In this document: piece by piece, positions 1 to 64,000 of the stretch
Numbering within the stretch: position 1 is the stretch's first letter
Layout of the letters: the number at the start of each line of letters is the position of its first letter
Notes under the pieces: model-generated
Databases searched by the model: none
What the model saw: only the letters and a program-made list of their open reading frames with translations
Told to the model about the DNA's origin: nothing
Source of the DNA: Escherichia coli
GTDB taxonomy: Bacteria; Pseudomonadota; Gammaproteobacteria; Enterobacterales; Enterobacteriaceae
Length of the DNA: 64,000 nt
Reading direction: 5' to 3' (one strand)
Assembly (NCBI RefSeq): GCF_050920415.1
Contig: NZ_CP169309.1
Translations under genes and position numbers: made by a program

Positions 1-150
1 TGGTCGCGCCATCGTGCCGATACGCGTGCCGAGAAAACAGAGAACAGGGTAAGGAAGCTGTACCCAAAGCCAGAGTACACCAAGCCCAAACCACGTGAGC
101 CAGTAGCGAGGATGTAGAAACTCGCGGGAAAATTTGCATTTTGGAAACAT
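1..150 (-). CDS. lpxP: LpxP lipid A palmitoleoyltransferase, N-terminal fragment; gene continues beyond window start
   Basis: Reverse-strand translation from ATG at 150 reads [35 protein letters not shown], matching the remembered LpxP N-terminus; synteny with yfdY/ypdI. Confidence 0.7.
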
Positions 151-502
151 AGTTACCTTCTGTAGATACAAATTGTTGTATCGCAGAAGATTCCATGTCG
201 ACAGCGGTACACTCAATTGATTGGGCCATCATGTACGACAATGGTTCCTGTAAAGAGTGTAAAGACTAGTCAGGACATAACCACGAGGAGCATGAATGCG
301 GTGCTTTTACTTTATCACTGGCTGACTGCTTTCAGCTACTGATTATTTATCGTGCAAAGTAAATATTTTTTCGCACATTACAGTCTTGCATTTAACGTGC
401 TGTTTTCATTAATACTTAGCAAAAATTGCCAGAGGTTAAGGATTGTCTTACTATTAAAGTGACTGAAGTTACAGGTTTTTTAGCGCGGCAGGAGGTTGAG
501 CT

Positions 503-745
503 ATGATTTATTTATGGATGTTTCTCGCCCTGTGTATTGTCTGCGTAAGCGGATACATCGGTCAGGTACTGAACGTGGTCTCGGCGGTCTCTTCTTTCTT
601 CGGCATGGTGATCCTCGCTGCACTCATTTACTACTTCACCATGTGGTTAACTGGCGGTAATGAACTAGTGACGGGGATATTTATGTTTCTTGCCCCGGCT
701 TGTGGCTTGATGATTCGCTTTATGGTGGGGTATGGCAGGCGGTAG
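503..745 (+). CDS. yfdY: small inner-membrane protein YfdY
   Basis: 80-aa ORF with two hydrophobic helices; sequence and position match K-12 yfdY as remembered. Confidence 0.75.
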   Translation: MIYLWMFLALCIVCVSGYIGQVLNVVSAVSSFFGMVILAALIYYFTMWLTGGNELVTGIFMFLAPACGLMIRFMVGYGRR

Positions 746-821
746 TAGTTCAGGATGGATCATTTGGGCAGGTGCTCACATCATCAACAGATATGATTGT
801 TCACCTGCCATGTGACAGACG

Positions 822-1097
822 CTATCGCACAGGATGAATAAGATAATTCGCCTTTGTCGGAAAAGGGGGCGTGATGTCTTCTGTGAGATTTAATGGTGGC
901 GCATCTTCTCTCATCTTAAACAAAATCGCCTGTGATGGTTGAAGTTTTGTAGAATGAGTTGTCGTCATCACTGACGTTTTTTCTGTCTCTTTATAGCTCG
1001 TCTCACTTCCGCCACCAGAAATGGAAAATGCAAAAACATTGCATGCCATAATAGAGACCAATAAAAATAAGCTAAAAAGCATTAAGTTTACTTTCAT
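822..1097 (-). CDS. ypdI: putative lipoprotein YpdI
   Basis: 91-aa ORF with signal peptide and lipobox-like IMAC; synteny. Confidence 0.7.
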   Translation of the reverse strand: MKVNLMLFSLFLLVSIMACNVFAFSISGGGSETSYKETEKTSVMTTTHSTKLQPSQAILFKMREDAPPLNLTEDITPPFPTKANYLIHPVR

Positions 1098-1239
1098 AGA
1101 AAGTTATCCTGAGAATGGCTCACTGAGAACCTACGATGTTATGACTGTATTTACATTTAATTAATCAGTATTTACATCGATATAATAAATGACATCTCTT
1201 TGTGGTATATAAGAATAGTTCTCTGCGACAGGAAGCATA

Positions 1240-1257
1240 TTCCTACAATTGTAAGAC
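1240..1257. promoter_or_regulatory. candidate EvgA box upstream of yfdX (TTCCTACA-at-TGTAAGAC); a second weaker copy at 1283-1300
   Basis: Match to remembered EvgA consensus TTCYTACA-N2-TGTARGAA, about 135 bp upstream of yfdX. Confidence 0.45.
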
Positions 1258-1392
1258 TAAAATACTTCTTGCGATAATAACTACAACTGTAAGATAACCC
1301 TTTCAAAATGACCGTTGCTCTCTGATTTCTCATTTCATGCTCACCCAATATGATGGCGGCGTTTTCTAAAACTGTTAAAGAATGAGGTAAGT

Positions 1393-2025
1393 ATGAAACG
1401 TTTAATTATGGCTACGATGGTCACAGCAGTTCTGGCATCTTCAACTGTATGGGCTGCTGATAATGCACCGGTAGCAGCACAACAGCAAACTCAGCAAGTT
1501 CAGCAAACCCAGAAAACGGTAGCAGCAGAGCGTATCTCTGAACAGGGTTTATATGCGATGCGTGACGTGCAGGTAGCGCGCCTGGCTCTGTTTCATGGCG
1601 ATCCGGAAAAGGCAAAAGAACTGACCAATGAAGCTTCCGCTTTGCTGTCAGATGACAGTACTGAATGGGCAAAGTTCGCTAAGCCAGGTAAAAAGACCAA
1701 TATCAATGATGACCAATATATTGTCATTAATGCATCTGTCGGAATTTCTGAGAGTTATGTAGCGACACCCGAAAAAGAAGCAGCGATAAAAATTGCGAAT
1801 GAAAAAATGGCGAAAGGGGATAAAAAGGGAGCAATGGAAGAGCTTCGCCTGGCCGGTGTTGGCGTAATGGAAAACCAATATCTGATGCCGCTTAAACAGA
1901 CTCGTAATGCACTTGCTGATGCGCAGAAACTGCTTGATAAAAAGCAATACTACGAGGCAAACCTGGCGCTTAAAGGTGCGGAAGATGGAATCATCGTCGA
2001 TAGCGAAGCACTGTTTGTGAACTAA
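1393..2025 (+). CDS. yfdX: periplasmic protein YfdX
   Basis: 210-aa ORF with signal peptide; recognised as YfdX; synteny with frc-oxc. Confidence 0.85.
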
Positions 2026-2538
2026 TGCTGACAGGCAGCATATTGAAGTAAAAGATTTTACTCCCTCCAGGCGACAATTTTTTATGACCACAATACGACC
2101 GATTGTGGTCATAAAATTATTTGGCGCTCGCGGTTCTATAAACACGCATTATCTATTCCTCAAAGTAAACATCAATAATCCCGTGTCATCACGAAATCAT
2201 TGTTTATGTTATGTTTTATGGTACGATTTAAAAATCGTAATCATTTCCCTCACTGTAAATCACAATCGCTTCTTACAGTTGTAAGAATAACATCACAAAT
2301 GTCGCGGCTCTCTCTGATTACCGCAAACCAATATTTATCATATTCTTCTTTTCGTCCTCACTACTTACCATGCAAAAAGGAATTGGTAGTGGCGATGAAA
2401 TGATTTCCAGCACTTGATACAGGAATTTAAAAATATCGAGTGCAGCTACGACGATATTTTGCGGATTATTTATAGAGGGCGTTATGCCTTAAATAAACGC
2501 TAAATTAACATATATTTAATTAACTAATAGGTATTGCT

Positions 2539-3789
2539 ATGTCAACTCCACTTCAAGGAATTAAAGTTCTCGATTTCACCGGTGTGCAATCTGGCCCATC
2601 TTGTACTCAGATGCTGGCGTGGTTTGGCGCTGACGTCATTAAAATTGAACGTCCCGGCGTTGGTGACGTAACGCGTCGCCAGCTGCGAGATATTCCTGAT
2701 ATCGATGCACTTTACTTCACCATGCTTAACAGCAACAAACGTTCTATTGAATTAAATACCAAAACAGCGGAAGGCAAAGAGGTAATGGAAAAGCTGATCC
2801 GCGAAGCTGATATCTTGGTCGAGAACTTTCATCCAGGGGCTATTGATCACATGGGCTTCACCTGGGAGCATATTCAGGAAATCAACCCACGTCTGATTTT
2901 TGGTTCGATCAAAGGGTTTGATGAGTGTTCGCCTTATGTGAATGTAAAAGCCTATGAAAACGTTGCTCAGGCAGCGGGTGGCGCGGCATCCACTACGGGT
3001 TTTTGGGACGGCCCGCCGCTGGTAAGCGCTGCAGCGTTGGGTGACAGCAACACCGGAATGCATTTGCTGATCGGTTTACTTGCTGCTTTGCTGCATCGCG
3101 AAAAAACGGGGCGTGGGCAACGAGTTACCATGTCAATGCAGGATGCCGTGTTGAACCTTTGCCGCGTGAAATTACGCGACCAGCAGCGCCTCGATAAGCT
3201 GGGTTATCTGGAAGAATACCCGCAGTATCCGAATGGCACATTTGGTGATGCAGTTCCCCGCGGTGGTAATGCGGGTGGTGGCGGTCAGCCTGGCTGGATC
3301 CTGAAATGTAAAGGCTGGGAAACCGATCCTAATGCCTATATTTATTTCACTATTCAGGAGCAAAACTGGGAAAACACCTGTAAAGCTATCGGCAAACCAG
3401 AATGGATTACCGATCCGGCATATAGTACAGCTCATGCCCGACAGCCACATATTTTCGATATTTTTGCTGAAATCGAAAAATACACTGTCACTATTGATAA
3501 ACATGAAGCGGTGGCCTATTTGACTCAGTTTGATATTCCTTGTGCACCGGTTTTAAGTATGAAAGAAATTTCACTCGATCCCTCTTTGCGCCAAAGTGGC
3601 AGTGTTGTCGAAGTAGAGCAACCGTTGCGTGGAAAATATCTGACCGTTGGTTGTCCAATGAAATTCTCTGCCTTTACGCCGGATATTAAAGCTGCGCCGC
3701 TATTAGGTGAACATACCGCTGCTGTATTGCAGGAGCTGGGTTATAGCGACGATGAAATTGCTGCAATGAAGCAAAACCACGCCATCTGA
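2539..3789 (+). CDS. frc: formyl-CoA:oxalate CoA-transferase
   Basis: 416-aa family III CoA-transferase; recognised Frc sequence. Confidence 0.9.
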
Positions 3790-3842
3790 TATTAACGGGG
3801 GCTTCTGGCTCCCAATTTATAAAAATTTCGAGGTTATTAATC

Positions 3843-5537
3843 ATGTCAGATCAACTTCAAATGACAGATGGTATGCATATCATCGTTGAAGCATTAAAAC
3901 AGAATAATATTGACACTATTTATGGTGTTGTAGGTATTCCTGTGACGGATATGGCGCGCCATGCCCAGGCGGAAGGCATTCGTTATATTGGTTTTCGTCA
4001 TGAGCAATCTGCAGGCTATGCGGCTGCGGCAAGCGGTTTTCTTACCCAAAAGCCAGGGATCTGCCTGACCGTTTCTGCGCCAGGATTCCTCAATGGTTTG
4101 ACCGCATTGGCCAACGCAACAGTAAATGGTTTTCCGATGATCATGATCAGCGGCTCCAGCGATCGCGCGATCGTTGATCTCCAGCAAGGTGATTATGAAG
4201 AGCTGGACCAAATGAATGCGGCAAAACCCTATGCCAAAGCGGCATTCCGCGTTAACCAGCCGCAGGATCTTGGCATTGCGTTGGCACGCGCTATCCGGGT
4301 CTCCGTTTCGGGTCGCCCTGGTGGTGTTTATCTTGATTTGCCAGCAAATGTCCTGGCTGCGACGATGGAAAAAGACGAAGCATTAGCCACTATTGTTAAA
4401 GTTGAAAACCCATCGCCAGCGTTATTGCCATGCCCGAAGTCAGTCACTAGTGCAATTTCGCTGTTAGCAAAAGCAGAACGGCCATTAATTATCCTTGGTA
4501 AAGGCGCGGCGTATTCACAAGCTGATGAGCAGCTTCGTGAGTTTATTGAAAGTACCCAGATTCCATTCCTGCCAATGTCTATGGCGAAAGGGATCCTGGA
4601 AGATACGCATCCACTTTCTGCGGCGGCTGCGCGTTCGTTTGCGCTGGCAAATGCTGATGTTGTCATGCTTGTTGGGGCGCGACTGAATTGGTTACTGGCG
4701 CACGGTAAAAAAGGATGGGCGGCAGATACACAGTTTATTCAACTGGATATAGAACCGCAGGAAATTGACAGCAACCGCCCCATTGCTGTGCCAGTCGTTG
4801 GTGATATTGCATCCAGTATGCAAGGTATGCTGGCAGAACTGAAACAAAACACATTTACGACTCCACTGGTGTGGCGCGATATTTTAAATATCCACAAGCA
4901 GCAAAATGCGCAAAAAATGCATGAAAAGTTAAGTACAGATACCCAACCATTAAATTACTTTAATGCATTGAGTGCGGTGCGCGATGTATTGCGCGAGAAC
5001 CAGGATATTTATGTAGTTAATGAAGGGGCAAATACCCTGGATAATGCACGAAATATTATTGATATGTATAAACCACGTCGTCGTCTGGATTGTGGCACCT
5101 GGGGTGTCATGGGCATCGGTATGGGCTATGCCATCGGTGCTAGCGTGACCTCTGGTTCTCCGGTTGTCGCCATTGAAGGTGATAGTGCTTTTGGTTTCAG
5201 TGGGATGGAGATTGAAACGATTTGTCGATATAACCTGCCGGTGACGATCGTTATTTTTAATAATGGCGGCATCTACAGAGGAGACGGTGTTGATCTCAGT
5301 GGCGCTGGTGCACCATCACCAACAGATCTATTGCACCATGCAAGGTATGACAAATTAATGGATGCATTTCGTGGCGTTGGATATAACGTCACCACGACAG
5401 ATGAGCTTCGTCATGCGTTAACCACCGGTATTCAGTCGCGCAAACCGACCATTATTAATGTGGTCATCGACCCAGCAGCAGGAACTGAAAGTGGCCATAT
5501 TACCAAACTTAACCCAAAACAAGTCGCTGGTAATTAA
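3843..5537 (+). CDS. oxc: oxalyl-CoA decarboxylase (TPP-dependent)
   Basis: 564-aa TPP enzyme with GDSAFGFS-type motif; recognised Oxc. Confidence 0.9.
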
Positions 5538-5605
5538 ATACTGACATCGTCTCCTCTTGCCAACTCATTATCGATGGTGAGGGGACCCTTATCGGAAATA
5601 CTATT

Positions 5606-6550
5606 ATGCTAACATTTTTTATTGGCGATTTATTGCCTATTATCGTAATCATGCTGTTGGGTTATTTTAGCGGCAGACGAGAAACTTTTTCAGAAGATCA
5701 AGCCCGGGCATTTAATAAACTGGTATTAAACTACGCTCTTCCTGCGGCCCTATTTGTTTCTATTACCCGGGCAAACAGGGAAATGATTTTTGCGGACACT
5801 CGCCTGACCCTTGTATCACTTGTGGTTATTGTCGGATGTTTCTTTTTCTCCTGGTTTGGTTGCTACAAATTTTTTAAACGTACCCATGCAGAAGCAGCAG
5901 TATGTGCATTAATTGCAGGTTCACCTACCATTGGATTCCTGGGGTTTGCAGTTCTCGACCCTATTTATGGTGATTCCGTATCAACAGGTTTAGTGGTAGC
6001 AATTATTTCTATTATTGTTAACGCAATTACTATTCCTATTGGTCTGTATTTGCTGAATCCCTCCTCAGGAGCGGATGGTAAGAAGAATAGCAATCTGAGC
6101 GCGTTAATCTCTGCGGCAAAGGAGCCAGTCGTATGGGCACCTGTTCTGGCAACGATCCTGGTGTTGGTTGGGGTAAAAATTCCGGCAGCATGGGATCCAA
6201 CCTTTAATCTGATTGCGAAGGCCAACTCAGGGGTAGCGGTATTCGCTGCGGGGTTGACTCTGGCTGCACATAAATTCGAGTTCAGTGCTGAAATTGCTTA
6301 TAACACCTTCCTGAAGCTGATTCTGATGCCACTGGCACTGCTTCTCGTTGGTATGGCATGTCATTTGAACAGCGAACATCTGCAGATGATGGTACTGGCA
6401 GGCGCATTACCGCCGGCATTCTCCGGAATCATTATTGCCAGCCGGTTTAATGTCTACACCCGCACTGGTACAGCGTCATTGGCTGTTAGCGTGCTGGGTT
6501 TTGTCGTCACGGCTCCCTTGTGGATTTATGTCAGTCGACTGGTTTCATAA
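5606..6550 (+). CDS. yfdV: AEC-family membrane transporter YfdV
   Basis: 314-aa polytopic membrane protein; synteny. Confidence 0.8.
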
Positions 6551-6623
6551 TTAATCATGTTATTAATTTTCATAAATGCCGAAGAGTCTTTTCACCTTCG
6601 GCTTTTTTTCAAGGCATAAGCAA

Positions 6624-7769
6624 ATGACAAATACTAAAAGCAAAGGCCCATTTGAAGGGTTATTAGTTATTGATATGACTCATGTCCTTAATGGGCCTTT
6701 CGGAACTCAACTCCTTTGTAATATGGGCGCAAGGGTCATTAAAGTTGAGCCGCCGGGTCATGGTGATGATACCCGCACATTTGGTCCCTATGTGGATGGG
6801 CAGTCACTCTATTACAGTTTTATTAATCATGGCAAAGAGAGCGTGGTTCTTGATTTAAAGAATGACCACGATAAAAGTATATTTATAAATATGCTTAAAC
6901 AAGCGGATGTATTAGCTGAGAATTTTCGCCCAGGTACAATGGAAAAACTGGGATTTTCGTGGGAAACGCTACAAGAAATCAACCCACGCCTCATATATGC
7001 TTCATCGTCAGGTTTCGGACATACCGGTCCGCTAAAAGATGCTCCGGCCTACGATACCATTATTCAGGCAATGAGTGGAATAATGATGGAAACGGGATAT
7101 CCTGATGCTCCGCCAGTGCGTGTTGGCACCTCTCTTGCAGATCTCTGTGGCGGTGTCTATTTATTCAGTGGAATCGTGAGTGCGCTTTATGGCCGCGAAA
7201 AGAGCCAGCGAGGGGCGCATGTCGATATCGCGATGTTTGATGCCACTCTGAGTTTTCTGGAGCATGGACTGATGGCATATATCGCGACAGGGAAGTCACC
7301 ACAACGCCTGGGAAATCGCCATCCCTACATGGCTCCTTTTGATGTTTTCGATACTCAGGATAAACCAATTACTATTTGTTGTGGTAATGACAAGCTTTTT
7401 TCTGCGTTATGCCAGGCACTGGATCTGACGGAACTTGTTGATGATCCCCGATTTAACAGCAATATTTTACGTGTACAAAATCAAGCTATTCTTAAACAAT
7501 ATATTGAGCGGACGTTAAAAACGCAGGCAGCTGAAGTTTGGTTAGCCAGAATAAATGAAGTTGGTGTGCCTGTAGCGCCGCTATTAAGTGTGGCTGAGGC
7601 CATTAATTTGCCACAAACTCAGGCGAGAAATATGTTGATTGAAGCTGGCGGAATAATGATGCCGGGTAATCCGATAAAAATCAGCGGCTGCGCGGACCCG
7701 CATGTTATGCCGGGAGCGGCAACGCTCGACCAGCATGGGGAACAAATTCGCCATGAGTTCTCATCATAA
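6624..7769 (+). CDS. yfdE: acetyl-CoA:oxalate CoA-transferase YfdE (start chosen at MTNTKSK; longer ORF begins 6576)
   Basis: Family III CoA-transferase paralogous to Frc; synteny. Confidence 0.8.
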   Translation: MTNTKSKGPFEGLLVIDMTHVLNGPFGTQLLCNMGARVIKVEPPGHGDDTRTFGPYVDGQSLYYSFINHGKESVVLDLKNDHDKSIFINMLKQADVLAENFRPGTMEKLGFSWETLQEINPRLIYASSSGFGHTGPLKDAPAYDTIIQAMSGIMMETGYPDAPPVRVGTSLADLCGGVYLFSGIVSALYGREKSQRGAHVDIAMFDATLSFLEHGLMAYIATGKSPQRLGNRHPYMAPFDVFDTQDKPITICCGNDKLFSALCQALDLTELVDDPRFNSNILRVQNQAILKQYIERTLKTQAAEVWLARINEVGVPVAPLLSVAEAINLPQTQARNMLIEAGGIMMPGNPIKISGCADPHVMPGAATLDQHGEQIRHEFSS

Positions 7770-7791
7770 ATGTAAGATGTGCTGGTAAATA

Positions 7792-7818
7792 GCTCCCACA
7801 TTTGAACCTTGTGGGAGC
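7792..7818. terminator. hairpin between convergent yfdE and evgS (9-bp stem GCTCCCACA/TGTGGGAGC)
   Basis: Inverted repeat read directly from sequence. Confidence 0.4.
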
Positions 7819-7824
7819 CGCTAT

Positions 7825-10800
7825 TTAGTCATTTTGTTGACAGAAAACCGCAATCTCCTGGTCTAACTCTGCAATGTGTTCTTTAACAGAGTTCAGCAAC
7901 TTAAGAATTTCAGGCTTGCTGTCATCTGAAACGGGCGTTATTTCTAACTGGTGGCTAAGATTAATCAACTTTTGCAAATTCAGGATGTTAGCCGCACCGT
8001 GGATGCGATGAATACACTGATGGAAAGTTCTGTTATCGCCAGCTTCTAACGCATGAAACGCAGCGGGTAGATCTTTATGCGTTTCATGCTGGAAAGTCAT
8101 GAGAATCTCCTGCATCAGTTGTAGATCGTTCGCCGTATTATTTTTCAGGGCCTCGATATCAAGGTGGCGATACTGAGGTGCAATATGTGCAACCTGGTGT
8201 AACTGACTTAAATGTGTTTTCAGTACATCCAGGGTTAACGGTTTGAACAAACATAAGTTCATGCCGCAATTTAACCCTTTTTCACGTTCGTTAGCCTGTG
8301 CGTTGGCTGTAAGCCCCCAGATGGGTAAGGAAGAATTTTGCTCACGGAGTTTGCGAGTCAACTCAAAACCATCCATATTCGGCATATTAACGTCAGTAAT
8401 AAGCAGATCATAATGTTGCATACTGACTTTGTGTAGCGCTTGCACACCATCAGTTGCTTCATCAACATCATATCCTAATAGGTTTAGCTGGCGTTTGAGT
8501 AATAGCCTGTTGGTCGGATGATCATCCGCGATTAATATGCTCAACTTTTCAGGGAGTGTCATAGGTTGTTCTGCTTTTGCCTCGACAGTCGCCACTTGTT
8601 GGGTAATTTCTACCGGGATTGTGATCGTAAATGTCGTTCCTATGCCTGGATGACTTTCTAATGACAAATCGCCCTGCATGTTTTTAATTAATTCTTTGCA
8701 GATCATTAAGCCTAAACCAGAACCTGTTTGCTGACGACCTGCTGTTGTTTGGCTATAGCGTTTAAACAGTTGTTGTTGTTCTTCCTGAGATAATCCGCTT
8801 CCGGTGTCCATAATGGTCATTTTGATAACAGCGTGGTTGTCATCAATATGAACCAGGGAAGTCGTAATTTTTACTGCCCCCTCGGTGGTAAATTTAAGGG
8901 CATTACTCAGTAAATTAGACAGCACCTGCTTAAATGCTTGAGGGTCGATTTTAACCAGGTAGCGTTCAGGAAGCGTACTGCTGCAATTTAATGCGATGGA
9001 TTTGCTTGCAGCAATCGCACCGAAAGAATGACAAGTGTTCTGGACTAAAGTAGGGATATCGACCCATTGTGGTTGAAGTTGATAGTTACCCGACTCAATT
9101 TTGTCGACATCAAGGATTTCACCAATTAAGCCGAGGAGCGACTGTCCGGTGGCGTAAGCAAGTGAAATCGCCTCCACACGTTGCTCCTTGCTAAGACCTG
9201 AACCCGACAGAAGTTCCAGGAAGCCCATAATGGAGCTTATTGGTGTTCTTATTTCGTGACTCATTGTTGCCAGGAACTGGCTTTTTGCGACAGTTGCATT
9301 GATCGCTTTATTTCTTTCTACTTCGAGTGCATGAATTAAATCACGCGTCTCGGTAATATCTTGCCAACCACAAATATATACTGCATTGTCACTTGCAGGT
9401 AAATTGCATAATGTATGCCAATGATTAATGCATCTTTTTTCAGTACCATTATTAATTTCAAAAACTTGGCTATATATTGTTCTGTTTTCTTTTGTTTCTG
9501 CTGTGACTTCATGCACATTAGAAAAAACATCTTTAAAGGGGGAGTCACTGTTTTCTAATGGTAACATTGCATTTTTGTAGTAATCAGCAGTGAAATAATG
9601 TTCAAATGCACTATTGTGACTAATGACATTACCTTGCCAGTTTACAACATAAGTTGGATTCGGTAAGGAATCCGAGAGTGCTTTCCGGAATGATATTTGG
9701 TTTTCTAAATCACCCTGAATTACCTTACGACGACGAACTGAGCGTAACAGGTAGAATCCCCATAAAAGGCTACTGCCAACTAATAAAACGGATAAAGTCG
9801 TAACAATGTAAAATTGCTCACTATAGAGGTCCCATGTGTCAATGGTCACATTGGGCATTTTGATCCATTTTTCCGTCAGGCGCAGAACTTCGCTTGGGGG
9901 AATTGCATTCAATGCTTTATTAATAATATCCTTAAGTTCTGGTTCTCCGCGAGGAAAAGCGAACGAAAGCGATGCATTCTCAACGCCGGGAATAAGAAAA
10001 TGATAAAGCTCATTAGGATAGTAATGGTCGATCATGTAACGCGAATTTAGCTGTGTCGCGACCAGGGCATCAAGTTCACCTTCCTTAACCTTGTGAAATG
10101 CAGCGCTAGCATTATCGACTTGTATCCACTCAACCTCCGGATACATCTCTTTCAATTGCGAATGAAGCTCATAATAATATGGAATGGCAACTTTCATTCC
10201 TTTTTTTAAAGTTTGTTCACTATCAGGCGCTTTTTGCATGACGAAAACGTAAGGCGTTGTTATGAATGCTTCAGCAAATAAAACATTATTTTCTCGATCT
10301 TCACTATAAATAGCGCCAGGTAAGATATCCCATCCATCGGGATTAAGCTGTGTTCCGGCATGGATATTGTGTGAAACGGTGATCGGAGAAAATCTTAAAC
10401 CTGTTTGCAATGTAATAATATTAAGAATATCCCCCATAACGCCCCGAACCGAGCCATTTTCATCAGTCATAGAATAGGGAGGGGAGTAAGGATTTTCCAG
10501 CACCTTTAAATCGGGATGTTGCTTAATCCACTGTTTTTCATGTTCAGTGAGTTCTAATGGTTTGTTCAGAAAGGCCAGGTTTCCTGTATCAAGCCAATTT
10601 TGTGATACTTCATAGCGAACTTCATTTGTTAAAGCATCAACAAACCGATTGAGTACTTCATTAAGAATGACGGATTCTTTTCTGGTCAAGAAAAAATTAT
10701 ATTGACGCGGCGAGTTATAATATTTCACTACATTTAAGGAGTGAGTGAAATAGCGGGAAATCATACTGCTGGTAATGATGTTACTACCAATAAAGTAATC

Positions 10801-11418
10801 ATTATGTCCGGTAGAAACGGATGCTAATGCCTGATATAAATTTGTAAAAGAGATAATTGTTGCTTTTGGAAATGATTGATGAATTACCTCGTCTGGGGGG
10901 TAATTTGCTACCCGAGCAATATTTACTGGTTTTGGTGAGGTAAGCGGTCGCATTGAGTCGTGAAGGGTGGTTACCAGCGCCGGAAAGGTAATTATCAATG
11001 GTTTGGTTGCAGCAATGTCATTATTAAGAGGCGGCGAAGTAACTAAATGTGATAACACTATATCGACTTCACCTTCTGCAAGCGCGTCCATTGCTTTTTG
11101 ATGATCTGCGTATTCCCGGAGTGTTAATTTGATATTTAACGCTCTTTTTAAAAGATTTAAATAATCAGCATTAATACCACGAACCCGTTGCTGCGAATCG
11201 GTATGCAACAACGTAGCCGTTTGGGACTTGTGTACTGCAATCACAAGATTTTTTTTGCTCGCTAACCAACGTAATTCCTTGTTGCTCAGACGTAGTGGAT
11301 CAAGCGTGACACGGTTGTTACTACTGATGCCACGATATTCGATGTAATCTTCGTCTGCGAAACTTATGGTCGACCAAAGACCACAACAGAGAAGAAAAAA
11401 ATAGGGTAAAAACTTCAT
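7825..11418 (-). CDS. evgS: hybrid sensor histidine kinase EvgS
   Basis: 1197 aa; periplasmic binding domains, HisKA/HATPase, receiver and HPt domains; recognised EvgS. Confidence 0.9.
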   Translation of the reverse strand: MKFLPYFFLLCCGLWSTISFADEDYIEYRGISSNNRVTLDPLRLSNKELRWLASKKNLVIAVHKSQTATLLHTDSQQRVRGINADYLNLLKRALNIKLTLREYADHQKAMDALAEGEVDIVLSHLVTSPPLNNDIAATKPLIITFPALVTTLHDSMRPLTSPKPVNIARVANYPPDEVIHQSFPKATIISFTNLYQALASVSTGHNDYFIGSNIITSSMISRYFTHSLNVVKYYNSPRQYNFFLTRKESVILNEVLNRFVDALTNEVRYEVSQNWLDTGNLAFLNKPLELTEHEKQWIKQHPDLKVLENPYSPPYSMTDENGSVRGVMGDILNIITLQTGLRFSPITVSHNIHAGTQLNPDGWDILPGAIYSEDRENNVLFAEAFITTPYVFVMQKAPDSEQTLKKGMKVAIPYYYELHSQLKEMYPEVEWIQVDNASAAFHKVKEGELDALVATQLNSRYMIDHYYPNELYHFLIPGVENASLSFAFPRGEPELKDIINKALNAIPPSEVLRLTEKWIKMPNVTIDTWDLYSEQFYIVTTLSVLLVGSSLLWGFYLLRSVRRRKVIQGDLENQISFRKALSDSLPNPTYVVNWQGNVISHNSAFEHYFTADYYKNAMLPLENSDSPFKDVFSNVHEVTAETKENRTIYSQVFEINNGTEKRCINHWHTLCNLPASDNAVYICGWQDITETRDLIHALEVERNKAINATVAKSQFLATMSHEIRTPISSIMGFLELLSGSGLSKEQRVEAISLAYATGQSLLGLIGEILDVDKIESGNYQLQPQWVDIPTLVQNTCHSFGAIAASKSIALNCSSTLPERYLVKIDPQAFKQVLSNLLSNALKFTTEGAVKITTSLVHIDDNHAVIKMTIMDTGSGLSQEEQQQLFKRYSQTTAGRQQTGSGLGLMICKELIKNMQGDLSLESHPGIGTTFTITIPVEITQQVATVEAKAEQPMTLPEKLSILIADDHPTNRLLLKRQLNLLGYDVDEATDGVQALHKVSMQHYDLLITDVNMPNMDGFELTRKLREQNSSLPIWGLTANAQANEREKGLNCGMNLCLFKPLTLDVLKTHLSQLHQVAHIAPQYRHLDIEALKNNTANDLQLMQEILMTFQHETHKDLPAAFHALEAGDNRTFHQCIHRIHGAANILNLQKLINLSHQLEITPVSDDSKPEILKLLNSVKEHIAELDQEIAVFCQQND

Positions 11419-11422
11419 GTGA

Positions 11423-12037
11423 TTAGCCGATTTTGTTACGTTGCGCGAATGTGTAAAGATCCATCAGTGATTTACATTCTAATTTTTCCATCAGGCGACT
11501 TTTATACGTGCTGACAGTTTTGTTGCTGATGAACATTTTTTCCGCAATGTCATTATTGTCCTTGCCATCAAGAATATACCTCATGACACTAATTTCTTGT
11601 TTCGATAAGGAGTCGAGTTTTTGCTGGTCGGACGTTAAACTTCCAACAAACCGGTTGAGAGAGAAAGGGAAATAGCAGTAGCCATTTTTTGCAGCTTCAA
11701 TAGCCGCAATGATATTGTTCATGCCTTCTTTTTTACTCACGAATCCATTAGCGCCAGCATCAGCACAATGTTTCCCGTAAAAATGGTCATTTTTAGCGGA
11801 GACGATAATAATAATTCCGCTATATTGGCGCTTCCTCAGCGTTTCTAACACCTGGATACCGTTAACTCCGGGGATATCGACATCAATGATGACGATATCA
11901 GGTTTAAGTGTTTCCACCCGCTGAACGGCACTTCCCCCTTCAGTCAACTCCGCTAAGATTTCAATATCGTTTTTGATCAATAAATTACGAATTGCTGCGA
12001 TAGCAAGAGGATGGTCATCAATAATTATTGCGTTCAT
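11423..12037 (-). CDS. evgA: response regulator EvgA (LuxR/NarL family)
   Basis: 204 aa, receiver plus LuxR HTH; recognised EvgA. Confidence 0.9.
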   Translation of the reverse strand: MNAIIIDDHPLAIAAIRNLLIKNDIEILAELTEGGSAVQRVETLKPDIVIIDVDIPGVNGIQVLETLRKRQYSGIIIIVSAKNDHFYGKHCADAGANGFVSKKEGMNNIIAAIEAAKNGYCYFPFSLNRFVGSLTSDQQKLDSLSKQEISVMRYILDGKDNNDIAEKMFISNKTVSTYKSRLMEKLECKSLMDLYTFAQRNKIG

Positions 12038-12261
12038 AGATTATTCCCTTTGCAATGAAGCATCTCCCTTCTCCCTGTAGTAATACAGACATAAGGCATC
12101 ATCTCATTTTCTCAATCAAAATAAGAAAATTTGAGCTTCCTTTAAGATAATTCAACAAGTATACCATATAAATAGTCGGCATAAATGAAATGTCAACAAT
12201 AAAATCAGGGATAATACCGCTAACTTATAGTTTCAAATGAGTACTATAAGGCTTCTTATTA

Positions 12262-12279
12262 ATCCTACAGGCGTAAGAA
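12262..12279. promoter_or_regulatory. candidate EvgA box in evgA-emrK divergent region (ATCCTACA-gg-CGTAAGAA)
   Basis: Near-consensus EvgA inverted repeat, one mismatch per half-site. Confidence 0.45.
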
Positions 12280-12452
12280 TTGTATTGCAAAAGTCACGGT
12301 TTAGTCCTCTGTTGTATCTTCTGCAACTCCTTTAAATTAGGCCTCCAACGTTCCTGGGATAATGTGTAACACATGCACTGTGTTTGATATGAAGAATGAA
12401 TACTCTTTTCATTCAATTCATAAATTTCATCTATGCGAAATGAGAGATAATA

Positions 12453-13616
12453 GTGGAACAGATTAATTCAAATAAAAAACATTCTGACAGAAGAAAATAT
12501 TTTGCTTTATTAGCAGTGGTTTTATTTATTGCGTTTTCAGGAGCCTATGCCTATTGGTCACTGGAATTAGAAGACATGATTAGTACAGATGACGCCTATG
12601 TTACGGGGAATGCTGATCCAATTTCTGCACAAGTCTCAGGCAGTGTCACTGTCGTTAATCATAAAGATACGAACTTTGTTCGACAGGGTGACATTTTAGT
12701 TTCACTGGATAAAACTGATGCTACGATTGCACTCAATAAAGCTAAAAATAATCTGGCAAATATTGTGCGACAAACGAATAAACTATACTTACAGGATAAA
12801 CAATACAGTGCCGAAGTCGCTTCAGCACGTATCCAGTATCAACAATCTTTAGAAGATTATAATCGTCGTGTGCCGCTAGCAAAGCAGGGGGTTATTTCAA
12901 AAGAAACGCTGGAGCACACCAAAGATACGTTAATAAGTAGCAAAGCGGCATTGAATGCAGCTATTCAGGCTTATAAAGCGAACAAAGCCTTAGTAATGAA
13001 CACACCATTAAATCGCCAGCCACAAGTTGTTGAAGCTGCGGATGCAACCAAAGAAGCCTGGTTAGCGCTTAAGCGTACGGATATTAAGAGTCCGGTTACT
13101 GGTTATATTGCCCAGCGAAGTGTGCAGGTTGGCGAAACAGTGAGTCCTGGACAATCGTTAATGGCTGTCGTACCGGCACGTCAAATGTGGGTTAATGCCA
13201 ACTTTAAAGAAACACAACTCACGGATGTACGGATTGGTCAATCGGTTAATATAATCAGCGATCTTTATGGTGAAAATGTTGTGTTTCATGGTCGGGTGAC
13301 AGGGATCAATATGGGAACCGGCAATGCGTTCTCCTTATTACCTGCACAAAATGCGACAGGGAACTGGATCAAAATCGTTCAGCGTGTACCGGTTGAGGTG
13401 TCTCTGGATCCAAAAGAACTCATGGAACATCCCTTGCGCATTGGTTTATCGATGACTGCAACCATTGATACCAGGAACGAAGACATTGCCGATATGCCTG
13501 ATCTGGCTTCATCCGTGACGTCAATGCCTGCTTACACCAGTAAGGCCTTAGTTATCGATACCAGTCCGATAGAAAAAGAGATTAACAACATTATTTCTCA
13601 TAATGGACAACTTTAA
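12453..13616 (+). CDS. emrK: multidrug efflux membrane-fusion protein EmrK
   Basis: 387 aa EmrA-family MFP; recognised EmrK. Confidence 0.85.
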   Translation: MEQINSNKKHSDRRKYFALLAVVLFIAFSGAYAYWSLELEDMISTDDAYVTGNADPISAQVSGSVTVVNHKDTNFVRQGDILVSLDKTDATIALNKAKNNLANIVRQTNKLYLQDKQYSAEVASARIQYQQSLEDYNRRVPLAKQGVISKETLEHTKDTLISSKAALNAAIQAYKANKALVMNTPLNRQPQVVEAADATKEAWLALKRTDIKSPVTGYIAQRSVQVGETVSPGQSLMAVVPARQMWVNANFKETQLTDVRIGQSVNIISDLYGENVVFHGRVTGINMGTGNAFSLLPAQNATGNWIKIVQRVPVEVSLDPKELMEHPLRIGLSMTATIDTRNEDIADMPDLASSVTSMPAYTSKALVIDTSPIEKEINNIISHNGQL

Positions 13617-15154
13617 TGGCAATCACTAAATCAACTCCGGCACCATTAACCGGTGGGACGTTATGGTGCGTCACTATTGCATTGTCATTAGCGACGTTTA
13701 TGCAAATGTTGGACTCCACTATTTCTAACGTCGCAATACCCACAATATCTGGCTTTCTCGGAGCATCAACGGACGAAGGCACATGGGTTATCACATCGTT
13801 TGGCGTAGCAAATGCCATTGCGATCCCTGTTACCGGCAGGCTGGCACAAAGAATAGGCGAATTAAGGTTATTTTTACTATCAGTAACCTTCTTTTCGCTG
13901 TCTTCATTAATGTGTAGTCTTTCGACTAATCTTGATGTTCTTATATTTTTTAGAGTCGTCCAGGGATTAATGGCGGGGCCGTTAATTCCATTGTCACAGA
14001 GTTTATTATTAAGGAATTATCCGCCAGAAAAAAGAACATTTGCTTTGGCGTTATGGTCAATGACCGTAATTATCGCTCCGATTTGTGGGCCGATATTGGG
14101 TGGCTATATTTGTGATAACTTTAGTTGGGGATGGATATTTTTAATCAATGTCCCTATGGGGATTATCGTCCTGACATTATGTTTAACTTTACTTAAAGGA
14201 AGAGAAACTGAAACTTCACCGGTCAAAATGAATTTACCAGGGTTGACCCTGTTAGTGCTCGGTGTTGGTGGCTTGCAAATTATGCTTGATAAAGGGCGCG
14301 ATCTGGATTGGTTTAACTCGAGTACAATCATAATATTAACAATAGTGTCAATTATTTCTCTGATCTCTTTAGTCATTTGGGAGTCGACCTCAGAGAACCC
14401 AATTCTTGACCTCAGTTTATTCAAGTCGCGTAATTTCACCATTGGTATTGTGTGTATCACATGCGCATATTTATTTTACTCTGGGGCGATTGTACTTATG
14501 CCGCAGTTGCTGCAGGAAACTATGGGGTATAATGCGATATGGGCCGGGCTTGCCTATGCGCCAATCGGCATAATGCCACTATTAATATCGCCTTTAATAG
14601 GACGTTATGGCAACAAAATTGATATGCGTGCATTGGTTACATTTAGTTTTTTGATGTATGCGGTTTGCTATTACTGGCGTTCTGTGACATTTATGCCAAC
14701 GATTGATTTCACAGGCATCATTTTGCCACAGTTTTTCCAGGGATTCGCCGTTGCCTGTTTCTTTTTACCCTTAACAACGATTTCGTTTTCAGGGTTGCCA
14801 GATAATAAATTTGCCAATGCCTCGAGTATGAGTAATTTTTTTCGTACCCTGTCAGGATCAGTTGGTACGTCGTTGACAATGACGTTGTGGGGACGACGCG
14901 AATCGTTACACCATAGTCAGTTGACAGCAACCATCGATCAATTTAACCCCGTGTTTAATTCATCATCACAAATTATGGATAAATACTATGGTTCGCTTTC
15001 AGGGGTTCTTAATGAAATTAATAATGAAATAACTCAGCAGTCACTTTCAATTTCTGCAAATGAGATTTTCCGTATGGCGGCTATTGCTTTTATCTTACTT
15101 ACGGTATTGGTTTGGTTTGCGAAACCGCCGTTTACAGCGAAAGGTGTTGGGTGA
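13616..15154 (+). CDS. emrY: MFS multidrug efflux pump EmrY
   Basis: 512 aa 14-TMS MFS; recognised EmrY. Confidence 0.85.
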   Translation: MAITKSTPAPLTGGTLWCVTIALSLATFMQMLDSTISNVAIPTISGFLGASTDEGTWVITSFGVANAIAIPVTGRLAQRIGELRLFLLSVTFFSLSSLMCSLSTNLDVLIFFRVVQGLMAGPLIPLSQSLLLRNYPPEKRTFALALWSMTVIIAPICGPILGGYICDNFSWGWIFLINVPMGIIVLTLCLTLLKGRETETSPVKMNLPGLTLLVLGVGGLQIMLDKGRDLDWFNSSTIIILTIVSIISLISLVIWESTSENPILDLSLFKSRNFTIGIVCITCAYLFYSGAIVLMPQLLQETMGYNAIWAGLAYAPIGIMPLLISPLIGRYGNKIDMRALVTFSFLMYAVCYYWRSVTFMPTIDFTGIILPQFFQGFAVACFFLPLTTISFSGLPDNKFANASSMSNFFRTLSGSVGTSLTMTLWGRRESLHHSQLTATIDQFNPVFNSSSQIMDKYYGSLSGVLNEINNEITQQSLSISANEIFRMAAIAFILLTVLVWFAKPPFTAKGVG

Positions 15155-15262
15155 TGGTAAAAAGAGAGAGCTATAGCAGGTAAGACGGTAGAATCTTAAG
15201 CCTGCGCCATCGGCAGCATCGTTCACCCAGGGAAAGGATGGTGATGCTGCGTTGAAACGTTA

Positions 15263-16591
15263 TTAACGGCCTTTAGCCAGATATTGCTTCATCTCTTCTT
15301 CCGGCACCATTCCACCTCCTGTCGCCCACACCAGATGAGTGGCATTACGCAGTTGTTCTGTGCTGAAACCTTGCATCTGTTGGTAACTTACTGATGCGCA
15401 CACGCGCTGAGGCCCAGCCATACCCGCCAGTGCTGAAGGTTCAAGACGAATGTCTTCTTCCTGCGCCAGCCAGCCAAGCATGTCATACATGGTTTGATCG
15501 CTAAGGGTATAGAAGCCATCCAGCAGACGCTCCATTGCTCGCCCGACAAAGCCTGATGCGCGACCAACAGCAAGGCCATCCGCTGCGGTAAGGTTGTCGA
15601 TACCAATATCCTGAACAGAAATCTGATTGTGTAGTCCGGTATGGACGCCTAACAGCATACAAGGAGAGTGCGTGGGTTCGGCAAAAAAGCAGTGAACATG
15701 ATCGCCAAATGCCAGTTTAAGACCGAATGCGACGCCACCAGGACCACCGCCAACGCCACACGGCAGATAGACAAACAGAGGGTTACCAGCATCGACGATA
15801 CGACCTTGCTGGGCAAATTGCGCTTTAAGACGCTGGCCTGCGACGGAATACCCAAGGAACAACGTGCGGGAATTCTCGTCATCAATAAAGAAACAGTTCG
15901 GGTCAGACTGCGCTGCTTTACGTCCTTCCTCGACGGCAACCCCATAATCTTGCTCATATTCCACGACCGTAACGCCATGGCTGCGCAGTTTCGCTTTTTT
16001 CCATGCCCGGGCATCAGCAGACATATGTACTGTCACCTTAAAGCCAATGCGGGCGCTCATAATACCGATTGATAACCCCAGATTTCCGGTTGAGCCCACA
16101 GCAATGCTGTATTGGCTAAAGAACTGCTTAAACTCCGGAGAAAGCAGTTTGCTGTAGTCATCTTCAAGCGTCAGCAACCCTGCTTCCAGAGCCAGTTTTT
16201 CTGCATGTGCCAGGGCTTCATAAATCCCGCCGCGTGCTTTTATGGAGCCGGAAATAGGCAAATGGCTATCTTTTTTCAGTAACAGTTGCCCGCTGATCGG
16301 TTGCTGATATTCCTTTTCCAGCCGTTTTTGCATAGCCGGAATGGCAACCAGTTCTGATTCAATAATCCCTCCAGAGGCAGCCGTTTCAGGAAATGCTTTT
16401 GCCAGATAGGGGGCAAAACGAGATAAGCGCGCATGGGCGTCTTGAACATCCTGTTCGGTCAGGCCAACATAAGGTAAACCTTCAGCCAATGAGGTCGTGC
16501 CAGGATTGAACCAGGTGGTTTCTTTAAGAGCAACCAGATCCTTTACCAACGGATACTGGGCGATGAGCGAGTTCATTTTAGCGTTTTCCAT
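15263..16591 (-). CDS. dsdA: D-serine dehydratase (PLP-dependent)
   Basis: 442 aa; recognised DsdA. Confidence 0.9.
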
Positions 16592-16606
16592 AGTACGTCT
16601 CTTTGC

Positions 16607-16795
16607 GCTTAGATGATAAATGACAGCAGGAATGTGCCCGCCAGAGCGACGACTGAAGCGATAAATGTCGCTGTCGTATAGTATTTATATGTTTCACTGA
16701 GCGTAGCGCCGCAAAATTGTTTCATCAGCCAGAAAAACGAGTCCGTAACGATCGTGCAGCCAATCGCAATAATTTCCGGGCTGATGTCTGGTTAC
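16607..16795 (-). pseudogene. dsdX: 3'-terminal remnant of D-serine permease dsdX (last ~57 codons; 5' part deleted)
   Basis: Reverse strand reads [56 protein letters not shown]-stop, a GntP-family C-terminus; reading frame hits a stop just upstream, so no intact gene. Confidence 0.7.
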
Positions 16796-17047
16796 AGCCA
16801 CAGCACAATGATCCATATTTATATTTTTTCTCCGGGTGGGTGATGCCAGTCGGCATGTTTTACCTACTTGTCTGCATGGTGACTCGTTGGCGAGAACAGA
16901 GGCGGAATTGGTTACAATTGTCCGGGAATTCTTGTTATTTTTTACTGTATTGTCGTGTCGGGTGATAGGACGTTAAGAATATCGCTGGATCTCGCCAGTG
17001 ACGTCTGTTTCTGCTACAGTGCCCGTTTTACGGCAAACGGCTTGGGT

Positions 17048-18043
17048 ATGGCTTCATTAAAGGATGTCGCACGCCTGGCGGGAGTGTCGATGATGACTGT
17101 CTCCCGGGTGATGCATAATGCAGAATCTGTGCGTCCTGCAACGCGTGACCGCGTATTGCAGGCAATCCAAACCCTGAATTATGTTCCTGATCTTTCCGCT
17201 CGTAAGATGCGCGCTCAGGGACGTAAGCCGTCGACTCTCGCCGTGCTGGCGCAGGATACTGCTACCACTCCTTTCTCTGTTGATATTCTGCTTGCCATTG
17301 AACAAACCGCCAGCGAGTTTGGCTGGAATAGTTTTTTAATCAATATTTTTTCTGAAGATGACGCTGCCCGCGCGGCACGTCAGCTGCTTGCCCTCCGTCC
17401 GGATGGCATTATCTATACTACAATGGGACTGAGGCATATCACGCTGCCTGAGTCTCTGCATGGTGAAAATATTGTATTGGCGAACTGTGTGGCGGATGAC
17501 CCAGCGTTACCCAGTTATATCCCTGATGATTACACTGCCCAATATGAAGCAACACAGCATTTGCTCGCGGCGGGCTATCGTCAACCGTTATGCTTCTGGC
17601 TACCGGAAGGTGCGTTGGCAACAGGGTATCGTCGGCAGGGATTTGAGCAGGCCTGGCGTGATGCTGGACGAGATCTGGCTGAGGTGAAACAATTTCACAT
17701 GGCCATAGGTGATGATCACTACACCGATCTCGCAAGTATACTCAATGCCCACTTCCAGTCTGGAAAACCAGATTTTGATGTTCTGATTTGTGGTAACGAT
17801 CGCGCAGCCTTTGTGGCTTATCAGGTTCTTCTGGCGAAGGGGGTACGTATCCCGCAGGATGTCGCCGTAATGGGCTTTGATAATCTGGTTGGCGTCGGGC
17901 ATCTGTTTTTACCGCCGCTGACCACAATTCAGCTTCCACATGACATTATCGGGCGGGAAGCTGCATTGCATATTATTGAAGGTCGTGAAGGGGGAAGGGT
18001 AACGCAGATCCCTTGCCCGCTGTTGCTCCGTTGTTCCACCTGA
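17048..18043 (+). CDS. cscR: LacI-family sucrose operon repressor CscR (start chosen at MASLKDVA)
   Basis: N-terminal LacI HTH plus periplasmic-binding-like domain. Confidence 0.8.
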   Translation: MASLKDVARLAGVSMMTVSRVMHNAESVRPATRDRVLQAIQTLNYVPDLSARKMRAQGRKPSTLAVLAQDTATTPFSVDILLAIEQTASEFGWNSFLINIFSEDDAARAARQLLALRPDGIIYTTMGLRHITLPESLHGENIVLANCVADDPALPSYIPDDYTAQYEATQHLLAAGYRQPLCFWLPEGALATGYRRQGFEQAWRDAGRDLAEVKQFHMAIGDDHYTDLASILNAHFQSGKPDFDVLICGNDRAAFVAYQVLLAKGVRIPQDVAVMGFDNLVGVGHLFLPPLTTIQLPHDIIGREAALHIIEGREGGRVTQIPCPLLLRCST

Positions 18044-18050
18044 TATTATG

Positions 18051-19493
18051 TTACCCCAGTTGCCAGAGTGCTCCATGTTGCAGCACGGCCACTCCGTGGG
18101 CGGCATAGAGCGACAGTTCCCGTTCTTCTGGCTGCGGATAGATTCGGCTACTCATCACAGCTTCCCCGTCGTTAATAAATACTTCCACGGATGATGTATC
18201 GATAAATATCCTTAGGGCGAGCGTGTCACGCTGCGGGAGGGGAATACTACGGTAACCATCTAAATTCTCGTGTGGGTAATACCGCCACAAAACAAGTCGC
18301 TCAGATTGGTTATCAATATACAGCCGCATTCCCGTGCCGAGCTGTAATCCGTAATGTTCGGCATCGCTGTTCTTCAGAGCCCAGTGCAACTGAATCTCAA
18401 CCGCTTGCGCGTTTTCCTGCAAAACATATTTGTTGCTGATTGTGTGGGGAGAGATTGATTGATGCTGCTGGCGTAACGACTCAGCTTCGTGTACCGGGCG
18501 TTGTAGGAGTTTGCCATTGCTCTCTGAAAGCTCGCGCGCCAGCGTCATGCAGCCTGCCCAGCCTTCACGTTTTGAGGGCATTGGCGATTCCCACATATCC
18601 ATCCAGCCGATAACAATACGCCGACCATCCTTCGCTAAAAAGCTTTGTGGTGCATAAAAGTCATGCCCATTATCAAGTTCAGTAAAATGCCCGGATTGTG
18701 CAAAAAGTCGTCCTGGCGACCATATTCCGGGTATTACACCACTTTGAAAGCGATTTCGATAATTGTATCCCTCGGCATTCATTCCCTGCGGGGAAAACAT
18801 CAGATAATGTTGATCGCCAAGGCTGAAAAAGTCCGGACATTCCCACATATAGCTTTCACCCGCATCAGCGTGGGCCAGTACGCGATCGAAAGTCCATTCA
18901 CGCAATGAACTGCCGCGATAAAGCAGGATCTGTCCCGTGTTGCCTGGGTCTTTCGCCCCGACTACCATCCACCAGGTGTCGGCTTCACGCCACACTTTAG
19001 GATCGCGGAAGTGCATGATTCCTTCTGGTGGAGTGAGGATCACACCTTGTTTCTCGAAATGAATACCATCCCGGCTGGTAGCCAGACATTGTACTTCACG
19101 AATTGCATCGTCATTACCTGCACCATCGAGCCAGACGTGGCCGGTGTAGATAAGTGAGAGGACACCATTGTCATCAACAGCACTACCTGAAAAACACCCG
19201 TCTTTGTCATTCTCGTCTCCTGGCGCTAGCGCAATAGGCTCGTGCTGCCAGTGGATCATATCGTCGCTGGTGGCATGTCCCCAGTGCATTGGCCCCCAGT
19301 GTTCGCTCATCGGGTGATGCTGATAAAACGCGTGATAACGATTGTTAAACCAGATCAGGCCGTTTGGATCGTTCATCCACCCGGCTGGAGGCGCGAGGTG
19401 AAAATGGGGATAAAAAGTATTCCCCCGGCGCTCGTGAAGTTTTGCTAGTGCGTTTTGCGCCGCATGCAATCGAGATTGCGTCATTTTAATCAT
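18051..19493 (-). CDS. cscA: sucrose-6-phosphate hydrolase / invertase CscA (GH32)
   Basis: GH32 motifs WMNDPNG, FRDP, WECPD. Confidence 0.85.
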   Translation of the reverse strand: MIKMTQSRLHAAQNALAKLHERRGNTFYPHFHLAPPAGWMNDPNGLIWFNNRYHAFYQHHPMSEHWGPMHWGHATSDDMIHWQHEPIALAPGDENDKDGCFSGSAVDDNGVLSLIYTGHVWLDGAGNDDAIREVQCLATSRDGIHFEKQGVILTPPEGIMHFRDPKVWREADTWWMVVGAKDPGNTGQILLYRGSSLREWTFDRVLAHADAGESYMWECPDFFSLGDQHYLMFSPQGMNAEGYNYRNRFQSGVIPGIWSPGRLFAQSGHFTELDNGHDFYAPQSFLAKDGRRIVIGWMDMWESPMPSKREGWAGCMTLARELSESNGKLLQRPVHEAESLRQQHQSISPHTISNKYVLQENAQAVEIQLHWALKNSDAEHYGLQLGTGMRLYIDNQSERLVLWRYYPHENLDGYRSIPLPQRDTLALRIFIDTSSVEVFINDGEAVMSSRIYPQPEERELSLYAAHGVAVLQHGALWQLG

Positions 19494-19518
19494 CCTGGTT
19501 AAGCAAATTTGGTGAATT

Positions 19519-19530
19519 GTTAACGTTAAC
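19519..19530. promoter_or_regulatory. perfect 12-bp palindrome GTTAACGTTAAC, candidate CscR operator 1
   Basis: Palindrome in cscA-cscK divergent intergenic region. Confidence 0.5.
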
Positions 19531-19563
19531 TTTTATAAAAATAAAGCCCCTTATCTTTATAAA

Positions 19564-19579
19564 TGTGATTAATATCACA
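19564..19579. promoter_or_regulatory. candidate CRP site TGTGA-N6-TCACA
   Basis: Perfect match to CRP consensus half-sites. Confidence 0.5.
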
Positions 19580-19582
19580 AAT

Positions 19583-19594
19583 GTTAACGTTAAC
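19583..19594. promoter_or_regulatory. second copy of GTTAACGTTAAC palindrome, candidate CscR operator 2
   Basis: Identical palindrome 64 bp from the first. Confidence 0.5.
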
Positions 19595-19699
19595 TATGAC
19601 GTTTTGTGATCGAATGTGCATGTTTTAGTAAATCCATGACGATTTTGCGAAAAAGAGGTTTATCACTATGCGTAAGTCAGATGAATTTGAGGGAAAAAA

Positions 19700-20614
19700 A
19701 TGTCAGCCAAAGTATGGGTTTTAGGGGATGCGGTTGTCGATCTCTTGCCTGAATCAGACGGGCGCCTACTGCCTTGTCCTGGCGGCGCGCCAGCTAACGT
19801 TGCGGTGGGAATCGCCAGATTAGGCGGAATAAGTGGGTTTATAGGCCGGGTGGGTGATGATCCTTTTGGCGCGTTAATGCAAAGAACGCTGCTAACGGAG
19901 GGAGTCGATATCACGTATCTGAAGCAGGATGAATGGCACCGAACATCCACGGTGCTTGTCGATCTGAACGATCAGGGGGAACGTTCATTTACGTTTATGG
20001 TCCGCCCTGGTGCCGATCTTTTTTTAGAGACGACTGACTTGCCCTTCTGGCGACATGGCGAATGGTTACATCTCTGTTCTATTGCGTTGTCTGCTGAACC
20101 TTCGCGTACCAGCGCATTTACTGCGATGACGGCGATCCGGCATGCCGGAGGTTTTGTCAGCTTCGATCCCAATATTCGTGAAGATCTGTGGCAAGACGAG
20201 CATTTGCTCCGCTTGTGTTTGCGACAGGCGCTACAACTGGCGGATGTCGTCAAGCTCTCGGAAGAAGAATGGCGACTTATCAGCGGAAAAACACAGAACG
20301 ATCGGGATATATGTGCTCTGGCAAAAGAGTATGAGATCGCCATGCTGTTGGTGACTAAAGGTGCAGAAGGGGTGGTGGTCTGTTATCGAGGACAAGTTCA
20401 CCATTTTGCTGGAATGTCTGTGAATTGTGTCGATAGCACGGGGGCGGGAGATGCGTTCGTTGCCGGGTTACTCACAGGTCTTTCCTCTACGGGATTAGAG
20501 ACCGATGAGAGAGAAATGCGACGAATTATCGATCTCGCTCAACGTTGTGGAGCGCTTGCAGTAACGGCGAAAGGGGCAATGACAGCGCTGCCATGTCGAC
20601 AAGATCTGGAATAG
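19700..20614 (+). CDS. cscK: fructokinase CscK (PfkB family)
   Basis: PfkB motifs GGAPANVA and DSTGAGDAF. Confidence 0.85.
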   Translation: MSAKVWVLGDAVVDLLPESDGRLLPCPGGAPANVAVGIARLGGISGFIGRVGDDPFGALMQRTLLTEGVDITYLKQDEWHRTSTVLVDLNDQGERSFTFMVRPGADLFLETTDLPFWRHGEWLHLCSIALSAEPSRTSAFTAMTAIRHAGGFVSFDPNIREDLWQDEHLLRLCLRQALQLADVVKLSEEEWRLISGKTQNDRDICALAKEYEIAMLLVTKGAEGVVVCYRGQVHHFAGMSVNCVDSTGAGDAFVAGLLTGLSSTGLETDEREMRRIIDLAQRCGALAVTAKGAMTALPCRQDLE

Positions 20615-20685
20615 TGAGAAATAAACGGCGAGGCCGTTCTTGTCTCTGAATAGGACGTGAATATTTTAACGACAGGCAGGTAATT

Positions 20686-21933
20686 ATGGCACTGAATATA
20701 CCATTCAGAAATGTGTACTATCGTTTTGCATCCAGTTACTCATTTCTCTTTTTTATTTCCTGGTCGCTGTGGTGGTCGTTATACGCTATTTGGCTGAAAG
20801 GACATCTAGGGTTGACTGGGACGGAATTAGGTACACTTTATTCGGTCAACCAGTTTACCAGTATTCTATTTATGATGGTCTACGGCATCGTCCAGGATAA
20901 ACTCGGTCTGAAGAAACCGCTTATCTGGTGTATGAGTTTCATCCTGGTCTTGACCGGACCGTTTATGATTTACGTTTATGAACCGTTACTGCAAAGCAAT
21001 TTTTCTGTAGGTCTAATTTTGGGGGCGCTCTTTTTTGGCTTGGGGTATCTGGCGGGCTGCGGTCTGCTTGATAGCTTCACCGAAAAAATGGCACGAAATT
21101 TTCATTTCGAATATGGAACAGCGCGCGCCTGGGGATCTTTTGGCTATGCGATTGGCGCGTTCTTTGCTGGCATATTTTTCAGTATCAGTCCCCATATCAA
21201 CTTCTGGTTGGTTTCGCTATTTGGCGCTGTATTTATGATGATCAACATGCGTTTTAAATATCAGGATCAGCAGTGCGTAGCGGCAGATGCGGGAGGGGTA
21301 AAAAAAGAGGATTTTATTGCAGTTTTCAAGGACCGAAACTTCTGGATTTTCGTCATATTTATTGTGGGGACGTGGTCTTTCTATAACATTTTTGATCAAC
21401 AGCTCTTTCCTGTTTTTTATGCAGGTTTATTCGAATCACACGATGTAGGAACGCGCCTGTATGGTTATCTCAACTCATTCCAGGTTGTACTCGAAGCGCT
21501 GTGCATGGCCATTATTCCTTTCTTTGTTAATCGGGTAGGGCCAAAAAATGCATTACTTATCGGTGTTGTGATTATGGCGTTGCGTATTCTTTCCTGCGCA
21601 CTGTTCGTTAATCCCTGGATTATTTCATTAGTGAAGCTTTTACATGCCATTGAGGTTCCACTGTGTGTCATTTCCGTCTTCAAATACAGCGTGGCAAACT
21701 TTGATAAACGCCTGTCGTCGACGATCTTTCTGATTGGTTTTCAAATTGCCAGTTCGTTGGGGATTGTGTTGCTTTCAACGCCGACTGGAATACTTTTTGA
21801 CCATGCAGGTTACCAGACGGTTTTCTTCGTAATTTCGGGTATTGTCTGCCTGATGTTGTTATTTGGCATTTTCTTCCTGAGTAAAAAACGTGAGCAAATG
21901 GTGATGGAAACGCCTGTACCTTCTGCAATATAG
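20686..21933 (+). CDS. cscB: sucrose:H+ symporter CscB (MFS, LacY-like)
   Basis: 415 aa 12-TMS MFS permease. Confidence 0.85.
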   Translation: MALNIPFRNVYYRFASSYSFLFFISWSLWWSLYAIWLKGHLGLTGTELGTLYSVNQFTSILFMMVYGIVQDKLGLKKPLIWCMSFILVLTGPFMIYVYEPLLQSNFSVGLILGALFFGLGYLAGCGLLDSFTEKMARNFHFEYGTARAWGSFGYAIGAFFAGIFFSISPHINFWLVSLFGAVFMMINMRFKYQDQQCVAADAGGVKKEDFIAVFKDRNFWIFVIFIVGTWSFYNIFDQQLFPVFYAGLFESHDVGTRLYGYLNSFQVVLEALCMAIIPFFVNRVGPKNALLIGVVIMALRILSCALFVNPWIISLVKLLHAIEVPLCVISVFKYSVANFDKRLSSTIFLIGFQIASSLGIVLLSTPTGILFDHAGYQTVFFVISGIVCLMLLFGIFFLSKKREQMVMETPVPSAI

Positions 21934-22363
21934 ACGTAAACTCTTTCCGGTTGTTGTCGATAGCTCTATATCCCTCAACCGGAAAATAATAATACCAAAA
22001 TGCTTAGCGCGGCTAATAATCGCCTAATCCAAACGCCTCATTCATGTTCTGGAACAGCCGCTCAAATGTACTCAGGATACGCGGTTCGCTGATTTCCAGG
22101 AAATTGTCGTAATTCAGCGACCTGTCCCGTGTATCACGGGCCTGCTAATCCATCAAGGAATGCATTGCGGAGTGAAGTATCGAGTCAAGCCAGATTTCGC
22201 GATCAGGATTCTGTGTGATGATTACATTGCCAGGCCCGGGGCTGTTTAGTCATCGCCGCACAGTGCTGAGATTTCAACCTGTTGCAGGGAAAATGAGTAG
22301 ATTTAGGGCAAGTGTGCTGCCAAACCCAACTTTTACGCGGGGAAGGTAGATTTCGTTGGAAGG

Positions 22364-22383
22364 ATAAATGGTGTCCCCTGCAG
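22364..22383. repeat. prophage att core, torI-proximal copy (ATAAATGGTGTCCCCTGCAG)
   Basis: Exact 20-bp direct repeat of 62521-62540, which covers the 3' end of argW. Confidence 0.8.
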
Positions 22384-22456
22384 ACATCTACTTGAAGCGA
22401 CAGGGGATTGATTGGAATGGTGTTTTTTAGATGTGAGAAATATTTTACCCGCTATT

Positions 22457-22657
22457 TTACCCATTGGCGCGGCTTAAGAGCTTATTTTTGAATTCACAAT
22501 GGTCACGATATAACCATCTTGCTCGCCCGTGGATAACTTTGGCTTTTGGCAGGTCGCCGGACTTAATCCGGTCATAGATGAAGGTTTTACCAAAGCCAGT
22601 ATCGGCCATGATGAATTTCAAATCAACCAGTGAATCAGGCTGTAGTTCGTGTTGCAT
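22457..22657 (-). CDS. torI: TorI-like excisionase / recombination directionality factor (AlpA-Xis family)
   Basis: 66 aa; recognised as KplE1 TorI; sits at prophage end opposite the integrase. Confidence 0.8.
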   Translation of the reverse strand: MQHELQPDSLVDLKFIMADTGFGKTFIYDRIKSGDLPKAKVIHGRARWLYRDHCEFKNKLLSRANG

Positions 22658-22702
22658 GAGTGCTATCTCCGAATAGGGAATCGAACCTGCAAATCAGGCA
22701 AT

Positions 22703-22722
22703 AAAAAACCGCATTGATGCGG
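22703..22722 (-). terminator. intrinsic terminator at the end of the early-left operon, just upstream of torI
   Basis: Reverse strand: CCGCA-TCAA-TGCGG hairpin followed by TTTTTTAT. Confidence 0.5.
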
Positions 22723-22782
22723 CGATGGTAGGTCTGGATATCATTGAGAAATGAACAGGCCTCATCGAGTGTGAGGCTGTGG

Positions 22783-23127
22783 TTAGTCCTTGCGTAACTC
22801 GCTAATTCTTCTGTAAGTCTCTGGTGCTTTGTTTCCGTGTATCTTCATTTCAGACTTCAACAGAGCAACGAGGGAATCCCATTCGTTGAGGATGCCTTTG
22901 AATGCCGGAACGCGCTTTGCAACCTTGTTGAATGAATCTCTGATTTCTGGAATCTGCTCAACAAGTGCAACGCATCGTCTGAAATCGGCTGCGTCATGGG
23001 GAGCGCCGAAGCTATGACCATAGATATTCTTTTTCAGTCCACATGCGATTGAGGCAAGAGTTGCGCTACTGATGCCAACATCGCCAGTCGATTGCCATTT
23101 CAAAACCTTCATAGCCAAATCTGACAT
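22783..23127 (-). CDS. hypothetical early-left (ea-region) protein, 114 aa
   Basis: ORF in leftward operon; no family recognised. Confidence 0.45.
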   Translation of the reverse strand: MSDLAMKVLKWQSTGDVGISSATLASIACGLKKNIYGHSFGAPHDAADFRRCVALVEQIPEIRDSFNKVAKRVPAFKGILNEWDSLVALLKSEMKIHGNKAPETYRRISELRKD

Positions 23128-23227
23128 TTCTTGTCTCCATAAAACAAAACTCGCCGTAGCGAGTTCAGATAAAATAAATCCCCGCGAGTGCGAGGATTGT
23201 TATTCACCTTTAACGGCAAGTTGCAGG

Positions 23228-23896
23228 TTAGCCACGGTTTACCTCCTGAGGCGGTTCTGCTGCAAAATACGCAATACCTTTATCCCAGATGGATTTAATG
23301 GTCGTCCACGTGACTGGTACTTTAATTTCAATCCGCCCGCTACCGTCACAGGTATCGCAATCATCATCGCCAAAGCATTCCGGGCAGCTGATAAACGTAG
23401 TTTCTGAAAATTCACCGGATAGCGCACCCTTAGCGCCGTTCTCGGCTGTTAGTCTCTTCGGCACCATGACCCAACCATCCGGAGTTACCGGAGAGTTGCC
23501 CGACAGCTCGTTCAACTTGTAAGTTTGGCTTACAGGTTCGGCTTCCAGTTCTGCTATGCGTTTTTTTGCTGCTTCCAGCTCAACACGCAGCCTCCCAACC
23601 GTTAGTGCAATATTCTCGTTCTCCTGGTCGCGGTGTTTGATGTATTGCTGGTTTCTTTCCCGTTCATCCAGCAGCGCCTGCACTACTTCAGGGTTGAAAG
23701 CTGCGATATAACGAGCGTTGTTCTCTGCGTTTTTCTGTCCATCAAAGCCGGTCCATTTGATAACGTCTTCACATCGTTTATCACCGGGCGTATGCACCGC
23801 ATACGTACCAGTACCCGGTGAAATAAATGCGGACCATTCGCCTTGTGTTGCCTTTTTTGCTATCTCACGCAGTGCCTGATAGTCAATCTTGCTCAC
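23228..23896 (-). CDS. Ea22-like protein; start moved to GTG at 23896 preceded by AAGGAGG
   Basis: Coiled-coil middle, Cys-rich C-terminus; strong SD before GTG; longer ORF to 23989 overlaps the upstream gene. Confidence 0.45.
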   Translation of the reverse strand: MSKIDYQALREIAKKATQGEWSAFISPGTGTYAVHTPGDKRCEDVIKWTGFDGQKNAENNARYIAAFNPEVVQALLDERERNQQYIKHRDQENENIALTVGRLRVELEAAKKRIAELEAEPVSQTYKLNELSGNSPVTPDGWVMVPKRLTAENGAKGALSGEFSETTFISCPECFGDDDCDTCDGSGRIEIKVPVTWTTIKSIWDKGIAYFAAEPPQEVNRG

Positions 23897-24200
23897 TGGC
23901 TGCCTCCTTTGCTGGGCTTTCGAACTTCTGAGTGGTTGTATCAAACTCAAGCAACTTAACCACGTCATCAAACAGGACATAATCGCCATCAGAATCTTCA
24001 GTCATGTCAGCGCCACAATCCTGACCGAACGAGTCACAACCATCCATATCAAGCTCGTATCGCTTGAGTTTTGCGATATTTGATAAATTCAGCGCCAGTA
24101 CAGCAAGGTCATAAACCTCGTCAGCGGTATACCCGGCACCATGCCCATACATTTCAATGCGGGATATGATTTCTTCTACACGTTGTTTTGTGATCGTCAT
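23883..24200 (-). CDS. hypothetical acidic protein, 105 aa
   Basis: ORF translationally coupled to neighbours. Confidence 0.45.
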   Translation of the reverse strand: MTITKQRVEEIISRIEMYGHGAGYTADEVYDLAVLALNLSNIAKLKRYELDMDGCDSFGQDCGADMTEDSDGDYVLFDDVVKLLEFDTTTQKFESPAKEAASEQD

Positions 24201-24742
24201 TTTTGCTCACCTCCCTGTTCTTCCAGAAAAATACGCATAGCCTCAAGCATCTCTTCGGTGTCATACGGTGACAACTTGTCACGCAGGATGTGCTCAATGC
24301 TGTTAATGAACTTGCGGATTGCTTTGCGTTCAATTTCAGCCAGGAAAGCATCGGTGGCTGGGGTGTCTGATTGCAGAGACTTTGCGCGATAGTCATTCCA
24401 CCCTCTTGCATACATGGGATTAACTTGCACTCCATCTTTTACGCAATATGCCTGCCCTCCACGGTTGATAACATTGATTTCGTCCATAGCGCCAGCCTTC
24501 AGCCCCGCATTCTCCGCCGCCAGCGCCGAAAACTTCTCGTGTGCCAACTTAACAGCTGCATCAGCCTGCTTAATTGACTCAATCGCTTTCTGGTGGTCTT
24601 CGTACAGAGCCGAAATCTTGGCCTCCGCTTCAGCAAATTTACGCACCAGATATTCAGCGTTTGTTTCGTTAACCTTTAAATCTCGGGGGATGCATTTACC
24701 TTTCAGAAATCCATCCATCTCAATTAGTGACATTTGTTTCAT
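24197..24742 (-). CDS. hypothetical protein, 181 aa
   Basis: ORF in leftward operon. Confidence 0.45.
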
Positions 24743-24903
24743 TTCTTCCCACTCCGCAACATCGCGTTCAGATATTTGTTTTGATTCACTGAAGGAAAAG
24801 AATTTCTCTTAAGCAATTCCTCTCTCGATGGCATTGGCTTTACGCGTTGGCGAATAATCATTTCTGCCGGAAGAATTCCGGGATTGTATGCAAGTCCTCT
24901 CAT
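24739..24903 (-). CDS. small hypothetical protein, 54 aa
   Basis: ATG preceded by AAGAGG; ATGA overlap with downstream gene; below ORF-track size cut-off. Confidence 0.3.
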
Positions 24904-24919
24904 GGTAAATTCCTCTTTG

Positions 24920-25234
24920 TTAATTTATTCGTATGCCTGTTCTCTCTTCATCAAGTTTTTTTAGCTTGTATCGCATAGCTCTTACTGAATAAATTGAGCG
25001 GCAGGTTGCAATTGCTATTTCTTCTGCGGAGAACTTACCGAAAAGTGATACTTCGGCTCTTGTCCAGCGTCTTCCACGAAGTCGGCTAACAATGTCAGCT
25101 CCAATCCTTGTTGCTTTCGCCATTACTGCTTTTTCAGTCCTTTCCAGTTTTTCAGCGATAACTTCAACTGGCATTGTCGCCGCCACTTCGCGCAAGAAAT
25201 CGACTTCCCATTTCTCCCATGGAGTCTTTTTCAT
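24920..25234 (-). CDS. hypothetical protein, 104 aa
   Basis: ORF in leftward operon. Confidence 0.45.
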
Positions 25235-25245
25235 AGGCGATACCG

Positions 25246-25734
25246 TTATTTGATAAGAAGTGAAGGTTTCCCAACTTTGAGTTGAGCGCCGGGGATATTT
25301 ATTCCTGCTTTTAGTTGGTGTTTGATTGCCAGTTTGTCGGCTTTAATTGTTGTTTCAAACTCAACGTATTCTGGAGGAAGGGCGCTTGAGTCGATGATTT
25401 CTACAGTTTCTGACGGTTTGCGGATTGTTACCTGGTGAATACCTGCTCGAATCTTTTTCTTTCCAACCATTTCAAGCGATGACGCTATATACGTCATAAT
25501 GCTATCAATCTTATTTTGAATTACTGCTGCTCTTTCATTCAGTGACTTTGCCTCTTCCTTGAGGCGTTCAGCATAACCAGACTCATTTTTAATAATGGCA
25601 AGAAGTTGCTCTATTTTATCGGTAAATTCTCCTTCCATGCCTTCTATTGTGTCAGCAATCATCTCTGGTTCTAAATCTGAATCCATCAATTTTGCGTATT
25701 CATTGGCAATTTCATACAGTTTGCTCACTGGCAA
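25246..25734 (-). CDS. Gp157-like protein (often found with RecT/Erf recombinases)
   Basis: 162 aa; position immediately downstream of recT-like gene; family call from memory. Confidence 0.4.
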   Translation of the reverse strand: MPVSKLYEIANEYAKLMDSDLEPEMIADTIEGMEGEFTDKIEQLLAIIKNESGYAERLKEEAKSLNERAAVIQNKIDSIMTYIASSLEMVGKKKIRAGIHQVTIRKPSETVEIIDSSALPPEYVEFETTIKADKLAIKHQLKAGINIPGAQLKVGKPSLLIK

Positions 25735-26623
25735 CCTCCAGTTTCGCTTTGCATTCTATGTAAATGGCTTGTACGTTCTGCTGCAATTTCATTCCAGATG
25801 TCAGGCGATATGCTTCTGCAAAATATCGCTTCAAATCATCCATGTTTTCTGCCTGAGCCATTTCATCGCAAAGAAGTTGTGCTTTATCCATTATTTCCTG
25901 CTGGCGTTTCCGTTCATCTTCGCGGATATCTTCCTCTGATTTGTGCGGCATAACTGGTTCAGTCCATACACCTTCTTCTTCGTTTAGTACGTGAATAGCA
26001 CTATCAAGACGTGATGCCTTAGGCCAATACTTGCTTGCACGCTTCACGACCGTCTTTCGCGCCATCTCATTCCAGTGATTTACCCATGGTCCTTTATCGC
26101 TGAATGCCGCCTTGCTTGTTTTCCTTACAGCCTCAATTTCAGCAATACTCATCTCTTCCGTTAGATAATCACCTGCCGGCGTCTTAACTGTGCAGTAAAC
26201 GCCAACGATATCACCACGATCACCGAAGGCGTTGTATTTATGGGTTGGTGCTTTATCAAGCCCGTTTGACTCATAGGTATCGTTAGCATGAACAAGTTTT
26301 GCCTGACCCCATGAGATAACACCAGACTCCATTGCAATATGGAGCAATCCCATATAGCTGATATCAAGGCAAACCATGCCGTCGCGCGGAACCAGATAAG
26401 CCAGTTTGCTGGCCGGGTTTAAGGTGATGCCGATCGCCGCAACATTGATGATGGCGTTCTGTGCGCTGGTTGGATTTGCCAGTGCTGTTTTAGCCAGGTA
26501 ATCATTTTTCTGGAAATACTGAATTGCAAACTGGCTTTCCTTAGCCCATGTCACCGTCTGTTCAGTCAATGCTCCGCAGAATAACTGCTCCTGCTGTTTA
26601 ACGAATTCAACGATATTGCTCAT
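25712..26623 (-). CDS. RecT-family single-strand annealing recombinase
   Basis: 303 aa; motif GPWVNHWNEMARKTVVKRASKYWP resembles RecT GPWVTHWEEMAKKTAIRRLFKYLP. Confidence 0.7.
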   Translation of the reverse strand: MSNIVEFVKQQEQLFCGALTEQTVTWAKESQFAIQYFQKNDYLAKTALANPTSAQNAIINVAAIGITLNPASKLAYLVPRDGMVCLDISYMGLLHIAMESGVISWGQAKLVHANDTYESNGLDKAPTHKYNAFGDRGDIVGVYCTVKTPAGDYLTEEMSIAEIEAVRKTSKAAFSDKGPWVNHWNEMARKTVVKRASKYWPKASRLDSAIHVLNEEEGVWTEPVMPHKSEEDIREDERKRQQEIMDKAQLLCDEMAQAENMDDLKRYFAEAYRLTSGMKLQQNVQAIYIECKAKLEVASEQTV

Positions 26624-26931
26624 GCAGCTTCTCCATAAATATGTCTGCGTTTGAATATTGCGAAGGCATATTCAGCCTTAACTCTTTCGGTTATTGCATC
26701 CCAGAACCATTCAGCGGCTTTTTCCTGATAGTTACAGTCATCATCTTCCAGCCAGTCGATAGCGTCCTTAGTATGTTCATCTGGTTTATATGAGCGAAGC
26801 ATTTCGCTTATTGGGTCGCAACGTTTGCAGAGGCGATCAACTTCACTGTTGATTCGTTCGTAATCTTCATCAGTAAAACTTGCGATTATTTGCGATATTT
26901 CACGCTTATCATTCAGAGTCAGAATCATCAT
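26620..26931 (-). CDS. hypothetical protein at the gam/arf position, 103 aa
   Basis: ORF between kil-like and recT-like genes. Confidence 0.4.
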   Translation of the reverse strand: MMILTLNDKREISQIIASFTDEDYERINSEVDRLCKRCDPISEMLRSYKPDEHTKDAIDWLEDDDCNYQEKAAEWFWDAITERVKAEYAFAIFKRRHIYGEAA

Positions 26932-27012
26932 CTTTCTCCTGTTCTTTGTGCTGATTGAGCATTTTGTTCATCTGACGAATGAATTCTTCGTCTGACCAGT
27001 TATCTGTAAAAC

Positions 27013-27165
27013 TCATTTCCTGCGATACCACGGAAGATTGATGGCTGATTTCATCGCTTTATTTGCTTCAAGCCACATTTTTGAATCACCAATAAATCTG
27101 GCTATTACTGCTTTGTTCTGTGCAGCACGAAGCATCTGGTGATTAATGGCTATTTCATTGCGCAT
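27013..27165 (-). CDS. kil: Kil-like small protein (candidate FtsZ inhibitor)
   Basis: 50-aa ORF with GGAGG SD; ARFIGDSKMWLEA resembles remembered lambda Kil motif; below ORF-track cut-off. Confidence 0.4.
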   Translation of the reverse strand: MRNEIAINHQMLRAAQNKAVIARFIGDSKMWLEANKAMKSAINLPWYRRK

Positions 27166-27284
27166 AACGCCTCCATTTGTTTCTTTGCTGCTCTGATTAA
27201 TTGTTTAACTCGGCGTGATAATTCAGATTCGTGCGGGTAGAAAGCGGACATGACGCCGCTACCCGCGAGCTGAAAGTGCATCAT
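27150..27284 (-). CDS. CIII-like small protein (candidate FtsH/HflB inhibitor)
   Basis: 44-aa ORF with AAGGAG SD; central ESELSRRVKQLIRAAKK resembles lambda CIII helix ESLLERITRKL. Confidence 0.35.
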   Translation of the reverse strand: MMHFQLAGSGVMSAFYPHESELSRRVKQLIRAAKKQMEALCAMK

Positions 27285-27374
27285 GGGTAACTCCTTATAT
27301 TTGATTGCATAACGAAAACGCCTCGAGTGAAGCGTTATTGGTATGCGGTAAAGCCGCCAACAGGCGGCTATTTG

Positions 27375-27608
27375 CTATTGATTCTTTTCAAGAACATCAA
27401 TGATGTCGTCCGGGTTGTCTCCGTTGTCTTCACAAAATGCTTCGAATTCAGCCCATTTCGCGCTGATAAAATCAATTACTCTCATTAATTCGTATTCCAT
27501 ATTTTTCTCCAGACCAAAAGAATGCCGCCCATATAGAGCGGCAAGACTATCAAGGAATGATTTCCAATAATCAGAACAAGTCGGCTCCTGTTTAGTTACG
27601 AGCGACAT
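27375..27608 (-). CDS. hypothetical acidic protein, 77 aa (ral/ea10 position)
   Basis: ORF between N-like and cIII-like genes. Confidence 0.4.
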   Translation of the reverse strand: MSLVTKQEPTCSDYWKSFLDSLAALYGRHSFGLEKNMEYELMRVIDFISAKWAEFEAFCEDNGDNPDDIIDVLEKNQ

Positions 27609-27769
27609 TGCTCCGTGTATTCACTCGTTGGAATGAATACACAGTGCAGTGTTTATTAGTATGCCTGTCTTTTAACCACATCAGGCTCGGTGGTTCTCGT
27701 GTACCCCTACAGCGAGAAATCGGATAAACTCTATTCACCCCCTACAGAGAGAATGATGGAGATTCACCG

Positions 27770-28309
27770 ATGAGTAACTGGTGGCAGGAACTGTTACGTT
27801 TCTTCCTGCGTGGTCTTACGCTACAACAGTTAATTCATATGCTTATTATTTTAATTGCCCTGATAATAATCACCCCAGCATCAATTAAAGAGTGGGTAGA
27901 TATAAGGAACCCCGAAATACTTCCAGATCACTGGATGTATTACGCAATGCTTTTGTGTATCAGTTATGTTCTGAACAGGGTGATGGAGTTTATATTTCTG
28001 GCATCTTCAGACAGATATAAAAAATATCTCAGTAAGAGAGATGAGGATAAAGTAATTGTGGAGACTGAGCGCCTGTTCAATTCTCTGAGTATTCAGGAAA
28101 AAGAGGTTTTAGCATTTGCTGTTATGGCAAATAACAAAATCGTACTTAAGCACGGCGATCCGGTCGCTTTATCTCTTATGAGAAAAGGCCTTCTCCATCG
28201 CTCAGGTGTGACTTACAGCGCGTCAGGTAAAGAGAAATTTGTTATACCTGACGTCTGGTTCCATGAGTGTTATATGCGCTTTGCTGGTAAAGCTGATGAG
28301 CTAATTTAG
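27770..28309 (+). CDS. sieB: SieB-like superinfection exclusion membrane protein
   Basis: 179 aa; two N-terminal TM helices; adjacent to N; family assignment from memory. Confidence 0.5.
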   Translation: MSNWWQELLRFFLRGLTLQQLIHMLIILIALIIITPASIKEWVDIRNPEILPDHWMYYAMLLCISYVLNRVMEFIFLASSDRYKKYLSKRDEDKVIVETERLFNSLSIQEKEVLAFAVMANNKIVLKHGDPVALSLMRKGLLHRSGVTYSASGKEKFVIPDVWFHECYMRFAGKADELI

Positions 28310-28330
28310 TTCCTCGACGGCGGGGTATCG

Positions 28331-28714
28331 TCATCTCGCCGTCAGTTGTTTTGATTTCCGGTAGCCTGCTGCGTAAAGAGCTACATTTGGAAGACATACA
28401 CCAGTTTCTGGTTGCTTATGTCCAAACTCATTCGCGTACACAATGGCCGCTCTCTCCAGATTGCGTCTGTATTCTTTCTGTTGCCAGATCACGTCCTGTG
28501 CCATGAACTTAATTGGCTTAGCGTCTTCTATGCGCTCAGGCGTTTCGTGAGTACCTTTAGCCTGAATCTGCGCTCTGCTTAGAGTAGGGCGGTGTAATAC
28601 TTCTGAACTTATTGCTTCTTCGCGGGCCAGTACGCCGTTAGCTAATGCCTTTGCCTTTAAACGCTCACGACGACGAGAACGTGAATTGCCTTTGAACTGA
28701 GTTCTGCGTGTCAT
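28331..28714 (-). CDS. N-like antitermination protein (P22 gp24 type)
   Basis: Arg-rich N-terminus RRTQFKGNSRSRRRER; C-terminus LPNVALYAAGYRKSKQLTAR; downstream of pL/nutL. Confidence 0.7.
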   Translation of the reverse strand: MTRRTQFKGNSRSRRRERLKAKALANGVLAREEAISSEVLHRPTLSRAQIQAKGTHETPERIEDAKPIKFMAQDVIWQQKEYRRNLERAAIVYANEFGHKQPETGVCLPNVALYAAGYRKSKQLTAR

Positions 28715-28879
28715 ATAGACCTCCTGATGAACTTTGGTGGTGTGGTAGGTGGGAGACCCATTTCGACCTGTTTCGGCCTACTTCAATTCGGCAATAGTCC
28801 CGCAGGCCTCGCCGCTTTACGTGCGACATATTCCCGTCCATGAACCCTTCACCACACCCCAAAGTTCACTTTGGTTATT

Positions 28880-28894
28880 GCGCTTTGTCAGCGC
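28880..28894 (-). promoter_or_regulatory. nutL boxB-like hairpin (reverse strand GCGCTGACAAAGCGC)
   Basis: 5-bp stem / 5-nt loop between pL and N; matches remembered P22-type boxB. Confidence 0.5.
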
Positions 28895-28962
28895 CGTAGA
28901 TTCATATTCGAATCGTTGTATATTCACCGCCCTGGTGAGTAGTGCGTCCTGCTGATGTGTTT

Positions 28963-29025
28963 AGTATCACCGCCAGTGGTATTTATGTCAACACCGCCAG
29001 AGATAATTTATCACCGCAGATGGTT
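28963..29025 (-). promoter_or_regulatory. pL promoter with OL1-OL2-OL3 operators
   Basis: TATCACCGCCAGTGGTA (28965-28981), CAACACCGCCAGAGATA (28989-29005), TATCACCGCAGATGGTT (29009-29025); reverse-strand -35 TTGACA and -10 GATACT. Confidence 0.75.
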
Positions 29026-29182
29026 ATCTGTATGTTTTTTATATAGATTTATTTTTTTGCAGGGGTGTGTGGCTTGGGAGGTGATCGAGAGATCTGAATT
29101 GCGATGTTTAGTGAGTTGTATCTATTAATTTTCAAATAAATACAATTGGTTATGTGTTATTGGGTGAAGGGGATCGTGAGGC

Positions 29183-29208
29183 AAAGAAAACCCGGCGCTG
29201 AGGCCGGG
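29183..29208 (-). terminator. intrinsic terminator ending the cI-orfA-orfB operon
   Basis: Reverse strand: CCCGGC-loop-GCCGGG hairpin followed by TTTTCTTT, 8 bp after orfB stop. Confidence 0.55.
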
Positions 29209-29215
29209 TTGTGTG

Positions 29216-29587
29216 TTACTTAAGAACGAGTCCGTTTAAGGCATCAAGGATTTTGGAAACATAACTTCCAAAAATGTAGGCGCAAAATGCGAACACGAAA
29301 CTGACAACGACCGCAGATGCCTTGATGGTGATTTTTGCTGAGCTAATGCTTGTCTCAATACCTGACAGACGAGAATCTACAGATTTTATATCTGACTTTA
29401 CTTCAGCGAGATCGCGCTTGATGTATTCAACATCAGACTCTAGCTTTGCAACTCTAGCCTCAAGCATGTTACCTCCGCCGTTTCCTCCACCATGCCGTGA
29501 GTATGCATCATCAGTGGAATAGTGTCCAATTGGGCGAGATATGTTTTGATTTGGACGAAGCTGAGCAACCTTGTTATCTAAACTCAT
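29216..29587 (-). CDS. rex-slot cassette gene B: small protein with Gly-rich segment, coiled coil and C-terminal TM helix
   Basis: 123 aa; GGGNGGGN, heptad-like LEARVAKLESDVEYIKRDLAEVKSDIKSVDSRL, hydrophobic AVVVSFVFAFCAYIFGSYV; overlaps gene A by 14 bp; resembles XhlA-type architecture from memory. Confidence 0.55.
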   Translation of the reverse strand: MSLDNKVAQLRPNQNISRPIGHYSTDDAYSRHGGGNGGGNMLEARVAKLESDVEYIKRDLAEVKSDIKSVDSRLSGIETSISSAKITIKASAVVVSFVFAFCAYIFGSYVSKILDALNGLVLK

Positions 29588-30011
29588 CGCGAACTGATCC
29601 TGTTATCTTCACGTCAAAAAACGAACTTTTTACATCAATTACTTCGCCTTTATCAGGATTAACCAGTGATGCTCTAACTTCGAATATCCCAGGCTTGATA
29701 ATTTTCACCCTTGGGAAGTTAATTCTCATAGAAGTTGATACGATGGTTTCTCCATCGTTGGCTTCTGCTACCGTAAAAAACTTATGGTTGGAGTACAGTT
29801 TTGTGTCAATTGGTATCGGTATTTCTTGAGCATTGAAAACCTCAATGCCTATGGAATATTTTTTTGTAGCCTTAAGGCCGATAAAAAAAGCGCCAAATGA
29901 TAGATCCACTTCATGGGAGTCTTTATCCATTTCATAGATAAGAACTGGAGTTACTGGGTTGCCTTCATCCATCGCAATCGGAATGATATAAGAAATACGT
30001 TCTTTAATCAT
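29574..30011 (-). CDS. rex-slot cassette gene A: hypothetical soluble protein, 145 aa
   Basis: ATG 7 nt after cI stop on same strand; AT-rich; no family recognised. Confidence 0.55.
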   Translation of the reverse strand: MIKERISYIIPIAMDEGNPVTPVLIYEMDKDSHEVDLSFGAFFIGLKATKKYSIGIEVFNAQEIPIPIDTKLYSNHKFFTVAEANDGETIVSTSMRINFPRVKIIKPGIFEVRASLVNPDKGEVIDVKSSFFDVKITGSVRDEFR

Positions 30012-30018
30012 TTACGTG

Positions 30019-30735
<717 letters not shown>

Positions 30736-30742
30736 TTAAATC

Positions 30743-30806
30743 TATCACCGCAAGGGATAAATATCTAACACCGTGCGTGTTGACTGTTTTACCTCTAGCG
30801 GTGATA
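30743..30806. promoter_or_regulatory. OR3-OR2-OR1 operators with pRM/pR
   Basis: TATCACCGCAAGGGATA, TAACACCGTGCGTGTTG, TACCTCTAGCGGTGATA; -35 TTGACT and -10 GATAAT for pR. Confidence 0.8.
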
Positions 30807-30832
30807 ATGGTTGCATGTACTAAGGAGGTTGT

Positions 30833-31033
30833 ATGGAACAACGCATAACCCTGAAAGATTATGCAATGCGCTTTGGGCAAACCAAGACAGCTAAAGATCT
30901 CGGTGTATATCAAAGCGCGATCAACAAGGCCATTCATTCAGGCCGAAATATTTTTTTAACTATAAACGCTGATGGAAGCGTTTATGCGGAAGAGGTAAAG
31001 CCCTTCCCAAGTAACAAAAAAACAACTGCATAA
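30833..31033 (+). CDS. cro: Cro repressor, lambda type
   Basis: 66 aa, near-identical to remembered lambda Cro. Confidence 0.9.
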
Positions 31034-31171
31034 GTAACACCGCTATTTTCACAATGGACATTCGTCCTACGTCGCTGACAAAGCGAGTCCCAAGATATCT
31101 GACCAACTAAGGCCATATGCGTTTCCACGCATACCTTTCAACTAACTATTCACTATTGGAAATCTTAAGAA

Positions 31172-31468
31172 ATGGAACGAACAAGTTACAGCAAACTATC
31201 ACAGCGTGACGTTGATCGCGCAGAAACAGATTTACTCATCAACCTATCAACGCTTACCCAGCGCGGTCTGGCAAAGATGATTGGCTGTCATGAATCGAAG
31301 ATAAGCAGAACGGACTGGCGGTTTATTGCTTCGGTCTTGTGTGCTTTCGGAATGGCATCAGACATCAGTCCGATTAGCAGGGCTTTTAAGTATGCGCTTG
31401 ATGAAATCACCAATAAAAAACGCCCGGCGGCAACCGAGCGTTCTGATCAAATACAAATGGAATTTTAA
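31172..31468 (+). CDS. cII: CII-like transcriptional activator (mosaic)
   Basis: 98 aa; C-terminal TNKKRPAATERSDQIQMEF matches lambda CII, N-terminal ~75 aa diverge. Confidence 0.65.
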   Translation: MERTSYSKLSQRDVDRAETDLLINLSTLTQRGLAKMIGCHESKISRTDWRFIASVLCAFGMASDISPISRAFKYALDEITNKKRPAATERSDQIQMEF

Positions 31469-31630
31469 CAACATCCAACGAGGTAATTATATGCGAAAAA
31501 CGCAGGAAAATAAACGCGTTAATCACCGAAAAGATGTGCTACGTGACCAGTTTTATCAGGGGGTTAATCCAGCAATAGCTGTGCCACTGAGAGAAATACT
31601 TAACAGGTACAAAACTTCGGAGAAGTCAAA

Positions 31631-32407
31631 ATGAGCATGAATCTTATGGCTAAGGCCATGAATATAAAGGTTGGCAACCCACTGAGAAAACTGGTTCTGA
31701 TTAAACTTGCCGATAACGCCAATGATAATGGCGAATGCTGGCCTTCATATCAACATGTCGCTGACCAGTGTGAGGTGAGCAGATCGACAGTAAAAAGTCA
31801 CATTAGGGCACTGGAAGAGATGGGGCTTTTGAAAAGGGAATTCAGAAGAAAAGGAGAGCTTAACCAGTCAAACGTTTTTTATCTGACGCTGGATAATGCA
31901 CAACAAATCCAACCAGAATCAGGTGGGGCAGGAGCTGCCCGGGGTGGGGCAGGAGCTGCCCTAGGGGGTGGGGCAGGAGCTGCCCCCAGAACCTATCACT
32001 CTTTTGAACCAGTCAATGAACCTAAAAACATTATGTTCGAACATGTCCGAACGGAGTGTGAAAAAACTCCTGACCGTCACGAAGAAACCGACAAGGCATT
32101 CGAGGAAATATTCTGGTGTGCAGGCATGCGGAAGGCCGGGAAGAAAAACGCAGCGTCGGCATTCAGAACACAGTTCAGGGAATGGCGTAAAACTACCAGG
32201 GGTACGGCAAGCGAGTTTGCCACGATGCTGGCAGAAGACATCGCATGCAGGAATGGTAAGCAGTTCGGATTCGACAGGTTGTTACCATCGAGCTACCTGA
32301 ACGGTCAACGCTGGAACGACGAGAAGCCAGAAACTATTCAACCACAATCCAAACCATCATCCGCAATCACCGTATCGAAAACTGGCTACGTGTTTTTCGA
32401 CAGGTGA
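31631..32407 (+). CDS. replication initiator (O-like, HTH N-terminus) containing origin iterons
   Basis: 258 aa; internal Gly/Ala-rich segment encoded by the iterons; position between cII and helicase. Confidence 0.6.
   Translation: MSMNLMAKAMNIKVGNPLRKLVLIKLADNANDNGECWPSYQHVADQCEVSRSTVKSHIRALEEMGLLKREFRRKGELNQSNVFYLTLDNAQQIQPESGGAGAARGGAGAALGGGAGAAPRTYHSFEPVNEPKNIMFEHVRTECEKTPDRHEETDKAFEEIFWCAGMRKAGKKNAASAFRTQFREWRKTTRGTASEFATMLAEDIACRNGKQFGFDRLLPSSYLNGQRWNDEKPETIQPQSKPSSAITVSKTGYVFFDR
31923..31985. repeat. three 18-bp direct repeats GTGGGGCAGGAGCTGCCC, candidate ori iterons
   Basis: Copies at 31923-31940, 31944-31961, 31968-31985; each internally near-palindromic. Confidence 0.55.
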
Positions 32408-32514
32408 ACCATGAAATCAAAAATCAAATCGCTACTGGTCGCTGGTTATAACCACGGCTGGTTAAGTATTTCGTTTGTCGATTTCTGGTTTAAAAATCTC
32501 AATCTGAGGGAATC

Positions 32515-34395
32515 ATGACGCCAAGTGAACTTAGCGACCTGCTTTGGGCGCAGGTTGACAGGGTGGCTCCGCACCTGTTGCCAAACGGCAAGAAAGAGGG
32601 GCATGAGTGGGTTGCCGGTAACGTCAACGGTGACAAGGGAAACAGCCTTAAGGTCAACCTTAGCGGCAAGAAAAAATGGGCTGATTTCGCTGAGGGAGAC
32701 GGCGGTGACATGCTTGATTTGTGGATGGCATGTCGTGGAATTAACCTGCATCAGGCTATGCAGGAAGCGAAAGCCTTTCTCGGTATCAAGGATGACGATC
32801 ACCATTTCGATGCCAAACGTGAGAAGAAATTCTCCAGACCTGATCGCAAGAAAATCGCCCGCTACGTTACCAGAACAGAATCCCATCTTGAGTACCTGCA
32901 ATCGCGTGGCATATCGCCAGAAGTCGTAAAGCGCTACGAGGTTGTCAGCGGCAAGGTGTGGAATGGAGAACGAGAACTTGATGCACTGGTGCTTCCGTAC
33001 AAACGCGATGGTGAGTTGTTGCAGGTCAAGCGAATCAGCACTGAGCGCCCGGACGGGAAGAAAGTCATTATGGCAGAAGGTGATTGTGAACCTTGTCTGT
33101 TCGGATGGCAGGCTCTGGACGCTGGCGTGAGGGCGGTTGTGCTTTGCGAAGGCGAAATTGATTGTATGAGCTATGCGCAATACGGCATCTCGGCGTTATC
33201 CGTGCCGTTTGGTGGAGGAAAAGGCGCTAAGCAGCAGTGGATTGAGTTTGAGTATCACAACCTCGACAGGTTTGAGGAAATATTCATCTCGATGGACGTT
33301 GATGATGTTGGTCGTGAAGCCGCAAGGGAAATCGCAAGCCGACTCGGTGAACATCGTTGCCGTCTTGTTACTCTGCCGTACAAAGACATCAACGAATGCC
33401 TGATGAACGGTGTTACCGAGGATGAAATCTGGCAGTACATCGGCACGGCATCCTACTTCGATCCTGAAGAACTCTACAGCGCGCGAGAGTTTTACCAGGA
33501 CACTATCAACGCTTTCTACGGCAAGCAGCAGTATCTATTTAATCCACCGTGGGAATCTCTGGCAGATAAATTCCAGTTCCGTGAGGCCGAGTTGACGCTG
33601 GTCAATGGTGTGAACGGTCACGGAAAAACGGAGGTTGTCGGGCATATGGCACTTGAGGCAATGCGTCAGGGTGTGAAGACGTGCATCGCGTCACTTGAGC
33701 TGAAGCCTGGTATTCTCCTTAAGCGCCTTACCCGTCAGGCAACGTGCTGCAAGATGCCGCCAGTGCTTGAAATTGACTCTGCATTTAAATTCTATGACGA
33801 AAGACTTTGGGTGTTTGGCCTGACCGGAACGGCGAAAGCCGACAGGTTGATCGAAATATTCGACTACGCTCGCCGCCGATACGGCATCCAGTTATTCATC
33901 ATCGACAGCCTGATGAAATGCGGCATAGGTGACGATGACTATAACGGGCAGAAAGCATTTGTTGACTCGATTTGCGACTTCAAAAACAAAACAAACTCCC
34001 ACGTCATTCTCGTTACTCACTCCAGAAAAGGAGACAGCGAAGAAAAACCAACCGGGAAAATGGACGTAAAAGGCTCTGGAGCGATAACAGACCTGACAGA
34101 CAACCTTTTCATCATCTGGCGTAACAAGGCTCGCGAGAGAGCGTTACAGAGAGTTCAGAGTGGTGAAAAGATGTCAGAGAAGGACGAACAGCTACTGGCA
34201 TCTCCGGCATCTGTTTTGATGCTTGAAAAACAACGTAACGGCGAAGGTTGGGAAGGTGGTGTCCCGTTGTTCCTTGACGAGCAATCGCACCAGTTCCTGC
34301 AACTTGAATCAGGATCGCCTTATAGCTACATCGCCAATATGCCGAAATCGGAATATGACGAGGCGTGGCGACAGGAAAACGTGACGGAGTATTAA
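32515..34395 (+). CDS. primase (toprim) / DnaB-like helicase fusion replication protein
   Basis: 626 aa; toprim-like VVLCEGEIDCMSY, Walker A GVNGHGKT, Walker B-like LFIIDSL. Confidence 0.65.
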   Translation: MTPSELSDLLWAQVDRVAPHLLPNGKKEGHEWVAGNVNGDKGNSLKVNLSGKKKWADFAEGDGGDMLDLWMACRGINLHQAMQEAKAFLGIKDDDHHFDAKREKKFSRPDRKKIARYVTRTESHLEYLQSRGISPEVVKRYEVVSGKVWNGERELDALVLPYKRDGELLQVKRISTERPDGKKVIMAEGDCEPCLFGWQALDAGVRAVVLCEGEIDCMSYAQYGISALSVPFGGGKGAKQQWIEFEYHNLDRFEEIFISMDVDDVGREAAREIASRLGEHRCRLVTLPYKDINECLMNGVTEDEIWQYIGTASYFDPEELYSAREFYQDTINAFYGKQQYLFNPPWESLADKFQFREAELTLVNGVNGHGKTEVVGHMALEAMRQGVKTCIASLELKPGILLKRLTRQATCCKMPPVLEIDSAFKFYDERLWVFGLTGTAKADRLIEIFDYARRRYGIQLFIIDSLMKCGIGDDDYNGQKAFVDSICDFKNKTNSHVILVTHSRKGDSEEKPTGKMDVKGSGAITDLTDNLFIIWRNKARERALQRVQSGEKMSEKDEQLLASPASVLMLEKQRNGEGWEGGVPLFLDEQSHQFLQLESGSPYSYIANMPKSEYDEAWRQENVTEY

Positions 34396-34421
34396 ATGAC
34401 CATCTACATCACTGAGCTAAT

Positions 34422-34452
34422 AAAAGGCCTGCTGGTAATCGCAGGCCTTTTT
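34422..34452 (+). terminator. tR2-like intrinsic terminator before ninB
   Basis: AAAAGGCCTGC-loop-GCAGGCCTTTTT perfect inverted repeat with flanking A/T runs. Confidence 0.55.
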
Positions 34453-34472
34453 ATTTGGGGGAGAGGGAAGTC

Positions 34473-34913
34473 ATGAAAAAACTAACCTTTGAAATTCGAT
34501 CTCCGGCACATCAGCAAAACGCTATTCACGCGGTACAGCAAATCCTTCCAGACCCAACCAAGCCAATCGTAGTGATCATTCAGGAGCGCAACCGCAGCTT
34601 AGACCAGAATCGGAAGCTTTGGGCTTGCCTTGGTGACGTCTCTCGTCAGGTTGAATGGCATGGGCGTTGGCTGGATGCAGAAAGCTGGAAGTGTGTGTTT
34701 ACCGCAGCATTAAAGCAGCAGGATGTTGTTCCTAACCTTGCCGGGAATGGCTTTGTGGTAATAGGCCAGTCAACCAGCAGGATGCGTGTAGGCGAATTTG
34801 CGGAGCTATTAGAGCTTATACAGGCATTCGGTACAGAGCGTGGCGTTAAGTGGTCAGACGAAGCGCGACTGGCTCTCGAATGGAAAGCGCGATGGGGAGA
34901 TCGGGCTGCATGA
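34473..34913 (+). CDS. ninB: NinB (Orf recombination mediator)
   Basis: MKKLTFEIRSPAHQQNAIHAVQQILPD near-identical to remembered lambda NinB. Confidence 0.85.
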   Translation: MKKLTFEIRSPAHQQNAIHAVQQILPDPTKPIVVIIQERNRSLDQNRKLWACLGDVSRQVEWHGRWLDAESWKCVFTAALKQQDVVPNLAGNGFVVIGQSTSRMRVGEFAELLELIQAFGTERGVKWSDEARLALEWKARWGDRAA

Positions 34914-35437
34914 CTATCAAATCAAATACGCCAGCACACGACAAGGACTGCTGGCAAACGCCGCTTTGGCTTTTTGATGCACTGGATATTGAGTTTGGAT
35001 TCTGGCTGGATTCGGCAGCGAGCGACAAAAACGCTCTGTGCGCTCACTGGCTAACTGAGGCCGACGACGCGCTCAATTCTGAGTGGGTAAGCCACGGTGC
35101 AATCTGGAATAACCCACCGTACAGCAATATCAGGCCGTGGGTGGAAAAAGCCGCTGAGCAGTGTATACAACAGCGACAGACGGTAGTGATGCTTGTGCCA
35201 GAGGATATGTCAGTCGGATGGTTCAGCAAGGCTCTGGAGAGTGTCGACGAAGTTCGTATTATCACTGATGGACGGATTAATTTTATCGAACCATCGACAG
35301 GGCTAGAGAAGAAGGGAAACAGCAAAGGTTCCATGCTGCTGATTTGGCGACCGTTCATCAGTCCTCGACGGATGTTTACTACCGTATCCAAAGCGGCATT
35401 GATGGCGATCGGGCAGGGCGTCAGGAGGGCGGCATGA
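34910..35437 (+). CDS. phage DNA N6-adenine methyltransferase (orphan, Dam-like)
   Basis: 175 aa from ATG overlapping ninB stop; NPPY catalytic motif. Confidence 0.65.
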
Positions 35438-35616
35438 GACGACAGCGACGAAGTATCACCGACATAATCTGCGAAAACTGCAAATACCTTCCAACGAAGC
35501 GCTCCAGAAATAAACGCAAGCCAATCCCAAAAGAATCTGACGTAAAAACCTTCAACTACACGGCTCACCTGTGGGATATCCGGTGGCTTAGAGAACGTGC
35601 GAGGAAAATAAGGTGA
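35434..35616 (+). CDS. ninE: NinE
   Basis: [27 protein letters not shown] matches remembered lambda NinE. Confidence 0.75.
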
Positions 35617-35783
35617 TTGACCCAAATCGAAGTTACGAACAAGAAAGCGTAGAGCGGGCTTTAACGTGCGCTAACTGCGGTCAGAAGCTGCATGTGCTTG
35701 AAGTTCACGTGTGTGAGCACTGCTGCGCAGAACTGATGAGCGATCCGAATAGCTCAATGTACGAGGAAGAAGACGATGAATGA
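35613..35783 (+). CDS. ninF: NinF (GTG start)
   Basis: [56 protein letters not shown] resembles lambda NinF; below ORF-track cut-off. Confidence 0.6.
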
Positions 35784-36498
35784 GTTAATAAATGGCAATG
35801 CTATCAAAATGACAAGCATTGAAATCGCTGAGTTGGTGGGTAAGCGTCAAGACAATGTGAAACGTACCATCGAAACGCTGGCTAAAAATGGTGTTATCCG
35901 GCTTCCTCAAATTGAGGTTTCCGAAAGAATCAATAACTTAGGGTTCAATGTTCAGTACGAGCATTACGTCTTCGAAGGCGAACAAGGTAAGCGAGACAGT
36001 ATTGTCGTTGTTGCCCAGTTGTCGCCGGAATTCACCGCTCGTCTTGTTGACCGTTGGCGAGAGCTTGAGGAAACTGCGGTTAATATCCCCAAAACGCTAC
36101 CAGAAGCGTTGCGCCTTGCTGCTGATCTTGCTGAGCAGAAAATGCAACTGGAAAACCAGCTCGCAATTGCCGCACCTAAAGTTGAGTTTGCCGATCGCGT
36201 TGGCGAGGCCAGCGGAATTTTGATTGGAAACTTTGCAAAGGTTGTCGGTATTGGTCCAAACAAACTGTTTGCGTGGATGCGTGATCACAAAATCCTTATT
36301 GCTTCAGGTTCCCGGCGCAATGTGCCAATGCAGGAATATATGGATCGCGGCTATTTCACAGTGAAAGAAACAGCGGTCAACACAAATCACGGAATACAGA
36401 TATCGTTCACCACAAAAATCACCGGGCGTGGTCAACAGTGGCTGACCAGAAAGCTGCTCGATAACGGAATGCTGAAAGTAACAGGGGAGGCTGCTTAA
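35776..36498 (+). CDS. Rha-family phage regulatory / antirepressor-like protein
   Basis: 240 aa; N-terminal Rha-like domain; position in nin region. Confidence 0.55.
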   Translation: MNELINGNAIKMTSIEIAELVGKRQDNVKRTIETLAKNGVIRLPQIEVSERINNLGFNVQYEHYVFEGEQGKRDSIVVVAQLSPEFTARLVDRWRELEETAVNIPKTLPEALRLAADLAEQKMQLENQLAIAAPKVEFADRVGEASGILIGNFAKVVGIGPNKLFAWMRDHKILIASGSRRNVPMQEYMDRGYFTVKETAVNTNHGIQISFTTKITGRGQQWLTRKLLDNGMLKVTGEAA

Positions 36499-36788
36499 TG
36501 GCTAACCTACGCAAAGAAGCGCGCAACAGAGAATGCCAGGTACGTATTTACGGCGTATGCAATGGCAATCCTGAAACTACAGTTCTGGCACATTACCGGA
36601 TGGCTGGAATTTGCGGAACGGGAATGAAACCTGACGACCTGATCGGCGCATGGGCTTGTAGTGACTGCCACGCGGAGATCGACCGACGCACAAGGATTCT
36701 CGACAACAAAGACGCCAGACTTTACCACCTCGAAGGCGTGATAAGGACGCAGGCGATACTGCTGAAGGAGGGGAAGATTAAGCCATGA
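36498..36788 (+). CDS. NinX-like protein (Cys-rich)
   Basis: 96 aa with CxxC and CxxxxH; nin-region position. Confidence 0.5.
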   Translation: MANLRKEARNRECQVRIYGVCNGNPETTVLAHYRMAGICGTGMKPDDLIGAWACSDCHAEIDRRTRILDNKDARLYHLEGVIRTQAILLKEGKIKP

Positions 36789-37146
36789 ACGAATATCAGT
36801 TTGTGCTTCCATACCCGCCGTCGCTGAACACCTACTGGCGAAGACGGGGAGTCAATACTACATCAGCGATAAAGGCCAGAAATACCGAAAAGACGTTCAG
36901 CAAATCATCCGCCAACTTAAGTTAGACATTTTCACCAAATCACGACTCCGCATCAAAGTCATCGCAGACGTTCCAGACTCCCGCCGCCGCGACCTCGATA
37001 ACATCCTGAAGGGTTTACTCGACTCCCTTATCCACGCCGGATTTGCGGAAGACGACGAGCAATTCGATGACATTCGCGTAATTCGTGGTGTGAAAGTACC
37101 AGGCGGACGGCTTGGAATAAAAATCACCGAACTGGAGAACGTATGA
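36785..37146 (+). pseudogene. rusA: RusA-family Holliday junction resolvase, interrupted by a frameshift near 36845-36850
   Basis: Frame 1 gives MNEYQFVLPYPPSLNTYWRRRG then a stop at 36923; the +2 frame continues SQYYISDKGQKYR...DSRRRDLDNILKGLLD...GGRLGIKITELENV to 37146; G-run at junction. Confidence 0.7.
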
Positions 37147-37331
37147 ACGCCACAATTCAAACGATACCAGAGCTTCTTATCCAGACACGAGGCAATCAGA
37201 CCGAAGTGGCGAGGATGCTTTCCTGCGCAAGAGGAACAGTGCTCAAGTACAACCGAGACAGCAAAGGCGAGCGTCACGTAATAGTTAACGGCGTCCTGAT
37301 GGTCAAACAGGGCAAAAGGGGAAGGCCATGA
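37143..37331 (+). CDS. ninH: NinH-like protein
   Basis: IPELLIQTRGNQTEVARMLSCARGTVLKY resembles lambda NinH. Confidence 0.7.
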   Translation: MNATIQTIPELLIQTRGNQTEVARMLSCARGTVLKYNRDSKGERHVIVNGVLMVKQGKRGRP

Positions 37332-37951
37332 GACTAGAAAGCGTAGCTAAATTTCATTCGCCAAAAAGCCCGATGATGAGTGACTCACCACGGGCCACGG
37401 CTTCTGACTCTCTTTCCGGTACTGATGTGATGGCTGCTATGGGGATGGCGCAATCACAAGCCGGATTCGGAATGGCTGCATTCTGTGGTAAGCACGAACT
37501 CAGCCAGAACGACAAACAAAAGGCTATCAACTATCTGATGCAATTTGCACACAAGGTATCGGGGAAATACCGGGGTGTGGCAAAGCTCGAAGGAAATACT
37601 AAGGCAAAGGTACTGCAAGTGCTCGCAACATTCGCTTATGCTGATTATTGCCGTAGTGCCGCGACGCCGGGCGCAAGATGCAGAGATTGCCACGGTACAG
37701 GCCGTGCGGTTGATATAGCCAAAACAGAGCAGTGGGGGAGAGTTGTTGAGAAAGAGTGCGGAAGATGCAAAGGTGTCGGCTATTCAAGAATGCCAGCAAG
37801 CGCTGCATATCGCGCTGTAACGATGCTAATCCCAAACCTTACCCAACCCACCTGGTCACGCACTGTTAAGCCGCTGTATGACGCTCTGGTGGTGCAATGC
37901 CACAAAGAAGAGTCAATCGCAGACAACATTTTGAATGCGGTCACACGTTAG
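37328..37951 (+). CDS. Q: late-gene antiterminator Q, lambda type
   Basis: 207 aa, matches remembered lambda Q including zinc-finger cysteines. Confidence 0.9.
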   Translation: MRLESVAKFHSPKSPMMSDSPRATASDSLSGTDVMAAMGMAQSQAGFGMAAFCGKHELSQNDKQKAINYLMQFAHKVSGKYRGVAKLEGNTKAKVLQVLATFAYADYCRSAATPGARCRDCHGTGRAVDIAKTEQWGRVVEKECGRCKGVGYSRMPASAAYRAVTMLIPNLTQPTWSRTVKPLYDALVVQCHKEESIADNILNAVTR

Positions 37952-37993
37952 CAGCATGATTGCCACGGATGGCAACATATTAACGGCATGATA

Positions 37994-38022
37994 TTGACTT
38001 TTTGAATAAAGTTGGGTAAATT
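37994..38022 (+). promoter_or_regulatory. late promoter pR' (-35 TTGACT, -10 TAAATT, 17-bp spacer) with qut region
   Basis: Near-identical to remembered lambda pR' sequence. Confidence 0.65.
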
Positions 38023-38058
38023 TGACTCAACGATGGATAAATGCACTCGTTAAATAAA

Positions 38059-38085
38059 GCCCTGAGTTAATAGCTGGGGCTTTTT
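38059..38085 (+). terminator. hairpin plus T5 downstream of pR' (candidate tR')
   Basis: GCCCTG...CTGGGGC stem followed by TTTTT. Confidence 0.4.
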
Positions 38086-38383
38086 GCGTTTTAAGCACGA
38101 CCTTTCTGAAAGCGCATCAAACCAAATACCAGACAGACCAAAATAATCACCTTATCCGCTGTGGCTACGGTGCGGTGTGCTTTGCATAAAAGAAAACCAG
38201 CTCAATGGCTGGCTTCGTGAAAGCGGGTGGCAAGAGGTTGCGCTAACAACCTCATGCCGTTTTGCCCGTGCATATCGGTCACGAACAAATCTGATTACTA
38301 AACACAGTAGCCTGGATTTGTTCTATCAGTAATCGACCTTATTCCTAATTAAATAGAGCAAATCCCCTTATTGGGGGTAAGAC

Positions 38384-38707
38384 ATGAAGATGCCAGAAAA
38401 ACATGACCTGTTAGCCGCCATTCTCGCGGCAAAGGAACAAGGCATCGGGGCAATCCTTGCGTTTGCAATGGCGTACCTTCGCGGCAGATATAATGGCGGT
38501 GCGTTTACAAAAACAGTAATCGACGCAACGATGTGCGCCATTATCGCCTGGTTCATTCGTGACCTTCTCGACTTCGCCGGACTAAGTAGCAATCTCGCTT
38601 ATATAACGAGCGTGTTCATCGGCTACATCGGTACTGACTCGATTGGTTCGCTTATCAAACGCTTCGCTGCTAAAAAAGCCGGAGTAGAAGATGGTGGAAA
38701 TCAATAA
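38384..38707 (+). CDS. S: holin/antiholin S (dual-start MKMPEK)
   Basis: 107 aa, matches lambda S. Confidence 0.95.
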
Positions 38708-39167
38708 TCAACGTAAGGCGTTCCTCGATATGCTGGCGTGGTCAGAGGGAACTGATAACGGACGTCAGAAAACCAGAAATCATGGTTATGACGTCATTGT
38801 AGGCGGGGGGCTATTCACTGATTACTCCGATCACCCTCGCAAACTTGTCACGCTAAACCCCAAACTCAAATCAACAGCAGCCGGACGTTACCAGCTTCTT
38901 TCCCGTTGGTGGGATGCCTACCGCAAGCAGCTTGGCCTGAAAGACTTCTCTCCGAAAAGTCAGGACGCTGTGGCATTGCAGCAGATTAAGGAGCGTGGCG
39001 CTTTGCCGATGATTGATCGCGGTGATATTCGTCAGGCAATCGACCGTTGCAGCAATATCTGGGCTTCACTGCCGGGCGCTGGTTATGGCCAGTTCGAGCA
39101 TAAGGCTGACAGCCTGATTGCAAAATTCAAAGAAGCAGGCGGAACGGTTAGAGAGATTGAGGTATGA
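38691..39167 (+). CDS. R: endolysin R (lytic transglycosylase)
   Basis: 158 aa, matches lambda R. Confidence 0.95.
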
Positions 39168-39601
39168 GCAGAGTCACCGCGATTATCTCCGCTCTGATTA
39201 TCTGCATCGTCGTCTGTCTGTCATGGGCGGTCAATCATTACCGTGATAACGCCATCGCCTACAAAGAACAGCGCGATAAGGCCGCATCCACAATCGCTGA
39301 CATGCAGAAGCGTCAACGTGATGTAGCAGAACTTGACGCCAGATACACAAAGGAGCTTGCTGATGCTAATGCGACTATCGAAAGTCTCCGTGCTGATGTT
39401 TCTGCTGGTCGTAAGCGCCTGCAAGTCGCCGCCACCTGTGCAAAGTCAACGACCGGAGCCAACAGCATGGGCGATGGAGAAAGCCCAAGACTTACAGCAG
39501 ATGCTGAACTCAATTATTACCGTCTCAGAAGTGGAATCGACAAGATAACCGCGCAGGTTAACTACCTGCAGGAATACATCAGGACGCAATGCCTGAAATG
39601 A
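39164..39601 (+). CDS. Rz: i-spanin Rz
   Basis: 145 aa; N-terminal TM then coiled coil; lambda Rz-like. Confidence 0.85.
39333..39548 (+). CDS. Rz1: o-spanin Rz1 lipoprotein embedded in Rz (+1 frame); true start probably an internal Met
   Basis: Lipobox LVVSAC followed by Pro-rich segment. Confidence 0.55.
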
Positions 39602-39635
39602 TGGGCGATGAAAACCAAAAAACAGGAGCAATACA

Positions 39636-39910
39636 TGACTAAGCTTTATCACCGCATCTCAACTTTTCTCTCTGGGTGCTGGGCGTTTATCACGTCTATT
39701 TCGTTCGCCATCTTTAGTTTCGGTAGCACAGCATGCTCGCTTAGTCGGGGTATGTGGCGTGCTATTTCAGCACTAGCGCCGAAATTTTTACCTGAAAAGG
39801 CTGTTTGGCGAATTGTAGAGCGAATGTGTAGTGAGAGCGTTCGCGAGAAGATTAACGTATTTGGGCGTCATCCTCGAAATACAGGCGCATTGTGCAGTTC
39901 GTTACTGTAG
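39636..39910 (+). CDS. small hypothetical membrane protein, 91 aa
   Basis: ATG with AGGAG SD 6 nt upstream; hydrophobic N-terminus. Confidence 0.35.
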
Positions 39911-40449
39911 TCATTACAAAGCCCATCAATGGGTGGGCTTGATAATGAAACCGGAATTTATTCTGGGCCACCAGTTAACGGCAGTACAGCGAAACAACCC
40001 AAGCCAGTAAGTGGGGAAATAACACTGGCAGCCACTGAAAGATGAACCTCCTGCCTTATGGCAAAAAAGATTCTTTGTGGTGGCGGACTGATGGAAAGAC
40101 ATCCACTGAATCGATGATAAACAAGTGGAATAGGTTGCGATGGTTTCCGTGAACAAAGATCCGAAGGAAGGCGTTGAATACATCACTGGTGCTGATGGTG
40201 TGAAAAGGCCAATGGCTTATTACAAAGCTGCTGAAGAGAGGGCAAGAATGGAAAATCCCCCTAAATGCGGATCATTTTTCGACATGCTGGACCTTCAATG
40301 GAAGTTGTGAACAACTAACAGGTCGCTCAGGCGGCCTTTTTTATTGCCATCACAAAAGCCATTCCCTACATAGTGGCTTTGATAATGGCTTATACCCTAC
40401 ACGGGATAACTTAACTGATATCCCTTTTAACGGATAAACGGAGCCAACA

Positions 40450-40692
40450 ATGGCAGAGATTATTCCCATGACTGAAGAACAGAAGTTCAAGTTAGAAATT
40501 TACCGACTGCTATCTAAGAACAATTCAGCGGCAGAGGAAGCTTTTGCATTCATTGGTGCTGACCAACTGAAACTGGAATTGTTCAAGTTGCACTACAACG
40601 ATGGCGGTGCAAATCCAGACTTCACATCTCGCACTATCGAAGCGGTGCGTAAATCGAAGGAAGCGTTAGACCTGTTCACTACCGGAGCATAA
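40450..40692 (+). CDS. hypothetical protein upstream of terminase, 80 aa
   Basis: ORF with plausible start. Confidence 0.45.
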   Translation: MAEIIPMTEEQKFKLEIYRLLSKNNSAAEEAFAFIGADQLKLELFKLHYNDGGANPDFTSRTIEAVRKSKEALDLFTTGA

Positions 40693-40771
40693 ACATGGCA
40701 ACTCAAGGTTTCGACAACCCATCCAAATTCCGCGATGAATGGGATAAGCAAGCAGAAGGGAAATAATCAAT

Positions 40772-41260
40772 ATGGCAGCACCAAAGGGCAACCGATTTTG
40801 GGAGGCCCGCAGTAGTCATGGGCGAAATCCTAAATTCGAATCGCCTGAGGCGCTGTGGGCTGCTTGTTGTGAATACTTCGAGTGGGTGGAAGCTAACCCG
40901 CTATGGGAGATGAAGGCGTTCTCGTATCAGGGTGAAGTAATACAAGAGCCTATCGCCAAGATGCGAGCGATGACCATTACCGGCCTCACTCTGTTCATTG
41001 ATGTGACGCTTGAAACATGGCGCACATATCGCCTGCGAGAAGATTTATCTGAAGTCGTTACGCGAGCAGAACAGGTCATCTACGACCAGAAATTCTCTGG
41101 CGCAGCCGCTGACCTTCTCAACGCTAACATCATCGCCCGTGATTTGGGCCTCAAAGAGCAGTCGCAAGTTGAAGACGTGACACCTGATAAGGGAGATCGC
41201 GATAAGCGGCGCTCTCGTATCAAGGAGCTATTCAACCGTGGAACTGGACGCGATTCTTGA
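40772..41260 (+). CDS. terminase small subunit (P22 gp3 type)
   Basis: 162 aa, recognised as P22 gp3. Confidence 0.85.
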
Positions 41261-42737
41261 TAACCTGAGCGACGAAGAGCAAATCGAGTTGCTCGAGCTA
41301 CTCGAAGAAGAAGAGAACTACCGGAACACACACCTGCTATATGAATTTACGCCATACAGCAAGCAGCGTGAGTTCATCGACGCCGGGCATGACTATCCAG
41401 AGCGATGTTTTATGGCTGGTAACCAGCTTGGTAAGTCATTTACTGGTGCTGCTGAAGTCGCGTTTCACCTTACCGGTCGTTATCCGGGCACAAAAGGCTA
41501 TCCTGCTGATGGTAAATATGGCGGTGAGTGGAAAGGTAAGCGTTTCTATGAGCCTGTTGTCTTCTGGATTGGTGGAGAGACAAACGAGACTGTAACCAAA
41601 ACGACTCAACGCATCCTGTGCGGTCGTATCGAAGAGAATGGTGAGCCAGGCTACGGTTCCATACCGAAAGAAGACATCATTAGCTGGAAGAAGTCTCCTT
41701 TCTTTCCGAACCTTGTTGATCATCTTCTGGTTAAGCATCACACGGCTGATGGCGTTGAAGATGGCATTTCAATCTGCTACTTCAAACCATACTCGCAAGG
41801 CCGTGCTCGCTGGCAGGGTGACACAATCCACGGCGTGTGGTTTGACGAAGAGCCACCATACAGCATTTATGGCGAAGGTCTTACCCGTACCAACAAATAC
41901 GGGCAATTCTCAATTCTGACGTTTACCCCGCTGATGGGGATGTCTGACGTTGTTACCAAGTTCCTGAAGAATCCCAGCAAGTCTCAGAAAGTGGTCAACA
42001 TGACCATCTATGACGCTGAGCACTACACCGACGAGCAGAAAGAGCAAATCATCGCATCCTATCCTGAGCATGAGAGAGAGGCGCGTGCTCGCGGTATTCC
42101 TACGATGGGTAGTGGTCGAATCTTCCAGATACCGGAAGAGACGATTAAGTGTCAGCCGTTCGAGTGTCCTGATCACTTCTACGTAATTGGCGGTATGGAT
42201 TTCGGATGGGATCACCCGCAGGCGCAGGTTCAGCTTTGGTGGGATAAGGACGCAGACATAATCTACCTTTCACGCGTTTGGAAGGCGAAAGAAAAGACAG
42301 CCGTTCAGGCGTGGGGAGCTGTTAAACCATGGGCGCATAAAGTGCCAACCGCATGGCCTCATGACGGAAACCAGCACGAGAAGGGCGGCGGTGAGCAGCT
42401 CAAAGGGCAGTATGCGGACGCTGGATTTATGATGTTGCAGGAGCATGCGACATGGCCTGATGGCGGTAACGCTGTTGAGCCTGGCATCACTGAATTGCGA
42501 GACATGATGCTCGACGGTCGCTTCAAAGTATTCAACACCTGTGAGCCATTCTTTGAGGAGTTCCGCCTCTATCACCGTGATGAAAACGGGAAAATCGTCA
42601 AGCTTAACGACGACGTGCTATCCGCCGTTCGCTATGCATACATGATGCGCCGCTTCGCAAAAATGATGCGCGACATCAAAAAGCCAAAAGAGAAAAAGAT
42701 ACCAGCCCCAATCAGGCCCATCGCACGGAGAACTTAA
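41238..42737 (+). CDS. terminase large subunit (P22 gp2 type)
   Basis: 499 aa, recognised as P22 gp2. Confidence 0.9.
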
Positions 42738-44903
42738 ATGGCCGACGAAAACAGACTCAATTCCATTCTGTGTAAGTTTGACGCAGACTGGATGGCGAGC
42801 GATGAAGCCAGAACCGAGGCGACAAATGACCTGTATTTTAGCCGAGTGTCGCAATGGGATGACTGGCTATCAAACTACACCACCCTGCAATATCGCGGAC
42901 AATTCGATGTTGTTCGCCCGGTGGTCAGGAAGCTGGTCGCAGAGATGCGCCGGAACCCTATCGATGTTCTCTTCAGACCAAAAGACGGCGCTAATCCTGA
43001 TGCTGCCGATGTGCTGATGGGGATGTATCGTACTGATATGCGCCATAATACGGCAAAAATTGCCGTTAACGTTGGCGTTCGTGAGCAGATAGAGTCAGGC
43101 GTTGGTGCATGGCGTCTGGTCACGCAGTACGAAGACAACGATCCAACAAGCAACAATCAGGTAATCCGACGCCTGCCAATCCATGAAGCCTGCTCACACG
43201 TCATATGGGACGCCAACAGCAAGCAGATGGATAAGAGCGACGCTAAGCACTGCACGGTGATTAACGCCTTGTCGCGCAATGGCTGGAAAGAGTTCGCAGA
43301 GGATTACGGTATTGATCCGGACACGCTGCCATCTTTCCAGAATCCAAACGATACATGGCTGTTTCCGTGGGTATCGAATGATGTCGTCTACGTCGCTGAG
43401 TATTACGAGGTCGAAGAGAAGAAAGAGAAAGTCTTCATCTACCGCGACCCGCTGACAGGTGAGCCGGTCAGCTATTACCAGCAGGATATCAAAGACGTCA
43501 TCGACGACCTGGCTAATCGTGGATTCATTAAGGTAGCAGAGCGCAAGGTGAAGCGTCGGCGTGTGTATAAGTCGATCGTCACCTGCACGCAGATACTGAA
43601 AGACCGCGAGAAGATAGCCGGAGAGCATATTCCAATCGTTCCAGTATATGGCGAATGGTCATTCGCTGGTGACAAGGAGTGCTACGAAGGAGTGGTAAGG
43701 CTGACGAAAGACGGTCAACGCCTTCGTAACATGATCATGTCATTCAACGCCGATATTGTTGCTCGTTCACCGAAGAAGAAACCGACCTTCTTCCCTGAGC
43801 AAATCGAAGGCTACGAATACATGTACGGTGGAAATGATGACTATCCGTACTATCTGCAGAACAGGACCGATGAAAACGGCAACGACCTGCCGATTGGTCC
43901 AATCTCCTACATGGAAAACCCTGAAGTGCCGCAAGCCAACGCTTACATGCTTGAGGCTGCCACCAACGCAGTGAAAGAGGTGGCTAGTCTTGGTGTGGAT
44001 GCGCAGGCAGCAAACTCTCAGGTCGCTTTCGATACCGTCAATCAACTGAACATGCGGGCAGACCTTGAGACATACGTGTTTCAGGATAACCTTGCTACCG
44101 CAATGCGACGTGATGGCGAGATTTATGCTTCAATGGTCAATGATATTTATGACGTTCCTCGTCATGTAACGCTGACACTTGAAGATGGTAGCGAGAAAGA
44201 CGTTCAACTCTACGCGCAAGTTGTAGATTACCAGTCCGGTAATGTGGTCACACTCAACGACATTCGCGGTCGCTATGAGTGCTATACCGACGTTGGACCA
44301 TCCTTCCAGAGTATGAAGGAACAGAACCGCGCAGAGATTCAGGAGTTACTCACCAAGGTTCCGCAAGGTACTCCAGAGTTCCAGATGCTGATGTTGCAAT
44401 ACTTCACGCTGCTTGACGGTAAAGGCGTCGAGATGATGCGAGAGTACGCGAACAAGCAACTGGTGATGATGTGGCTGAAGAAACCAGAAACACCTGAAGA
44501 GATGGAGATGGTGCAACAGGCGCAACAGCAGCCGCAGCAGCCATCAGCAGAGCAAATTCAGGCGCAGGGTATCCTTCTGCAAGGTCAGGCTGAATTGATC
44601 AAGGCAGAGAACCAACAGGCGCAGATTCAGGTTGAAGCCGCCAAGGTTGAAGCCCAAAACCAACTCAACGCCGCGAAGATTGCAGAAATCTTCAACAATA
44701 TGGACCTCGACAAGCAGGCAGAACTGCGTGAGTACCTCAAGCTCGTAGGTCAATTCCAGCAACAGCGCAGCAAAGATGCTCGTGCTAACGCTGAGCTGCT
44801 TCTTAAAGATGCAGACCAGACTCATTCACAACGCATGGATTTCGCGAATCTTATGCGTCAAGTTCAAATCCCCTCCGGCGGAGTAGCCGAGACACCTCAA
44901 TAA
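42738..44903 (+). CDS. portal protein (P22 gp1 type)
   Basis: 721 aa, recognised as P22 portal. Confidence 0.9.
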
Positions 44904-44916
44904 GAGAGAGTTAACC

Positions 44917-45828
44917 ATGGACCAAACCACCGACATTCAGGCTTCTGAAGAATTAACCCTGCCCGGCAATCATGCAGCGGCATCTGCTGATGGCTTAGTT
45001 GTCGATAATGCCAACGACAGCGCAGGTCAGGAAGAAGGCTTTGAGATTGTCCTGAAAGACGATGAGAAACCAAAACAAGACCCGGCAACTAATGCTGAAT
45101 TTGCCCGTCGCCGCATCGAACGCAAACGCCAGCGTGAGCTTGAGCAGCAGATGGAAGCGGTTAAGCGTGGAGAGTTGCCGGAGCACCTGCGGGTGAACCC
45201 TGAGTTACCAAAACAACCAGACCCTAACGATTATCTTTCCGAAGATGCACTGGCTAAGTACGACTATGACCAGAGCCGCGCACTGGCTGCCTTCCAGCAG
45301 GCAAACAGTGAATGGCAGATCAAGGCCATGGACGCACGAAGCCAGGCTGTCGCCGAGCAGGGTCGCAAAACTCAGGAGTTCACCCAGCAATCAGCGCAAT
45401 ACGTCGAGGCAGCCCGTAAGCACTACGACGCAGCGGAAAAGCTCAATATCCCTGACTATCAGGAGAAAGAGGATGCATTCATGCAACTGGTGCCGCCAGC
45501 AGTCGGTGCCGACATCATGCGCCTCTTCCCGGAGAAATCCGCTGCTCTCATGTATCACCTTGGTGCTAATCCTGAGAAAACACGCCAGTTACTGGCGATG
45601 GACGGGCAATCCGCGCTGATTGAACTCACTCGACTGTCAGAACGTTTAACTCTCAAGCCTCGAGCCAAGTCTGTTTCAGAAGCCCCGTTACCTGATGAAC
45701 CCATTCAGGGACACGCTGTTGCTGCAAATATCTCTGCGATTGAAAAGCAGATGGAAGCGGCAGCAAACAAAGGTGATGTAGAGACGTACCGCAAGCTTAA
45801 GGCGCAACTGAATAAAGGAATTCGATAA
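44917..45828 (+). CDS. scaffolding protein (P22 gp8 type)
   Basis: 303 aa, recognised as P22 scaffold. Confidence 0.85.
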
Positions 45829-47123
45829 TGGCATTAAATGAAGGTCAACTGGTCACATATGCTCTGGATGAAATCATCGAAACCGTCCAGAACCTGACGC
45901 CAATGGCGTCCAAAGTGACAAAATACACCCCTCCGGCAGAATCCATGCAACGTTCAAGCAACACCGTGTGGATGCCTGTTGAGCAGGAAGCGCCAACTCA
46001 GACAGGCTGGGATTTAACTGGCAACGCAACCGGGATTCTGGAACTCTCCGTGAAATGCAACATGGGCGATCCGGATAACGATTTCTTCGAGCTTCGTGCA
46101 GATGACCTGCGTGATGAGCGTTCTTACCGTCGCCGCATCCAGGCATCCGCCAAAAAACTGGCGAATAACATTGAGTCAGCAATTGCCAAACAGGCAACCG
46201 AAATGGGCTCACTTGTTGTTCACGATACCCGCGCAATTGGTCCATCTACTGGCCTGTCTGGCTGGGATTTTGTGTCTGATGCAGAGCGCCTGATGTTCTC
46301 CCGTGAGCTAAACCGCGATATGGGCATCAGTTACTTCCTGAACCCTGACGATTACCGCAAAGCAGGCCGCAACCTGGTAGATGGTGACATCTTTGGGCGC
46401 GTTCCTGAAGAAGCGTATCGTAACGGTACTATTCAGCGTCAGATTGCTGGCTTTGATGAAATTCTTCGCTCACCGAAACTTCCGGCAGTTACCAAGTCAA
46501 CCGCTACTGGTGTAACTGTTTCTGGTGCGCAGAAGTTTAAGCCGCAGGCATACACCCTTGATACCGATGGTAACAAAGAGAACGTCGACAACCGTGTTGC
46601 AACGGTGACCGTATCCTCCACCACCGGATTTAAGCGCGGCGACAAAATCAGCTTCACTGGTGTGAAATTCCTATCTCAGATGGCGAAGAACGTGCTGACT
46701 GATGATGCTACTTTCTCAATCACCCGAGTGATCGATAGTACTCACATCGAAATCACGCCGAAGCCGATTGCGCTGGATGACTCGTCACTGACAAAAGAAG
46801 AGAAGGCTTACGCTAACGTAAACACCTCTCTTGCTGATGCCACTCCGGTAAACGTTCTGAACGTGGCAACAACCACCGCTAACGTGTTCTGGGCTGATGA
46901 CTCAATCCGCCTGCTGTCTCAGCCGATTCCGGTAACCCATGAACTGTTTGCTGGCATGAAAACTTCTTCCTTCAGCATTCCAGGTATTGGTGTTAACGGC
47001 ATCTTCGCAACGCAGGGTGATATCAACACTCTGTCTGGCAAGTGCCGTATTGCTGTGTGGTATTCAGCATGTGCTGTACGACCAGAGGCAATTGGTGTTG
47101 GTCTGCCTAACCAGACTGCGTGA
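45828..47123 (+). CDS. major coat protein (P22 gp5 type)
   Basis: 431 aa, recognised as P22 coat. Confidence 0.9.
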
Positions 47124-47130
47124 TAACCAG

Positions 47131-47154
47131 AGGGAGCTTCGGCTCCCTTTTTTA
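47131..47154 (+). terminator. intrinsic terminator after coat gene
   Basis: AGGGAGC-TTCG-GCTCCCT hairpin followed by TTTTTT. Confidence 0.6.
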
Positions 47155-47167
47155 TCTGGAGACAAGC

Positions 47168-47405
<238 letters not shown>

Positions 47406-47428
<23 letters not shown>

Positions 47429-47906
47429 TTTAGTTCTTGCGGCATTACGTAAGCTCGGTGTGGCATCAAATGCCACGTTAACCGATGTCGAACCGCAGTC
47501 TATGGAAGACGGCGTCAACGACCTTGAAATGATGATGGCTGAATGGCTTGGCGGTGATGTGTCACCTGGTATCAACGTTGGCTACATTTTCGCTGATGCA
47601 GATGTCGCTCCAGATCCGGGCGATGAGCACGGTTTATCAAATAACGCTATCAATGCTGTCATTTTCAACCTTGCCTGCCGCATTGCACCGGATTATGCGC
47701 TGGAAGCGCCTGCAAAACTTATAACCACTGCCAGATACGGGAAAGAGCGACTCGTCAAACTGTCTGCAATGGACAGAGCAAAAGCCGCTAAATGTAAGTC
47801 CGGTTATCCAAACCGTATGCCTGTTGGTAGCGGTAACCAGTTGGCGAAGTGGAACGGTTGGAATTACTTCCACCGAAAGGAACCTTGCGATAACGGGAGC
47901 GAATAA
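47406..47906 (+). CDS. tail accessory / head completion protein (P22 gp4 type)
   Basis: From [33 protein letters not shown], matching P22 gp4; the ORF-track upstream extension is repeat-derived. Confidence 0.75.
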
Positions 47907-49324
47907 TGCCGATTCAGCAACTTCCGCTCATGAAAGGTGTCGGCAAAGATTTCCGAAACGCCGACTATATCGACTATCTGCCAGTGAATATGTTGGCTAC
48001 ACCCAAAGAAATCCTCAACAGCAGCGGATATCTTCGCTCATTCCCGGGCATTGCCAAACGCTCTGATGTGAATGGTGTATCGCGCGGTGTCGAGTACAAC
48101 ATGGCGCAGAATGCTGTTTATCGCGTTTGCGGTGGCAAGCTGTACAAAGGAGAAAGTGAAGTCGGTGACGTTGACGGAAGTGGTCGTGTATCAATGGCGC
48201 ATGGTCGGACATCACAGGCGATAGGCGTTAATGGTCAACTGGTCGAGTATCGCTATGATGGCACGGTTAAAACCGTCTCAAACTGGCCTACAGACAGCGG
48301 ATTCACACAGTACGAGTTAGGTTCAGTTCGCGACATTACGCGCTTACGTGGGCGTTATGCGTGGTCAAAAGACGGAACTGATTCATGGTTTATCACTGAC
48401 CCTGAAGACGAATCGCACCCTGACCGATACAGTGCACAATATCGCGCAGAATCGCAGCCGGACGGCATCATCGGTATCGGGACATGGCGAGACTTCATCG
48501 TCTGCTTTGGTTCTTCGACGATTGAGTATTTTTCCCTGACTGGTGCAACCACCGTTGGTTCTGCTTTGTATGTCGCCCAGCCATCGCTGATGGTGCAGAA
48601 AGGCATTGCCGGGACTTACTGCAAAACGCCATTCGCTGATTCTTATGCGTTTATCAGCAATCCGGCAACAGGTGCGCCGTCTGTGTATATCATTGGCTCC
48701 GGTCAGGTGTCACCAATCGCCAGCGCGAGCATTGAGAAAATTCTCCGCTCCTACACTGCTGATGAACTGGCTGATGGTGTGATGGAGTCTCTGCGATTTG
48801 ATGCGCATGAGCTGCTGATTATCCATCTTCCGCGCCATGTTCTGGTGTACGACGCATCTTCAAGCGCCAATGGTCCGCAATGGTGTGTGCTGAAAACAGG
48901 CCTGTATGACGATGTGTACCGCGCTATCGACTTCATTTACGAAGGCAATCAGATAACGTGCGGCGATAAGCTGGAATCCGTGACCGGGAAATTGCAGTTC
49001 GATATCAGCAGTCAGTACGACAAGCAACAGGAACACCTGCTGTTTACTCCTTTGTTCAAAGCAGATAACGCCAGAGTTTTCGACCTTGAAGTTGAATCTT
49101 CAACTGGCGTTGCGCAGTACGCCGACCGCCTGTTCCTCTCTGCAACCACTGACGGCATAAATTACGGTCGTGAGCAGATGATTGAGCAGAATGAACCGTT
49201 CGTTTACGACAAACGCGTTTTGTGGAAGCGTGTCGGGCGCATCAGGAAAAATGTCGGCTTCAAATTGCGCGTTATCACGAAGTCACCTGTAACTCTGTCT
49301 GGCGCTCAGATAAGGATTGAGTAA
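47906..49324 (+). CDS. tail accessory protein (P22 gp10 type)
   Basis: 472 aa, recognised as P22 gp10. Confidence 0.85.
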
Positions 49325-50172
49325 TGGCGGATTCGAATCTCAATGTGCCGGTAATCATCCAGGCTACGCGGCTCGATACATCAGTCCTTCCACGCAATAT
49401 CTTCTCGCAGTCGTATCTGCTGTACGTTATCGCGCAAGGTACTGATGTTGGTAACGTGGCTAACAAGGCCAACGAGGCCGGACAGGGCGCTTATGATGCA
49501 CAGGTCAGGAACGATGAGCAGGATGTGATTCTCGCTGACCATGAGCAGCGAATTTCTGCTGCGGAAGCAACGCTTGTTAATCATGAGGAGCGAATCAGCC
49601 AGGCAGAATCAACTCTTCAGGAACATGAAACGCGAATCGCTCAGAATGAAAGCGATATTGCGTCGCTTGATACCAGAGTTCAGTCGCTGGAATCGCAGGT
49701 TTCAGATCATGAATCGCGCATTGATGCTCTGGATTATGCAACCACGCGCAAGAAGTCAGAGGTTGTTTACTCTGGCGTATCAGTAACCATTCCGACAGCG
49801 CCGACCAACCTTGTTAGCCTACTGAAAACGCTCACGCCGTCATCCGGCTCGTTGACACCATTCTTCGACACCGTTAACAACAAGATGGTTGTGTTCAACG
49901 AGAACAAAACCTTGTTCTTCAAGCTGTCGATCGTCGGGACGTGGCCCAGCGGAACCGCCAACAGGTCAATGCAACTAAGCTTTTCCGGCTCTGTTCCTGA
50001 CACACTGGTAAGCAGTCGCAACTCGGCGACAACAACCGATAACATCCTGTTAGCTACGTTCTTCAGCGTGGATAAAGACGGCTTTCTTGCCACAAATGGC
50101 AGTACGTTAACCATTCAGTCAAATGGTGCGGCGTTTACTGCCACAACCATCAAAATCATTGCGGAGCAGTGA
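49324..50172 (+). CDS. tail needle (P22 gp26 type, Sf6-like long form)
   Basis: 282 aa; conserved gp26 N-terminus, heptad repeats, divergent C-terminal domain. Confidence 0.8.
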
Positions 50173-50627
50173 TGATTCAGTTCAAACCAACGCGAAACAT
50201 CGACTTGATCGAAGCAGTCGGAAATCACCCTGACATTATTGCCGGGAGCAACAACGGTGATGGATACGACTACAAACCTGATTGCCGTTACTTTGAGGTG
50301 AACGTGCACGGGCAGTTCGGCGGCATTGTTTACTATCAGGAGATTCAGCCGCTGACATTCGATTGCCACGCCATGTACCTGCCAGAGATTCGCGGCTTCA
50401 GCAAGGAAATTGGGCTGGCGTTCTGGCGATACATTCTGACTAACACCACCGTCCAGTGTGTCACATCGTTCGCCGCACGCAAATTCCGCCACGGTCAGAT
50501 GTACTGCGCAATGATTGGCCTTAAGCGTGTAGGAACCATCAAGAAATACTTCAAAGGCGTGGATGACGTGACTTTTTACAGCGCCACACGCGAAGAACTA
50601 ATCGACTTCCTGAATCACGGGAGATAG
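50169..50627 (+). CDS. virion protein at the P22 gp14 position
   Basis: 152 aa; assignment by synteny only. Confidence 0.5.
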
Positions 50628-50629
50628 CC

Positions 50630-51322
50630 ATGTTATATGCATTTAAGCTGGGCAGAAAACTGCGCGGCGAGGAACCTTATTGCCCTGAAAAAGGCGGGAA
50701 AGGTGGCAGCTCTGATAAAAGCGCAAAGTATGCAGCAGAAGCTCAGAAGTATGCTGCAGATCTGCAAAATCAGCAGTGGCAGACGATCATGAAAAACCTT
50801 GCTCCGTTCACGCCTCTTGCGGAGCAGTATGTTAACCAGCTTCAGAACCTTTCCAGTTTAGAAGGTCAGGGGCAGGCACTTAATCAGTATTACAACTCTC
50901 AGCAGTATAAAGACCTTGCAGGTCAGGCTCGTTACCAGAGTCTTGCTGCTGCGGAGGCTACGGGAGGACTTGGTTCGACAGCCACAAGCAATCAACTGGC
51001 TACGATCGCGCCTACACTCGGTCAGTCTTGGTTATCAAACCAGATGAGCAATTACAACAATCTGGCAAACGTTGGGCTTGGTGCGCTGCAAGGTCAGGCA
51101 AACGCCGGGCAGACGTACGCCAACAACATGAGCAGCATTGCACAGCAAAGCGCAGCACTTGCCGCTGCTAATGCCAATAAACCATCAAGTCTTCAGACTG
51201 CAATTAGCGGTGGCACGTCTGGTGCGATTGCCGGTGCAGGTCTTGCCAGCCTTTTGGGAACATCAACGCCTTGGGGCGCTGGCATTGGTGCTGGTATCGG
51301 ATTGCTTGGCTCGTTGTTTTAA
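50630..51322 (+). CDS. ejection protein (P22 gp7 type)
   Basis: 230 aa; N-terminus MLYAF.LGRKLRGEEP; synteny. Confidence 0.65.
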   Translation: MLYAFKLGRKLRGEEPYCPEKGGKGGSSDKSAKYAAEAQKYAADLQNQQWQTIMKNLAPFTPLAEQYVNQLQNLSSLEGQGQALNQYYNSQQYKDLAGQARYQSLAAAEATGGLGSTATSNQLATIAPTLGQSWLSNQMSNYNNLANVGLGALQGQANAGQTYANNMSSIAQQSAALAAANANKPSSLQTAISGGTSGAIAGAGLASLLGTSTPWGAGIGAGIGLLGSLF

Positions 51323-51331
51323 GGGGTAATC

Positions 51332-52738
51332 ATGGCTACTTGGCAAGGAACAAACGGCGGATTGTTGGCTGGTATCGGCGGCGTCAACTCAAACGCTCCG
51401 AGCGTAAATGACATCGGCAATACGCTTCAGCTTATCAGGCAGAACAATGATATTGAGCGTTCAGGCGCTAACAATGTTGGGCTGACTGCTTTGCAAGGCC
51501 TTTCAGGTATTGCGGGGGTGTTTCAGCAGGAAAAGCAGGCTCAGCGGCAGAAAGAATTTCAGCAGGCATACGCTAATGCTTATGCGTCTGGTGATCGCGG
51601 TGCTTTGCGTCAGTTGGCTACTCAATATCCAGACCAGATTGAATCCGTTCGTAAAGGCATGGGATTCATTGATGAAGACCAGCGTAATTCTATCGGCACC
51701 TTAGCGGCTGGCGCTCGCCTTGCGGCATCGTCTCCAGAAGCGATGCAATCATGGCTGCAAAACAACGCCAAGGAACTGACTCGCGTAGGTGTTGACCCTA
51801 ACAACGTTGCTCAGATGTATCAGCAGAATCCTTCAGGATTTGGTGAGTTTGTTGATCACCTTGGGATGGCTGCTCTTGGTCCGATTGATTACTTCAATGT
51901 TCAGGACAAGATGGCTGGTCGTGAAATTGACCGAGGCAGGCTGGCAGAGACAATCCGCAGCAATCAGGCTGGCGAGGCACTTCAGGCGAGAGGGCAAAAC
52001 CTTTCCTATCAGTCAGCAATGACTGGACACAATATCGCAGCGCAACGCTTGGCTCTGGATCAGCAAGAGTTCGGGTTTAAGATGCAGCAAGCGCAGGAAA
52101 AGGCTCAGCAGTTGATTAGCGAAGCACCTAAGCTGTCAGTAAACATGGAAAAAGGCATCGAGACGGCTGTAAACAATGCCACAGCATCATCAAACTCAGC
52201 CAATTCCATGAGTGCGCTTGCTCAACAGTTCAGAGCAGAAAAACCAACGACAGGTTTGTTCGGTAACGCACAGAACATGTTCGCAAAACTTACCGGAAGC
52301 GATACGACATTGCGTGATTTGCGCATTCGCCAAAATGCCCTTGTTAACAGTCAGGTTCTTAAATTCCTACCTCCCGGCCCAGCAACGGATAAAGACGTTG
52401 AGATCGTTCGACAGGGTGCGCCAACTGACATGGATAACCCTGAGACGGTCGCAAGATGGCTTGATGCAATGGCAAACCTTGAGCGACGAAACGCGCAGTT
52501 TAATGAGTTTAAAGCCGAGTGGATGAGCGCGAATGGCAACCCTGGACAATCGCGTAATGGCGGTCAGATATTGGGGTTGGATGTTAAAAAAGGTGAATCA
52601 TTGGGGAGTGCCGTTAAGCGGTATATGTCAATGAATACTGACGCAGCGCCAGCACAAGATTCGACACCTTCAGGAGAACCACGGAATCAGGTTGGATCAT
52701 ATACCTCAAAATCAGGCATTCAATTTACGGTGGAATGA
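51332..52738 (+). CDS. ejection protein (P22 gp20 type)
   Basis: 468 aa; synteny and size. Confidence 0.65.
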   Translation: MATWQGTNGGLLAGIGGVNSNAPSVNDIGNTLQLIRQNNDIERSGANNVGLTALQGLSGIAGVFQQEKQAQRQKEFQQAYANAYASGDRGALRQLATQYPDQIESVRKGMGFIDEDQRNSIGTLAAGARLAASSPEAMQSWLQNNAKELTRVGVDPNNVAQMYQQNPSGFGEFVDHLGMAALGPIDYFNVQDKMAGREIDRGRLAETIRSNQAGEALQARGQNLSYQSAMTGHNIAAQRLALDQQEFGFKMQQAQEKAQQLISEAPKLSVNMEKGIETAVNNATASSNSANSMSALAQQFRAEKPTTGLFGNAQNMFAKLTGSDTTLRDLRIRQNALVNSQVLKFLPPGPATDKDVEIVRQGAPTDMDNPETVARWLDAMANLERRNAQFNEFKAEWMSANGNPGQSRNGGQILGLDVKKGESLGSAVKRYMSMNTDAAPAQDSTPSGEPRNQVGSYTSKSGIQFTVE

Positions 52739-54741
52739 TGAAAGTAACTGCAAACGGTAAGACATTTACCTTCCCTGATGGTACGAGCACGGAAGATATT
52801 GGCACCGCCATTGATGAGTATTTTGCTGGTCAGTCAGCACCAACACAACAAGGTGTTCAGCAATCGCCAGCAGACAACTCACTTGCATCAGGATATGCAC
52901 AGCTTGCCACTCAGCAGAAGGAAGGACTAGATCGCTCTGCTGAGCAAGGGGCTGTTTTAGGTGCTGCAATGCGCGATGCCGTTACCGGTGAAAGCCGAAT
53001 GACACCAGAAATGGAGAGACTGCAAAATGTTGGGTCTGCTCCAGAGCTTAATAGCTTAAGCACTGATGCGCTGCGTGCTGGATTGGGGCAGCTATTTGGT
53101 TCCGACGCTTCACAGGAGAAAATACTGCAAAGTATTGGCGGGAAAATCCGGAAGGATGAGAAGGGAAATTCCATAGTCACCCTTCCTTCAGGGGAATATG
53201 CACTTAACAAGCCTGGTTTGTCACCGCAGGATATAACGTCATTCTTGGCAAATGCTCTTGCATTCACTCCAGCAGGTAGAGCTGCGTCTGTTGTAGGTGC
53301 AACACTAAAATCAGGCGCTACTGATTTAGCTTTACAGGGTGCCACTAAGATCGCTGGCGGTGAGAATGTTAATCCAGTTCAAACTGCAATTTCTGCTGGT
53401 CTTGGTGGGGTACTGAAGGGTGTAGAAAACACCGCAAGCGCAGTGTCTCGTTCTGCTATGGGTAAGATTGCTCCTGAAAAACAAGCTCAGATTGACTTTG
53501 CCAAGCAGAACAACTTGCCACTGATGACAACAGATCTTGTGGAACCGGGAACAAATATTGGTAAGCAAGCACGAGCTATGGCTGAGCGAATCCCAATAGC
53601 CGGAACAGGTGGGATAAGAAATGCACAGCAAAAGGCCAGGGAAGATTTAGTTAGAACTTTTAGCGATAATGTTGGTGGAATATCTGACGCACAACTTTAC
53701 CAATCAGCTACTCGTGGTCAGCAGCAATTTATTCAGGCTGCTGGCAAGCGGTACGACAGGATCATCAGTTTGATGGGGGATACTCCTGTTGACATCACTG
53801 GAACAGTGAAAGCAATTGATGAGCAGATTTCCAAGTTAACTCGCCCAGGAGTATCGCAAGATCGCTCAGCTGTTTCTGTCCTTCAACAGTTTAGAAATGA
53901 CATCACCAGCGGTCCAAATAACCTGCAATTAGCTAGAGAAAACCGTACAAACTTACGTAAGCGCTTTATGGCAGCACCTGACGAGGTCGATAGAGATACG
54001 CTGGAGAAAGCTGCGCAGTCTGTTTATAACGCATACACAACAGACATGAAAAAAGCGGTTGGCGCAAAACTAGGTGCGAAGGAAGCGCAAAACATGTCGC
54101 GTGTTGATCGTTCTTGGGCAAAGTTCAACGACATGATGAGCAATACACGTGTCCAAAAAGCTATTCAGAGTGGTAAAACAACGCCAGAAGATGTCACTAA
54201 ACTAGTATTCAGCCAAAGCCCAGCGGAAAGGGCGCAACTTTATCGATTGCTTGATGATAGTGGGCGTCAAAATGCTAGAGCAGCACTTGTTCAGCGTGCA
54301 ATGGATAAGGCGACAAGCGATTCAGGAAAGCTTAGCGTTGAGAAGTTTATTAATGAAATGAAAAGGAATCGGAAGCAGGCTGAGACGTTCTTCAGAGGAG
54401 AGCATGGGAAACAGCTTGATGGGATAATGAAATATCTTGATTCCACTAGACAGGCAGCTACTGCTGCCGCAAGCCCACTAACAGGGCAAATGGTAGCTGG
54501 TCCAGCAGCGCTGATAACAGCTCTTGCGTCTGTTACAAATCCAATGTTTGCAAAAGTTGCGGCAGTTGGAGCTGGTATCGGTATGGCTGGCAGGGGCTAT
54601 GAGTCACGCGCGATGAGGAACGCATTACTAAAGTTAGCAAACACGCCAAAAGGAAGTACTGCTTATGATAGAGCGATCAGACGGGTATCTGAAACTCTTA
54701 CACCTCTAATTCAGGCTTCAAGTGAGAAAGCCCAGCAGTAA
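52735..54741 (+). CDS. ejection protein (P22 gp16 type)
   Basis: 668 aa; synteny and size. Confidence 0.65.
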   Translation: MMKVTANGKTFTFPDGTSTEDIGTAIDEYFAGQSAPTQQGVQQSPADNSLASGYAQLATQQKEGLDRSAEQGAVLGAAMRDAVTGESRMTPEMERLQNVGSAPELNSLSTDALRAGLGQLFGSDASQEKILQSIGGKIRKDEKGNSIVTLPSGEYALNKPGLSPQDITSFLANALAFTPAGRAASVVGATLKSGATDLALQGATKIAGGENVNPVQTAISAGLGGVLKGVENTASAVSRSAMGKIAPEKQAQIDFAKQNNLPLMTTDLVEPGTNIGKQARAMAERIPIAGTGGIRNAQQKAREDLVRTFSDNVGGISDAQLYQSATRGQQQFIQAAGKRYDRIISLMGDTPVDITGTVKAIDEQISKLTRPGVSQDRSAVSVLQQFRNDITSGPNNLQLARENRTNLRKRFMAAPDEVDRDTLEKAAQSVYNAYTTDMKKAVGAKLGAKEAQNMSRVDRSWAKFNDMMSNTRVQKAIQSGKTTPEDVTKLVFSQSPAERAQLYRLLDDSGRQNARAALVQRAMDKATSDSGKLSVEKFINEMKRNRKQAETFFRGEHGKQLDGIMKYLDSTRQAATAAASPLTGQMVAGPAALITALASVTNPMFAKVAAVGAGIGMAGRGYESRAMRNALLKLANTPKGSTAYDRAIRRVSETLTPLIQASSEKAQQ

Positions 54742-54749
54742 AAAGTTGG

Positions 54750-55070
54750 TTAGCGGTTGATGGTTGCTTTTTTCGGGTCATACCATCTCGGCCATTCTTT
54801 CAGGAATGGGAATGAGTCGGGAGCGTGGTTCTTTTTGTACGATTTAAGCAGCCTTAACCGCTCTATCGCACACTCATAAACCTCTTGTTGCCCTGTAGTC
54901 ATCTCGGTCCATGAAAGGTGATCCATTGATAAGACAACGTTTTCAGCTTCTTTTATGAGGGCGTTTTTATTTCTCACCGCAGCAGCATGGCTGACAGAGC
55001 AATCCTGCCATATTCTTAAAAGCCAAATAGCTAAGCAGATAAAAAAAATGGTAGATAGCGATATATACAC
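54750..55070 (-). CDS. small membrane protein, N-terminal TM helix (GTG start after AAGGAGG)
   Basis: 106 aa from GTG at 55070 with strong SD 5 nt upstream; the longer ORF to 55286 overlaps the divergent gene. Confidence 0.4.
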   Translation of the reverse strand: MYISLSTIFFICLAIWLLRIWQDCSVSHAAAVRNKNALIKEAENVVLSMDHLSWTEMTTGQQEVYECAIERLRLLKSYKKNHAPDSFPFLKEWPRWYDPKKATINR

Positions 55071-55100
55071 ACCAACCTCCTTAGTTTTGAGCAGGATACC

Positions 55101-55466
55101 ATGAAAAAAGTTAACATTGGAAACGTACCAAAGATGCTCGTACCGCTCTTTGAGAGCGGTACAATTGTGTTTTGTAGAGACTTTCCAGAATGGCAACGCC
55201 TGCATCAAAAACTTGGCGTTGACGTGCATGACTCGGACGCCAACGGAGCGTCTCATACAATGAGTAGCGAGAATGGTGTTTTGCATGTGATAGGCGTGTT
55301 CAATGGCAAACTATCTACTATTGCCCATGAGTGCGCTCACATGGCATTCGATATCTGCTCAAGGGTAGGTGTTGATGTTGAACCAGGAAGAGCCAACGAG
55401 ACTTACTGCTACTTAATGAGCAGGCTTGTTGAGTTCTGCGAGCGACATATCAAAAAGCCGGAGTGA
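55101..55466 (+). CDS. small protein with HExxH motif (HECAH), candidate minimal zinc metallopeptidase
   Basis: 121 aa; motif read from translation; divergent from the membrane-protein gene. Confidence 0.45.
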   Translation: MKKVNIGNVPKMLVPLFESGTIVFCRDFPEWQRLHQKLGVDVHDSDANGASHTMSSENGVLHVIGVFNGKLSTIAHECAHMAFDICSRVGVDVEPGRANETYCYLMSRLVEFCERHIKKPE

Positions 55467-55479
55467 CCCGGCTTGATTA

Positions 55480-55660
55480 TTACTTTTTGCTGTCTGGAGT
55501 TCGCTTATCCAATACCCAGCCATGACCTGGCTTTGTTGTTGGTGGAAGCCTTTCGTTGTCCTTGACGGTGGCAAAATTGTCTTTCTTACCGCCGCGTGGG
55601 CCAACTTCTTGGTATATTCCGCCGTTTTTTCCTGTGTTTTCACCTGGTTTTTTCGCCATG
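55480..55660 (-). CDS. small hydrophilic protein, 60 aa
   Basis: ATG with GAGG-like SD; MAKKPGENTGKNGGIYQEVGPRGGKK. Confidence 0.35.
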
Positions 55661-55758
55661 ATATACCTCAACATACACCCGTTATTGGGCGATTAAATAT
55701 TGATCTCATTTTATAAGTAGTCAATATGGCCCAGGTAAATGCAAAAATTAACTCACCG

Positions 55759-56010
55759 TCAGGTGGTTTTTTTGTACAAATCCTTCAGCGTATCAAACAC
55801 CATCTTCTTAACAAGATCTGACTGCTCATCAGCGAGTCGTTCTGCATCGTCACGATATCCAGTCACAGGCGATGGTTTTGATAGAGCATCTTGGACGATT
55901 TGCAACAATTCTGAGTTCATTGATCTACCATTTGACTCTGCTCTGTATTTTAATTTTTCTCTTACTTCCAAAGGCATGCGGAAGTTAAAGTGCGGATCGT
56001 CTCTAGCCAT
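55759..56010 (-). CDS. mnt: Mnt repressor (ribbon-helix-helix)
   Basis: 83 aa, near-identical to remembered P22 Mnt. Confidence 0.85.
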   Translation of the reverse strand: MARDDPHFNFRMPLEVREKLKYRAESNGRSMNSELLQIVQDALSKPSPVTGYRDDAERLADEQSDLVKKMVFDTLKDLYKKTT

Positions 56011-56033
56011 GCCATCACTCCAAGTTAGTATCT

Positions 56034-56297
56034 TTAACTTTCGTCTTTATTGTTGCCATACATGCATTTCAACTTCTCAACATCATGTTCAAGATCTATC
56101 AATCGTGATGCTATAGTTGCAAGGTCTAGTGCTTGAATGTGTTTATTTTTTTCGGTCCATGCTTCAAGTGCCGCGACCATCTCAGCATTTAATGAACGAG
56201 AATTAGCCTCAGCCAGTTCAATAAGACGTTCCTTTATCTCTACAGGAAGCCTCAGATTCACTTGAGGGTTTTTGTACTTACGATCAGACATCGGCAC
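56034..56297 (-). CDS. ribbon-helix-helix protein (Arc/MetJ-like) upstream of mnt
   Basis: N-terminal VNLRLPVEIKERLIELAEANSRSLNAEMVAALEAW RHH pattern. Confidence 0.5.
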   Translation of the reverse strand: MPMSDRKYKNPQVNLRLPVEIKERLIELAEANSRSLNAEMVAALEAWTEKNKHIQALDLATIASRLIDLEHDVEKLKCMYGNNKDES

Positions 56298-56396
56298 ATC
56301 CTGAATAATTTTTTACCACAGGATATGTAGGTATCTATTGACTATCAATGCGTACCTAAATACTATGTATGCGTACCACATACAACGGAGGATGCA

Positions 56397-56537
56397 ATGA
56401 AGGTAAAAACACTGCGTATGCCAGAGAAGTTAGAAAAAATCCTTGAAGAGAAAGCAAAGGAAGAGTGTCGCTCATTTAGCGCAGAAGTAATTAAACGGGT
56501 GATGGACAGCCTGAAGAGAGATGGGGTGGCGATATGA
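56397..56537 (+). CDS. Arc-like ribbon-helix-helix repressor
   Basis: 46-aa ORF with GGAGG SD; divergent from mnt; upstream of the ant-position gene. Confidence 0.55.
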   Translation: MKVKTLRMPEKLEKILEEKAKEECRSFSAEVIKRVMDSLKRDGVAI

Positions 56538-57439
56538 ATAAAGAAGATGGCTTTAAGTGCTCCTTCTGCTGAAAGCCTCAGCATGAATGTGCAATGTTGA
56601 TTCGCGCTAAAGCAGAGATATTTATCTGTAATGGTTGTGTATCTCTTTGCGTTGAAGCGATGGGGAAAGAGTTAAATTCTAGAAAAACAATGTTAGATGT
56701 GAGCATAAAACAGTGAAGCCCCAACTGCGGTAACAGTCAGGGCTTCGGTATCAACAAAACTTACGAGGTATTATTGATATGTCAAGCTTAGCAAAGTCAA
56801 CTGTAAATTGCACTAATAGCATCATCATTTCTGACGTCAAGATTCATATGGATTCAGAGGGTCGTTACTCGCTTAATGACCTTCATGTAGCGTCTGGAAA
56901 GGAGGAAAAACATCAGCCAGCTTTCTTCATGCGTAGAAATGAAACTATTGAATTGATTAATGAAATTTTTAATTCTGCGGATATGCAGAATAAGAATCCC
57001 GTCATTTCTAAGAAAGGTAGATATGGTGGAACATACGTGTGCAAGGAGCTTGTTTACTCCTACGCCATGTGGATTAGCGCAGCATTTGCGCTGAAGGTTA
57101 TCCGCGCATATGACGCAATGGTTACTGCCACACAAGAGAGGAAGGCTATTGGCGGTAAAACTTCAGTAGCTGAACGCACGCCGCTACGCGATGCAGTAAA
57201 CATGCTGGTAGGAAAGAAAGGACTTCGCTATGACGATGCATACAATATGGTTCATCAGCGTTTTGGTATTGACAGCATTGATGAACTTTCAATTGAACAA
57301 ATCCCGCTGGCCGTAGAGTACATCCACAGGGTAGTGCTTGAAGGTGAGTAGACTGGCCCCCTGAATCTCCAGACAACCAGTATCACTTAAATAAGTGATA
57401 GTCTTAATACTAGTTTTTAGACTAGTCATTGGAGAACAG

Positions 57440-57805
57440 ATGATTGATGTCTTAGGGCCGGAGAAACGCAGACGGCGTACCACACAGGAAAAGATCGCAA
57501 TTGTTCAGCAGAGCTTTGAACCGGGGATGACGGTCTCCCTCGTTGCCCGGCAACATGGTGTAGCAGCCAGCCAGTTATTTCTCTGGCGTAAGCAATACCA
57601 GGAAGGAAGTCTTACTGCTGTCGCCGCCGGAGAACAGGTTGTTCCTGCCTCTGAACTTGCTGCCGCCATGAAGCAGATTAAAGAACTCCAGCGCCTGCTC
57701 GGCAAGAAAACGATGGAAAATGAACTCCTCAAAGAAGCCGTTGAATATGGACGGGCAAAAAAGTGGATAGCGCACGCGCCCTTATTGCCCGGGGATGGGG
57801 AGTAA
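57440..57805 (+). CDS. insC: IS2 transposase OrfA
   Basis: [26 protein letters not shown] recognised. Confidence 0.9.
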
Positions 57806-58668
57806 GCTTAGTCAGCCGTTGTCTCCGGGTGTCGCGTGCGCAGTTGCACGTCATTCTCAGACGAACCGATGACTGGATGGATGGCCGCCGCAGTCGTCAC
57901 ACTGATGATACGGATGTGCTTCTCCGTATACACCATGTTATCGGAGAGCTGCCCACGTATGGTTATCGTCGGGTATGGGCGCTGCTTCGCAGACAGGCAG
58001 AACTTGATGGTATGCCTGCGATCAATGCCAAACGTGTTTACCGGATCATGCGCCAGAATGCGCTGTTGCTTGAGCGAAAACCTGCTGTACCGCCATCGAA
58101 ACGGGCACATACAGGCAGAGTGGCCGTGAAAGAAAGCAATCAGCGATGGTGCTCTGACGGGTTCGAGTTCTGCTGTGATAACGGAGAGAGACTGCGTGTC
58201 ACGTTCGCGCTGGACTGCTGTGATCGTGAGGCACTGCACTGGGCGGTGACTACTGGCGGCTTCAACAGTGAAACAGTACAGGACGTCATGCTGGGAGCGG
58301 TGGAACGCCGCTTCGGCGACGATCTTCCGTCGTCTCCAGTGGAGTGGCTGACGGATAATGGTTCATGCTACCGGGCTAATGAAACACGCCAGTTCGCCCG
58401 GATGTTGGGACTTGAACCGAAGAACACGGCGGTGCGGAGTCCGGAGAGTAACGGAATAGCAGAGAGCTTCGTGAAAACGATAAAGCGTGACTACATCAGT
58501 ATCATGCCCAAACCAGACGGGTTAACGGCAGCAAAGAACCTTGCAGAGGCGTTCGAGCATTATAACGAATGGCATCCGCATAGTGCGCTGGGTTATCGCT
58601 CGCCACGGGAATATCTGCGGCAGCGGGCTTGTAATGGGTTAAGTGATAACAGATGTCTGGAAATATAG
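57763..58668 (+). CDS. insD: IS2 transposase OrfB (DDE domain)
   Basis: 301 aa recognised as IS2 InsD. Confidence 0.9.
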
Positions 58669-59105
58669 GGGCAAATCCAGTGAGTTCATTGGCAAACAAG
58701 AGAAGAAAACCAACGAGCTTTCTGCAAAAGAAGCAAACAGCCTTGTATGGTTATGGGATTATGCCAACCGCTCACAGGCATTATTCCGCGAATTGTATCC
58801 GGCATTAAAACAAATTCAATCGAACTATTCCGGCAGATGTCATGACTGCGGTTATGAGTTCTCCCGTATTATCGATATAGCGAGAGACGTTTTAATTAAT
58901 CACACACGAGATGTTGATATCAATGAGCCAGACGGACCAACGAATCTTTCCGCATGGATGAGACTTAAGAATAAAGAATTACCTCCTTCAGTACATAATT
59001 ACTGACAGATAACCAACGCAACGACCCAGCTTCGGCTGGGTTTTTTTATGCCCAAAATTCACCGTAGCCATGCTGCGGCGATTCCTTGTATCTGGAGCAA
59101 ATTAA

Positions 59106-61063
59106 ATGACAGACATTACAGCCAATGTTGTAGTGAGCATGCCTTCGCAACTCTTTACTATGGCCCGCTCTTTTAAAGCCGTAGCTAATGGTAAAATTTA
59201 TATCGGTAAAATTGACACTGACCCGGTAAATCCTGAAAACCAGATTCAGGTTTATGTAGAGAACGAAGACGGCTCTCACGTTCCTGTTTCGCAACCAATC
59301 ATCATTAACGCTGCTGGATATCCGGTATATAACGGACAGATTGCCAAATTCGTAACTGTGCAAGGCCATTCTATGGCTGTATATGATGCGTATGGTGCAC
59401 AGCAGTTCTATTTTCCTAATGTGCTGAAGTATGACCCTGATCAGTTTAAGCAGCAGTTAGAAAGCGATGCTGATGGAATGGGAGATGCATTAGTTACAGT
59501 TAAACAACCGTACACTGGTGCTACTTCTATTTCACAGCACATTAAAAATTCACAGGCTATAAGTGTTATTGATTTTGGCGCTACAATTGACGGAACGCTT
59601 CACCCTTTAAGCGAGATATTTTCAACACTATCAGCCGCTCAGATGGTATATCCATTTGTTTCATCTCTATCTCAATCTGTTGATTATGCTGCGCTTCAGT
59701 CCGCATGTAACACGGGAAAAACAGTGCTTATTCCAAAGGGAACTGGTTACTATAATTCAACTATTTTTCTGAAAAACTCCGTCAGGATTGTTGGAGAGGG
59801 AACTGATACAATAAATAGAGCGCAATCATTTATGTCTATTGTTGGTAATATTTCAGCCTTTGCTTTAGATCAAGGTGATTCACTATCGACAAAAATGATT
59901 CAGATTTTTATTGATGGTCTTTATATTTTCTATGATCCAGGAACCACACCAACGAATCCTGAAGATGATGGTGGGAAAATTGCATTTAATTTCTACTCGA
60001 CAATTCCAAATTCAACAAGCTTGGAAATGTCTGAAATTAAAAACTGTACAGTTCATGGTGCATGGTCATGCTTTAATGATCAGACTGGCACATACTTGAC
60101 AAAACTTACGAATGTGTGGGCCAGAAACTGCCATAATGGTTTTACAAAAGGAACTGGCACTACCATTCTGATGGAAAGATGTTATACATCTGGATGTATA
60201 TCACCATATCAGTTTGGTTCTGTCTTTGCAGCTACAATGATTAACTGTGCCATGGATGGATCAAATATTTCGTTAAACGCAGGTTCGCTTGGTGGGGCTG
60301 GCGTTCATGTTCTTAACACACATAGTTTTAACATTATTGGTTTTGATGCGGAGGGTAACACCATCTCTACAGATGGTTATGGAGAGGCAGCACTATTCCA
60401 TTTCGAAAATAGTAGTGGTGGCATTTCTGGCCTGACTGCACATCAGAACAGCATGCGAAGTGTTGCGCCAAGTGATGCTGGTGTAGTTTCCTACATCAGG
60501 GCGTCAGGTAGCAGCGATGTAAAATTGAGTCATCAGAAGATGATTTATCTGACACCAACACAGTTGCATATACTGGGTCTGGGTATCCCATCATGCTACA
60601 TGCAACTGACACAGCTAAAATAAGCGTCTTTAATAGCAGATTCAGGGCGACTACCACTGGTACCCCTGTCTTAAGTACGCTAAGTACTGGTGATGTATCA
60701 TGGTATGACTGCCCTAAAAAAACAGGACTTATCGTAGATGGTTATTCACAAATAACATCTAAGGAAGGATTGCAAACATCATGCTTCTATACCAGTAAAG
60801 GCTCTACTGCTGTTGCTGAAAATACTCCGACAACACTTTTCTCTCTACCAGATTCGCAAGGTACTTACATTATTAGCGTATGGGGGGCTGGAAGCGGAGA
60901 AAATTACGCATCTACACAACTGGCAATGTATGATGGAGATAAGCTAATTCTTGTTGCGTTAAAAATAGCAGCATTTCTTAGTTTTTCAGCAACAGGGAGA
61001 ATTGTAACCATTACAAGCCAGGGCACAGGCACTTTTAATTGGACCTACACAAAAATAGGTTAA
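59106..61063 (+). pseudogene. tailspike (P22 gp9-type head-binding N-terminus) split into two overlapping ORFs, 59106-60623 and 60593-61063; apparent frameshift
   Basis: N-terminus [34 protein letters not shown] matches P22 tailspike head-binding domain; second frame is open from 60512 with no SD-preceded start. Confidence 0.6.
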
Positions 61064-61206
61064 TATATTTTGAACTATCTACGTTATTTAGTTCGTTAAG
61101 TAGACATAGGGCGGTTATCTCTGTTGCTGGTGAGAAAAAAATGAGAAACACAAAGCTTTGCACTGTATTGCAAGGCTTTGCGCTCTTCGATAGTGGTTAA
61201 GGTGGA

Positions 61207-62400
61207 TCACTCCACCTTTTCATCAATCCAATCCGCCCACCACTGCATCATTTCTCTGCGCTTATCGAGATACTGAGCATGGTTGTAAATTCCGCGCACA
61301 GATCCGCCGTTGGCATGTGCCAGTTGCACTTCAATAGCATCAGCAGGCCATTCGTGCTCGTTCATAATCGTGCTGAATTCATGCCTGAATCCGTGACCGC
61401 TTTCCAGACCTTCATAGCCGATTTGTTTGATCACAAGCAGTACCGCGTTCTCGCAGATTGGCTTCTTCTTATCGTTGCGCCCGGCAAAAACAAACTCTGA
61501 TACTGGTTTGGTGATTGAGCTTAGCGTAGTGAGAAGTTCAACCACCTGGTCCGACATCGGGACAACATGAATCTTGCGTCCCTTCATCACACTGGCGTCG
61601 ATAGTGATAATCCTGTTTTCAAAATCGACGTTCTTCCATTGCATGGAACGAAGCTCTTTCGTTCTTAGGGCTGTGTAGCGTAAAACTTTGGTCGCAATGA
61701 GCGATACGATACTTCCTGAAAATGTTGCCAGTGCTTTGTTGAATGCAGGGATCTGGTCTGCAGGAAGAAACGGGAAGTTCTTCTTGCGGTATCCCTTCAT
61801 GGCGTCAGCAAGGTCAGGTGCCGGGTTATATTTAGCCCTTCCGGTGACAATAGCGTAACGGAAAACCTCGCCGCATCTTCTGCGTGCTTTGTTGGCTCGC
61901 TCCATTGCACCGCGATCTTCAAATCTGCGGATTACTTCCAGAAGTTGCATCGGCTCAATATCCTGAATTTCAAGGCTGCCGATGATAGGTAAAATGTCGT
62001 CATCAAACATTTTGGCAAGTTCAGTTGCATAGCCTACTGACCAGACTTGCTTCTTGTGCTCGTACCATTCCTTGTAAATCGCACTAAAGGAATTGTTGTT
62101 AGACGAAGCCTTTTTCGCCTTTACCGGATCGATACCAACCGAGATGTCTTTCCTCGCAGTCCATGCTTTATCCCTTGCCTCCTGCAAAGTCATAAGCGGA
62201 TATTTTCCGACGGTCAGGATTTTCTCCTTACCGTCAATCTTGTAGCGAAGCTGCCATACCTTTTTCCCTGACACAGGGACATAAAGGTACAGGCCATTAC
62301 CATCGAGAAGGCGGTATGGTTTTTCTTTCGGCTTTGCTGCTTCAATCTGCTTAACGGTGAGCATGGGTAAAAATCCGGTGGGTAAAATTATTTTATCCAC
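61207..62400 (-). CDS. intS: tyrosine integrase (IntS / KplE1-Sf6 type); likely start is the internal ATG at 62364
   Basis: C-terminal catalytic signature R..HGFRHEFST..Y; adjacent to argW. Confidence 0.9.
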   Translation of the reverse strand: MDKIILPTGFLPMLTVKQIEAAKPKEKPYRLLDGNGLYLYVPVSGKKVWQLRYKIDGKEKILTVGKYPLMTLQEARDKAWTARKDISVGIDPVKAKKASSNNNSFSAIYKEWYEHKKQVWSVGYATELAKMFDDDILPIIGSLEIQDIEPMQLLEVIRRFEDRGAMERANKARRRCGEVFRYAIVTGRAKYNPAPDLADAMKGYRKKNFPFLPADQIPAFNKALATFSGSIVSLIATKVLRYTALRTKELRSMQWKNVDFENRIITIDASVMKGRKIHVVPMSDQVVELLTTLSSITKPVSEFVFAGRNDKKKPICENAVLLVIKQIGYEGLESGHGFRHEFSTIMNEHEWPADAIEVQLAHANGGSVRGIYNHAQYLDKRREMMQWWADWIDEKVE

Positions 62401-62520
62401 TTTTTACCCGTCATGGTGTGCGGCTGTCAACGATCTGACGCGAACCATGACGAACTGTGAATCTACGGAAGGCTTGATATTCAGGGGATTTTGCGGACTG
62501 GTACGGATGGGAGCGAACTG

Positions 62521-62540
62521 ATAAATGGTGTCCCCTGCAG
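62521..62540. repeat. prophage att core, integrase/argW-proximal copy
   Basis: Exact repeat of 22364-22383. Confidence 0.8.
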
Positions 62541-62600
62541 GAATCGAACCTGCAATTAGCCCTTAGGAGGGGCTCGTTATATCCATTTAACTAAGAGGAC
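62526..62600 (-). tRNA. argW: tRNA-Arg (argW)
   Basis: Reverse strand reads GTCCTCTTAGTTAAATGGATATAACGAGCCCCTCCTAAGGGCTAATTGCAGGTTCGATTCCTGCAGGGGACACCA, 75 nt with T-arm and CCA end. Confidence 0.9.
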
Positions 62601-62675
62601 AATGCGGCATGAGTATACCCGCTAATGCTCAGCGGGGTAAGTACACTGCCGCTCGATTGCTTAAACCCTCGCCAT

Positions 62676-63608
62676 TTATGCCGGGTTTTTATCATTTTTC
62701 TTAATGTTTTCCGCACGTTCTGCTTTTTGTCGTGCTTCTGCTTTGCGCTTGTTGCTCATGTCGTTACGGATCTGTGCATGACTCATTAACGCGAATATAA
62801 AGGTGCCGCCGCAGATGTTTCCTGCCAGAGTAGGCAGCGCGAAGGGCCAGATGAAATCGCTCCAGTGCAGCGTGCCGTTAAATACCAGATAGAGGATTTC
62901 TACAGAACCGACAACGATGTGGGTGGTGTCTCCGAGGGCGATAAGCCAGGTCATTAATATAATCACTACAATCTTTGCCGCACCCGCTGCAGGAAACATC
63001 CATACCATAGTGGCGATCAGCCAGCCGGAAATGATCGCGTTGGCAAACATCTCACTGGGGGTGTTCTTCATCACATCCATGCCGATTTTTACAAATGCAT
63101 CGCGAGTTTCTTCATTAAAGATAGGCATATATTCAAATGCCCACGCCGCAATACCTGTCCCGAGAATATTCCCCAGCAGCACGACGCCCCATAACCGCAT
63201 AAGTAAGCCGACGTTGCTCATTGTCGGTTTTTGCATGACGGGTAGTACCGCAGTCACGGTGTTTTCGGTAAATAATTGCTGGCGGGCCATAATGACGATA
63301 ATAAAGCCAAAGGTATAACCGAGATTCTCCAGCAAGAAACTGCCCGGCACGCCTTCCAGTTCGACATGAAATATCCCTTTTGCCAGTAGTGAAGCGCCCA
63401 TCGACAGACCCGCCGCAATGGCTGACCACAGTAGCGCCATTGCGTCGCGTTCCAGCTCTTTTTCACCATCCTGGCGGATATGTTCATGAATTGCCATCGC
63501 CCGGGAGGGGAGTCGGTCTTCATCTATTTCTATTTTTTTGCCGCGTTCTTTTTCTTCGCTCTCAACTTCAATTTCGTCGCTGTGTTGATCAATTTTGTCG
63601 TTGTCCAT
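62676..63608 (-). CDS. yfdC: formate/nitrite transporter family inner-membrane protein YfdC
   Basis: 310 aa polytopic membrane protein; synteny next to argW. Confidence 0.8.
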   Translation of the reverse strand: MDNDKIDQHSDEIEVESEEKERGKKIEIDEDRLPSRAMAIHEHIRQDGEKELERDAMALLWSAIAAGLSMGASLLAKGIFHVELEGVPGSFLLENLGYTFGFIIVIMARQQLFTENTVTAVLPVMQKPTMSNVGLLMRLWGVVLLGNILGTGIAAWAFEYMPIFNEETRDAFVKIGMDVMKNTPSEMFANAIISGWLIATMVWMFPAAGAAKIVVIILMTWLIALGDTTHIVVGSVEILYLVFNGTLHWSDFIWPFALPTLAGNICGGTFIFALMSHAQIRNDMSNKRKAEARQKAERAENIKKNDKNPA

Positions 63609-63902
63609 GGTCTCTTCTCTTGAATTAGCACGTATAGCTAAAGCGTAGCGGCTTTTTTGCTCGCAACTGGCGGGAGTTACTCTGAAAATGTAGAAAAGGC
63701 TGTGTTTGCCTTTTTCTGTTTCTATAGAATCAAGTAGCCTACAGGGCGTCGATTACCAGGCTATGATCAAATCAGCAAATCAGGGCGTCTGGACATCAGT
63801 TGACGTGCTGTTACAATCGCCCACACCTAAACAGGCGGATACGGTATCGTTCCGTCATGGATGGCAAACTGCATAAGCCATAAAAAAAACAGGGAGACAT
63901 TT

Positions 63903-64000
63903 ATGAAGCTTCGCCTGTCGGCGCTTGCTCTTGGAACTACGCTTCTGGTGGGGTGTGCGAGTTCCGGTACAGATCAGCAAGGGCGTTCTGACCCATTAGA
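63903..64000 (+). CDS. mlaA: MlaA (VacJ) lipoprotein, 5' fragment; continues past window end
   Basis: MKLRLSALALGTTLLVGCASSGTDQQGRSDP with lipobox LVGC; AGGGAGA SD. Confidence 0.8.
   Translation, partial: MKLRLSALALGTTLLVGCASSGTDQQGRSDPL

Follow-up and report, generated by a model that had tools for sequence, protein, structure and literature searches.

Genomic context of the gene block

The window, i.e., the whole 64,000-nucleotide stretch of Escherichia coli contig NZ_CP169309.1 analysed in this study, contains a block of six small genes at 22783-25234. This block is part of the early-left operon of a lambdoid prophage, where it is flanked by a TorI-type excisionase gene on one side and by a RecT/Gp157 recombination module on the other, which confirms where an earlier sequence-only reading had placed it. 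The prophage is about 40 kb long, P22-like (Lederbergvirus) with lambda-type immunity, and is integrated at argW. The att core is a 21-bp repeat, GATAAATGGTGTCCCCTGCAG, located at 22363-22383 and at 62520-62540, of which the second copy overlaps tRNA-Arg(CCT), and the integrase gene is located at 61207-62400. The excisionase gene (xis; 22457-22657, minus strand) encodes a TorI/HkaC-type protein of 66 aa that matches phrog_66 'excisionase', and its homologues in phages 611R6 and Kapi1 are annotated as excisionase. The block is bordered on its other side by the genes for Sipho_Gp157 (Mu Gam-like; 25246-25734, minus strand; Pfam PF05565, E = 1.2e-36) and RecT (25712-26623, minus strand; Pfam PF03837, E = 5.8e-32). 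An N-type antiterminator gene (28331-28714, minus strand; Pfam N_peptide, E = 9.8e-16), a PL-like promoter TTGACA-17-GATACT (28963-28991, minus strand; 10/12 matches in the promoter scan), a lambda-type cI gene (30019-30732) and cro (30833-31033) were also found. The leftward gene series is composed of N_peptide, SieB, cIII, Kil, RecT, Gp157, the block and xis, and on a 37-kb metagenomic phage contig xis is followed by int. The nearest phages are the Lederbergvirus genomes 611R6, Kapi1 and Gally. No promoter-like site was detected by the promoter scan on the minus strand within the block. The Rfam scan of 21900-31000 (E <= 1) gave no match, and therefore no known small RNA or riboswitch is present in or near the block.

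Gene structure and coding evidence

From the recombination module towards xis, the block is composed of orf6 (24920-25234; 104 aa, basic, pI 10), orf5 (24739-24903; 54 aa, very basic, pI 11), orf4 (24197-24742; 181 aa, predicted to be helical and coiled-coil), orf3 (23883-24200; 105 aa, acidic, with a net charge of -15 and a pI of 4.1), orf2 (23228-23896; 222 aa, Ea22/EaD-like) and orf1 (22783-23127; 114 aa, basic, pI 9.4), the last gene before xis, all of them on the minus strand. The ORFs were found at the six sizes previously read from the sequence, that of orf2 having been given as approximate; six or seven genes had been proposed, of which six stand, and no seventh lies inside 22783-25234. 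The orf2 start is a GTG at 23896, 6 bases after AAGGAGG, rather than the start of the mechanical ORF of 253 aa; the Pfam match of orf2 begins exactly at the GTG residue, and independent gene calls also give 222 aa. The tight packing described earlier is right. The coding density across the block is 95%. Stop-start overlaps of the ATGA type join orf5 to orf4 and orf4 to orf3, orf3 and orf2 overlap by 14 nt, orf6 and orf5 are separated by 16 nt with an AGAGGA ribosome-binding site, and the gap between Gp157 and orf6 is 11 nt. The translational coupling that had been claimed for the whole block holds from orf6 through orf2 but not for orf1, which is set apart by a 100-nt spacer (23128-23227) with two tandem terminator-like hairpins upstream of it and has its own GGAG ribosome-binding site.

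All six small genes are genuine. PHROG profiles match all six proteins with E-values of 4.5e-23 to 4.7e-67, and their exact sequences are already deposited in public databases as hypothetical proteins. Independent gene calls in 12 public contigs, one of which is an apparently complete phage genome, gave the same nine genes in the same arrangement from RecT to xis. Comparison with other alleles gave pN/pS values of 0.08-0.31 for orf1, orf3, orf4, orf5 and orf6 (0.14 for orf5 and 0.25 for orf3), i.e., purifying selection on five genes, the values being rough because the window was compared with non-independent alleles, and orf2 having none because its sole comparable allele is identical. The small sizes, the absence of functional annotations and the rarity of orf2, a chimera that forms a single-member cluster at 90% identity, might be taken to mean that some of these ORFs are chance open frames in a decaying prophage. 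We give this explanation almost no credence, as it is opposed by the pN/pS values of all genes but orf2, PHROG matches with E-values as low as 1e-67, the ribosome-binding sites and start-stop overlaps, the same gene calls in the 12 contigs including the apparently complete phage genome, and the confident predicted fold of orf1 and the moderately confident one of orf6. Open reading frames also exist on the plus strand, antisense to the block, such as 23072-23407 and 24414-24812; given that the substitutions follow the frames of the minus-strand genes, we regard them as by-products of these genes.

Protein families encoded by orf6 to orf2

The label of unknown function given to these genes was largely right, but the view that only one of them resembles a known family was wrong: all six proteins belong to PHROG families, orf2 and orf5 match Pfam families, orf6 is predicted to be a tandem HTH protein, and modules of P22 EaE and EaA recur in orf4 and orf3, respectively.

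The product of orf6, whose gene adjoins the RecT-Gp157 module on its downstream side, is predicted to consist of two tandem Myb/GcrA-like three-helix HTH repeats, according to a moderately confident model taken from a fusion construct. No Pfam GcrA or Myb match was obtained for orf6, and it differs from GcrA in missing the sigma-70-binding C-terminal domain. In P22 this slot is occupied by abc1 (erf-abc1), the gene for anti-RecBCD protein 1. Abc1 is an HTH protein which aids recombination and whose molecular function is unknown (10.1101/2023.04.06.535777, PMC12315714), and orf6 is like it in lying downstream of the recombinase module, in size (94 aa for Abc1 vs 104 aa), in being basic and in containing HTH. 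The partners are different, Erf and Abc2 in P22 and RecT and Gp157 here, and homology is not demonstrable: BLAST gave no match between orf6 and P22 Abc1 at E <= 1, and hhalign gave a probability of 24% (P = 8e-4, 68 columns). For the orf6 homologue of phage Gally, the annotation reads 'similar to P22 Abc1'. We suggest that orf6 is a small DNA-binding protein, which probably acts with the recombination/anti-RecBCD module or as an early regulator.

The match of orf5 to Pfam PF10930 (DUF2737) scored 110.5 bits (cut-off 25; E = 3.4e-32) over positions 1-53 of 53, and the protein, which is 77% identical to P22 orf56, is the Orf56 homologue; a literature search for DUF2737 found no paper. The product of orf4 matches phrog_614 (E = 9e-62) and phrog_583; the latter corresponds to its N-terminal module, which is followed by a C-terminal part that is EaE-like and has a 10-residue motif, and in related loci the two parts occur separately. 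The BLAST match of orf4 to P22 EaE, obtained with a database of 20 proteins, was weak (33% over 72 aa, E = 7e-4), and both this link and that of orf3 to EaA are weak ones that concern parts of the proteins only. The name 'hNH endonuclease' appears for orf4 among database cluster members only, and orf4 was rejected as an HNH endonuclease, with no HNH family in Pfam (E <= 10) or NCBIfam, no H-N-H pattern and no Cys pairs. The product of orf3 matches phrog_3126 (E = 4.7e-67). Its N-terminal part of about 45 aa is a module which also opens P22 EaA and DUF550/DUF551 proteins, and its C-terminal part is unique to its own family; when orf3 was aligned with EaA-family N-termini, eight of the nine invariant positions fell in the shared N-terminal module. 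Among the 269 orf3 homologues found, identity is 81% or higher in each of the 120 listed. The AF2 model of orf3 was not confident (pLDDT 29-50).

The orf2 protein matches Pfam PF13935 (Ead_Ea22) with 127 bits (cut-off 27; E = 1e-36) over profile positions 1-115, and its N-terminus is 45% identical to P22 EaD. The Ead_Ea22 N-terminal domain and coiled coil are followed by a linker, 'SGNSPVTPDGW', and by a C-terminal CxxC...CxxCxGxG zinc knuckle. In Ea22 proteins the N-terminal and coiled-coil part is constant and the C-terminal domains, of which DUF551 is one, vary; the proteins favour lysogeny (PMC10834534, PMC7093339). This published mosaic agrees with orf2. In other loci, four different N-terminal parts precede the C-terminal domain of orf2, which had a weak Anti-TRAP match (E = 0.047). 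This domain is unrelated to the one solved for the C-terminus of lambda Ea22, a mixed alpha-beta dimer: the PDB sequence search with orf2 (E <= 1) returned chance matches only. The zinc-knuckle domain appears to be new for Ea22-like proteins. By analogy, orf2 would be an Ea22-type coiled-coil oligomer that presents a variable C-terminal domain, here the zinc knuckle, to a host partner; the tetramer and the pro-lysogenic effect are described for the lambda and Stx-phage Ea22 proteins only (PMC7093339, PMC10834534).

orf1 and its terminators

The orf1 family comprises at least 1,875 clusters at 50% identity and is absent from Pfam-A. Its members occur as stand-alone proteins, as a domain of longer proteins and as tandem duplications, and they are carried by lambdoid, Mu-like, 9NA-like, Vibrio and actinobacterial phages, the hosts belonging to several bacterial phyla; orf1 itself is present in about one sixth of complete E. 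coli genomes. The invariant residues of the family are G, SS, P-x-D-x-x-D-x-x-R-C and W. The predicted structure is all-helical with seven helices, and the model is confident. The structure-based search, which had been proposed earlier as a check, found no PDB analogue of the orf1 model; the orf1 sequence and the family profile gave chance matches only against PDB sequences, and a BFVD search with orf1 returned uncharacterised relatives only. Relatives of orf1 lie amid small early genes, among which are a Lar-like gene for restriction alleviation in Vibrio phages and, in a 9NA-like phage, an RdgC-like gene. They are also found inside early operons of virulent and transposable phages, most of the distant relatives being on contigs too short for informative gene context.

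The orf2-orf1 spacer contains two tandem intrinsic-terminator-like hairpins at 23147-23198 (minus strand; pattern scan). The RNA of 23136-23205 folds with -25.3 kcal/mol (z = -5.9), and none of 200 shuffles folded as well. Kapi1 and Gally carry this hairpin segment with identities of 98.6% and 88.8%, respectively, between different flanking genes. Two further terminator-like hairpins lie between orf1 and xis at 22708-22777 (22777-22759 and 22723-22708, minus strand; pattern scan, fold z = -2.8), the second of which is canonical, with GCCGCAUCAAUGCGGU followed by UUUUUUAU.

Two terminator-like hairpins on either side, a ribosome-binding site of its own and a presence that is independent of its neighbours (orf1 is carried by 11 of 80 orf3-bearing loci) are features which could also be expected of a moron, i.e., an autonomous, terminator-insulated gene transcribed from the resident prophage and beneficial to the lysogen through lysogenic conversion or exclusion. 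We consider this very unlikely for orf1. No sigma-70-like minus-strand site was found in 23128-23227 by the consensus scan, the gene has the same orientation as the operon, relatives of orf1 are located in the early operons of virulent and transposable phages, and the upstream terminator cassette is kept in Kapi1 between other genes. As a promoter-bearing moron, orf1 was provisionally rejected, the downstream terminator being present and an upstream promoter not being found.

Discussion

Very probably, the block is the 'ea' (early accessory) segment in the distal part of a PL operon that is antiterminated by N, in a P22-like podovirus prophage at argW. In the lysogen, cI would repress PL and the block should be silent; the orf5 homologue of Kapi1 (Kapi1_009) is not expressed in lysogens (PMC12922286). 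Upon induction or infection, transcription would start from PL, the N-type antiterminator would modify the polymerase, and the modified polymerase would cross kil, cIII, RecT and Gp157 and then orf6, orf5, orf4, orf3 and orf2, which are probably translated as one coupled string. Only N-modified polymerase should pass the tandem terminators to orf1 and then two more to xis, attP and int, the read-through of all four terminators being assumed by analogy with lambda and P22. For the acidic orf3, the coiled-coil orf4 and orf1, whose helical fold is new, the most likely activity is binding to proteins of the host or the phage rather than catalysis.

In P22-like phages, the early-left operons show a high degree of mosaicism, and most of their functions are unknown (PMC2629481, PMC8022706). 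The P22 ea region carries abc1, abc2, orf56, eaE, orf45, eaF, eaD, eaI, eaA, eaG and eaC between erf and xis. Operon, strand and position are the same in the prophage described here, the region is mosaic in both, and the order is P22-like, with recombinase, HTH protein, Orf56/DUF2737, EaE-like protein, EaA-type N module, EaD/Ea22-type protein and xis. On the other hand, RecT and Gp157 replace Erf, Arf and Abc2, and no Abc2 is present; orf1 has no P22 counterpart and orf6 no demonstrable P22 homologue. The zinc-knuckle C-terminal domain of orf2, the short and acidic orf3 as compared to the three-domain EaA, the TorI/HkaC-type excisionase, the location of attP between xis and int and the lambda-type immunity are also different from P22.

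By sequence comparison the block is mosaic. Parts of it are present in 3,143 of 5,426 complete E. coli genomes; block coverage of at least 80% was found in no phage record and in no complete E. coli genome, and the same set of genes recurs in only one of 80 orf3-bearing loci. Each of the genes is missing from many related, apparently complete phages. A conserved 30-nt junction (23471-23500, minus strand), which encodes 'GNSPVTPDGW' between the N- and C-terminal modules of orf2, recurs with 93-97% identity in three phage segments that are otherwise unrelated, and this linker precedes either the zinc-knuckle domain or DUF551, depending on the locus. The junction reads as a recombination linker for protein modules of the ea region. 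The block genes would thus be dispensable and individually exchangeable modules from a shared lambdoid gene pool, which may be rebuilt by recombination at short conserved junctions, and therefore each prophage would have a different combination.

The position of the block is also that of the exo-xis region of lambda and Stx phages, which extends from the recombination genes to xis and is expressed early from PL, and orf2 shares with that region the Ea22 N-terminal and coiled-coil part (IPR025153 / PF13935). The block products may thus tune the lysis-lysogeny decision, i.e., lysogenisation frequency and induction efficiency, like the exo-xis region of lambda. This would fit with orf2 as a bona fide Ead_Ea22 member and with reports that ea22 favours lysogeny despite its high sequence diversity and that other exo-xis genes favour lysis (PMC7093339, PMC3824215). 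However, lambda orf60a, orf61, orf63, orf73 and ea8.5 are all missing from this block, among the six only orf2 is homologous to a member of the lambda exo-xis set, the C-terminal domain of orf2 is unlike that of lambda, the reported phenotypes are modest, and orf1 also has relatives in virulent phages, which make no such decision. We regard such tuning as possible but rather doubtful.

Host-takeover and anti-defence content had been suggested for this region from general knowledge; this is without direct support. None of the proteins matched a characterised defence or counter-defence protein in the sequence, profile and structure searches given below. Nor do the ORFs all fall into characterised families with housekeeping roles. 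That at least one of the six proteins inhibits host immunity (restriction, RecBCD-linked or abortive infection) or shuts down the host early is a more specific version of the ea-operon explanation and not an alternative to the operon assignment. The block adjoins a recombination/nuclease-inhibitor module, as do abc1/abc2 and ral in P22, its modules turn over fast, which is typical of arms-race genes, relatives of orf1 are near Lar-like and RdgC-like genes, and counter-defence genes are over-represented in the accessory regions of enterobacterial phages (10.1101/2023.04.06.535777). The net charge of -15 over the 105 aa of orf3 is a trait common to DNA-mimic inhibitors, but the idea of DNA mimicry is one of charge alone because orf3 has no model. 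On the opposite side, PDB sequence searches with orf1-4 and orf6 gave chance matches only and none to solved anti-defence proteins, and the orf1 model had no structural match. PADLOC 2.0 gave no significant match for the six proteins (the sole row was orf4 vs SngA, with 16.8 bits and 0 stretches passing), and NCBIfam gave nothing meaningful. None of the six N-terminal peptides was present in the 39 supplements of the accessory-gene preprint (10.1101/2023.04.06.535777), which reports a 200-gene screen. A role of this kind for at least one of the proteins is a minority possibility, albeit one with some substance. With the same hesitation as for the lysis-lysogeny role, we propose that the orf1 family might constitute a novel type of inhibitor, directed at host factors or defences and encoded at the very end of the antiterminated early transcript.

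As a whole, the block is an ordinary feature, because every P22-like or lambdoid prophage has such mosaic small early-left genes. It provides a clear case of domain shuffling at the 30-nt junction, a fold-level assignment of orf6 as a predicted tandem Myb/GcrA-like HTH protein at the Abc1 position, and a correction of the misleading database name of orf4 ('HNH endonuclease'). The sole lead of the block, a modest one that could be worth experiments, is orf1, which would be the best candidate if any of these genes encodes a new host-takeover or counter-defence factor.

Results

A 21-bp direct repeat (GATAAATGGTGTCCCCTGCAG) at 22363-22383 and 62520-62540, the latter copy overlapping tRNA-Arg(CCT), delimits a prophage of about 40.2 kb, with a tyrosine integrase gene at 61207-62400 and the csc sucrose genes to its left. 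Two of these, cscK and cscB (sucrose utilisation; 19700-21933), directly adjoin the left att site, so that the element can be assigned to the argW-csc region of an Escherichia chromosome. The closest phages were the Lederbergvirus (P22-like) genomes 611R6, Kapi1 and Gally. The control region, of lambda type, comprises cI (30019-30732), cro (30833-31033), a PL-like promoter TTGACA-17-GATACT (28963-28991) and an N-type antiterminator (28331-28714), followed by SieB (plus strand), cIII, Kil, a 103-aa gene, RecT, Sipho_Gp157 and then the block of six small genes, beyond which lies a TorI/HkaC-type excisionase (xis, 22457-22657). Since PL, N and the recombination genes are upstream and xis is downstream, the block is the distal early-left operon, named "ea" in P22 and "exo-xis" in lambda. 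This is a hybrid prophage (28331-31033), with lambda-type immunity (cI, cro and the TTGACA/GATACT PL) yet with P22-like podoviruses as the closest whole-region relatives, and the C-terminus of its antiterminator is P22 gp24-like. The xis and int genes lie at opposite prophage ends, as in KplE1/HK620-type elements; a 37-kb metagenomic contig that shares these genes (L089) has int directly after xis, with a tailspike gene behind the joined pair, so in the phage genome attP is situated between xis and int.

The six ORFs proposed for 22783-25234 were all present on the minus strand at the expected sizes, in operon order: orf6 (24920-25234, 104 aa), orf5 (24739-24903, 54 aa), orf4 (24197-24742, 181 aa), orf3 (23883-24200, 105 aa), orf2 (23228-23896, 222 aa) and orf1 (22783-23127, 114 aa). 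The mechanical ORF of orf2 is 253 aa, and independent gene callers gave 222 aa, with a GTG start at 23896, six bases 3' of AAGGAGG; the Pfam Ead_Ea22 match begins exactly at the residue of this GTG. The coding density is 95%, with ATGA overlaps at orf5/orf4 and orf4/orf3 (read directly on the strand), a 14-nt overlap at orf3/orf2, a 16-nt gap with an AGAGGA ribosome-binding site at orf6/orf5 and an 11-nt gap at Gp157/orf6, while orf1 is set apart by spacers of 100 nt upstream and 125 nt downstream. Against distinct, non-independent alleles from related loci, pN/pS was 0.14, 0.25, 0.31, 0.14 and 0.08 for orf1, orf3, orf4, orf5 and orf6, as compared with 0.09 for Gp157 and 0.08 for RecT, orf2 being left out because it had no divergent allele; these five frames are under purifying selection. 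All six proteins matched PHROG profiles (E = 4.5e-23 to 4.7e-67), public collections already contain their exact sequences, and the complete RecT-to-xis arrangement was found again in 12 contigs.

No sigma-70-like site was found by promoter scan on the minus strand within the block. The orf2-orf1 spacer contains two hairpins with a U-run after each (-25.3 kcal/mol, z = -5.9), and two further hairpins lie downstream of orf1 (z = -2.8). The spacer pair is kept in Kapi1 (98.6%) and Gally (88.8%), between other genes there. By analogy with lambda and P22, orf1, xis and int would be reached by N-modified transcription only. At 27523-27543, inside a mechanically called 77-aa ORF downstream of sieB (27375-27608, minus strand), lies a further hairpin of strong terminator-like form, six of its eight pairs being G-C. 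The PHROG family match of this ORF is confined to residues 36-75, so that the true start may lie further downstream and the hairpin may represent an early-left terminator (tL1-like).

In orf6 the motif W-x2-E...FL...IA-x2-L-x-RS-x2-(A/S)V occurs twice, and in its longer relatives (151-153 aa) three times. Sigma70_r4_2 was matched by nine of 12 family members, and the AlphaFold model, obtained as a Gly-Ser fusion with orf3, consists of two three-helix bundles (pLDDT 72-88). Together, the repeats, the profile matches and the model point to a small tandem-HTH protein that is predicted to bind DNA. P22 abc1 occupies the same position, and the Gally record labels its orf6 homologue Abc1-like; the hhalign comparison with Abc1 gave 24% probability (P = 8e-4). 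Abc1, likewise an HTH protein, aids recombination and triggers a P4-dependent cell-death response (10.1101/2023.04.06.535777, PMC12315714).

Orf5 is a DUF2737 protein (Pfam), and lysogens do not express its Kapi1 homologue (PMC12922286). Orf4 matched no Pfam family. Many NCBI records name its homologues (cluster members P0033-P0046) "hNH endonuclease"; this function was rejected for orf4, as no HNH profile (Pfam, NCBIfam) or motif was matched, and the name is probably a propagated mis-annotation. Orf3 is acidic (net charge -15), only close relatives were found in the homologue search, and AlphaFold gave no usable model. Some of its homologues (115 aa; P0258, P0301) end in ...SNHNHHFINGTCVECLKSE in place of the acidic tail, as if fused with a downstream Cys/His-containing gene or read through into it. 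Orf2 is of the Ea22 type, and CPECFGDDDCDTCDGSGR in its C-terminal domain is a putative DnaJ/Anti-TRAP-like zinc knuckle, read directly from the sequence; the match to Pfam Anti-TRAP reached only E = 0.047.

Discussion

The order in the P22 record is erf, abc1, abc2, orf56, eaE, orf45, eaF, eaD, eaI, eaA, eaG, eaC and xis, and recognisable pieces occur in the same order in our block, although the gene content differs. In BLAST searches against the P22 early-left proteins, orf5 was 77% identical to orf56, the orf2 N-terminus was 45% identical to EaD over 119 aa, orf4 matched EaE weakly (33% over 72 aa, including a 10-residue motif), the sole match of orf3 was to EaA, over 37 N-terminal aa, and orf1 and orf6 had no match. 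The first 45 or so residues of orf3 are a module common to four aligned EaA-family proteins, in which M1, T2, T4, R7, E16, E28, A33 and L37 are invariant. The sequence-only description of the block is accurate, and its general reading holds: these are accessory early-left genes whose functions are mostly unknown.

Some part of the block was present in 3,143 of 5,426 complete E. coli genomes, and none of these genomes or of the phage records covered at least 80% of it. Companion genes were surveyed in 80 IMG/VR loci whose orf3 homologues are 84-100% identical, with flanks of up to 3 kb on either side. An Ea22-type N domain was found downstream in 46 loci (mostly 33-57% identical), orf5 in 42, the orf4 N module in 40, the orf4 C part in 38, the RecT-Gp157-orf6 trio in 13-14, orf1 in 11 and the orf2 C-terminal domain in eight; the identical gene set occurred in one locus only (L009). 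Nucleotide comparison with four phages showed islands of 30-130 nt (85-98% identity) amid otherwise unrelated segments. One of them, 30 nt at 23471-23500, codes for the linker GNSPVTPDGW, which elsewhere joins the orf2-type zinc-knuckle domain to three other N-terminal parts, namely EaA-N plus pyrophosphohydrolase (L011) and two unrelated sequences (L074, L083), and which leads into DUF551 in L023, L025 and L042. Module shuffling has already been described for P22-like early operons and Ea22 proteins (PMC2629481, PMC8022706, PMC10834534), and the shuffling in this block is the same phenomenon.

Specific anti-defence or host-takeover roles, also raised from the sequence, are neither supported nor excluded for the block genes. 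Elsewhere in the prophage, two genes (29216-30011, minus strand) lie directly downstream of the lambda-type cI, in the position of rexA-rexB in lambda. One encodes a 145-aa protein (phrog_5893) without a Pfam or PADLOC match; the other encodes a 123-aa protein (phrog_6136) whose residues 42-88 weakly match XhlA-like proteins and whose C-terminal stretch is apparently hydrophobic. A strong terminator-like hairpin (29210-29189) follows the pair. The lysogen may express these two genes for exclusion or defence, as a pair absent from PADLOC 2023.

From 1.84 billion representatives, HMMER recovered 1,875 clusters of orf1 relatives (E <= 1e-3), which occur as stand-alone proteins, N- or C-terminal domains and tandem duplications. 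No Pfam model was matched by orf1 or 67 diverse relatives. G18, S20, P43, D45, D48, R51, C52 and W83 are invariant in the family, and the AlphaFold model (68 sequences; pLDDT 96.4, pTM 0.89) predicts seven helices around a conserved loop, for which a BFVD search returned only uncharacterised relatives, including Clavibacter phage and giant virus proteins. Orf1 was found in 279 phage records and in 939 of the 5,426 E. coli genomes. A relative lies directly upstream of xis in phage 434, beside an exonuclease VIII gene (as a fusion) in a Yersinia phage, in the early region of Mu-like SuMu and, in a virulent phage of the 9NA-like kind, next to an RdgC-like gene, and Vibrio phages also carry relatives. 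One distant family domain, in P0409 (558 aa; L006 37-1713, on a 1.9-kb metagenomic contig), is fused C-terminally to a CCA-adding/poly(A) polymerase-HD enzyme, a possible, isolated hint of a tie to tRNA or RNA repair. Many database chimeras join part of orf1 to an Erf, Kil, Ea22 or dATP/dGTP pyrophosphohydrolase domain (P0090, P0093, P0105, P0110, P0127), which suggests frequent deletions or recombination joining neighbouring early-left genes. The block is a further example of a well-known kind of region, and orf1 is its sole element with some potential.

Follow-up and report, generated by a model that had tools for sequence, protein, structure and literature searches.

An intact sieB gene occupies positions 27770..28309 (+) of the window, the 64,000-nucleotide stretch of Escherichia coli DNA analysed here, and together with its regulatory parts it is very probably an allele of the P22-type SieB abortive-infection module carried by a lambda-immunity prophage. 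In P22, the SieB protein of the prophage halts macromolecular synthesis when superinfecting P22-like phages are midway through their lytic cycle (PMC10461980; also PMC7380047), and SieB, Esc and sas constitute a translational switch in which Esc inhibits SieB (PMC12197685, PMC10002423, PMC7067206). The system in the window resembles that of P22 in its Pfam family, in its slot and orientation by an N-type gene, in a promoter block of ~99% identity, in the Esc methionine and in the body of sas. Conversely, P22 SieB is 192 aa long and ends in a C-terminal NELIVQDEQLKK tail, whereas the window protein has 179 aa and lacks this tail, and the host of P22 is Salmonella rather than Escherichia.

A P22-type sieB gene beside N

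The reading frame opens with an ATG and specifies 179 aa followed by a stop codon, with a GGAG placed 8 nt 5' of the start. Since this ATG is the first start codon past an in-frame stop, a longer in-frame version of sieB is impossible, and the beginning of the window protein (MSNWWQEL) lines up with the start of P22 SieB (MNNSWWQEL) as annotated in BK000583. An earlier note on this DNA had reported a 179-aa ORF on the opposite strand beside an N-like gene; its coordinates proved exact, and the curated family match together with the presence of the exact protein at NCBI rules out a chance frame, so that 27770..28309 is a real ORF.

The same note had ventured that the product is SieB-like and had proposed a search against the SieB family as a check. 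The search was positive: the protein matches Pfam PF14163 (SieB) over aa 23-154 with 73.8 bits (E 1.5e-20; the cut-off is 26), while the reference proteins of lambda and P22 score 103 and 101 bits, respectively, on the same model. The SieB-like identity is further borne out by 49-50% identity to P22 SieB across 99% of the length (49.4% over aa 2-179 with a tblastn E of 1e-43; 50% in a MAFFT alignment). BLASTP against SieB of SPN9CC, which is near-identical to P22 SieB, gave an E of 1e-51, and PHROG 1301 ('superinfection exclusion; inhibits SieB') matched over the whole length with an E of 3.9e-94. Identity to P22 SieB is unevenly distributed, reaching 67% in the first 75 aa and 40% beyond residue 75. 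The lambda SieB protein (lambdap48, NP_597779) belongs to the same Pfam family and is encoded in the same slot, between ral and N and on the opposite strand; moreover, the window prophage has lambda immunity, and lambda possesses the conserved block upstream of sieB (see below) up to the -10 hexamer (27730) only. Its identity to the window protein is, by contrast, 18-21%, and pairwise BLASTP is not significant. Because lambda SieB is only ~20% identical, the gene is best described as a P22-type sieB allele residing on an imm-lambda prophage, and not as lambda's own.

Family searches with the window protein in Pfam, PHROGs, NCBIfam and PADLOC returned nothing significant besides SieB. In Pfam, SieB was the sole significant family, DUF7632 falling far below its cut-off and Rex families giving no match; NCBIfam gave no match, and the family profile, searched against PDB sequences, yielded chance-level matches only. 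PADLOC was also negative, which is uninformative because PADLOC has no SieB model: P22 and lambda SieB are likewise not significant there (weak matches only, E 0.03-0.06). Of 1.84 billion cluster representatives searched exhaustively with phmmer, 38 were retrieved at E <= 0.001, so that the SieB family is narrow; a word-index protein search found 6 relatives. By these comparisons the gene is a normal, intact P22-type sieB and a member of the SieB family.

The SieB family has been known since 1971-1993, and sieB in the window is itself already known, the exact protein being named SieB by standard pipelines. In both P22 and lambda, genes of this family have been shown to abort infections by other phages. 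At NCBI it is the record 'MULTISPECIES: super-infection exclusion protein B [Escherichia]', which belongs to a cluster of 245 sequences. The finding is hence correct but ordinary, as databases already label the exact protein SieB, and its value for annotation is small, since the gene name changes little.

The element that hosts sieB is, on sequence grounds, a lambda-immunity (imm-lambda) prophage. Its repressor gene (30019..30732) encodes a product 99% identical to lambda cI, its pL has the hexamers of lambda, and the left neighbours of sieB (Kil, CIII, RecT and Gp157) are ordered as they are in E. coli M15. On the other side, sieB is convergent with the N antiterminator gene (28331..28714, minus strand; an ORF with a Pfam PF25694 N_peptide match of 58 bits), the two stop codons lying 21 bases apart. 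This slot and orientation of sieB, by N and on the opposite strand, are the same in P22, lambda, HK140 and SPN9CC. Because the pL promoter (TTGACA-17-GATACT, 10/12 consensus matches) is located on the minus strand at 28991..28963, sieB is antisense to the early-left transcript, and pL is the likely source of sieB-antisense transcripts; the annotation of HK106 has a PL-like promoter at the equivalent place upstream of N. A consensus scan predicts an intrinsic sieB terminator, consisting of an 11-bp stem and then AGTTGTTTTG (28316..28353, plus strand), which overlaps the last N codons. Neither P22 nor SPN9CC conserves the sequence of this terminator-like hairpin, which follows the sieB stop at 28316..28343.

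To the left of sieB, a 77-aa ORF (27375..27608, minus strand) is probably over-called. It contains a strong terminator-like hairpin (27543..27523) with a T-rich run, where HK106 has an annotated rho-independent terminator, and its PHROG match (phrog_15754) is confined to the last 40 aa; a GGAG and an ATG at about 27500 would yield a 41-aa protein within it.

The rex slot of the prophage, between pL and cI (29216..30011, minus strand), holds an ORF of 123 aa and another of 145 aa in place of rexA/rexB. Both match only PHROGs of unknown function (phrog_6136 and phrog_5893), and neither gave anything convincing against PADLOC. The first has a coiled coil and ends in a hydrophobic C-terminal segment; its XhlA-like and CorA-like matches are weak and fall below threshold. 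The earlier note had held that a SieB-like protein would add a 'second' exclusion function, a count that presupposes that the rex-slot ORFs are exclusion genes, which is a putative role. The presence of sieB gives this lambda-immunity prophage, devoid of rexAB, at least one gene that can be recognised as anti-phage.

Homologues of the P22 promoter, Esc start and sas antisense RNA

The P22 record BK000583 annotates a sieB promoter, a sieB RNA start, the sieB CDS and esc, an internal in-frame CDS beginning at codon 25. Transferred through alignment, these features place a Psie homologue at 27700..27730 on the plus strand (-35 hexamer TGTACC at 27700-27705, -10 hexamer TAAACT at 27725-27730) and the expected sieB transcript start at an A at 27737 (+); from 27700 to 27737 the window matches the annotated P22 promoter and transcript start at every base. 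Psie, which is identified by homology only, escapes a generic sigma-70 consensus scan. The suggestion of the earlier note that sieB could be expressed independently of pL likewise draws its support from homology, as the P22 promoter and transcript start fall in a block (27662..27751) that is ~99% identical in P22, HK140, SPN9CC and other phages and carries Psie on the plus strand and the sas body on the minus strand. The predicted sieB 5' UTR (27737..27769, plus strand; GGAG at 27758-27761), delimited from the P22 transcript start, would be the target of the antisense RNA, and its stretch around the Shine-Dalgarno sequence differs from that of P22.

The upstream block was found in 133 phage records, in 118 of them at >= 95% identity. 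Approximately 70-90 nt of it are near-identical in lambda, P22, HK140, VT1-Sakai and many others, with 80-97% identity in Klebsiella phages, and the SieB proteins that adjoin it descend to about 20% identity. The block carries a direct repeat, CCCCTACAG(C/A)GAGA, and the promoter alone does not account for the constraint on the part that precedes the -35 hexamer. Its conservation is not a new observation, since the lambda sieB promoter was reportedly recognised by Ranade and Poteete in 1993 through this very homology. One of the matches to the lambda sieB upstream block, MW057783.1 ('Campylobacter phage CJLB-4', 48361 bp), lies 80 bp off the lambda coordinates and looks like lambda sequence under another name. 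A 6-codon upstream ORF (27753..27773, plus strand; ATG ATG GAG ATT CAC CGA TGA) overlaps the sieB start as ATGA; it is absent from P22 and lambda, is common to the window and E. coli M15, and may well have arisen by chance.

Aligned with codon 25 of P22, where esc begins, the predicted esc frame of the window (27839..28309, plus strand) starts at Met24 and would specify an N-terminally truncated SieB of 156 aa. A four-way alignment of the window, P22, SPN9CC and lambda proteins pairs Met24 (ATG at 27839) with the P22 Esc start and shows methionine at this position in all four. Translation may initiate at this ATG as well; no obvious Shine-Dalgarno sequence precedes it.

The sequence of P22 sas is available from small-RNA reads of a 2026 study (PMC13397905 Table 2), and its reverse complement aligns to window positions 27662..27774. 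The homologue in the window extends over 27646..27774 on the minus strand, with approximate ends; P22 does not share its left end (27646-27661), a six-way alignment of the window, E. coli M15, P22, SPN9CC, HK140 and lambda shows no variation in its body, and its 5' part spans the Shine-Dalgarno sequence and start codon of sieB, ending 65 nt before the Esc start. As aligned, the position of sas is the geometry required by the published switch of translation from SieB to Esc. We infer that the prophage can produce sas. A minus-strand consensus scan found no sigma-70-like promoter for sas, which would fit a sas derived from pL transcripts. An Rfam scan of 26500-31500 returned nothing relevant, there being no Rfam family for sas, and the sas region folds no more stably than its shuffles (z -1.26). 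We considered that the variable 5' part of sas might permit allele-specific escape. This idea was weakened by the predicted pairing energies: cognate sas/mRNA pairs reach -67 to -76 kcal/mol, and cross-pairs between the window and P22 still reach -47 to -49 kcal/mol. Such strong predicted cross-duplexes make cross-protection between the P22 and window alleles plausible.

Read together with the family, the synteny, the conserved promoter, Esc and sas sequences and the predicted fold, the behaviour of P22 suggests how the module would operate. The prophage would transcribe sieB from its own weak Psie (27700-27730), in opposition to the repressed pL operon, and a single mRNA would give two products in one frame, namely the full-length SieB of 179 aa, which excludes, and Esc, initiated at Met24, which inhibits SieB. 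Upon infection by a sensitive heteroimmune lambdoid phage, SieB would stop RNA, DNA and protein synthesis in the middle of the lytic cycle, and the cell would die with no phage released. A phage that carries the module would protect itself, its leftward transcription supplying sas that base-pairs over 27737-27774 with the Shine-Dalgarno sequence and start codon of sieB; as sas stops 65 nt short of the Esc start, translation would shift from SieB to Esc. The range of targets could differ from that of P22 or be nil, given that identity to P22 SieB drops to 40% beyond residue 75.

The layout just described resembles a toxin-antitoxin pair under antisense RNA control. One could accordingly picture SieB and Esc as serving chiefly the phage's own cycle, either as a toxin and antidote that stabilise the prophage or in the timing of host shut-off, with exclusion as a side effect, and P22 unable to make sas reportedly excludes itself (Ranade and Poteete 1993). 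The absence of sieB from the P22-like phage L and from HK106, which has a different leftward gene in its place, speaks for a gene with no essential role in the phage cycle, and we regard an own-cycle function as the least probable of the alternatives considered in this study. Exclusion of superinfecting phages by abortive infection remains the preferred reading.

Predicted protein architecture

The earlier note had proposed two N-terminal TM helices. This is reasonable in the light of both hydropathy and structure prediction, with a second helix less hydrophobic than the first: Kyte-Doolittle hydropathy peaks strongly at about aa 16-38 and to a lesser degree around aa 58-79, and helices span aa 18-34 and 55-104 in the AlphaFold2 model. 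The latter was computed from a 27-sequence alignment and has a mean pLDDT of 90.3. It predicts a short amphipathic helix (aa 4-14) ahead of TM1 (aa 18-34), then a second short helix (aa 37-46) and a long one whose first part would be TM2 (aa 55-104), and finally a compact alpha/beta, winged-helix-like domain (aa 105-179). The winged-helix resemblance is at the level of the fold only, with 6-16% identity among the top matches, and comparison with winged-helix DNA-binding regulators (MarR/ArsR/TubR) detected neither sequence membership nor a basic recognition helix. Esc would be devoid of the amphipathic helix and of the first turns of TM1. At the other end, the C-terminus is 13 aa shorter than that of P22 SieB (179 vs 192 aa), and other family members stop there too.

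Arg10 and Arg14 precede TM1, the loop between the TM helices is acidic, and five Lys/Arg residues are found in aa 82-90. This charge distribution suggests that both termini are cytoplasmic, and the model would expose the larger part of the protein (about aa 80-179) to the cytoplasm. The prediction bears on a different mode of exclusion, in which the protein would stop DNA injection at the inner membrane, in the manner of P22 SieA or T4 Imm, instead of aborting infection. In its small size, inner-membrane location and two TM helices the window protein resembles many entry blockers; its characterised homologue, however, acts in the middle of the lytic cycle, after DNA entry (PMC10461980, PMC7380047), and the bulk of the window protein would lie on the cytoplasmic side, so that we consider an entry block highly improbable. 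P22 SieA is indeed comparable, as an exclusion protein of the inner membrane that is encoded by prophages of the same phage family, but it blocks DNA injection and is encoded elsewhere in the genome; family searches, rather than a direct comparison, set it apart from the window protein. Abortive infection, the favoured mode, also has a parallel in lambda RexA/RexB, which are expressed by the prophage, associate with the membrane and abort infection rather than block entry (PMC6379469). These share prophage expression, membrane association and the abortive outcome with the module in the window, whereas they are unrelated to SieB in sequence and consist of two proteins co-transcribed with cI.

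How the protein would act can be sketched more tentatively still. With both termini in the cytoplasm, the winged-helix-like part (aa 105-179) may sense a phage product, the amphipathic helix and TM1 may disturb the membrane, and Esc may poison mixed oligomers; we hold this model-based scheme to be possible and rather less likely to be right than wrong. Equally speculative is the view that SieB is modular, with a conserved membrane effector (aa 1-75) joined to a fast-diverging winged-helix-like sensor (aa 105-179), that its phage trigger and excluded set differ from those of P22 or lambda SieB, and that Esc is a dominant-negative subunit. If this were true, exclusion would be reprogrammed by exchanging the C-terminal domains of different alleles, which would offer a route to the SieB trigger. 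The additions made here are modest, consisting of a confident predicted architecture and of the distinction between conserved and variable halves, and could guide experiments on SieB.

Distribution and IS insertions

Of 5426 complete E. coli genomes, 122 carry the allele, 69 of them at full length. Partial megablast matches end at different points of the gene (nt 1-104, 1-220 and 1-401), and intragenic mosaicism, that is, N-terminal modules joined to other C-termini, was considered as their origin. This candidate was rejected: in all three loci examined, each an EHEC/STEC prophage, an insertion of the IS3 family or IS600 cuts the gene. The interruption follows nt 104 in E. coli 97-3250 (locus excerpt 1501-1648), nt 220 in E. 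coli E2865 (locus excerpt 1501-1774) and nt 401 in E. coli 2011C_3361 (locus excerpt 1501-1955), which amounts to three independent events in one 540-nt gene. Three different IS cut sites in EHEC sieB imply that the gene is dispensable to the host.

Such interruptions invite the question of whether the gene in the window is a SieB homologue by descent that is inactive as an excluder in its host, i.e. a carried-along or decaying moron. IS cuts at three positions of the same allele are what one would expect of such a gene, as are the C-terminal tail 13 aa shorter than that of P22 and the lack, in the phage collection, of any record with the allele at >= 60% amino-acid identity. The ORF is nonetheless intact and retained at full length in those 69 complete genomes, its structure model is confident, the promoter, the Esc start and sas are conserved, and the shorter C-terminus recurs in other family members. 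We therefore judge inactivity improbable, albeit less so than an entry block or an own-cycle role, and favour a functional P22-type SieB module. A dN/dS comparison of the window and P22 alleles returned no value, synonymous sites being saturated. Within E. coli, the full-length copies among the matches listed are 98.9-99.3% identical and are all named super-infection exclusion protein B, and the sieB gene of E. coli M15 differs from that of the window by 4 synonymous and 2 non-synonymous substitutions.

Follow-up and report, generated by a model that had tools for sequence, protein, structure and literature searches.

A two-gene cassette in the rexAB slot of a lambda-immunity Escherichia coli prophage, a candidate phage-exclusion module with a predicted tail-anchored coiled-coil protein

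Introduction

Which genes have taken the place of rexA and rexB in a prophage that otherwise keeps the immunity region of lambda, and what might they do for the lysogen? We addressed this question for a lambda-type immunity region located in a 64,000-nt stretch of E. coli DNA (the window), in which cI, two genes that we call A and B, a terminator, OL/pL and N lie on the minus strand. A sequence-only reading of the window had singled out this pair as a candidate for an undescribed prophage-encoded defence system. RexAB itself is still mechanistically unclear after more than 60 years.

The slot between cI and N is a recognised hotspot in a highly transcribed lysogenic operon, and BstA of the Salmonella prophage BTP1, which lysogens express strongly, has been proven to defend by abortive infection (PMC8585504). 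Its gene directly follows that of the prophage repressor, which shows that the slot does serve defence cargo. A 2008 description of the Salmonella phage epsilon34 placed its genes 44 and 45 in the repressor operon, 'like rexA and rexB'; the two genes were left without an assigned function, and the authors expected them to be expressed from the prophage (PMC2629481).

Results

The A-B cassette lies exactly in the place of rexAB

When the window was aligned with lambda, identity ended at the last codon of cI and returned ~2 nt upstream of the t_imm hairpin (~10 nt when scattered matches are counted), from where it continued through OL/pL. Because the flanks are identical to lambda up to the end of cI and again from t_imm, the 796-bp cassette between the cI stop and t_imm occupies exactly the place of rexA-rexB (Table 1). 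The terminator after B was identical in the alignment to the sequence that follows lambda rexB, and OL/pL was near-identical to its lambda counterpart, with pL hexamers of TTGACA-17-GATACT. These results upheld the earlier description of a shorter, ~0.8-kb pair set in lambda-like surroundings (CI, OR, Cro and OL/pL), and the layout it gave for the two genes (A of 145 aa, 7 nt past the cI stop; B of 123 aa, with a 14-nt overlap) agreed with the coordinates. One distance had to be corrected: the G+C-rich hairpin with its T run begins 5 nt past the stop codon of B, not 8 bp after it. The pair had also been called AT-rich, and its G+C content (37-45%) was indeed below that of cI (45-48%), although the difference is mild.

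Table 1. Positions of the immunity-region features in the window.
Feature	Position	Strand	Remarks
cI repressor gene, lambda immunity type	30019-30732	-	237 aa; 235/237 identical to lambda CI
Gene A	29574-30011	-	145 aa; start 7 nt past cI stop
Gene B	29216-29587	-	123 aa; overlaps A by 14 nt
Gly-motif codons of B (GGGNGGG, residues 33-39)	29471-29491	-	Junction for differing C-terminal tails
Candidate internal RBS and start in B	29465-29476	-	GGAGG 29476-29472; ATG (Met41) 29467-29465
Heptad coiled-coil region of B, residues 41-91	29315-29467	-	a/d-position register
Predicted transmembrane helix of B, residues 92-110	29258-29314	-	Kyte-Doolittle 19-residue maximum 2.11 at residue 92
Intrinsic terminator, identical to lambda t_imm	29180-29210	-	Hairpin AACCCGGCCTCAGCGCCGGGTT (29210-29189) and T run
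OL1-OL3 and pL	28963-29025	-	OL1-3 at 29025-28965; pL at 28991-28963
OR/pRM/pR region separating cI and cro	30733-30832	.	pR-like site 30780-30808, plus strand
cro-like ORF	30833-31033	+	Lambda-type immunity region
N antiterminator gene, left boundary of the variable slot	28331-28714	-	PHROG 271, E 1e-38
sieB-like exclusion gene	27770-28309	opposite strand to cI-A-B	Separate ORF, same prophage

The 7-nt gap, the gene overlap and the common t_imm terminator fit a single transcript from pRM, in line with the co-transcription that had been proposed. By identity with lambda, pRM is the presumed promoter of cI-A-B in the lysogen and cI the first gene of the presumed transcript. We searched for an analogue of lambda pLIT and obtained no convincing internal promoter for B, only two weak 9/12 matches, the number of promoter-like sites being equal to the shuffle expectation. 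No obvious Shine-Dalgarno sequence precedes gene A.

The cassette has the features of a moron. Its flanks are identical to those of lambda and the cargo at this place varies, being rexAB, a P63C-domain gene or small ORFs; a terminator follows B both in the window and in a second locus (L076); and the G+C content is lowered. The P63C-domain gene, which is found in the same slot of other E. coli, was considered as a possible BstA and rejected, as PADLOC returned no match for it.

A and B are conserved and tightly linked

Homologous A-B pairs were found in more than 100 loci on viral and metagenomic contigs. For A, the proportions of differences were 0.14-0.48 at nonsynonymous sites (pN) and 0.65-0.91, near saturation, at synonymous sites (pS); for the first 45 codons of B they were 0.19-0.38 and 0.37-0.84, respectively. 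Since pN was well below pS, purifying selection acts on A and B, the N-terminal 45 codons of B included. Judged by their sequences, A and B are genuine genes and no chance ORFs. The exact A and B proteins of the window occurred on ~560 contigs. Among 5,426 complete E. coli genomes, the whole pair was present in 13, including EPEC E2348/69, and rexAB in 99. Homologues of the pair were also identified in the Salmonella phages epsilon34, g341c and NM-3, and the hosts comprise Salmonella, E. albertii, Enterobacter, Klebsiella, Serratia, Providencia, Yersinia and other Enterobacterales.

A survey seeded with A yielded 67 loci, and B lay directly downstream in all but one, which was cut by the contig end. 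The overlap between the two genes ranged from 4 to 23 nt across loci and was mostly 14 nt. Five B homologues were checked singly and all five had an A-family gene upstream, detected by pairwise BLASTP for the first (E 1e-06) and by HMM for the other four (E 1e-11 to 1e-62). A scan seeded with B gave 77 loci, with an A-family gene upstream in 69, a four-cysteine zinc-ribbon protein of 119-127 aa (PHROG 4293) in seven and a 90-aa PHROG 4231 protein in one. Both of these alternative partners belong to families of unassigned function, and neither had a significant match in PADLOC 2.0, NCBIfam or Pfam. The N-terminal peptide of B varied with the type of partner encoded upstream, and identical A genes and B N-termini were followed, with the Gly motif as the junction, by at least five different coiled-coil/TM tails. 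The same break was seen in two E. coli genomes (hits H34 and H35).

The pair occurs in several kinds of prophage site

The genes upstream of A fell into about eleven clusters, nearly all of them repressors, comprising S24-type CI proteins of several clusters, short HTH proteins of Rac-like prophages with YdaS/YdaT, and RHH/Arc proteins. In a Providencia prophage, the pair adjoined a divergent Arc gene. Distant copies were located in tail-gene clusters and were co-oriented with the tail genes; one, whose B is directly followed by a bidirectional terminator, lay between the tape-measure gene and gpM of a lambda-like tail cluster, and another sat among baseplate genes. The pair is a portable moron and is not tied to the rex slot. 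A co-occurrence survey downstream of CI-family repressors had been suggested; the linked pair was found there, and it also occurred at Arc-type and tail-cluster sites. These distant copies weaken the case that the position after cI defines the function, and those in tail-gene clusters leave room for a late or lysis-related role. No holin or endolysin adjoined B in any locus inspected, and prophages with the pair carry ordinary lysis cassettes.

Protein A is modelled as a soluble beta-sandwich

Sequence prediction gave neither a TM segment nor a signal peptide for A, and its AlphaFold model, a confident one (pLDDT 88.9), contained eight beta strands. A is predicted to be a cytoplasmic all-beta Ig-like sandwich, without informative relatives. 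A belongs to PHROG 5893, a family without known function, and had no significant match in Pfam, NCBIfam, PADLOC 2.0 or PDB sequence searches, which confirmed the earlier statement that it has no recognisable domain. Structure searches with Foldseek against BFVD and AFDB50 returned uncharacterised proteins of 130-145 aa, the closest from Enterobacterales and weaker ones from many Firmicutes. Matches of A to the giant proteins P0098, P0104 and P0106, considered as a sign of an origin from adhesin repeats, were rejected as repeat or composition artefacts; P0106 proved to be a ricin beta-trefoil repeat protein, and for this reason we took the remote profile matches of A to be artefacts. A profile-profile comparison of A with YomS was negative.

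Protein B is a predicted tail-anchored coiled coil

B consists of a ~32-residue N-terminal peptide, an HGGGNGGG motif, a heptad coiled coil and a C-terminal TM helix, the last three of which the sequence-only reading had outlined. The N-terminal peptide carries a conserved xLRPNQD motif and is predicted to be disordered. In the family alignment the HGGGNGGG motif was nearly invariant, with G37, G38 and G39 invariant. The heptad region ran unbroken from residue 41 to ~91/92 (~50 residues), 14 of its 15 a/d positions being hydrophobic in one register, and was followed by the one TM segment and an amphipathic 13-residue tail. Since B has no signal peptide and a charged 90-residue N-terminal part, we predict a tail-anchored protein whose N-terminus faces the cytoplasm. 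Several B tails in the family carry TM helices that are purely hydrophobic and resemble anchors more than pore formers. We also modelled A and B as a fused A-(GGGGS)6-B chain with AlphaFold from a paired alignment, as a single chain and not a true multimer. In this model residues 41-121 of B formed one helix and residues 1-40 were disordered, the N-terminus of B having a pLDDT of 32-41. Nothing in the fused-chain model pointed to docking of A on B, and the N-terminal peptide of B stayed unordered.

B belongs to PHROG 6136, where no function is assigned, and nothing significant was retrieved for it from PADLOC 2.0, NCBIfam or Pfam. The likening of B to XhlA in the earlier reading held for the arrangement of a coiled coil and one TM helix. 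The match to Pfam XhlA (PF10779) was weak and at the coiled-coil level (i-E 0.002, 18.7 bits, model positions 9-55 of 67), and only one of 11 B family members matched PF10779 at E<=0.001. A PADLOC 'CorA-like' match of B (E 0.004, 15 bits) spanned the coiled coil and TM only and was on that account treated as compositional. Homology to the SPbeta holin-like protein BhlA was rejected, as the profile-profile comparison with hhalign gave a probability of 0.4%. Profile matches of B in the PDB were generic coiled coils, several of them trimeric (e.g. Lpp and fibritin).

A candidate second start lies inside B

In 27 of 30 distinct B genes, the codons of the Gly motif place GGAGG (24 genes) or GGGGG (3 genes) 4-10 nt upstream of an in-frame ATG/GTG that is conserved and sits at the start of the coiled coil. 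The spacing between motif and start was exactly 7 nt in 18 genes (16 with GGAGG, 2 with GGGGG). Among the other Gly codons of these B genes, the share of GGA was only 31%. One natural B gene (L126) starts at the corresponding Met and is without the N-terminal peptide. The internal GGAGG-N7-ATG suggests that B may also be made as a short isoform of 83 aa, containing the coiled coil and TM. Dual-start control is known for the membrane-lesion proteins lambda S107/S105 and P22 SieB/Esc.

Comparison with known systems

The pair resembles lambda RexA/RexB in its position directly after cI and before OL/pL, in the common t_imm terminator, and in consisting of two genes, for a soluble and a membrane protein, with presumed pRM expression in the lysogen. 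In contrast, neither A nor B has sequence similarity to the Rex proteins. BLASTP of A against lambda RexA gave E=10, and the single comparison of B with RexB aligned 13/49 residues at E=0.004, outside comparable features. RexA has 279 aa and A is a predicted beta-sandwich of 145 aa. RexB is a polytopic membrane protein with four TM helices, whereas B combines a long coiled coil with a single TM helix at its C-terminus. The A and B genes overlap and lack the 110-nt spacer that follows cI in RexAB, and the cassette measures 0.8 kb against ~1.3 kb. Membership of the RexAB family was rejected, as homology failed for both proteins; this agrees with the earlier view that neither protein is RexA- or RexB-like.

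Genes 45/44 of epsilon34, found also in g341c and NM-3, are true homologues of A-B and occupy the same slot behind a different repressor. DNA identity between epsilon34 and the window was 78% over A and the 5' part of B, and the A proteins were 74% identical. Unlike B of the window, gp44 of epsilon34 has another C-terminal coiled-coil/TM tail, with the junction at the Gly motif. BstA differs from A-B in that one large protein, bearing a KilA-N-like domain, acts at phage DNA replication sites, and PADLOC and Pfam searches with A and B gave no BstA or KilA-N-like match. Neither A nor B showed homology to the SieB/SieA families, their PHROG matches being to 5893 and 6136 only.

A different parallel is offered by xepA-xhlA of PBSX, where a beta-sandwich gene likewise lies directly upstream of a small gene encoding a coiled coil and a C-terminal TM helix. 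In PBSX the two genes lie directly after the tail genes. Lysis requires XhlA, the beta-sandwich protein XepA is cytotoxic, and both proteins are linked to membrane damage (PMC6834076). B shares with XhlA its small size, coiled coil and one C-terminal TM helix, but it is encoded in an immunity operon or in tail-gene morons and not at a lysis cassette. Unlike A, XepA has two sandwich domains and forms pentamers, and the PBSX genes belong to a late operon with holin and endolysin, not to an immunity operon. Beyond the weak Pfam match of B to XhlA, sequence and profile searches detected no homology of A-B to XepA-XhlA, and we rejected A as a member of the XepA/YomS group, as it showed no sequence or profile similarity to YomS or the XepA C-terminal domain.

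Among Mycobacteriophage and Gordonia phages, the pairs Sbash gp30/31, CarolAnn gp43/44 and Butters gp30/31 are likewise described as two-gene temperate-phage exclusion modules. Such pairs are encoded beside the repressor and comprise a cytoplasmic and a membrane protein. They differ from A-B in their hosts and in their unrelated proteins, and are set beside it by description only. Taken together, the homology and structure searches assigned A-B to no rex-type or other characterised system.

Discussion

We tentatively favour the view that A and B form a lysogen-expressed exclusion module of the abortive-infection type with a membrane effector, and rate its chance of being right as somewhat short of even. 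The pair has no PADLOC match, so the case for defence rests on position and architecture. As proposed, this portable two-gene moron would be expressed from the repressor promoter, pRM in the window, in the lysogen and would act at the cytoplasmic face of the inner membrane. B would be its constant part, an oligomeric tail-anchored coiled-coil stalk that probably exists in long and short forms, and A its exchangeable soluble Ig-like beta-sandwich partner. Through contact with the disordered N-terminal peptide of B, A might sense a component of the infecting phage or else restrain B. Once a phage infects, B would perturb the membrane so that its potential is lost or the cell lyses too early, and the infected cell would then give no phage. 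The logic would be that of RexA/RexB, carried out by unrelated proteins.

The exact replacement of rexAB, in a slot whose known occupants rexAB and BTP1 bstA are exclusion genes, is strong but indirect evidence for exclusion. Support also comes from the tight linkage of A and B behind some eleven clusters of upstream genes that are nearly all repressors, from the combination of a constant membrane protein with a variable partner in a soluble-plus-membrane architecture, from the rarity of this accessory element and from the conserved dual-start motif in B. Counting against it are the anchor-like TM helices, the failure of A to dock on B in the fused model and the presence of a sieB-like exclusion gene in the same prophage. 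In addition, the co-oriented copies in tail clusters could be late genes and not lysogen-expressed.

Those tail-cluster copies bear on the most serious rival explanation, namely that A-B has no part in defence and is a lysis or late accessory of its own prophage, a Gram-negative counterpart of PBSX xepA-xhlA that aids or times membrane disruption when the lytic cycle ends, or a tuner of the lysogeny-lysis switch. The gene order and architecture match those of xepA-xhlA, and the distant copies lie co-oriented right behind tape-measure or baseplate genes as xepA does behind the PBSX tail genes (PMC6834076). The weak Pfam match of B to XhlA, the many uncharacterised Firmicute proteins of 130-145 aa with A-like folds found by Foldseek, and a dual-start motif of the kind typical of holin/antiholin pairs point the same way. 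We nevertheless consider a lysis role unlikely, because profile comparison was negative for A against YomS and for B against BhlA, most copies reside in repressor operons, and the pair-bearing prophages have ordinary lysis cassettes. The tail-cluster sites would also suit entry exclusion, in which B and A would block injection or an early step at the inner membrane and the cell would survive, in the manner of P22 SieA or HK97 gp15. HK97 gene 15, cor and other exclusion genes occupy tail-cluster sites, B is a predicted inner-membrane protein with simple anchor-like TM helices, and the window pair lies in a slot that is expressed in lysogens. Known Sie proteins, however, are usually single membrane or periplasmic proteins, whereas all of A and nearly all of B are predicted to be cytoplasmic, and an exchangeable cytoplasmic partner suits sensing more than a passive block; we regard entry exclusion as decidedly unlikely.

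Two small overlapping, translationally coupled genes for a soluble and a membrane protein, strictly linked and mobile across many backgrounds, could also be read as a toxin-antitoxin-like addiction module that stabilises the prophage without a direct anti-phage role, with B as the membrane toxin and A or the short form of B neutralising it. NCBIfam, Pfam and PADLOC gave no match to known TA families; the pair lacks a DNA-binding antitoxin and, relying on the repressor promoter, has no promoter of its own that it could autoregulate, and we hold addiction to be very unlikely. As many TA-like modules are abortive-infection systems, this explanation overlaps with exclusion. Highly improbable, in our judgement, is lysogenic conversion unrelated to phages, by which the pair would serve host interaction or act as a 'hemolysin' in enteropathogenic E. 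coli and Salmonella. Its appeal lies in the NCBI name of B, 'hemolysin XhlA', and in the presence of the pair in the pathogens E2348/69, Salmonella and E. albertii, given that morons can encode virulence factors. The name arises from a weak match at the coiled-coil level, however; A and B have no secretion signal and are both predicted to face the cytoplasm, and the pair occurs widely across the Enterobacterales, among others in Enterobacter, Serratia, Providencia and Yersinia.

A more far-reaching form of the exclusion hypothesis can be stated as one joint claim, which we think rather improbable as a whole. The pair would then represent an unrecognised family of membrane-tethered phage-exclusion devices built around a tail-anchored, probably trimeric coiled-coil B, whose long and short isoforms would act as effector and anti-effector in the manner of holin and antiholin. 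Interchangeable cytosolic sensors (A, PHROG 4293 and PHROG 4231) would gate the device through the disordered N-terminal peptide of B. The device may share its ancestral stock with the Gram-positive XepA-XhlA lysis accessory, a phage lysis component having been domesticated as a suicide switch of the lysogen.

The claim that the system is undescribed stood in part. The literature covered (full text and supplements; WP_000588958 and WP_000050903) contained no account in which the pair is named or tested; Brenes and Laub 2025, who reportedly screened E. coli prophages for defence genes, lay outside the scope of this search. The epsilon34 pair and its rex-like position, by contrast, have been known since 2008 (PMC2629481), and the slot is a known hotspot (PMC8585504). 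New are the precise replacement of rexAB by A-B in a lambda-immunity prophage and the family-wide picture, that is, the obligate linkage, the several kinds of prophage site, the partners and tails that can be exchanged, and the start signal inside B.

A non-homologous pair of simpler proteins in the place of RexAB would offer an independent handle on infection sensing and membrane action. Its presence in EPEC E2348/69, Salmonella, Enterobacter, Klebsiella and Yersinia means that it could affect phage typing and therapy. If the pair has no part in defence, it would be the first hint of a XepA/XhlA-like membrane module in Gram-negative phages. The modularity suggests where specificity and effector function may lie, namely in the partner, the tail and the possible isoforms, and natural chimeras are at hand.

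Apparent prophage boundaries and gene content around the immunity block

The tRNA-Arg(CCU) gene looks like the insertion site of the prophage, which is apparently a P22-like element. Based on ORF sizes and comparison with E. coli strain NCCP 13717, positions 1-22000 of the window look like host DNA carrying evgS, emrKY and the dsd genes. A sieB-like gene was found just past the antiterminator gene N and in the opposite orientation to it, an arrangement shared with lambda. With this gene the prophage would have two candidate exclusion functions around the pL promoter, the other being the A-B pair that replaces lambda rexAB (A, a predicted beta-sandwich protein encoded directly 3' of cI; B, a coiled-coil protein with a C-terminal transmembrane helix). 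The replication module differed from lambda O/P. The same cI-A-B block adjoined DnaB-type or O/P-type replication genes in E. coli E2348/69 and NCCP 13717, and its junction with differing replication genes indicates that the immunity block moves between backgrounds.

Features of the window and of homologous loci (locus coordinates are those of each locus)
Feature	Location	Strand	Remarks
Internal GGAGG and in-frame ATG of gene B	window 29465-29476	-	both conserved among homologues
sieB-like superinfection-exclusion gene	window 27770-28309	+	PHROG 1301, E 4e-94
Replication module	window 31631-34395	+	O-like initiator (258 aa), then 626-aa primase/helicase (PHROG 239)
397-aa ORF	window 61207-62400	-	candidate integrase gene by position
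tRNA-Arg(CCU)	window 62526-62600	-	adjoins the 397-aa ORF
Distant A-B pair	L076 3001-3828		in tail-gene cluster
Distant A-B pair	L074 3001-3751		in tail-gene cluster
Distant A-B pair	L068 3023-3869		in tail-gene cluster
Zinc-ribbon gene (PHROG 4293)	L100 2578-2961		also in L101-L105 and L116
90-aa protein gene (PHROG 4231)	L111 2585-2857		upstream of B in place of A

Relatives and partners of A and B

A search of AFDB50 with the model of A matched many uncharacterised Firmicutes proteins of 130-145 aa with the same fold (TM 0.6-0.75), from Streptococcus, Lactobacillus, Listeria, Clostridium and Staphylococcus. The distant A-B pairs of L076, L074 and L068 were located in the tape-measure gene/gpM interval, amid genes for the baseplate and next to an Arc gene in divergent orientation. 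A bidirectional terminator hairpin immediately followed B in L076. In L068 and L074 the gene immediately 5' may be another moron (an independent accessory cassette); its small product begins with a signal-peptide-like segment.

Upstream of some B-family genes, the place of A was taken by a four-cysteine zinc-ribbon protein or by the 90-aa protein, both functionally uncharacterised; in L100 the order was S24 repressor, zinc-ribbon protein and B. Within gene B, the GGAGG motif was retained in lineages where other synonymous sites were close to saturation, and it lay 4-10 nt upstream of the ATG of Met41 (exactly 7 nt in most homologues). This candidate internal ribosome-binding site may direct synthesis of a short B isoform.

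Follow-up and report, generated by a model that had tools for sequence, protein, structure and literature searches.

Among described systems, those closest to the regulatory region reported here are the right operator of phage lambda and the corresponding regions of mEp234 (EF120460), HK106 (EF120461) and HK97 (AF069529), the nearest phage records, which show 98.7% identity over the immunity region. We take HK97, mEp234 and HK106 to represent the wild lambda-immunity set of Degnan, Michalowski, Babic, Cordes and Little (2007, Mol Microbiol 64:232). In the lambda reference (NC_001416) operator-r1 is annotated at 37998-38014; in mEp234, OR1 reads TACCTCTAGCGGTGATA and carries the annotation 'operator oR1, Cro; CI', and in HK97 the same sequence lies inside the annotated 'CI, Cro' OR operator. 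In the systematic series of OR1 substitutions by Sarai and Takeda, as reprinted in PMC2194778 (Table 3), replacement of the pair G10-C32 by A-T costs CI +0.4 kcal/mol and belongs to the 13 least costly of the 51 changes, and the remaining two substitutions at this pair cost 0.5 and 0.2 kcal/mol; changes at C12-G30, which mirrors it in the consensus half, cost 2.5-2.7 kcal/mol, and those at G14 cost 3.1-3.7 kcal/mol. The classical OR1 mutations of lambda have been placed at 38007 (v3, the lambda vir mutation) and at 38009 (vC1, se109b and vs387) (PMC3349717).

Here we describe the corresponding region in the window, by which we mean the whole 64,000-nucleotide stretch of Escherichia coli DNA that was analysed; the features are collected in Table 1. 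The window holds three 17-bp right operators with a TATCACCGC-type half-site, separated by 7 bp (OR1-OR2) and 6 bp (OR2-OR3), in which 50 of the 51 operator bases are the same as in lambda. Divergent cI and cro genes, with 2 of 237 and 2 of 66 residues changed, respectively, flank the operators, and the promoters overlap them in the manner of lambda, pR across OR1 and OR2 and pRM across OR3 and OR2, with lambda hexamers in each. The hexamers of pR, 17 bp apart, match the consensus at 10 of 12 bases, and homology to the annotated promoters of mEp234 and lambda puts its presumed +1 at the A at 30815; the sequence of pRM is that of lambda, its hexamers also agree with the sites annotated in mEp234, and its start, which is leaderless, coincides with the cI ATG (30732). 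On the other side of cI lies a tripartite OL identical to that of lambda, in a layout that would permit the predicted OL-OR looping. We therefore consider it very probable that the region is the OR3-OR2-OR1/pRM/pR switch of an imm-lambda prophage at argW, in which the A of OR1 is a standing, near-neutral majority polymorphism that leaves the logic of the switch unchanged. In the mechanism that we propose, CI dimers would cooperatively occupy OR1 and OR2, thereby shutting pR and activating pRM, and Cro would bind OR3 first. Base pair 8 of OR1, in the non-consensus half, is read weakly by CI, so that immunity specificity and switch logic would be preserved, and the A to G change at pR -29 is a rarer polymorphism of the OR2-OR1 spacer, at a position that neither sigma-70 nor CI nor Cro is known to contact in a base-specific way. 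The switch is presumably functional in this prophage, with both changes close to neutral in vivo, and cross-immunity with lambda would be expected from its identity with HK97 and mEp234, both deposited as phages of lambda immunity specificity.

Table 1. Features of the immunity region and of the surrounding prophage, in window coordinates.
Feature	Position	Strand	Description
OR1 TACCTCTAGCGGTGATA	30790-30806	+	from alignment with lambda and the mEp234 oR1 annotation
spacer G (A in lambda)	30786	+	first base past the pR -35 hexamer, pR -29, in the 7-bp OR2-OR1 spacer
OR2 TAACACCGTGCGTGTTG	30766-30782	+	same as lambda
OR3 TATCACCGCAAGGGATA	30743-30759	+	same as lambda
pR	30780-30808	+	-35 TTGACT 30780-30785, 17-bp spacer, -10 GATAAT 30803-30808
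pRM	30739-30767	-	-10 TAGATT 30739-30744, -35 TAGATA 30762-30767; offset from the mEp234 pRM annotation
cI repressor, 237 aa	30019-30732	-	lambda CI with T2A and K70N
cro, 66 aa	30833-31033	+	lambda Cro with A36S and K39N
OL1	28965-28981	-	same as lambda and mEp234
OL2	28989-29005	-	same as lambda and mEp234
OL3	29009-29025	-	same as lambda and mEp234
21-bp direct repeat bounding the prophage	22363-22383 and 62520-62540		includes the tRNA 3' end
tRNA-Arg(CCT), argW	62526-62600	-	prophage integrated in its 3' end
SieB-family superinfection-exclusion protein, 179 aa	27770-28309	+	Pfam PF14163, E=1.5e-20; adjoins N
N gene	28331-28714	-	HK97/mEp234-like
ORFs of 123 and 145 aa	29216-29587, 29574-30011	-	in the rexAB slot between OL and cI
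cII-family protein	31172-31468		nutR/cII segment after cro diverges from lambda
replication module	31631-34395	+	258-aa protein, then 626-aa protein; not lambda O/P

The switch is carried by a mosaic lambdoid prophage of about 40.1 kb (about 22384-62540) inserted in the E. coli chromosome at argW. The first 22 kb of the window (oxc-frc-evgS...dsdA-csc) and its last 1.5 kb (argW-yfdC) are chromosomal, and both flanks are 100% identical to E. coli MFDS1022581, whose argW tRNA-Arg(CCT) site is empty. Between OL and cI, the two open reading frames that occupy the rexAB slot have PHROG families of unknown function (phrog_6136 and phrog_5893) as their only matches; searches against Pfam and PADLOC gave no convincing match for either, just a weak, sub-threshold match to an XhlA-like coiled coil, and the two could represent lysogenic-conversion or exclusion cargo. 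In E. coli UMNF18 and in strain 10, too, open reading frames equal in length to these two (372 and 438 nt) adjoin cI, a comparison made by length alone. The 626-aa replication protein is annotated as Toprim domain-containing in related E. coli records, and the module is of the Toprim primase-helicase type. Separately, the roughly 180 bp that extend past OL3 to the Timm terminator hairpin (29026-29210) are highly conserved in alignment among the window, mEp234 and lambda, although the adjacent genes differ. Degnan et al. (2007) reportedly pointed to a conserved segment next to one of the operator regions as having a possible regulatory role.

That OR1 in the window departs from lambda by one base had been claimed in the preliminary description, and alignment with NC_001416 bears this out: the window sequence TACCTCTAGCGGTGATA has a single mismatch to lambda OR1, TACCTCTGGCGGTGATA, which had been given correctly and from which the window does differ. 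Direct alignment places the change, from G in lambda to A in the window, at window position 30797, equivalent to lambda 38005. This is operator base pair 8, which is at the same time pR position -18, and in 1LMB numbering it is G10-C32, the pair that closes the non-consensus half and adjoins the central base pair; the earlier assignment of the change to the non-consensus half-site was thus correct, as was the accompanying claim of an A to G change in the pR spacer, which reads TTGACTATTTTACC in lambda and TTGACTGTTTTACC in the window. A search with the lambda OR1 17-mer allowing up to three mismatches returned four sites (OL1, OL2, OR3 and OR1) where 0.03 would be expected by chance, and OR1 is therefore a real operator rather than a chance match. 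The 100 bp between cI and cro contain 2 differences from lambda (2%), close to the 2.35% by which the cI-OR-cro block as a whole diverges (97.65% identity over 1022 bp), and there is thus no local excess of change.

An error of sequencing or assembly in the window might be suspected, since the exact 57-mer in its window form has no match among 5,426 complete E. coli genomes. However, both bases recur in an independent IMG/VR contig (L033) that matches the window at 100% identity over 8,887 bp, and a further locus (L058) has the two on a 96%-identical background. Because the identity with the first of these extends over 8.9 kb, neither change is a read error, and we regard the chance that the window is wrong as negligible.

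The frequency of the two alleles in nature bears on our preferred reading, that of a standing polymorphism. To sample loci regardless of the state of OR1, IMG/VR was scanned with a pattern fixed on OR3 and the left half of OR2 only, with OR1 left free, which gave 127 loci including lambda, the window and six E. coli prophages. Base 8 of OR1 is A in 96 of these and G in 31, frequencies that are rough, as are those from RefSeq below, because both collections are redundant, with outbreak clones and laboratory strains among their entries. On distinct 120-nt haplotypes the balance is 19 with A to 10 with G, and base 8 is the sole variable column in the 17-bp OR1 across the 127 loci, the most polymorphic parts of the region being the OR2-OR1 spacer and the interval from -10 to +1. 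An earlier IMG/VR scan, which accepted either purine at both positions with the remainder of OR1 fixed and is therefore blind to other OR1 variants, had counted 47 loci with spacer A and OR1-A, 15 with the lambda combination of spacer A and OR1-G, and 3, the window included, with spacer G and OR1-A. In the complete E. coli genomes the exact 57-mer occurs in its A form in 82 records and in its lambda form in 114, several of the latter being laboratory K-12 derivatives such as J53. The OR1/pR pattern had no match in a one-genome-per-species collection, where the E. coli representative evidently carries no imm-lambda prophage, which makes this search uninformative on taxonomic spread. OR1-A is thus the usual wild allele and the commonest form in wild phages of lambda immunity (HK97, mEp234 and many E. 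coli prophages), and the 'canonical' G of lambda is the minority allele in nature; it is lambda that departs from the wild majority and not the reverse. These observations support natural polymorphism, one of the two explanations offered at the outset, with the A allele found in HK97, in mEp234 and in 96 of the 127 loci. The variant is also already known: the genome of HK97 brought it into the public phage records, and in wild imm-lambda phages it is annotated as a functional operator.

The spacer base shows a different distribution. G at pR -29 occurs in 11 of the 127 loci on three haplotype backgrounds, namely the lineage of the window itself (L033 and, at about 96% identity, L058), a group with additional changes in the discriminator region, and an O157-like prophage (ERL03-1416) that keeps OR1-G, and all four combinations of spacer base and OR1 base are found in nature. 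As a separate observation, about 200 complete E. coli genomes, mostly of O157:H7, carry a lambda-like OR that is 3-5 positions away from the A-allele 57-mer. In the two such loci that were read (L066 and L068, from O157:H7 EDL933 and ERL03-1416), the central base of OR2 is changed from T to C, the OR2-OR1 spacer carries one or two changes, and the OR region adjoins a frameshifted replication gene.

Operator mutations that free lambda from repression also arise by single-base changes in OR1, which raises the question of whether the variant might be an operator-constitutive lesion of the virulence type, or the decayed switch of a cryptic prophage. The A does depart from the half-site consensus, which has G at position 8, and A is found there in none of the half-sites of the six lambda operators. 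Yet the bases hit by v3 and vC1 are different ones, two and four base pairs away, and strongly read: any substitution at 38007 or 38009 costs CI 2.5-3.7 kcal/mol, against 0.4 kcal/mol at 38005. Furthermore, HK97 and mEp234, which carry the allele, are temperate phages that form plaques, and cI and cro are intact in the window, all of which makes a lesion of this kind highly improbable. The class of operator-constitutive OR1 mutations, understood as changes of a strongly read base with a large loss of CI binding, does not accommodate a change at 38005 that costs 0.4 kcal/mol. Rather, the natural polymorphism of OR1 falls at a base pair that CI reads weakly, a position that fits purifying selection on the contact positions together with near-neutrality at base 8. 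The other explanation first put forward, altered repressor affinity, holds only marginally, the published in vitro loss for CI being +0.4 kcal/mol, or about 2-fold.

We also considered that the change might be adaptive, with base 8 A, alone or together with G at -29, raising pR and weakening the occupancy of OR1 to give an induction set-point unlike that of lambda. The position lends itself to such tuning in that the same base belongs to the CI site, where A costs +0.4 kcal/mol, and to pR -18, where G is the least favoured base and A is more favoured, so that both effects would act in the same direction. In a toy Shea-Ackers model with assumed binding parameters, whose output is illustrative only, the added +0.4 kcal/mol at OR1 raises the amount of CI dimer that half-represses pR about 1.5-fold and residual open pR at most 1.9-fold. 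Singh et al. (PMC3130263) found that R451 of sigma-70 adjoins -18, a position at which the order of preference among promoters is T>A>C>G, and the change of G to A could thus slightly strengthen pR, which means that it may not be strictly neutral for promoter strength; the pR substitution study of PMC3592454 covers the -10 region only, without -18 or -29. The predominance of the A allele in nature (96 of 127) would agree with adaptation as well. Against this, the predicted effects amount to about 2-fold at most on a promoter that is already strong, the effect of -18 depends on promoter context in the same study by Singh et al. (PMC3130263), and both alleles persist on many backgrounds, as near-neutral variation would. 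We therefore judge adaptive tuning unlikely, and view with somewhat greater doubt the specific proposal that the wild pairing of OR1-A with CI Ala2 and Asn70 gives a different set-point, with slightly stronger pR, weaker OR1 occupancy and easier induction, which -29 G and Cro A36S would shift further. A standing, near-neutral polymorphism remains the preferred reading, with at most a small quantitative shift in the set-point of the switch relative to laboratory lambda.

The proteins that bind these operators vary too. In mature numbering the changes in CI are T2A, in the N-terminal DNA-binding arm, and K70N, corresponding to cI codons 3 and 71. Ala2 is present in 120 of the 127 loci, and T2A and K70N are each the majority state among loci with a scorable cI, so that Thr2 and Lys70 of lambda are the minority state among wild imm-lambda loci. 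Of the two changes in Cro, K39N (codon 39) is common, and A36S (codon 36), where the recognition helix ends, occurs in no locus besides the window and L033. In one locus with a lambda-type OR (L061, IMGVR_UViG_2529293044_000006), cI is frameshifted and runs out of frame from codon 26.

This variation invites the idea of compensatory co-evolution, in which the change in OR1 would be matched to CI T2A (or K70N) or to Cro A36S or K39N. The arm of CI is known from the 1LMB structure to touch the operator at its centre, and the OR1 allele and CI Ala2/Asn70 show linkage disequilibrium: in the anchored sample Thr2/Lys70 is found with OR1-G alone (6 loci), and OR1-A is nearly always accompanied by Ala2. 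Nevertheless, all four combinations of CI and OR1 exist, with Ala2/Asn70 occurring beside OR1-A in 87 loci and beside OR1-G in 21, and Thr2 occurring together with OR1-A in one locus (L013). The two sites lie only about 70 bp apart, and linkage therefore suffices to account for their association. OL1-3, OR2 and OR3 are moreover unchanged, yet the same CI must bind them, and OR1-A is widespread whereas Cro A36S is not. On this evidence we consider matched evolution of operator and regulator very improbable, though the OR1 allele and CI Ala2/Asn70 may conceivably interact in function, as far as sequence comparison can indicate. Strict co-variation of CI and operator was rejected, given that the Ala2/Asn70 repressor is seen with both OR1 alleles and the Thr2 repressor with OR1-A.

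Our findings carry little weight as a discovery but have modest value as a caution. The OR1 of the textbooks, like Thr2 and Lys70 of its repressor, is a minority allele in nature, and models of the switch that were quantified on lambda PaPa may not exactly fit a typical wild imm-lambda prophage. Natural variation also confirms that the two half-sites are read asymmetrically, as the sole polymorphic base of OR1 adjoins the centre in the non-consensus half, and the virulence mutation v3 hits the base that mirrors it in the consensus half.

Set beside the systems from which the analysis started, the window shares with lambda OR (NC_001416, 37951-38014) identical OR3, OR2, pRM, pR hexamers, operator spacings and OL1-3, and differs from it at base 8 of OR1 and at pR -29, at two residues each of CI (T2A, K70N) and Cro (A36S, K39N), and in the modules around the switch, where rexAB, nutR/cII and the replication genes are swapped for others. 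With v3 and vC1/se109b/vs387 the variant has in common that all are single-base changes within OR1, but those mutations strike the consensus half, cost 2.5-3.7 kcal/mol and render the phage CI-insensitive or clear, whereas the change in the window lies in the other half. The immunity region of the O157:H7 prophage (EDL933, ERL03-1416), probably a cryptic prophage that retains intact cI and cro, resembles the window in its operators and layout and, in ERL03-1416, in the A to G change at pR -29; it differs in keeping the lambda G in OR1, in the T to C change at the centre of OR2 and in a second spacer change, also T to C. The wild imm-lambda phages HK97, mEp234 and HK106 have A rather than G at pR -29, a Cro without A36S and other genes between OL and cI (hicAB in mEp234, gp48/49 in HK97), and it is with this group that the window shares both its OR1 and the T2A and K70N changes of its repressor.

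Follow-up and report, generated by a model that had tools for sequence, protein, structure and literature searches.

A Lambda-Like cII Tail in an Escherichia coli Lambdoid Region as the Probable cII Part of an Independently Assorting tO-oop-pO Cassette

Introduction

CII is the transcriptional activator of lysogeny establishment. In the 64,000 nucleotides of Escherichia coli DNA analyzed here (contig NZ_CP169309.1 of RefSeq assembly GCF_050920415.1; hereafter the window, numbered from its first letter), the gene for a CII homolog ends in a lambda-like C-terminus that follows a core unlike that of lambda. We consider it very probable that this C-terminus is the cII part of an independently assorting tO-oop-pO cassette (approximately 31407-31498) situated between cII core and replication module. 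The basis for this reading, documented below, consists of sequence relationships, covariation within a hairpin, and discordant ancestry of core and tail. The observation is correct, and the phenomenon behind it, ordinary lambdoid mosaicism, is known; beyond correct annotation it matters little, being the textbook case in one window. The modular theory of phages is reportedly that of Botstein.

In the arrangement that we propose, the window would combine lambda immunity (30023-31047) with an HK97-type nutR-pRE-cII core (31048-31406), followed by a widespread "lambda-type" tO allele (31407-31446) and, from 31447 on, by an oop 5' half, pO, and replication genes of the Min27/24B type. The cassette, found in nearly all cII alleles, would be under functional constraint on both strands. 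Such two-strand constraint, together with the presence of the segment in nearly all cII alleles, would make it one of the few places where cores and replication modules that cannot otherwise be aligned share homology, and hence a site for crossover. Short conserved boundary sequences have been proposed to mediate module exchange (Martinsohn 2008; also Clark et al. 2001, as cited in PMC3349717), and our survey illustrates exchange at a short, conserved, constrained segment: it takes in three cores, four or more tails, more than one downstream type, and a hairpin that covaries. For annotation, the cII tail would best be described as a dual-coding overlap of cII with oop-tO, rather than as a sign of lambda ancestry or an immunity boundary.

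Results and Discussion

The cII Gene and Its Core

The cII gene (31172-31468, plus strand, from the list of open reading frames) encodes 98 amino acids. Pfam Phage_CII (PF05269) matches residues 1-91 (E = 2.7e-33; score 114.5 bits, cutoff 21.3), and the protein resembles the solved lambda CII structures 1XWR, 1ZPQ, and 8IGR in the PDB (E = 2e-9), the phmmer alignment to 1XWR (lambda CII) spanning residues 13-98 at E = 2e-9. On these core sequence matches the product is classed as a member of the CII family, which includes lambda CII and P22 C1. The gene sits on the PR operon between cro and nutR, which lie upstream, and the replication genes, which lie downstream, and this is the position of a cII gene. 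The gene order is cI (minus), cro (plus), cII (plus), a 47-amino-acid ORF, an HTH_36 initiator, and a primase-helicase, and the succession of cro, cII, and replication genes agrees with that in lambda, HK97, 933W, and Min27.

Global alignment with lambda CII (NC_001416) divides the protein into two parts: residues 1-79 have 21 of 73 positions identical (29%), whereas residues 80-98 (TNKKRPAATERSDQIQMEF) have 18 of 19, the sole difference in the tail being D92, where lambda has Glu. The initial annotation, which had reported that about the last 20 residues match lambda while the rest differs, was right on this point, the number being exactly 19. Nucleotide alignment to lambda and other lambdoid cII genes likewise reveals that divergence is not uniform across the gene. 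The core is 55% identical to lambda DNA in a gapped global alignment, a value that is the floor of such alignments, whereas 54 of the last 60 nt of cII are lambda-identical and 31407-31446 is a 40/40 island amid otherwise unalignable sequence, comprising codons for CII residues 80-92 on the plus strand and tO on the minus strand. This 40-mer occurs once in the window and in none of 100 shuffles; the contrast between core and tail is far beyond chance.

The core (31172-31406, plus strand) has no likeness to lambda DNA and is of the HK97/21/933W allele type, with DNA identities of 98% to mEp234, 97% to Min27, 95% to 933W, and 93% to HK97. The N-terminal three quarters of the protein, described at first simply as divergent, are unlike lambda but are not novel, since they represent this common allele. 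A larger block, 31026-31464, matches both 933W and Min27.

Candidate CII-binding repeats at pRE were read from the sequence at the 5' end of cII, at 31181-31194 on the minus strand. They take the form TTGC-TGTAAC-TTGT (31194-31181), the second repeat being one base off the canonical TTGC, and they sit where the mEp234 record EF120460 annotates a "CII binding site at pRE." The second repeat is TTGT and not TTGC because codon 4 of cII is ACA (Thr) and not GCA (Ala). HK97 and phage 21 have GCA (Ala) at this codon; the TTGT variant of the CII box is also found in Min27, 933W, and mEp234-type alleles.

The Right Edge of the Lambda Immunity Block

A lambda-type immunity block comprising cI, OR1-3, PRM/PR, and cro extends over 30023-31047 (1025 nt, 97.6% identical to lambda), with a near-lambda cI at 30019-30732 on the minus strand and a near-lambda cro at 30833-31033 on the plus strand. 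Pairwise blastn found no lambda match between 31047 and 31407, and the approximately 360 nt between the immunity block and the island, which hold nutR, tR1, pRE, and the cII core, are unlike lambda. Annotation transferred from EF120460 places nutR boxA at 31041-31049, boxB at 31072-31086, the pRE -10 element at 31162-31167, and the CII box at 31181-31194. By these alignments the right edge of the lambda block falls inside nutR boxA, just past cro, and since lambda identity ends inside boxA, the junction would sit within a cis-acting antitermination site. The boxA sequence is CGCTATTTT in the window and CGCTCTTAC in lambda.

These coordinates bear directly on the proposal, made in the initial annotation, that a single breakpoint in cII is the right edge of the lambda immunity module, such that the tail would start, or be a remnant of, contiguous lambda DNA. 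Ancestry does shift sharply at 31406/31407, with lambda-type cI-cro nearby, and there is a precedent in the lambda imm21 hybrids, in which the imm21 substitution ends inside cII, the published junction lying just left of oop. The imm-lambda module is indeed present in the window, but the cII tail is not at its edge: the module stops at 31047, within nutR boxA, about 360 nt upstream of the tail. Moreover, the island is only 40-58 nt long, lambda likeness ends at the stop codon, and the downstream region is without lambda-like O/P; the same tail is common to 85 phages of diverse immunities, and HK97, mEp234, and HK106 pair imm-lambda and an HK97-type core with a non-lambda tail. As worded, the proposal is already refuted by the alignments, and we regard an immunity-edge origin of the tail as highly improbable. 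What stands of it is the breakpoint inside cII, borne out by the break in ancestry at 31406/31407 and by the assortment of tails and cores described below, with the amendment that the island has two edges and not one.

The composite found in the window has close counterparts among known phages. HK97 (NC_002167), mEp234, and HK106 (EF120460/EF120461) have the same combination of lambda cI-OR-cro with an HK97-type nutR-pRE-cII core, at 97-98% identity over 30019-31410. Their tail and tO, however, are of a different type, designated B (TKKKSPAATEDFKQIDMQF, with hairpin TCCCCGG/CCGAGGA), that is 72% identical to the window tail, and their downstream module, P22-like gp18/gp12, is unlike that of the window. 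These three are wild lambda-immunity phages, reportedly treated by Juhala in 2000 and Degnan in 2007.

Within the immunity block, Cro and CI each carry few substitutions relative to lambda (in cro, for example, at nucleotides 30938 and 30949; in cI, at 30726 and 30520), and the OR region has two changes (30786 and 30797). The differences in cI, cro, and OR are natural imm-lambda variants like those of wild phages. The N gene (28331-28714) is non-lambda; it matches Pfam N_peptide at E = 1e-15.

The tO Terminator and a Predicted oop RNA

The initial annotation overlooked the oop RNA terminator on the other strand of the island. A terminator scan identified the intrinsic terminator hairpin tO at 31417-31444 on the minus strand, with a U-run at 31420-31415 behind it. 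The hairpin has 12 pairs and a loop of 4, followed by TTTTTTATT (tail TTTT TTATT), and in the scan it is the sole terminator-like site (31444-31417) across 30700-31800. It forms a leftward terminator inside the 3' end of cII, in a segment that is 40/40 identical with lambda tO, and its sequence is the same as that found at the 3' end of lambda oop RNA with its tO. The Lys-Lys codons of CII correspond to the U-tract and the RPAATER codons to the hairpin.

Folding favors the minus strand, which reaches -21 kcal/mol (z = -3.1), whereas the plus strand stays at -11.9 (z = -1.75), and the G-U wobble pairs of the hairpin form on the minus strand only. When the hairpin was compared across 16 phages, which have among them four or more different hairpin sequences, pairing was retained in 94.4% of cells, against 39-58% in slid-partner controls. 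Compensatory double changes were found at 4 of the 12 hairpin pairs in these 16 phages, examples being CG to UA or GC to CG in HK97, 933W, phiEt88, and POCJ13.

Lambda oop is a 77-nt RNA that runs leftward from pO as far as tO and shares 52-55 nt with the 3' end of cII (PMC5869508; PMC3349717). Conservation of oop/pO has been described in 23 lambdoid phages (PMC3349717), where it corresponds to "sequence 5" of Clark et al. (2001). By positional and sequence homology to lambda oop, we predict a cis-antisense RNA of about 66 nt at 31414-31479 on the minus strand, its two ends and the activity of its promoter being modeled on lambda. Read from 31479 to 31414, the predicted RNA covers 31414-31468 of cII, that is 55 nt with the stop codon counted in, to which it is complementary; the cII/oop overlap of lambda is likewise 55 nt. 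Its predicted +1 is the G at 31479, and it would begin GTTGG..., compared with GTTGA... in lambda, the two 5' ends having GTTG in common. In lambda the +1 lies 22 nt beyond the cII stop, and the 3' end follows U6A. The predicted RNA is thus shorter than that of lambda (66 nt vs 77 nt), and its 5' half differs.

A candidate pO -10 element, TATAAT, was read from the sequence at 31486-31491 on the minus strand, where it aligns to the ATTATG/O start of lambda. It overlaps the ATG (31491) of the next ORF, as lambda pO overlaps the start of O. The -10 is perfect, but the best -35 is weak (TTTATT, 3/6) and differs from that of lambda pO. A consensus promoter scan made no call here because of the weak -35, so the assignment of pO is based on the lambda alignment and the perfect -10.

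By analogy with lambda, the two strands of the island would serve two functions. The minus strand would supply the intrinsic terminator of a cis-antisense oop RNA that starts at pO, beyond the cII stop; in lambda this RNA pairs with the 3' end of cII mRNA and leads to RNase III-dependent decay, and the oop-like RNA of the window may act on cII in the same way. The plus strand would encode a dispensable, unstructured CII tail that is the FtsH degradation signal in lambda. In lambda CII the FtsH tag consists of the C-terminal 16 residues (Kobiler 2002, as related in PMC5869508), the last 17 codons are unneeded for CII activity according to published work on lambda, and the tail of the window CII may tag the protein for FtsH likewise. 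Five residues of the tail (K82, K83, P85, Q93, and I94) are invariant in ten diverse CII proteins. Just ahead of it, residues 78-79 are EI in the window CII and GL in Min27/24B.

The 5' half of the predicted RNA departs from published oop sequences. The 33-bp "sequence 5" (ACTGGATCaATCcACAGGAGTaATTATGaCAAA) has no match in the window with up to 3 mismatches allowed, and an Rfam scan of 28000-35000 (E <= 1) returned nothing corresponding to oop. The 5' half forms a 4+2-bp 5' stem only, compared with 11-14 bp in lambda and HK97, so that the window oop has neither sequence 5 nor the long stem-loop I. The same short variant occurs in Min27, JEP4, and Kapi1, and searches for oop that use the 33-bp sequence 5 would miss this Min27/24B-type form. 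We suggest, as a speculation that is unlikely to hold, that the short Min27/24B-type oop, with a consensus -10 and without stem-loop I and sequence 5, could be a functionally distinct antisense regulator, and that the 92-bp cassette could persist partly as a recombination linker. If this were true, the short oop might differ in stability, in RNase III processing, or in the coupling of pO to a replication module other than O/P, and a linker cassette would let cII cores and replication modules re-pair.

Mosaicism of the Cassette

The block map of the region was obtained by pairwise blastn of the window against phage genomes. Lambda matches two intervals, 30023-31047 (97.6%) and 31407-31464 (93%). 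Both mEp234 (98.1%) and HK97 (97.2%) match 30019-31464, with a much poorer tail part in each case, and the Stx2a phage Min27 matches 31026-33000 (97%). The match to JEP4 is confined to a single interval, 31407-31498 (95.8%), this phage being one whose cII core is lambda-type and whose downstream gene differs. Lambda likeness stops again at about 31447-31468, leaving an island of 40-60 nt with two edges. The half of the cassette beyond it (31447-31498), which takes in the final 22 nt of cII, the 5' half of oop, and the region around the pO -10, is of the Min27/24B/JEP4 type, being identical or near-identical to Min27, JEP4, and Kapi1 and unlike lambda past the stop codon.

Lambda itself (38360-38720) shares with the window the gene order cro-nutR-tR1-pRE-cII-oop-pO-replication, the CII family, 18 of 19 residues of the tail, the 40-nt identical tO, and a candidate pO -10 placed over the next ATG; it differs in the cII core, whose protein identity is 29% and whose DNA cannot be aligned, and in having O/P downstream of oop, where the window has the 47-amino-acid ORF, the HTH_36 initiator, and the primase-helicase. 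The Stx2a-converting phages Min27 and vB_EcoP_24B, in turn, share with the window the nutR-cII core, the oop 5' half, pO, the 47-amino-acid ORF, and the replication genes, at 97-98% identity over 31026-33000. They are unlike the window in their HK022/H19B-like immunity and in a tO loop of the D type (TGTGCAAGA), which gives PVCK in place of PAA.

CII was aligned from 15 reference phages, to which 80 IMG/VR loci were added; these 80 are the best matches to the window CII, so that the HK97-type core is over-represented among them and allele frequencies are biased. The lambda-type core carries tail A (PAATERS.QIQMEF) in lambda and tail D (PVCKTERS...) in JEP4. On the HK97-type core we find tail A in the window, 2B8, and Kapi1; tail B in HK97, HK022, and mEp234; tail C in 933W; and tail D in Min27 and phage 21/DE3. 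The P22-like core of epsilon34 and S.Inf 5-2 has tail A. One A tail thus occurs on three unrelated cII cores, and one core occurs with at least four tails. Identities to the window point the same way, with core and tail at 98% and 72% for mEp234, 93% and 72% for HK97, 55% and 90% for lambda, 55% and 94% for JEP4, and 57% and 88% for epsilon34. Core and tail types assort independently, so that recombination at the junction between them is real.

Selection alone might instead account for the tail, if cII descended vertically and its 3' end were frozen by the FtsH tag, oop antisense function, and the tO hairpin. The segment is dual-coding, its hairpin is conserved with compensatory changes, and the five residues noted above are invariant across diverse CII proteins, all of which would be expected under such constraint. 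However, the B and C tails of HK97 and 933W retain the hairpin despite 17-19 differences in 60 nt, so that function does not require nucleotide identity, whereas the perfect identity of the island to lambda extends to loop nucleotides and synonymous sites. An mEp234 core at 98% with a tail at 72%, set against unalignable cores with tails at 88-94% in lambda, JEP4, and epsilon34, likewise speaks against selection alone, and linked variants occur in all combinations. We judge selection alone to be distinctly unlikely; identity at loop and synonymous sites, together with the incongruence of core and tail, indicates exchange.

The cassette that we take to have been exchanged is itself a mosaic. 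Across the 95 loci and the window, we see almost every combination of loop type (CGGCAA or TGTGCAAGA), cII end (last 24 nt lambda-like, Min27-like, or hybrid), and type of downstream sequence. The window is mEp234-like to 31410, is of the A (lambda-like) type over the diagnostic positions 31411-31433, has shared sequence at 31434-31446, and is Min27-like from 31447. By these comparisons, the tO-oop-pO cassette of about 92 bp is chimeric, with a lambda-type tO and a Min27/24B-type 5' half. The order and the donors of the exchanges cannot be reconstructed from these sequences.

A hotspot of recombination among close relatives in the cII tail was also considered and was dropped. Among 87 loci with the HK97-type core (67 haplotypes), the Hudson-Kaplan minimum number of recombination events was Rm = 23, with intervals and four-gamete incompatibilities spread across the whole gene, and the tail was only mildly enriched in incompatibilities (5 intervals in 62 nt vs 12 in 235 nt). 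The tail is special in being the only homology between different cII core families.

In joining different flanking modules through a short conserved segment, the cassette resembles the boundary sequences of lambdoid phages, among which PMC3349717, citing Clark et al. (2001), counts "sequence 5" at oop/pO. It is unlike the published sequence 5 in that the homology of the window consists of the tO/cII-tail part and a different pO variant.

Distribution

The exact 35-40-mer of the island is present in 85 of 50,697 phage records, from phages of E. coli, Salmonella, and Shigella that include lambda, 434, CUS-3, P27, HK633, g341c, and epsilon34; the HK633 record annotates it as "similar to lambda oop." The C-terminus, called lambda-identical in the initial annotation, is so in 40/40 positions of its DNA but is not specific to lambda: the lambda-like tail is an allele spread throughout the population. 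Many Stx phages, as well as 2B8 and ev017, have CII proteins 94-97% identical to that of the window.

Chance similarity or a chimeric assembly of the window was also considered, but we give such an artefact a negligible probability, given a 40/40 match with zero expectation in shuffles, an independent IMG/VR contig (L016) whose identity over 29501-33000 is 98.7% and whose CII is 100% identical, and the occurrence of the same arrangement in complete genomes. The full arrangement (30000-32500) was found in eight of 5,426 complete E. coli genomes, and parts of it in 2,070.

Neighboring Genes

The 47-amino-acid ORF (MRKTQENKRVNHRKDVLRDQFYQG...; 31491-31634, plus strand) is an open translation between oop and the replication genes. 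It has no significant Pfam match. It is a positional analog of P22 orf48 and HK97 gp53, and the gene order around it agrees with Min27 and with the scheme in PMC3349717. Its first approximately 8 nt recur in JEP4 and Kapi1, but beyond them the ORFs of those phages differ, and this would place another mosaic junction at about 31498. Downstream of it lie a gene for an HTH_36 replication-initiator-like protein and then one for a Toprim/DnaB-like primase-helicase.

Inside the HTH_36 initiator gene, at 31920-31985, are three tandem 21-nt repeats (GGGGTGGGGCAGGAGCTGCCC) with spacings of 21 and 24, each holding the inverted repeat GGGCAG-GAG-CTGCCC and coding for a GGAGAA peptide repeat. They are probably the iterons of an origin, by analogy with ori-lambda, which lies within gene O. 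An Rfam match to the snoRNA GlsR24 that lands on these repeats was rejected as spurious (it scores 20 bits, and the gathering score is 100).

Two further ORFs lie on the minus strand at 29216-30011, between cI and pL/N, in the position of lambda rexA/rexB and mEp234 hicAB. The first, of 145 amino acids, has no Pfam or PADLOC match, and the second, of 123 amino acids, has only sub-threshold XhlA-like and CorA-like coiled-coil matches; both are candidates for lysogen-expressed moron or exclusion genes.
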